Below are positions 1 through 20,000 of a DNA stretch of 20,000 nt, one piece after another. The stretch is from a bacterium. Lineage in GTDB: Bacteria > CLD3 > SB21. Under the pieces are notes generated by a model, which had not been told where the DNA came from, did not search any database, and saw only the letters and a program-made list of their open reading frames with translations. Within the stretch, counting starts at the first letter, position 1. The number at the start of each line of letters is the position of its first letter. The translations under genes were made by a program, and so were the position numbers. The DNA lies in the NCBI GenBank assembly GCA_013360215.1, contig JABWCP010000014.1, positions 52,687-72,686 of the forward strand, written 5' to 3'.

Positions 1-168
1 TCCGATCAACGGGAGATGGCCGAAACGGACTGCAGGAAATTAATCCTTAGGCAGCCAACGCGTATGCGTTATTGTTGAGTATTGGTTTCCGCTTATTTTA
101 CGCGCACACAGAAAAAGCGCGGCATGCGACCCAAAGCACCCTATACCCGTCGAATCCAGTTCGTCCCC
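1..168 (-). ncRNA. ssrA: tmRNA, 5' half (3' half lies beyond the window start)
   Basis: The minus strand from 168 reads GGGGACGAACTGGATTCGACGGG (compare the canonical GGGGCTGATTCTGGATTCGACGGG). GCATGCCG follows, then a pk1-type pseudoknot (CGCGC/GCGCG; TTTCTGT/GCGGAAA), a tag frame ending YALAA-stop, and a helix-5-type pairing (GGCTGC/GCAGTC, AGGA/TCCT). Confidence 0.95.
47..76 (-). other. tmRNA proteolysis-tag reading frame, (A)NNNAYALAA*
   Basis: Codons AAC AAT AAC GCA TAC GCG TTG GCT GCC TAA. The C-terminal YALAA matches the E. coli tag ANDENYALAA. A UA dinucleotide sits at -5/-4 from the first AAC. Confidence 0.85.
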
Positions 169-218
169 ATATTGCAAAAGAACATTGGTATCTGTGAGAT
201 ACATTCCTAGAACGTCGC

Positions 219-247
219 ATGGTCGTAAAAAATTCCGTAATTGTCAA
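219..247 (-). promoter_or_regulatory. candidate sigma70 promoter for tmRNA
   Basis: Perfect TTGACA (247-242), 17-nt spacer, then an imperfect -10 GACCAT (224-219), about 50 nt upstream of the mature tmRNA 5' end. Confidence 0.45.
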
Positions 248-323
248 CACCAAGGAACATCCTTGTATATAAATGCCGCATGTTTTAATTTACCACGTCC
301 AACCATCTGCGAGGTTTTCATAT

Positions 324-1313
324 ATGCCGGCGAATTTATCCACTTCGTACATGGGTTTTACGTTAAAAAACCCGATTGTTCCTTCGGCTTCTCCGCTATC
401 TAAACATTTAGACAATATCAGGAAAATGGAAGATGCGGGGGCTGCGGCTGTTGTACTATTTTCGTTGTTTGAAGAGCAGATTTATCACGATGCGATGGAG
501 TTAGTACAAGAAGCCTCCAAAATAAGTGAGGACTTCCGAAACTCCTTTGATTACTTACGCGAACTCAATCAGTCGCATTATAATCCTGATGCTTATCTTG
601 AGCATATCCGCAAAGCCAAAGAAGTTGTTAAAATTCCTATCATTGCCAGCCTCAACGGATCTTCGGATAACGGTTGGTTACAATACGCCAAATCCATTGA
701 AGCGGCAGGCGCTGACGGGCTGGAGCTGAATCTGTATCACATCGCCGCAGATCCTAAAAAAAATTCTGCGCAAATTGAAGATCAATTCATACACGTCGTC
801 CGTTCCGTCAAAAATCTTAAGATCCCTGTTTCTGTCAAACTCAGCCCTCATATCACAGGGTTAGCTAACTTTGTTTCCCGGTTGGACGAAACGCGCGTGG
901 ACGGTGTTGTTCTTTTTAATCGCTTTTATCAACCCGATTTTAATCTTAACTCGCTCAAAGTTGTTCCTAATATCAATCTTAGTGACTCAACCGATTTACG
1001 GCTTGCTTTGCGCTGGACAGCGATCCTGTATGGTCAGGTGCATGCCCCGATTGCAGCGACAAGCGGCATACATTCCCACGAAGATGCGATCAAAATGATT
1101 ATGGCCGGCGCTTCGGTAACGATGGTGTGTTCCGCCTTACTCAAAAACGGCATCTCTCACATTACGGAATTACTGCGTGATATAGAGCTTTGGATGGATA
1201 TTCACGAGTGCCAATCATTGAGCCATATCCGCGGCAGCATGAGTCAAAAATCCAAAGACGACCCATCGGCCATGGAACGTGCGCAATACATCAAAGCATT
1301 AGCTCAGTATTAG
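324..1313 (+). CDS. dihydroorotate dehydrogenase-like FMN TIM-barrel protein (DHOD-like family)
   Basis: Motifs LSTSYMGFTLKNPIVPSASPL, GAAAVVLFSLFEEQI, IPIIASLNG, GADGLELN, IPVSVKLSP, GVVLFNRFYQPD and ATSGIH. The ATG at 324, with GAGG at 311-314, is preferred over 273. Confidence 0.9.
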   Translation: MPANLSTSYMGFTLKNPIVPSASPLSKHLDNIRKMEDAGAAAVVLFSLFEEQIYHDAMELVQEASKISEDFRNSFDYLRELNQSHYNPDAYLEHIRKAKEVVKIPIIASLNGSSDNGWLQYAKSIEAAGADGLELNLYHIAADPKKNSAQIEDQFIHVVRSVKNLKIPVSVKLSPHITGLANFVSRLDETRVDGVVLFNRFYQPDFNLNSLKVVPNINLSDSTDLRLALRWTAILYGQVHAPIAATSGIHSHEDAIKMIMAGASVTMVCSALLKNGISHITELLRDIELWMDIHECQSLSHIRGSMSQKSKDDPSAMERAQYIKALAQY

Positions 1314-1550
1314 CGACCTACATCATTGATTTACTTTACATCGTAGTCGGCGCCATACGTCTGGAGTTGATCATCGCTAGTCAATCTTTGTTTTATGATG
1401 GCGCCAGTAATTTGTTTTCTGTCAATCCATGGGCACACTATACATGCGGCGTTCACCATATTCACCGGTTCAGACTCCATACATAGACGATATCTGAGTT
1501 GTCAAAAAAAATACAAGTTTATCTGTGATATCATAATTCCAACATCTTCA

Positions 1551-1583
1551 CGTTCATTCATACTCGATGAATGAATGCTTTTT
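1551..1583 (+). terminator. inverted repeat; weak terminator or operator
   Basis: TTCATTCAT-actcg-ATGAATGAA (1553-1575) followed by CTTTTT, between two convergent genes. Confidence 0.35.
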
Positions 1584-1649
1584 ACTGAGAGCTAATATGT
1601 TATTACAAAAGCCTCAAACTGATCCGAGTTCACATTGTTACCACACATG

Positions 1650-2909
1650 CTATTGTTTTACGTTTCCATTCAAATCCAACTTCAAAAGATAAATATCGGT
1701 CGAATTGGAGTCCGTAAAAGTATATCCCGCACTGTAGATGGAATTTCTTATCACTTCCACCCCCATACCTTCATCATCCAACGCATCTCCATAATGTTTA
1801 CTCCAAACCGCAGAACCCTGCGCTGTAAATCGCGCTACCCACATTTGATATCTCGGCCCGACAAAGCGATCATAAAAACGTCCGCTTACAATATAGTCAC
1901 CGTTGCTCAATCGAGAGAGCGCATGCGGACGAAGAATAGGGAAAGCATCTTCACGAAACTGTTCTCTGTATTTAGTTTGCATTATTATATTACCATCTAA
2001 GTCCACCCGGACAAACCAAAAATCCGTGTGACCGTAATGAGGGAACGACAATAATGAACTCGCTGCTATTACAATATGCCCGGAGCTTTCAAAAGCCAAA
2101 GCTCGAGCCACATCACGATTTGGAATAAGCCCTGTAGCAGAATCAATCAAACTATGGTATGTTTTTAACCATGTGGTTTGACCAAGATTGTTCATTTTGA
2201 TCAAAAACGCATCACTATAGCTACTATAAGGGGTATTCTGTATCGTCTGTCCACCAATGAAAATATCGTCGGCTGGTGTGATAAGAATATCTTTGGGTTC
2301 TATAGGAATGTCAGAAGTCACCGATTCTTGCCAAATTAATTTCCCATCGTCGCTGATTCTAAATACCAAAACATGGCCATCTTCCTGCAAAACCGTTTTC
2401 TCGTATGCAACGCCTGTAACCGATTCATCCGTACCCATATCCAGAGCAACACCATATGTACTGCTAGGACCTTCGACTTCGTATGTCCAAACAAGATTTC
2501 CGTCGGGCGACAACTTTCCTACGACCGCATTCGTATCAGCGCTGGATCTACAGATGGTTCCAATGATATAAATATAACCTTCCTCGTCAACAACAGCGTC
2601 TGTCAATTCATCAAAATAATTCCCGCCCAAGGTTTTTGCCCATACGCTTTTCATGTTTTTATTGAAAAGTACGAGATATAAATCATATTGCCCTCTCAGG
2701 CTATTGGTGCGCCCCCCGATAAAGATTCCTCCCTCCGGCGTGGCGGCTACGACGCTGGCTTGTTCGGCACCTACAAGACCAAACGTACTGGCAAATTCAC
2801 CGGAATTATTAACCGTAGAAACTGACTCGCACGAAACGGTTAAGAAGATTAAAAATAAATAGAGAAAATAAAAATCATCACATTGCATAGATAGAAGAGA
2901 TTTGAACAT
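1650..2909 (-). CDS. putative lipoprotein with beta-propeller-like repeats
   Basis: Hydrophobic stretch FLYLFLIFLTVSC (lipobox-like), then about 7 repeats of the type (G/D)xIxIxG...D(A/L)(F/Y)L(I/V)KxxxxGxxxWxKT(Y/L). The start is uncertain (2909 or 2888). The sequence is visibly AT-richer than the kinase genes. Confidence 0.75.
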   Translation of the reverse strand: MFKSLLSMQCDDFYFLYLFLIFLTVSCESVSTVNNSGEFASTFGLVGAEQASVVAATPEGGIFIGGRTNSLRGQYDLYLVLFNKNMKSVWAKTLGGNYFDELTDAVVDEEGYIYIIGTICRSSADTNAVVGKLSPDGNLVWTYEVEGPSSTYGVALDMGTDESVTGVAYEKTVLQEDGHVLVFRISDDGKLIWQESVTSDIPIEPKDILITPADDIFIGGQTIQNTPYSSYSDAFLIKMNNLGQTTWLKTYHSLIDSATGLIPNRDVARALAFESSGHIVIAASSLLSFPHYGHTDFWFVRVDLDGNIIMQTKYREQFREDAFPILRPHALSRLSNGDYIVSGRFYDRFVGPRYQMWVARFTAQGSAVWSKHYGDALDDEGMGVEVIRNSIYSAGYTFTDSNSTDIYLLKLDLNGNVKQ

Positions 2910-3009
2910 AGACGTAGGATTTGATTAATAATAAAATGTTATTTATTACGTAATATAATATAATATTTTTAAATAGAATACAATTTCTTCATAATTACTT
3001 TTTATGTAA

Positions 3010-3050
3010 ACAAGGAATCGAATCCCGCTGCAACAGGAAACTTAATGATT
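3010..3050 (-). repeat. degenerate partial copy of the neighbouring tRNA-Lys 3' half
   Basis: 3010-3022 ACAAGGAATCGAA equals tRNA 3174-3186 (13/13). 3039-3050 AACTTAATGATT matches tRNA 3192-3203 AACCTAATGATT (11/12). Order and orientation are the same. Confidence 0.55.
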
Positions 3051-3134
3051 GAAACCCACTACAATAACGCACAGAATGTGTAACACACTAAGTTAACCAT
3101 TCCATTATCATCAAAATAAATCACGCAAAAAAAT

Positions 3135-3165
3135 AAAAACCTGAGTCTGTACAACTCAGGTTTTT
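3135..3165 (-). terminator. intrinsic terminator of tRNA-Lys (bidirectional form)
   Basis: AAAAACCTGAGT-ctgtaca-ACTCAGGTTTTT, a 12-bp perfect inverted repeat immediately 3' of the tRNA. Confidence 0.9.
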
Positions 3166-3166
3166 G

Positions 3167-3239
3167 TGCGTCCACAAGGAATCGAACCTTGAACCTAATG
3201 ATTAAGAGTCATTTGCTCTGCCAATTGAGCTATGGACGC
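3167..3239 (-). tRNA. tRNA-Lys, anticodon CTT
   Basis: Full cloverleaf: acceptor GCGTCCA/TGGACGC, D arm GCTC/GAGC, anticodon arm AATGA-CT-CTT-AA-TCATT, T arm CAAGG-TTCGATT-CCTTG, discriminator A. CCA is not encoded. Confidence 0.97.
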
Positions 3240-3257
3240 GTTTAAAAAATCGGACGC

Positions 3258-3286
3258 AATATAGTCGCGACATACTAACGACGCAA
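3258..3286 (-). promoter_or_regulatory. sigma70-type promoter of tRNA-Lys
   Basis: TTGCGT-17 nt-TATATT(GCG), 18 nt upstream of the tRNA 5' end. Same architecture as the promoters at 11980-12008 and 14423-14451. Confidence 0.7.
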
Positions 3287-3293
3287 GCTCTTT

Positions 3294-6200
3294 TTATTCA
3301 TTTTTATCATTGATCACGTCGTATATTAATTGACGAAATGCATCCACCTGAAACGGTTTGATGATATAACCTTTAAACCCATACGATTTGTGATCAGCCA
3401 TGATCGGATCGTTGGAATAGCCGCTTGAGACGACGGCGCGAACGTTCGGATCAATTTCTAAAAGCTTTTTTATTGTTTCTTTTCCGCCCATACCTCCGGG
3501 AATCGTGAGATCCATGATCACGACATCATACGGCACTCCGGCATCTCGTGCCGTCGTAAACGCGCGTATGGCATCTGTGCCATCAGTGACGGAATCCGTC
3601 TGGTAACCAAACTTACGCAGAATACGTGTGGTTATTTCCCGGATGTCTTCTTCGTCATCCATGACAAGTATTTTTCCGCTGCCCATTCCAAGTTCCTTTT
3701 GCGGGGCCGATTGTTGTTGCACTTGTTTTTCCGAAGCCGGCAGATACACCGTAAAAACAGAACCGACGCCAAGTTGTGATTCGACGGATATTGCGCCCTG
3801 ATGGTTCTTTACGATGGAATAACAAGTAGCCAAACCCAAGCCGCTACCGCGTTGTTTGGTTGTAAAATACGGATCGAAAATTTTAGACAAATATTCCGAC
3901 GCAATGCCGACACCTTGATCGGTAATTCCCATGCGAATATATTTTCCTGCCGCAAGATGCATGATCGCATTTTCATCTAAGTATACGTTTTCTGCTTTTA
4001 TATGTATAACTCCGCCGTCCGGCATCGCATGAACAGCGTTAATCACCAGATTCTGAATCACTTGACTGATCTGTCCCTCATCGATTTCGGCAGGCCATAA
4101 ATCATCCGGCATATCATACTCACACAACACATTGGATCCGCGCATCATAAAGTCCGCCGCTTCACGAATCAATTCACTGATGGTCAGCGTTTTCCTGACC
4201 GGCGATCCGCCTTTGGCAAACGTGAGTAATTGTTGCGTCAGTTCTTTGGCGCGAAATCCGGCTTTTTCAGAGCGGGATAATATATCATCAATTTTATCAT
4301 AGTGATGCTGCTGATGTTCCATACGCGCCAGTGAAATATTACCCAATATCGCTGTCAAAATATTATTAAAGTCGTGCGCAATACCACCGGCAAGTAATCC
4401 GACCGATTCCAGTTTGATAGATTTCAGGCGTTCTTCTTCTATTTTTTGTTTCTCTGTGATATCACGAAACACAAGTACCACACCGATGATCGTACTTTCT
4501 TTGTCACGGATGGGCGCACCGCTGTCGGCTATCAATCGTTCTGTGCCATCACGAGCGATCAACGCCGTATTTTGTTCCAGCTCAAAAATGCCGCCGCTTT
4601 GAATGATCCGACGCACCGGCTCCGCAATACGCACTTTGGTTTTGTAATTGATGATATGAAAAATATCCTCGATCGGTCTGTCTTGCGCTTCTTCTTGCGT
4701 CCATCCGGTCAATACTTCGGCAACACGATTGATCAAAACGATCCGTCCTTGCACATCCGTCGTGATCACGCCGTCACCGATCGAACGCAGTGTCACAGAT
4801 AACCGCTCTTTTTCGGCTTCGAGAGCGCGTTCGGTTTTTTTGCGATCCGTTATATCATAATATACACCCTGAATAGCCGGTGTGTCATTCCATAAAATTT
4901 CAGCTACCCGCACTTCTAAATCACGAATGCGACCGTCTTTGGTGATTACCTTTAGTTCATACAAATCCGATACGGGTAATCCTTGACGTCGCCGTTCCAT
5001 TCGCTCTTCGATCATAGGCTTATTCTCGGGTGCGATAATCTTGTATATCGAGAAATCCGGTTGTGATACGTCATGCGCTGTATAACCGAACAGTTTTTCC
5101 CACGCCGGATTGACAATTACGATTTTTTCGTTTTGCAAAACATACACCGGATTCAACGCTTGCTCGACCAATGTTTTATACTGAAGATCGCGTTGGCGAA
5201 GTATACTTTCTGCCGTCCGTAATTCGGTGATATCAGAAATAAATCCCTCGATGTATAAAAGTTTACCATCCGCATACACACCGGAACCGACTTCCGATAA
5301 CCACCGCCAACTTCCGTCGCGATGTTGGATACGATAAGTTAAACTAAACGAATGTTGATCCCGCACGGCGGTATGAACAATATGATTGATCATAGCCACA
5401 TCATCAGGATGATACATCGTGCTCAGGCTTATTCGCCTGTCATAAAAATCTTCCTTCGGATACCCCGTGATGTCCAAAATCGCTTCGCTGGTATAAATGA
5501 ACGTAAAATCAGCATCGTTTTCACACATGTACACGACCCCCGGAAGGTTTTCGGCAAGTAATCGGAATTTTTCTTCACTTTGCCTCAACACTTCTTCCGA
5601 TTTTTTACGTTCCGTAATGTCACGCGAATTAACCACGATGCCGCCGACAACCGCATCATGCAATAGGTTATGGGCCGTCACTTCCAATGTGCGCCATGAA
5701 TGATCTTTGTGTAAAAATCGAAAATGGACATTGACTATTTTTTGCCCTTGATGAATTCCGGTTTGGAAGGCTTCGCGAATTAAGGGACGGTCTTCCGGAT
5801 GGGCAAAATCTAACACGTTCTTACCGATAAGGTCGTTAGGCGTAAACCCGGTTATTTTTTCTACGGAAGGACTTTCGTACAAGATCGTACCATCAGCTGA
5901 AATAATACTGATAAGATCCAACGCATTCTCAATCAACGCGCGATAGTATTTTTCACGACGTTCCACGGCTTCCCGGCTTCGCACACGTTCAGTCACATCG
6001 CGCGAAAAAATGGAAGCGCCGCGAATAATCCCGTCGTCCGTGCGGATCGGAAAAAAAGAAATTTCATAATCACGCGACTCGCCGCCCAGATCATAGTGAT
6101 CCGATTCCATAAATACCTCGCCGCGAACGATGACGCGTTCATACCTTGCCTTCCATAAGGCCTTGAGATCGTCGGGTATACTGTCAATCACATTCATTCC

Positions 6201-8918
6201 GACTTCCAATCGAACCCCAAATGCCGCAAAATACGCATCGCGGAATGTCGAATTGATGGTGACAATCCTGTAGTCGGCGTCGATGGACCAAATGGAATCA
6301 TGCGAATTTTCAAGAATTGCCGCTAAATTGGCTTCATTATTCCTTAAATCCTCTTCAACCAAACGTCGTTCGGTTACATCTTTGCGTACGGCCCATACGC
6401 GTTTCCAGAAACCTTGCTCCACGACACCGGTATAACTATTGATGAAAAATCGTTTGGAACCATCTTCGGATATTTTTTCCGACTCGATATCGCTCGCTGA
6501 ATAACCGTTACGAATTAAGTGTGCAACCCACTCGCGCTGTGCCGTTTGTTCCGTAGCTTCATCGCGCCAAACTTTGTTCCCCGTAAGCTGATCCGGTGTA
6601 CGATAGCCTTCACTGAGCGCATACGTACTATTGCATTCACTGATAAAGGCCGTTTCAAAAAAAGATGCGATCTGATCTTCGACGGGTAGGTTCACGGCAA
6701 TCGGTTTTTCAAATTCAAATAAACAAATGCCATCGGAGCTGTTGGCCACAAATGCCCGATACCGCTCTTCACTTTGTTTGAGCGCTATTTCTGATTTTTT
6801 TAATTCTGTTATATCTTTTTGCGTCCCCCAAATACGCGTAAGTTTTCCGTCTTCGACAATACCTATGGCACTGTTCAAAAATATCTTCTGCGCGCCATAC
6901 TTATCCACTTCGTGCGATTCCTGATTGGCAAAATGATAACCCGATTTTACGAAGTCCACCATGTAGGCCACGTTATGCGGGTCATTTGGCAGAAGTAAGG
7001 TTTTGAGGGGTAAGCCAATTAACTCCTCTACCGAATTAAAGCCATACATCAGCGCTTGTACGGTATTGGCCTCGGCGATATAGCCTCCGGCAAATATACT
7101 AGCCACTTGCTCTTCCGGCATCCAATCAATCGGAACTGGTTCATCTAACTCAAGGCGATAAATACCCTCCGTACTTTGCTCAATGAAAGCGCGGTATTTT
7201 TGATCACTTTGGGTCAACGCTTCTTCAGAACGACGTACGTCGGAAATATCACGGCAAATAAACTGCAGGCACGGTTGATCGTCGTATTCTATTTTGGAAA
7301 TCACTGATGAATACCAGTGCATCTTTCCCCACCGATCAATAAAACGATTTTCTATGATGCCGGAATGGGTCCTCGCGCTTTGTGCAAATTCGTCAATAAG
7401 CGCATTGACTCTTCCAAAATCTTCCGGGTGAACAAAAGGGTTTTCATCGGGCGGAAAACGAAAGTCATTGAGTGTATAACCGGTTTGACGTTCCATCGCC
7501 GGATTGACATACAGCATATTGCGTTTGTAATCTGTGATAAAAAGTACATCATGGAACGACTCGACTAGTTTTCTGTAACGCTCTTCCCGCTCTTTGAGCA
7601 ACTGTTCAGCTTCCACACGTTCGGTAACATCGCGTGTCGTAATGAGAATTCCCTCAACGGATGCATCCAAAAGCAAATTGACACCGACGCTTTCACAGTG
7701 ACGCCACGTTCCGTTTTTATGTAAAAAACGGTACATAGCCGTAGCCGATTCGCCCGGCACACGAAGCAAGGATTCAAAAGTTTTTTGCAATACTTCAAGG
7801 TCTTCCGGATGAATCTGATCGAATGCATTGCGCCCAAGCAACTCGTCCTGCGTATAACCGAGCATCGGAAATATGGAGGGGCTCTCGTACCGGATCGTAC
7901 CGTCCGCTGCGACAATCGTGATCAGATCGCGTAGTTGGCGCACCAGCATCGTAAATCGTTCTTCACTGCGATGTAATGCGTCTAAGGCAAATTTTTGCCC
8001 GGTGATGTCGCTGACAACAAACTGAATGGCCGGTTTTTGAAGGTATTCGATTTTACTAAGTACGGACGAATGCCAGCGTAATCTTCCCCAACGATCCACA
8101 AAACGGTTTTCCAAAGTTTTAGAAAACATGGCTTCGCTTTGTATAAAATCCGCTATGAAACGATTGACGTTAGGCAAATCCTCCGGATAGATCAACGGAT
8201 GTTGATGTACGTTAAAATCATAATCTGTGGCCGTGTATCCCGTGTGTTTTTCGACAGCAGGGTTGATGTACAACACATTGCGATAGTAGTCCTCGATAAA
8301 TACCATGTCATCCGACGCTTCGAGTAAAGCGTGATACCGTATTTCGGCTTGGCGTCTTTCTTCCGCATGTTTTGAGCCGGTGATACAATCGGCTACAGCG
8401 TTGGCAAACTCTTCTTCGCGTCGGGCCCATCGGCGTGATCCTCCGACATGCTCATGGCACAAAACACCGATCACGCGGCCGTCCTGCCAGATCGGTACAT
8501 CCATCATCGCGCCGATCCCGTTGGGCAAAAGATAATCTTCCGTAAAAGCACTGGTGCGGGGATCTTTGTGAGCATTCTTCGCCAGTAATGACCGGCCGGA
8601 ATTCAATGCCTTAAAGTAAGGTTTATATTTAGAAGCTAAAAGTACGTCCCCTTTGAAATATTTTTTTTTCTCCCGACTGTAAAGTGCGACACATTGGATA
8701 GCCGATCGGTCCGGCGTGAATAACCAGACACTGACGCGATCAATAGATTGCAAGTCGGCGGATATACGTACGGCGGCACGCACCAAAGCGTCAAAACCTT
8801 TACGCAGACGATACAGATGCAGCAGGGCATCATGCTGTCGCGTGCTATCTAATTTTCGAAGAGTCTTTGGGGGACTCTTCTTTTTAGATGAAACTCGCTT
8901 TGGGGTTTTACGCGCCAT
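3294..8918 (-). CDS. cytoplasmic hybrid sensor histidine kinase: GAF + 10 PAS/PAC + HisKA + HATPase_c + receiver
   Basis: N-terminal GAF (RVSVWLF...GIGAMMDVPIWQDGRVIGVLCHEH). Ten PAS units end in D(I/V)(T/S)x motifs. H box GIAHDFNNILT, N box QVIQNLVINA, G boxes DQGVGI and GSGLGL, receiver ILVMDDE...VIMDLTIP...KPF. No transmembrane stretch. Confidence 0.95.
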   Translation of the reverse strand: MARKTPKRVSSKKKSPPKTLRKLDSTRQHDALLHLYRLRKGFDALVRAAVRISADLQSIDRVSVWLFTPDRSAIQCVALYSREKKKYFKGDVLLASKYKPYFKALNSGRSLLAKNAHKDPRTSAFTEDYLLPNGIGAMMDVPIWQDGRVIGVLCHEHVGGSRRWARREEEFANAVADCITGSKHAEERRQAEIRYHALLEASDDMVFIEDYYRNVLYINPAVEKHTGYTATDYDFNVHQHPLIYPEDLPNVNRFIADFIQSEAMFSKTLENRFVDRWGRLRWHSSVLSKIEYLQKPAIQFVVSDITGQKFALDALHRSEERFTMLVRQLRDLITIVAADGTIRYESPSIFPMLGYTQDELLGRNAFDQIHPEDLEVLQKTFESLLRVPGESATAMYRFLHKNGTWRHCESVGVNLLLDASVEGILITTRDVTERVEAEQLLKEREERYRKLVESFHDVLFITDYKRNMLYVNPAMERQTGYTLNDFRFPPDENPFVHPEDFGRVNALIDEFAQSARTHSGIIENRFIDRWGKMHWYSSVISKIEYDDQPCLQFICRDISDVRRSEEALTQSDQKYRAFIEQSTEGIYRLELDEPVPIDWMPEEQVASIFAGGYIAEANTVQALMYGFNSVEELIGLPLKTLLLPNDPHNVAYMVDFVKSGYHFANQESHEVDKYGAQKIFLNSAIGIVEDGKLTRIWGTQKDITELKKSEIALKQSEERYRAFVANSSDGICLFEFEKPIAVNLPVEDQIASFFETAFISECNSTYALSEGYRTPDQLTGNKVWRDEATEQTAQREWVAHLIRNGYSASDIESEKISEDGSKRFFINSYTGVVEQGFWKRVWAVRKDVTERRLVEEDLRNNEANLAAILENSHDSIWSIDADYRIVTINSTFRDAYFAAFGVRLEVGMNVIDSIPDDLKALWKARYERVIVRGEVFMESDHYDLGGESRDYEISFFPIRTDDGIIRGASIFSRDVTERVRSREAVERREKYYRALIENALDLISIISADGTILYESPSVEKITGFTPNDLIGKNVLDFAHPEDRPLIREAFQTGIHQGQKIVNVHFRFLHKDHSWRTLEVTAHNLLHDAVVGGIVVNSRDITERKKSEEVLRQSEEKFRLLAENLPGVVYMCENDADFTFIYTSEAILDITGYPKEDFYDRRISLSTMYHPDDVAMINHIVHTAVRDQHSFSLTYRIQHRDGSWRWLSEVGSGVYADGKLLYIEGFISDITELRTAESILRQRDLQYKTLVEQALNPVYVLQNEKIVIVNPAWEKLFGYTAHDVSQPDFSIYKIIAPENKPMIEERMERRRQGLPVSDLYELKVITKDGRIRDLEVRVAEILWNDTPAIQGVYYDITDRKKTERALEAEKERLSVTLRSIGDGVITTDVQGRIVLINRVAEVLTGWTQEEAQDRPIEDIFHIINYKTKVRIAEPVRRIIQSGGIFELEQNTALIARDGTERLIADSGAPIRDKESTIIGVVLVFRDITEKQKIEEERLKSIKLESVGLLAGGIAHDFNNILTAILGNISLARMEHQQHHYDKIDDILSRSEKAGFRAKELTQQLLTFAKGGSPVRKTLTISELIREAADFMMRGSNVLCEYDMPDDLWPAEIDEGQISQVIQNLVINAVHAMPDGGVIHIKAENVYLDENAIMHLAAGKYIRMGITDQGVGIASEYLSKIFDPYFTTKQRGSGLGLATCYSIVKNHQGAISVESQLGVGSVFTVYLPASEKQVQQQSAPQKELGMGSGKILVMDDEEDIREITTRILRKFGYQTDSVTDGTDAIRAFTTARDAGVPYDVVIMDLTIPGGMGGKETIKKLLEIDPNVRAVVSSGYSNDPIMADHKSYGFKGYIIKPFQVDAFRQLIYDVINDKNE

Positions 8919-8921
8919 AAA

Positions 8922-9689
8922 TCAAAAAACTATGTTAACACCATTACTCAATTCAACATCATATGTGCGAATCCCGGGTGCCGGGCGATGATCATACCGC
9001 GCATTGAAGGCCGTCACAAAACTCAATTTTTTCCAGAGAGCGATGGTCATACTCGTATTATGTAATAGACGGTAGTCGGAAAACGCGCGCGTATCGGCTT
9101 GATAATAGGTCGTAGCAACAAATGCTAACCGATCATCCGGATTCCATCGTATGGATAAATAATTAGTGGAGCGTAGTTTTCGGACGGTCGGCTCATTGTG
9201 TTCATACATTTCACGCTCCCACATCAATCCAGCACCGACAGCCCATACCAATACTGGAGACTTGCGCCCCGAATCCGTTCGCATAATTTCATAGCGTAGA
9301 CCACTGCCGATCAATTGACGATCTTTAAGGTCAATAAACGCATTAAATTCTTTCTGCGTAAAACCTTCGGCAATTACGTAATCGCTCAGATTTCGGGTAA
9401 CACGCAAATGCATAAATCCTTTATGCGAATACAGTTTTCCCCGGCTTTCGGCACGCTCATAATTCGCGGCAAAAAAAGAATAATATGCCGTGGTAAGCCA
9501 ATCCAAGCGGTAATTGCTTTTCATGCTCAGGGATTCGGAATTGCCTTCTTGGAGACCGAGACTAAAACCTACGGTATGATGGAATCCTCGATCCGCATTA
9601 TACTTGCGTAAATTTTCAGTATTTACTTGCGCCAATAAGACACACGACAAGCTCAATGCGATATAAACGCAAAAAATTCTGATCTTCAT
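8922..9689 (-). CDS. outer-membrane beta-barrel protein, DUF481-like
   Basis: Signal peptide MKIRIFCVYIALSLSCVLLA|QVNTE, amphipathic beta strands, GFMHLR, EGFTQKEFN, RQLIGSGLRY, STNYLS, and a C-terminal Phe (GVNIVF). The ATG at 9689 is preferred over the TTG at 9728. Confidence 0.8.
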   Translation of the reverse strand: MKIRIFCVYIALSLSCVLLAQVNTENLRKYNADRGFHHTVGFSLGLQEGNSESLSMKSNYRLDWLTTAYYSFFAANYERAESRGKLYSHKGFMHLRVTRNLSDYVIAEGFTQKEFNAFIDLKDRQLIGSGLRYEIMRTDSGRKSPVLVWAVGAGLMWEREMYEHNEPTVRKLRSTNYLSIRWNPDDRLAFVATTYYQADTRAFSDYRLLHNTSMTIALWKKLSFVTAFNARYDHRPAPGIRTYDVELSNGVNIVF

Positions 9690-9810
9690 ATATGTAGAAC
9701 CTTTAGACAAGGAGGGTATGCCGGACAATATATAATAAAATCGGTGTTATGTAAAATATTTTTCATAGGAAATCTGTTGAAGAACGAAAATAACCTCTTT
9801 ATTATTTATT

Positions 9811-10587
9811 ATGATTGATTATTTACTCATTGCTATTGCAGCCTTTACGGCATCCGCGCTTACTTTTTTTTCGGGTTTCGGGCTGGGGACAATTTTGATG
9901 CCGGTCTTTGCTCTGTTTTTTCCGGTTCACACAGCTGTCGCATTGACCGCTGTTGTTCATTTTTTAAATAATATTTTCAAACTGGGACTTACCGGATTCT
10001 TTGCCGATAAAGCCGTGATCCTGCGATTTGGCATCCCGGCCATCGTAGCTGCTTTCGCCGGGGCCGAATTGCTTACATGGATGTCCGCATCGGAGCCTGT
10101 TGCGAGTTATTACTTAGGTCATACGATCTTCTATATACGATGGGAAAAAATAATCATGGCTATTGTCATGATCATTTTTGCATTGCTAGAGATCATACCG
10201 GCTTGGTCACAGATACATTTTGATCCTAAATATTTACCATACGGCGGGATTCTCAGCGGTTTTTTTGGCGGGTTATCAGGGCATCAAGGCGCTCTGCGCA
10301 GCGCGTTTCTTCTTCGTTTAGGTCTCGGTAAAGAAAGTTTTATTGCCACCGGTGTCGTCATCGCATGTATGATTGACATAACGCGATTAAGCGTTTATGG
10401 GTTTTCTATTTTTCAGGAAAACATCGCAGCCCATTGGCCGTTACTGCTCATAGCCATCTCGAGCGCATTTGGCGGTGCGTTTCTTGGAAATCGGTTTCTT
10501 AAAAAAATGACCATTGCTTTACTACAAAAGAGCGTGGCTTTATTTCTTATCGCCCTTGCCTGCGCTCTGGCCACGGGTATCATCTGA
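9811..10587 (+). CDS. sulfite exporter TauE/SafE (TSUP) family membrane protein
   Basis: About 8 hydrophobic helices with the duplicated signatures TFFSGFGLGTILMP and GGILSGFFGGLSGHQGALRSAFL. Confidence 0.88.
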   Translation: MIDYLLIAIAAFTASALTFFSGFGLGTILMPVFALFFPVHTAVALTAVVHFLNNIFKLGLTGFFADKAVILRFGIPAIVAAFAGAELLTWMSASEPVASYYLGHTIFYIRWEKIIMAIVMIIFALLEIIPAWSQIHFDPKYLPYGGILSGFFGGLSGHQGALRSAFLLRLGLGKESFIATGVVIACMIDITRLSVYGFSIFQENIAAHWPLLLIAISSAFGGAFLGNRFLKKMTIALLQKSVALFLIALACALATGII

Positions 10588-10594
10588 TCACAAT

Positions 10595-10627
10595 AAAAAA
10601 CCCCGGAACTAAAAAATCCCGGGGCTT
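10595..10627 (-). terminator. intrinsic terminator of the lipoprotein gene 10650-11207
   Basis: CCCCGG (10601-10606) / CCGGGG (10619-10624) stem, followed by T6 on the minus strand, between convergent genes. Confidence 0.75.
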
Positions 10628-10649
10628 AAAAAAATCAGCTATTCAGTTA

Positions 10650-11207
10650 TTACTTCTTAGCTGTCAATTTCTCATTGATTTTGCCGTACATCATAGCGGC
10701 TTCATCGGCCGTAGCGCGTGAAGCTTTGAAATCACCGGCGGCAAATTGTTTTTTGGCTTCTTCTAATTTAGCTTTGCAACCGGCATAGGTTGTTTCCACT
10801 TCTTTTTTGTCCGCCGCTTTGAGTTTGCCGGCCGCCGCCATCATGGCTTTTTCATTTTTCGTCCAGGTCGTTTCGCAGTTTTTGATGAAATCATCCGTGG
10901 ATGTTTTCACTTGTTCCATACCGGCCGGAGCTGCGGTAGCGGCTTCGTTATAGAGCTTTTCGGCTTCGACGTAAGCGGCTTTGGACTTATCCCATTCTTT
11001 CTTAGCCACAAGGCCATCGGCTTCTTTCATTTTAGCTTCGGCTTTTGCAAACGATTCGCTGGCATAATCAGCAGCTTTAGCTTCAGAGGCTTTTTTCGCG
11101 GCAGCTTTAGCTTTAGCAATTTCCTGCTCCGGGGGACCGCCGCAACCGATCAGTACAAATGCTGTCATAGCGACAGTCAACGCGGATACGATCATACGTT
11201 TTAACAT
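10650..11207 (-). CDS. Ala/Lys-rich alpha-helical lipoprotein (DUF4398-like), paralog 2
   Basis: Signal peptide II with lipobox LIG-C, a helical AADYASESFAKAEAKMKEA segment, GGAG RBS at 11214-11217, and C-terminal AKK. Confidence 0.85.
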   Translation of the reverse strand: MLKRMIVSALTVAMTAFVLIGCGGPPEQEIAKAKAAAKKASEAKAADYASESFAKAEAKMKEADGLVAKKEWDKSKAAYVEAEKLYNEAATAAPAGMEQVKTSTDDFIKNCETTWTKNEKAMMAAAGKLKAADKKEVETTYAGCKAKLEEAKKQFAAGDFKASRATADEAAMMYGKINEKLTAKK

Positions 11208-11246
11208 AGGATTCTCCGTTTATTTAAGGGTTATGGGAATATTTAC

Positions 11247-11278
11247 AAAAAAACCCCGAATACAAGTATCCGGGGTTT
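11247..11278 (-). terminator. intrinsic terminator between the two lipoprotein paralogs
   Basis: Minus strand AAACCCCGGATAC-TT-GTATTCGGGGTTT, continuing into a T7 tract, 19 nt after the stop codon at 11298. Confidence 0.8.
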
Positions 11279-11297
11279 ATTCAAAACTAAATTTGAA

Positions 11298-11861
11298 TTA
11301 CTTCTTAGCAGGCATTGCCATTTTCTTCATGGCATCCATTTTTTCGGTAGCCATAGCGAGGCTGGAAAGAGCACCCATCGGGTCGGTTTCCATCATGCCT
11401 TCAGCGCCTTTTACAGCACCTTCGACTTCTTTGCCCATAGCATCATATTTGTCTTTGTCGCCTTTTTTCATCAGTTTGGTAGCAGCCATCAGCATTTTGT
11501 CTTTGCCCATGTCTTCCCAAGCTTTTTTAGCGGCCGCAATACCGGCTTTGGCTTCTTCCATTTTAGCTTTCATTGCTTCAGGAGCGGCTTTAGCAGCAGC
11601 TTCAAACTGAGCGGCAGCTTCTGTATAAGCTTTCTTCGCACCGTCCCAATCGCTTTTCTTCACAGCTTCAGCACCTTTGTTCAAAGCGGCATTCGCTGCA
11701 TCAAACGCTTCTTTAGCATACACATCAGCTTTAGCTTCGGTAGCTTTTTTCATAGCAACCGTGGCTTTTTCGATCAATTCTTTCGGGGGACCGCCGCAAC
11801 CGATCAGAACGAATGCAGCGAGGGTCAGCGTCGCTACGGACAATACAACACGCTTCAGCAT
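11298..11861 (-). CDS. Ala/Lys/Met-rich alpha-helical lipoprotein (DUF4398-like), paralog 1
   Basis: MLKRVVLSVATLTLAAFVLIG-C lipobox, AAGGAG RBS at 11868-11873 supporting ATG 11861, a KADVYAKEAFDAANAAL segment, and C-terminal AKK. Confidence 0.85.
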   Translation of the reverse strand: MLKRVVLSVATLTLAAFVLIGCGGPPKELIEKATVAMKKATEAKADVYAKEAFDAANAALNKGAEAVKKSDWDGAKKAYTEAAAQFEAAAKAAPEAMKAKMEEAKAGIAAAKKAWEDMGKDKMLMAATKLMKKGDKDKYDAMGKEVEGAVKGAEGMMETDPMGALSSLAMATEKMDAMKKMAMPAKK

Positions 11862-11979
11862 GGGTTTCTCCTTTAATGCTTGCACTTAAGGCTACCAACA
11901 CCCAATCTACCTAAGTGCTAAGTTTTTATTTTTATGGTGTTTAGGGTTAAAAAAACCACTTGTTCACAAAATCTGCGCA

Positions 11980-12008
11980 AATATATGATCTCATGCCGGC
12001 AAAAGCAA
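11980..12008 (-). promoter_or_regulatory. sigma70-type promoter for the lipoprotein pair
   Basis: TTGCTT-17 nt-TATATT(TGCG). The -10 region also fits the Bacteroidota-type TAnnTTTG box. Confidence 0.65.
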
Positions 12009-12185
12009 GCTGTTTTTTGCTCTAAACTTCTTTATTTTCAGCATCATTTCCAATAATCACTTACCATTTTACGCATTCTTACATGCTTACACGACATCGG
12101 TTATGTAGGATACTGCGAAAATCGTATATCTCCATACCTGATCATATATAAGCCTGCTTTATCTAAGAGTTTGATTTCTGTTGGT

Positions 12186-12223
12186 AAAAAAACTCCCGGC
12201 ATCGTTTTTCGAACCGGGAGTTT
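12186..12223 (-). terminator. terminator-like hairpin with no obvious upstream gene on its strand
   Basis: AAACTCCCGG (12190-12199) / CCGGGAGTTT (12214-12223) 10-bp stem with an inner TCG-TTTTT-CGA. T7 tract on the minus strand, only T3 on the plus strand. Confidence 0.6.
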
Positions 12224-12245
12224 AAAAAATAATCGGAGATAGATT

Positions 12246-14117
12246 ATGGCCGTAGCTGCTCAGGGATTTCATCAAACACATTGTTTTACCGGTTCGTGGG
12301 ATGTACATTCAGGCATGAAAACAACCAAACTTTCCGGCCCTGTGATCGCCGATAACTATGATCAAGGTATCCGGCTCGCCATGCGCCTGATCGAAGCACG
12401 TGAAAATCTAGCCGATGGTTCGGGTATGGATATTACCGATTGGGCGCAGTCTGTTTTTGGAACGGAGCACCTTGTGCGACTGATCGAAACAGAACCTTTT
12501 TCGGAAAAAATATACGGCCCTGTTATTCGCGAAGAAATCGAACGGTTAGCTAAGACGTGGTACCCCGATGTAGGCAAACGTCATATCGTTTCTATCAACA
12601 AACTCGAAGATGAGTTTGACGTACATGTCGCCGATGACGAAGCGCCTGCATCAGCGCTTGCAACGGTATCGGCGGATCAGGTACTGGATTTTCTCAGCTC
12701 GCGTTTAACCCCGGCTCAACTGGAATACCTGCGCCGGATTCTTAAAAATTCTTTCGGCGAAGACCGCGACTTTTCGTGGAATGAACGTATTTTCCGGCTT
12801 TTGGCGGAATCGGAATCCTATCTTCAGTCTAACATAGATCGCATGATGGCGATGTATCCCGACGGGCCGCCATTGCAGGAGCATCTCCATGCAGGGCAAA
12901 CTTTTTCAGACGAACAAATCATCACGTGCTATAAAAATGTTTTTTTGGGCATCAACGCACGTTTCCCGATTCATTTTTTAGCTACGGACGGTAACCGAAG
13001 AGCCGCTATTTTGACGCAATTTGCCGTCGAACATATTTTGAAAACCCGACCGCTGGACGCACTGCAAGAATATACGGCGCGCGATTTCAGTGCGATCGGT
13101 TTGCGCAATGTGGCACGATTTTTCAATTATTCGCTGAATCGAATTATTCGCAATGCCTATCCTGATCTCGTCATGCCTTGGGAAATGGCGCATGTCGAAG
13201 ACGGATTTTGGACGGAAGAAAAAAACAGAACGATGGCCATTCGGTGGCTGATCGAAGAAAAACTCGGCATTGCCAAAACGGATATTCCTAAAGCTCTGCG
13301 GGATGATCGTGTAACCAAATCGTCCTTTACACAAAACGGATTGTCGTACATGTTTGTGCAGTATTACAAATCGGTTTCACGTTGTATCGGTGCGGCATAC
13401 CCTGAGTTTATGCCGTGGGAATTAGGCAGCGTACCGAATGCTTTCTGGCAAGGCGAAGAAGGACGACAAAACGTCGTGAAAGCGATACACTGGCTCATGC
13501 GGCGCATGCAAATCATACCGGCCGAAATACCCGAACGTATCAAAGATAAAACCATTAATCGCGAACTCTTCAGTCGGTTTGGCCTCGCCACGGTTTTCGA
13601 GCGCATTTTCAAAAAGAACATGTTTCAGGTTTTTGAAACCGCGTATCCCGGTCGTTTTGAAATATGGGAAATCGGCAAAGTGGCGACGGACTATTGGGAA
13701 GATCTGCTGCATGCCTATCGCGCATCGCTGTGGATTGCTAAAAAAGAAGGCATCCCCGAAAACGGTATTCACGCGGCTTTGCGCAGCGGCATGCTTTCAC
13801 GCGAATCCTTTGCTAAATACGGACTCGGCAGTATGCTCAAGCGTACTTTTGATAATAACCTGCGCAAGGCTTACTTGCCCTACATTTTGCCCGATGCCGA
13901 TACGCGTGAGCAGTTGATGAAAGATATTACCCTTCTTCAGCTCATCAAACGCCAGCTGCGGCTTTTTGATGAACAGCCTGTATTGATTCGTATCGTGCGA
14001 TATATGTTCTACCGATTTGCACAAAACTCCGTCGAGCGCACATACCGCCGAATATACGAGCGCCTGCGCAAACGCACGCAACGACGGCTGGATGAAATAT
14101 TGGCAATGATGGGGTAA
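12246..14117 (+). CDS. uncharacterised protein with about four tandem DUF4046-like repeats
   Basis: About 80-aa repeats with Fxxx(G)L...AYP(x)xxxWE...(F/Y)W...AIxWL (AYPDLVMPWE, AYPEFMPWE, AYPGRFEIWE, and a truncated fourth). They are preceded by IITCYKNVFLGINARFP, which resembles the DUF4046 N-terminal segment. Start is 12246 (GGAG at 12235-12238) or 12315. Confidence 0.75.
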   Translation: MAVAAQGFHQTHCFTGSWDVHSGMKTTKLSGPVIADNYDQGIRLAMRLIEARENLADGSGMDITDWAQSVFGTEHLVRLIETEPFSEKIYGPVIREEIERLAKTWYPDVGKRHIVSINKLEDEFDVHVADDEAPASALATVSADQVLDFLSSRLTPAQLEYLRRILKNSFGEDRDFSWNERIFRLLAESESYLQSNIDRMMAMYPDGPPLQEHLHAGQTFSDEQIITCYKNVFLGINARFPIHFLATDGNRRAAILTQFAVEHILKTRPLDALQEYTARDFSAIGLRNVARFFNYSLNRIIRNAYPDLVMPWEMAHVEDGFWTEEKNRTMAIRWLIEEKLGIAKTDIPKALRDDRVTKSSFTQNGLSYMFVQYYKSVSRCIGAAYPEFMPWELGSVPNAFWQGEEGRQNVVKAIHWLMRRMQIIPAEIPERIKDKTINRELFSRFGLATVFERIFKKNMFQVFETAYPGRFEIWEIGKVATDYWEDLLHAYRASLWIAKKEGIPENGIHAALRSGMLSRESFAKYGLGSMLKRTFDNNLRKAYLPYILPDADTREQLMKDITLLQLIKRQLRLFDEQPVLIRIVRYMFYRFAQNSVERTYRRIYERLRKRTQRRLDEILAMMG

Positions 14118-14147
14118 ACGCATGTCCACATTTTAGTCGATAGATTA

Positions 14148-14181
14148 AATACAAAACCCGCCGTGAAGCGGGTTTTGTATT
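14148..14181. terminator. bidirectional intrinsic terminator
   Basis: AATACAAAACCCGC-cgtgaa-GCGGGTTTTGTATT, a 14-bp perfect stem between the repeat-protein stop and the stop of the receptor remnant. Confidence 0.9.
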
Positions 14182-14203
14182 ATTAACTATGACTTAAAAT
14201 AAT

Positions 14204-14374
14204 TTAGAACCGATACATGAGTTTAGAGAAAACAAAAGCACCGCTAAAACCCATCTGAACCGAATCCCAAAGCCCGCCGGACTCAGTAAGCGCCGGATCT
14301 TTTCGGTCGGGATAAGTATTAAAAAGATTTAAAACTCCCGCTGTTATGGCAATATGATCTTTAATCTCAATTCG
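14204..14374 (-). pseudogene. C-terminal 56-codon fragment of a TonB-dependent receptor
   Basis: Translates to RIEIKDHIAITAGVLNLFNTYPDRKDPALTESGGLWDSVQMGFSGAFVFSKLMYRF*. It has the GxxNLFNxYP motif of the penultimate strand and a last amphipathic strand ending YxF. There is an in-frame TAA directly upstream and no usable start for the motif region. Confidence 0.8.
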
Positions 14375-14422
14375 TTACGAGCCTGGAAAAGTAAAAACGA
14401 AAATTCACTTTAAGAAACAACT

Positions 14423-14451
14423 TTGCCTTTTTCAGACATTCTCTATAGATT
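14423..14451 (+). promoter_or_regulatory. sigma70-type promoter for the AI-2E/SDR operon
   Basis: TTGCCT-17 nt-TAGATT(GC), ending 10 nt before ATG 14462. Confidence 0.6.
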
Positions 14452-14461
14452 GCCAGTCACT

Positions 14462-15691
14462 ATGATCAATGAAAAAGAACCCCGTTTTTTACTCATCACT
14501 TTGATTGCCACCATTCTTTTTGGTTTTTGGTTTGTCACCATAAAAGATGTGTTTTCACCGTTTATATTAGCGACGGTCATCATCGCCTTTTTACTTCCGT
14601 TTCGCGATCATAAAACGATACGCGTGCTCATCGCCTTGATTTTCACGCTGTTTATGTTATGGCTGATTAACGAGTTGCGTGAAATTTTCACGCCTTTTCT
14701 GATCGCTTTTGCATTAGCATATCTCTTTGACCCGGTAGTGGACAGTTTCGAAAAACGCAAATTTTCCCGCACGTCTTCCATTGTGGTTATCATATTGGCA
14801 ATACTCGGAACATTATTTGCCATCGGGCTTTTAGTCATTCCGCAATTTGCAGGCGAAGTCTCCGCGTTGGCCGGCACTTTCCCTTCGTACGAAGATTTTA
14901 AACGTAATCTGAATCCGGACGCCTTGAGTTTTTTGCAATCGTGGGGCATGGATACCGCAAAAATCATGGCCATGATCGAATCGGAAACAACGAATAAAAT
15001 CACCGGCCTTATTCGTGAATTTACGCAAAGCGCGCAATCGTTGTCCGACGGGCTGAGTTCACTGATCACGCAACTCATCAATCTGATTCTGATTCCCTTC
15101 ATTACATTTTATTTTTTACGGGATTTTGACCAGAATATCGCGCGTATCCGATCACGTACGCCGGAGCGACATCGAGCAAAATTTGAAAAGCTGTATACTC
15201 GTATTGACGGAATTCTCAGCGTTTATATTCGCCGGATTTTTCTGACGGCATTTACGCTCGGTATGCTTTCCATGGTCATTCTTTTTATTTTGGATATCCG
15301 TTTTGCCACGATCATCGGAATAACACTCGGTTTGTTTTACCTCATTCCATACGTGGGTTACCTTCTGACATTTGCTGTTGGCGCCATCATGGGGTTGCTC
15401 AATCCCGATCCCGGCAGCGCGGTTCTCAAAATCATGATCGTGATCGCCTGCATCAAAATCATAGATCTGGGTATCGTCTCACCGCGCCTTGTCGGTGAAA
15501 AATTGGGATTGCACCCGGTGCTGATGATTTTTTCGATTTTTGTGTTCGGTAAATTGCTCGGGCTGCTCGGGCTTTTTATTGCTATTCCCGTGACGGCCAT
15601 TCTGAAAGTACTGATCATGGAATGGTACGATCAAAACTTTCTGCATCGCGAATTTATCCGTGATGATTCATCGTCAACATCCAAGGAGTAA
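14462..15691 (+). CDS. AI-2E family (PerM/TqsA-like) transporter
   Basis: PFLIAFALAYLFDPVVD, LILIPFITFYFLRD, LIPYVG, PRLVGEKLGLHP, GKLLGLLGLFIAIPVTAILKV. ATG 14462 is preferred. Confidence 0.92.
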   Translation: MINEKEPRFLLITLIATILFGFWFVTIKDVFSPFILATVIIAFLLPFRDHKTIRVLIALIFTLFMLWLINELREIFTPFLIAFALAYLFDPVVDSFEKRKFSRTSSIVVIILAILGTLFAIGLLVIPQFAGEVSALAGTFPSYEDFKRNLNPDALSFLQSWGMDTAKIMAMIESETTNKITGLIREFTQSAQSLSDGLSSLITQLINLILIPFITFYFLRDFDQNIARIRSRTPERHRAKFEKLYTRIDGILSVYIRRIFLTAFTLGMLSMVILFILDIRFATIIGITLGLFYLIPYVGYLLTFAVGAIMGLLNPDPGSAVLKIMIVIACIKIIDLGIVSPRLVGEKLGLHPVLMIFSIFVFGKLLGLLGLFIAIPVTAILKVLIMEWYDQNFLHREFIRDDSSSTSKE

Positions 15692-15693
15692 AT

Positions 15694-16470
15694 ATGGGTT
15701 ATTCCGTGAAAGATCGTATTATTCTTATCACCGGCGCCAGCGCGGGTATCGGTGAAGCGACCGCCCGCACATTTGCCGAGGCCGGAGGAAAATTGATTCT
15801 CACCGCCCGTCGTAAAGAAAAGCTTGAAAAACTGGCCAACGAACTGAAAGAACAATTCGGAACGCCGTCGTATACCGCTTCCCTGGATGTTCGTGATAAC
15901 GCGGCCGTAGAAAATTTTGTACGCACTCTACCTGACGCATGGTCGGCCATTGATATTTTAGTCAATAACGCCGGACTCGGGCGCGGTTTGGACAAACTGC
16001 ATGAAGGAAAAATCGCCGACTGGGAAGAAATGATTGATACCAATGTCAAAGGTTTGCTCTATGTCAGTCGCGCTGTTATCCCGGGCATGGTCGCTCGCGG
16101 CAGAGGGCATATTTTCAATCTGGGATCCATCGCGGGTCATGAAACCTACCCCGGCGGAAACGTGTATTGTGCGACCAAACACGCCGCACGTGCAATCAAT
16201 AACGGAATGCGGATTGACCTCGTGGATACGCCGGTGCGCGTAACGACGATTGACCCCGGTCTAGTCGAAACGGAATTTAGTGTAGTACGTTTTCGCGGTG
16301 ATGCCCAGCGCGCCAAAAAACCGTATGAAGGCATCGCGCCGCTTAGAGGAGAGGATATAGCCGACTTGATTTTATTTGCAGCGACACGCCCGACGCATGT
16401 CAATATCAACGAAATGATCGTGATGCCCAAAGCGCAAGCTACATCCACTTTGGTACACCGCAAAGTATAA
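15694..16470 (+). CDS. classical SDR oxidoreductase, YdfG-like NADP-dependent 3-hydroxy acid dehydrogenase
   Basis: TGASAGIG, ARR (NADP preference), LVNNAG, GSIAG, YCATK, DPGLVETEFSVVRFRGD, PTHVNINE. An AAGGAG RBS overlaps the upstream gene's stop. Confidence 0.92.
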   Translation: MGYSVKDRIILITGASAGIGEATARTFAEAGGKLILTARRKEKLEKLANELKEQFGTPSYTASLDVRDNAAVENFVRTLPDAWSAIDILVNNAGLGRGLDKLHEGKIADWEEMIDTNVKGLLYVSRAVIPGMVARGRGHIFNLGSIAGHETYPGGNVYCATKHAARAINNGMRIDLVDTPVRVTTIDPGLVETEFSVVRFRGDAQRAKKPYEGIAPLRGEDIADLILFAATRPTHVNINEMIVMPKAQATSTLVHRKV

Positions 16471-16472
16471 CA

Positions 16473-19400
16473 TTAGTTTTGATCGAGCAGAGTACGAATC
16501 ACTTTGGATAAGGTATCAATCGAAAAGGGCTTTTCGATAATTGTAGACTTCAGATTCTGACGAATATCCCGCACCACATCCGGCGTCGCGTATCCGGTAG
16601 CAAAGAATATTTTTGCCATCGGATTGATCCCGCACAGAGCCGCATGTGTTTGTTTGCCGTCCATCTCCGGCATCTGTATATCGAGCATGACGACATCGGG
16701 TTTTTCCTGCTGATACAAACGCACCGCTTCCATTCCGCTTTGTGCCGTAATTACACGATACCCCAGTTCTTCCAGTATGCGCGAGCATATGTTCAGAATG
16801 GCTTTTTCATCATCCACGACAAGCACCGTTTCTTTACCCGTTTCCAAAGGTTTTTCAATCTCCGGCACGGGTGCCGACTCGTTACTTCGGGATGCAGGAA
16901 GATAAAATCTAAATTCGGCGCCTTCGCCTTTTTTGGAATCTACCATAATGGTTCCGCCATGATTGAGGATAATACTTTTTGCAACAGCCAAACCCAGGCC
17001 GGTGCCTTGGCCTTCCGGTTTGGTAGTATAAAATGCTTCGAAAATATTTTGCAATGTCCCTGCATCCATACCTACGCCCGAATCGCGGATAATGCATTCG
17101 ATATAGACGCCGGCGCCCGGCAGGTTGAGCAGTTCGGCCGATTCTCCGTCAAACTCTACCGAATGCGTACGTACATTGATCAGGCCGCCTGGCTCGCCCA
17201 TAGCGTCCCGCGCATTGACAAGAAGATTCATGATGACTTGTTGTATTTGCGTTTGATCCACATCCATCGCAGGAATACTGTCATCCAAACGTATATCAAA
17301 ACGCACTTGTTTGGGAAATGCATGCGTCACCATCGCTTGCGTTTCACGGATCAGATCATTGATATGAATACGCGTGATGCGCAGCGGGGTTTGCCGTGCA
17401 TAGACTAGCAATTGTTTGACTATTTCACCCGCTCGCCGCGCCGATGCAGCAATATTTTCGGCATACGTTTTTACCATTTCGGGCGACGCTGAAAAATTTT
17501 TGAGCATCTCGGCCGTCGGTAAAATTACGGCAAGCATATTATTCATATCGTGTGCTACACCGCCGGCTATACGGCCTACCGATTCCATCTTTTGCGCTTG
17601 AATAAGATTTTGTTCGAGCCGCCGCGATTCGGTAATATCTTCAACGGCTACTTCATAATAAAGGAAACGTCCTCCGGTGTCATACACCGCACGATCGTGC
17701 AAACGCACTTGTATAATGGCGCCGTCTTTTTTTCTCCAGAATACTTCCGCATATCGCCCAATGCCCTGGGCTCGCGTGTTTTCGTTGAATTGCAAACGAT
17801 CTTCAGCCCGCACATAAATATCACGATTGAGATTGAGCCGCATGACTTCGTCATGGGTCTTATAACCCAGCATCCGCACTAACGCCGGATTGATCGTGAT
17901 AAAATTTCCTTCTTCCGTGGCCTGATAAATACCTTCGGTTATGTTTTCAAAAATAGATCGGTATTTATTTTCTGACGCAATCAACGCCTGTTCCACTTTG
18001 CGCCGCTCCGTGACATCGTGAATGATCGAAAAAAGTAATTTGCGTTCGCCGATCACCACCGGACCCGTTCGTACTTCGACCTCTTTTATTTCCCCGTTTG
18101 CCAGACGATGCCGAAAATCAACATAGGTTTGCTGCGCTTCCATGGCCTGCGCTATGCGCTCTCTTACTTCTTTTTCAGGCAACACATTGATATCCCAAAC
18201 CCTTAGGCTTTTTAACTGATCGACCGTATACCCGTAAAATGCGGCAGCTGCAGGATTAGCATCCACGATACGCCCGCTTTCCGGTTCCACAAGCCATTTG
18301 ATGGCCGTATTGTTTTCAAACATTTGACGATACCGTATTTCACTATCAGAAATCATTTTCCGAGATTGCATACGTTCTGTCACATCGCGGGAAAATACGC
18401 TGACGCCGGTGATTATATGTTGTGCATCGCGCAGCGGATAAAAACTGATATCGTAATAATGGCTTATCCCAGCAAATTCAAACAGTTTTTCGATGACAAA
18501 CCGTTCTCCTTCCAGAGCACGCTGATAATAACTTCTCCACTCGTCGGCTGTCGCCTTTGGCAAATATTCCAAAATGGCCATGCCGGGTTGCAATACAACG
18601 CCGTAAGCTGATTCATACGCCACGCGAAAGGCCGAATTGAGAACCACTATGCGCAGATTCCGATCGACGGAATAAATCGAATCCGTCGTATTTTCGATGA
18701 CCCCCGACAGATTGTATTCGCTTTGGCGCAATGCTTCTTGTGCGAAACGTCGTTCCGTAATGTCGTGATAGTTGGTAACGATAGCCTGGACAAACGGTAC
18801 GTGAAACATATTGATCGCCGAAAACTCCACCCAACGAATACTGCCGTTTTTGTGACGAAGCGGGACCGATAGATGCACGCGCCGATTTTCTCTGCGACGA
18901 ACCGACTCAAAAATACGTTGGACCGTATCCGCGTCACTCTGAATAAAATCAAATGCGCTGCGGCCTGAAATTTCCCATGTTTCGTAGCCCAGTAACCGTT
19001 TGATCGAAGCGCTGGTATAGAGTATGGTGCCGCGCTGATCTACCAATGTAACAACATCGCTGCTGTTTTCGATCAAAGCGCGAAAACGTTGTTCGCTTTC
19101 ATAGAGTTGCTGCTCACGCCGCTTGCGATCGGAAATGTCGCGTACGATACCGAGCGCTCTTCCGTCATTCAATACTTTTGCGGAAATTTCCACATAAAAA
19201 AGAGTGCCGTTTTTTCTCTTAAATCGTTGCTCGCCCAGATACTTTCCCTCTTTTTGCATCAAGGCCAGCGTTGTATCCAGGGTATGCGCCGTATCGGGAT
19301 CGATCAGATCCAATGGCCCCATTGTAAGAAGTTCTTCACGGGAATAACCGGTCATCGCACACGCTTTTTGATTAACGGAGAGATAGCGCCGATCCGATCC

Positions 19401-19823
19401 CATGATAAATACGGCATCGGATGAAGACTCCAGCAACACATCATAATCCTGACTAATACGCTGAATGCGCCGTGCATCCGCCGCATGCCAACGCTGCATA
19501 AGCCAAGCCATAGCCAATACCGCAAACGTATTGACGATAATCCAAAAAACTATGGTCCAAAACTGTTCCGGAGCTTCATTGTACGGATGGCCAAAATCCA
19601 GCATGTAATACAGACGGTATAAAAATTGTAGTACGGCGCTCACCAAACCTGAACGCAGTCCTCCGAGCAGCACGGAAAAAAATATCAACGCCTGAAGAGC
19701 AATCGAACCGGGACGATAATTTTGTATCTGACCGGCGGCCAACTCTAAAATCACAATAGCCACCAATGTGGCGACCGGACCGATCGAACGACGGTAACGA
19801 AAAAGAAATTCTGTCAACTTCAT
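16473..19823 (-). CDS. membrane-anchored hybrid sensor histidine kinase: TM region + 5 PAS/PAC + HisKA + HATPase_c + receiver
   Basis: N-terminal 3-4 hydrophobic helices (LLGGLRSGLVSA, DUF4118-like), five PAS units, H box GVAHDMNNML, QVIMNLLVNARDA, DSGVGM, GTGLGL, and receiver VLVVDDE...MLDIQMP...KPF. Confidence 0.93.
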   Translation of the reverse strand: MKLTEFLFRYRRSIGPVATLVAIVILELAAGQIQNYRPGSIALQALIFFSVLLGGLRSGLVSAVLQFLYRLYYMLDFGHPYNEAPEQFWTIVFWIIVNTFAVLAMAWLMQRWHAADARRIQRISQDYDVLLESSSDAVFIMGSDRRYLSVNQKACAMTGYSREELLTMGPLDLIDPDTAHTLDTTLALMQKEGKYLGEQRFKRKNGTLFYVEISAKVLNDGRALGIVRDISDRKRREQQLYESEQRFRALIENSSDVVTLVDQRGTILYTSASIKRLLGYETWEISGRSAFDFIQSDADTVQRIFESVRRRENRRVHLSVPLRHKNGSIRWVEFSAINMFHVPFVQAIVTNYHDITERRFAQEALRQSEYNLSGVIENTTDSIYSVDRNLRIVVLNSAFRVAYESAYGVVLQPGMAILEYLPKATADEWRSYYQRALEGERFVIEKLFEFAGISHYYDISFYPLRDAQHIITGVSVFSRDVTERMQSRKMISDSEIRYRQMFENNTAIKWLVEPESGRIVDANPAAAAFYGYTVDQLKSLRVWDINVLPEKEVRERIAQAMEAQQTYVDFRHRLANGEIKEVEVRTGPVVIGERKLLFSIIHDVTERRKVEQALIASENKYRSIFENITEGIYQATEEGNFITINPALVRMLGYKTHDEVMRLNLNRDIYVRAEDRLQFNENTRAQGIGRYAEVFWRKKDGAIIQVRLHDRAVYDTGGRFLYYEVAVEDITESRRLEQNLIQAQKMESVGRIAGGVAHDMNNMLAVILPTAEMLKNFSASPEMVKTYAENIAASARRAGEIVKQLLVYARQTPLRITRIHINDLIRETQAMVTHAFPKQVRFDIRLDDSIPAMDVDQTQIQQVIMNLLVNARDAMGEPGGLINVRTHSVEFDGESAELLNLPGAGVYIECIIRDSGVGMDAGTLQNIFEAFYTTKPEGQGTGLGLAVAKSIILNHGGTIMVDSKKGEGAEFRFYLPASRSNESAPVPEIEKPLETGKETVLVVDDEKAILNICSRILEELGYRVITAQSGMEAVRLYQQEKPDVVMLDIQMPEMDGKQTHAALCGINPMAKIFFATGYATPDVVRDIRQNLKSTIIEKPFSIDTLSKVIRTLLDQN

Positions 19824-20000
19824 GAGAAACAAGAAAGGATTAAGATAATGGATAACATAACCAAACGATTAAGATTAAGCAACACCATCTTGCAATTCGC
19901 CTGGGAAACGGAAGCAACATCGTACCCCCCTTTGGATAGAAGGGAAAGAAGGATTGAGATTGGTGATAGAACATTGCAGGAAGTCTTGCGAGCGTAGCGA

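Follow-up and report, generated by a model that had tools for sequence, protein, structure and literature searches.

P0001 lies on the forward strand of the window, by which we mean the whole 20,000-nucleotide stretch of DNA analyzed here. A GGAG ribosome-binding site sits 9-12 nt 5' of its ATG. The encoded protein consists, in order, of a sigma-like module, a DUF4046 cap, four repeats and a basic hairpin. The features of the locus are as follows:

12190..12223, no strand assigned: hairpin upstream of P0001, directly before the ribosome-binding site
12246..14117, + strand: whole P0001 gene, a 623-aa ORF (family of 80 aligned homologs)
12327..12566, + strand: sigma2-like helical bundle, aa 28-107 (AlphaFold2 model, fold match, docking)
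12438..12452, + strand: motif resembling the core-binding motif of region 2.2, aa 65-69 (DWAQS in P0001; family consensus D/E-L-x-Q-S)
12498..12560, + strand: region 2.3-2.4-like helix, aa 85-105 (colinear with the ECF profile)
12567..12671, + strand: region 3.2 (sigma finger)-like motif, S[LIF][DEN], and acidic linker, aa 108-142 (motif, charge)
12672..12752, + strand: region 4.1-like helix pair, aa 143-169 (helices 143-151 and 156-169; match to group D)
12753..12866, + strand: broken region 4.2, comprising a loop, aa 170-179, and a long helix, aa 180-203 (registers via group D)
12867..12971, + strand: DUF4046 N-terminal cap, aa 208-242 (in relatives, the PF13255 match starts here, at model position 1)
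12972..13889, + strand: four DUF4046-type helical repeats, aa 243-548 (repeat HMM)
13890..14114, + strand: basic C-terminal helical hairpin, aa 549-623 (model, charge, near-invariant R606 and R610)
14150..14179, + strand: perfect 12-bp inverted repeat 3' of the P0001 stop codon (folding z -6.15)

The neighbors of P0001 are ordinary or unrelated, with two lipoprotein-like genes upstream on the opposite strand and an AI-2E transporter downstream. When the window was compared with 28 related loci, no neighbor was common across lineages, the largest shared neighbor specific to the family occurred at 7 loci, and no conserved anti-sigma-like neighbor was found. The upstream regions of the family share no conserved DNA motif beyond close kin, and a promoter scan stayed at chance level; neither an upstream motif nor a neighbor indicates a regulon for the family. 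The DNA just before the gene is structured, with a folding z of -3.97 for 12159-12248 and none of 200 shuffles folding equally well. The inverted repeat after the stop codon, which is absent from the pattern-scan list, is probably an intrinsic terminator, and P0001 would thus probably form a transcription unit of its own. Contigs from RNA libraries (four runs from three studies) match parts of the gene at 99% or more, mostly within 12198-12715. Because such contigs give neither strand nor level and may contain DNA, they are a weak sign that P0001 is transcribed; much of the gene is uncovered by them, and this lack of coverage is uninformative.

A word-indexed search with P0001 returned 64 proteins at E <=0.001 (8000 scored), and an exhaustive search brought the number of relatives to 942. 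From the 64 and the best 150 of the 942, we picked 80 full-length or near-full-length relatives for the family alignment. The earlier note had called for homologs with the same fusion. The gene occurs as a single copy in 17 of the 20 genomes from the host phylum and, with one match apiece, in 28 of 86 genomes of a second phylum, that of G020, where the relatives are labeled Calditrichota. Within the host phylum, it is present in 13 of 14 genomes of family f1, in all three of f2 and in neither of the two of f3; the two matches in genome G017 are complementary pieces on two contigs. The closer relatives of P0001 carry the labels "Bacteroidota bacterium" or "bacterium" and come from MAGs. Viral contigs, which were also searched, contained no relatives, and a search for longer proteins with the N-terminal alignment, itself a weak search, found eight proteins, all members of the P0001 family. 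Since the host also encodes two primary-type and 12 other sigma factors, the P0001 protein would be an accessory factor.

AlphaFold2 modeled the whole of P0001 with a mean pLDDT of 87.7 and the segment aa 24-210 with one of 81.4, and blocks within the aa 28-107 bundle score mostly 88-98, with one at 69. Three peptides that the earlier note had quoted as sigma-like all fall in frame and in order within the ORF: FSEKIYGPVIREEIERLAK at aa 85-103 (12498-12554), RHIVSINKLEDEFDVHVADDE at aa 112-132 (12579-12641) and VLDFLSSRLTPAQLEYLRRIL at aa 146-166 (12681-12743). Several of their residues are kept across the family alignment, including F85 (87%), Y90 (84%), L154 (75%) and Y161 (84%). The interval proposed for the module had the right regions but the wrong start, as the module begins upstream, at about aa 28 (12327), and it omitted the region 2.2-like motif at aa 65-69. 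A transmembrane anchor was considered for the family and discarded, with a 19-residue window exceeding 1.6 in only 1 of 80 members.

Standard sequence comparisons do not recognize the front of P0001 as a sigma factor. Neither the full protein, nor aa 1-210, nor 40 family members matched Sigma70_r2, Sigma70_r4 or TIGR02937 in Pfam and NCBIfam. PHROGs gave no match for P0001, searches of PDB sequences with two alignments returned chance matches only, and the ESM Atlas held no usable match to aa 28-207. Local hhalign comparisons with sigma profiles stayed below 3% probability; the sigma set comprised 60 ECF-size and 14 primary-type proteins (79 recovered from 87 loci, with 5 longer ones omitted). 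Two other approaches were abandoned. Local HMM ranking of the host proteome favored sigmas, but the repeat profile enriched them too and the ranking was therefore nonspecific, while the global mode of hhalign produced short end-overlap alignments.

When the profiles are aligned end to end, a weak signal emerges. The profile of aa 28-207 scores 34.0 against the ECF profile, compared with 16.4 for its reversal and maxima of 23.2 among 26 C-terminal windows and 30.1 among 40 block shuffles. In this alignment, region 2.2 falls on the D-L-x-Q motif, regions 2.3-2.4 fall on the F..Y helix, and 4.1 falls on aa 146-166. Ranked against 1377 proteins including 74 sigmas, the same profile places sigmas in 19 of the top 20 positions; its controls place 10 there when reversed, 7-10 in three shuffles and 1-6 in five C-terminal windows. 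For aa 108-207, the top 20 from the same proteins contain 16 sigmas, against 4 for the reversed profile, 2-5 for three block shuffles and 0-5 for five C-terminal windows. By itself, aa 28-112 yields 6 of 20, no better than shuffles (6-10), with C-terminal windows at 0-8. Because sigmas are enriched in the controls as well, composition explains part of the ranking. The end-to-end scoring is also home-made, with windows chosen after the fold had been seen.

A second line of evidence runs through a bridging group. Group D consists of five repeat proteins of 450-470 aa (P0122, P0170, P0181, P0193 and P0207) that match aa 139-206 of the P0001 family in hhalign at 95.5% probability (E 1.4e-8). Group D, in turn, matches regions 3.2-4.2 of primary-type sigmas with a score of 29.7 (E 1.3e-3); the reversed profile scores 15.5 and the best of 30 shuffles 22.2. 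With four members, the match extends back into region 3.0. Sigma modules are also joined to the DUF4046 repeat in group B (P0119, P0083 and P0080), where a recognizable sigma2 precedes a 4.1-like helix and then repeats. Here Pfam identifies Sigma70_r2 directly (E 5e-11, 9e-4 and 0.018, respectively), as does NCBIfam, and in two of the three proteins an S[LT]LD-like finger motif lies between sigma2 and the 4.1-like helix. On this reading, there are at least three layouts: sigma2-3.2-4 in the P0001 family, sigma3-4 in group D, and, in group B, 9-13 repeats interspersed with one or two sigma2-3.2-4.1 units. The P0001 family matches group B only weakly (E 0.021), and group D matches group B at E 0.057 and ECFs at E 0.09; such scores do not establish that the three fusions share an origin.

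The predicted structure points weakly in the same direction. In a Foldseek search with the N-terminal model, 40 of the 49 PDB matches listed bear the title of a sigma chain, as do all of the first 16; most of these sigma matches span 200-260 aligned columns, at E 0.37-2.6. Sigma is also named in 7 of 50 matches from the viral library. A VIA non-redundant search lists sigma2 domains in about 20 of 50 matches, counted from titles, with Z of 5.1-6.4, and a second fold comparison with aa 28-107 finds domain 2 of FliA (Z 7.3, rmsd 2.3, 72 residues aligned). However, unrelated bundles tie with these scores, namely DXR at Z 7.4 and Sld7 at 6.9-7.0, and the N-terminal model has no match at E 0.001 in Foldseek or Z 8 in VIA. 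A Z below 8 may reflect a common arrangement, and the PDB is redundant for sigmas. The Foldseek comparison proposed in the earlier note thus returned mostly sigma chains, none of them at E 0.001. No sigma4 match appeared among the fold results, which sigma2 dominated, and searches with the full-length model brought up nothing beyond generic solenoids and the C-terminal hairpin.

Taken together, these lines converge on a sigma-70 ancestry for the front part of P0001, which we consider very likely even though none is significant alone. They are not fully independent: Foldseek, VIA and docking all depend on predicted structure, and the two end-to-end tests share a profile. The idea of a sigma-derived module thus draws weak but converging support from fold searches, end-to-end profiles and the bridging group, and goes against the standard sequence tests. 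We call P0001 sigma-derived and do not file it under any sigma group because HMM searches and the search for an intact helix-turn-helix (HTH) both fail.

We then considered which sigma regions the family has retained. In E. coli, D403, Q406, E407 and N409 of region 2.2 have been described as core-binding residues, and region 2.3 as the carrier of the melting aromatics (bioRxiv 10.1101/2020.09.07.285775). The pattern [DE][LIVW]xQ occupies aa 65-68 in 57 of 77 family members, in a register relative to E. coli that comes from the end-to-end ECF alignment. Judged by these residues, the core-binding motif of region 2.2 appears to be partly retained in the module. The position after the glutamine, equivalent to E407, is serine or threonine in 68 of 77 members and acidic (E/D) in none. 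Tryptophan occurs within aa 84-104 in only 4 of 77, so the tryptophan pair of regions 2.3-2.4 in primary sigmas is missing. Further along, 59 of the 78 members that cover aa 108-125 contain a finger-like S[LIF][DEN], in a stretch with a conservation of 0.54, and aa 108-142 form an acidic linker with a family mean net charge of -4.4. The finger motif starts within about 10 residues of helix 2.4, and the sigma3 domain of primary-type sigmas is missing.

In region 4.2, the family departs from sigma factors. The earlier note saw no clear 4.2 HTH, and the model bears this out: aa 170-179 form a loop, the least conserved stretch outside the linker (0.28). At the position of the first 4.2 helix, the loop is modeled with low confidence, and Calditrichota-type members differ there from the rest. 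Alignment through group D puts the first HTH helix in the variable loop at 170-177 and the old recognition helix at aa 182-203, where the DNA-reading positions are largely hydrophobic. The long helix after the loop (conservation 0.44), at aa 180-203, runs into the repeat cap and probably descends from that recognition helix. An intact 4.2 HTH at aa 180-195, suspected by eye, was discarded because only some members of the family show the pattern (W178 in 49%, S189 in 45%). The analysis does show the architecture of P0001, that this architecture is conserved, and that the family has lost a conserved 4.2 HTH.

To place the sigma2-like bundle on RNA polymerase, we folded aa 28-118 together with the host beta-prime clamp (344 aa). 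This pair scored 0.60, against 0.18 for the best of three controls; at least 73% of contacts agreed between runs, and the partner pLDDT was at least 74. In calibration, 116 of 157 solved pairs and 2 of 215 mismatched pairs reached the mark, 18 of the 157 and both mismatches doing so at 0.60 or below. A like complex has already been solved, and the prediction may reproduce known sigma complexes; the pass therefore indicates a resemblance to sigma2 and not binding by this copy. On these models, the bundle probably docks on the host polymerase at the helices of the beta-prime clamp. The proposal in the earlier note that the module binds RNA polymerase thus gains weak support from the margin over the best control; against it stands the absence, in all 77 members, of the acidic residue after the glutamine of region 2.2.

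Behind the module lie the repeats, at about aa 243-310, 311-389, 390-472 and 473-548, each 68-82 aa long. A repeat HMM matches them at E 1e-4, 1e-15, 3e-19 and 1e-9, respectively, and four repeats are present in 65 of 80 family members. PF13255 (DUF4046) matches 22 of 40 members at E <=1 (best 9e-12) and is precomputed for all 64 proteins from the word-indexed search; P0001 itself falls below the Pfam reporting limit. The nearest ESM Atlas clusters are also DUF4046 (score 0.79, a lead only). The repeats are the most conserved part of the family (0.49-0.57). Each carries a net charge of +1.9 to +4.4, and the hairpin has a family mean of +9.2, with near-invariant arginines R606 (94%) and R610 (96%). 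Many DUF4046 proteins consist of repeats only. Others join this repeat to HTH arrays (P0063, P0128 and P0179), to a D5-like regulator domain (P0127, E 1.6e-28) or to a weak Ros/MucR match (E 0.0024); nuclease-like tails were seen by eye only, Pfam giving just Mrr_cat at E 0.13. Charge and domain fusions suggest that the repeats bind nucleic acid, and it is possible, though somewhat less likely than not, that they target the promoter.

Given these features, we tentatively favor a model in which P0001 is a noncanonical sigma-70-family factor that docks on core RNA polymerase and is aimed by its repeats. An ECF-like layout of sigma2, finger or linker, and sigma4 would have become fused to DUF4046 repeats and then eroded. 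With the sigma2-like bundle on the clamp helices, the finger would enter the active-site channel, the 4.1 remnant would grip the beta flap, and what was once the recognition helix would serve as a rigid stalk bearing the repeats. The role of the -35 HTH might then be taken by the four repeats, which are basic and Trp-rich, together with the Arg-rich hairpin, all binding DNA upstream. Start-site choice would thus fall to the repeats, and the eroded sigma2 would open DNA with little -10 specificity, as in dCas12f-sigmaE. A stronger version, in which the repeat array reads the promoter address at a few base pairs per repeat, seems unlikely to us. If true, transcription would start without a -35 box at sites addressed by protein repeats, and swapping repeats would shift the start site.

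P0001 might instead function as an ECF-like sigma, its repeats forming an extension for sensing or for protein binding that switches it on or off. Sigma2, alone or with a partner, would recognize promoters, paralleling the TPR tails of ECF42 and the SnoaL tails of ECF41. The 28 related loci and the window fit this arrangement in having no conserved anti-sigma-like neighbor, as do the many DUF4046 proteins made of repeats alone. However, ECFs with such tails generally keep an intact sigma4 HTH, which the P0001 family has lost, and the repeats are net basic and elsewhere fused to DNA-binding domains. Extension-bearing ECFs are defined by their sigma2-linker-sigma4 core, according to PMC7826278. 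We consider this alternative improbable.

P0001 could also be a sigma mimic that binds core polymerase, cannot open promoters and represses or pauses transcription, either by competing with real sigmas for the core or by holding the polymerase at repeat-bound sites. This would account for a core-binding D/E..Q kept in 57 of 77 members alongside a melting tryptophan in 4 of 77 and a lost HTH; the docking margin of 0.60 over 0.18 fits it weakly, and the host's two primary-type and 12 other sigmas make it independent of P0001. Yet a pure blocker would have less need of the finger-like motif, which is well conserved (0.54), and sigmaE, the partner of dCas12f, can open DNA even though the usual pocket is lacking (bioRxiv 10.1101/2025.06.10.658880). 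On balance, a mimic appears doubtful. Finally, an N-terminal part that does not bind RNA polymerase at all would be in keeping with the negative library and local-profile tests, with a Z below 8 being common for helical bundles and tied by unrelated proteins, and with both passing calibration mismatches scoring <=0.60, but it runs counter to sigma matches in two fold libraries and to the agreement among four colinear regions, bridging group D and parallel sigma-repeat fusions; we regard it as unlikely overall and its two forms, a reused relic and a chance-like unrelated bundle, as very unlikely each.

Our preferred reading, a sigma-derived factor aimed by repeats, bears comparison with three known systems. 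Group 4 ECF sigmas have the same sigma2-linker-sigma4 spacing as the P0001 family and likewise no sigma3 domain. ECFs with extensions (ECF41 with SnoaL, ECF42 with TPR, ECF57 with WD40-like domains) share its long C-terminal extension and, like it, have no conserved anti-sigma neighbor. Unlike ECFs, P0001 falls below all sigma HMM cut-offs and has a broken 4.2 HTH. DUF4046 is not among the ECF extension types in the relevant part of PMC7826278 and in the first part of section 3.5 of PMC8999054, and we found no paper naming DUF4046 or PF13255; supplements, including ECF group tables, could mention it. Typical DUF4046 proteins are repeats only, to which the P0001 family adds a sigma-like front and a basic hairpin.

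The second system is SigI of Bacilli and Clostridia, which P0001 would resemble in combining sigma2 with a C-terminal part that is no standard sigma4. In the account given in PMC10575876, its sigma2 sits on the beta-prime coiled coil while the C-terminal part, SigIC, reads the -35 element; SigIC is a single HTH domain with no sigma4 homology, and SigI has an anti-sigma, RsgI. By description, P0001 is set apart in keeping a sigma4.1 remnant followed by four repeats, and it matched no SigI model in NCBIfam. In dCas12f-sigmaE, as reported in bioRxiv 10.1101/2025.06.10.658880, -35 recognition is largely supplanted and the -10 element is held without the usual pocket. P0001 would be alike in handing -35 recognition to another DNA-binding module, putative in its case, and the dCas12f-sigmaE chain 9n9q_C appears among the fold matches (Z 5.2, rmsd 4.1, 75 aligned). 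There, however, targeting is carried out by a separate RNA-guided protein, whereas in P0001 it would fall to a fused repeat array; no Cas gene or guide RNA was seen near P0001.

The earlier note had envisaged an undescribed class of transcription factor. This holds insofar as no paper on DUF4046 was found, but the pairing of sigma2 with a substitute for sigma4 is already represented by sigma-I and dCas12f-sigmaE. If our reading is right, P0001 would be a sigma-70 variant missed by every standard annotation, with one copy retained in most genomes of a little-studied phylum and in a third of those sampled from another, and it would give DUF4046 its first function. It would also be the third natural replacement of sigma4 in promoter choice, after sigma-I and dCas12f-sigmaE.

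The basic C-terminal hairpin of the main gene product P0001 (623 aa; gene at 12246-14117, plus strand) has a turn at aa 580-592 (window about 13983-14021) that is hydrophobic and aromatic across the family, with the consensus L-L-Y-G-F-F and basic helices on either side. The turn is too short to span a membrane, and we rejected that reading; perhaps it forms an amphipathic element or a dimer surface. Among the 28 matches to the main gene in the search of Calditrichota-labelled genomes, one (G046:C300:2826-4586) contains a TAG within the match, compared with none of the other 27.

Upstream of four relatives of the main gene, a pyrimidine tract is predicted to base-pair with the ribosome-binding site. 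The tract is common to four of nine aligned upstream regions, the four having been picked by eye:

L034:245-334, pyrimidine tract/ribosome-binding site fold, z -3.1
L038:5863-5952, same fold, z -4.1
L039:5866-5955, same fold, z -1.5
L041:5881-5970, same fold, z -0.7

The window itself carries a strong predicted hairpin of another kind within 12190-12245, just upstream of the ribosome-binding site (z -4.0). Translational control through such folds is a possibility.

Neighbouring genes in the window include the following:

3294-8918, minus strand, multi-PAS hybrid histidine kinase, 1874 aa
10650-11207, minus strand, Ala/Lys-rich lipoprotein-like gene
11298-11861, minus strand, Ala/Lys-rich lipoprotein-like gene
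16473-19832, minus strand, multi-PAS hybrid histidine kinase, 1119 aa

The two large kinases, identified by eye, are ordinary. The two lipoprotein-like genes are similar and lie in tandem; both encode ...FVLIGCGGPP, and a similar minus-strand stem comes after each of them. A Pfam search with them gave no convincing match, and in three of the four runs they are covered by contigs from RNA libraries. Downstream of the main gene's relatives, seven Calditrichota-type loci (L047, L050-L053, L056 and L058) have a 180-190-aa gene that appears DinB-like by eye, and in four closer relatives (L033, L035, L036 and L043) a gene of 184 aa follows, together with one for an ABC ATPase.

The host has only two primary-type sigma factors, L002 and L003, both short (281 and 285 aa).

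In six other DUF4046 repeat proteins (P0105, P0108, P0127, P0136, P0140 and P0157), the tails after the repeats resemble PD-(D/E)XK nuclease domains by eye; Pfam backing came only from Mrr_cat, in P0140 (E 0.13).

Sigma-like modules joined to DUF4046 repeats recur outside the main gene family. Group B (P0119, P0080 and P0083) comprises giant proteins in which one or two sigma2-to-4.1 modules sit amid 9-13 repeats, and P0119 and P0080 appear to have two modules apiece. Group D proteins (P0122, P0170, P0181, P0193 and P0207), 450-470 aa long, appear to consist of sigma regions 3-4 joined to three repeats, with sigma2 missing.
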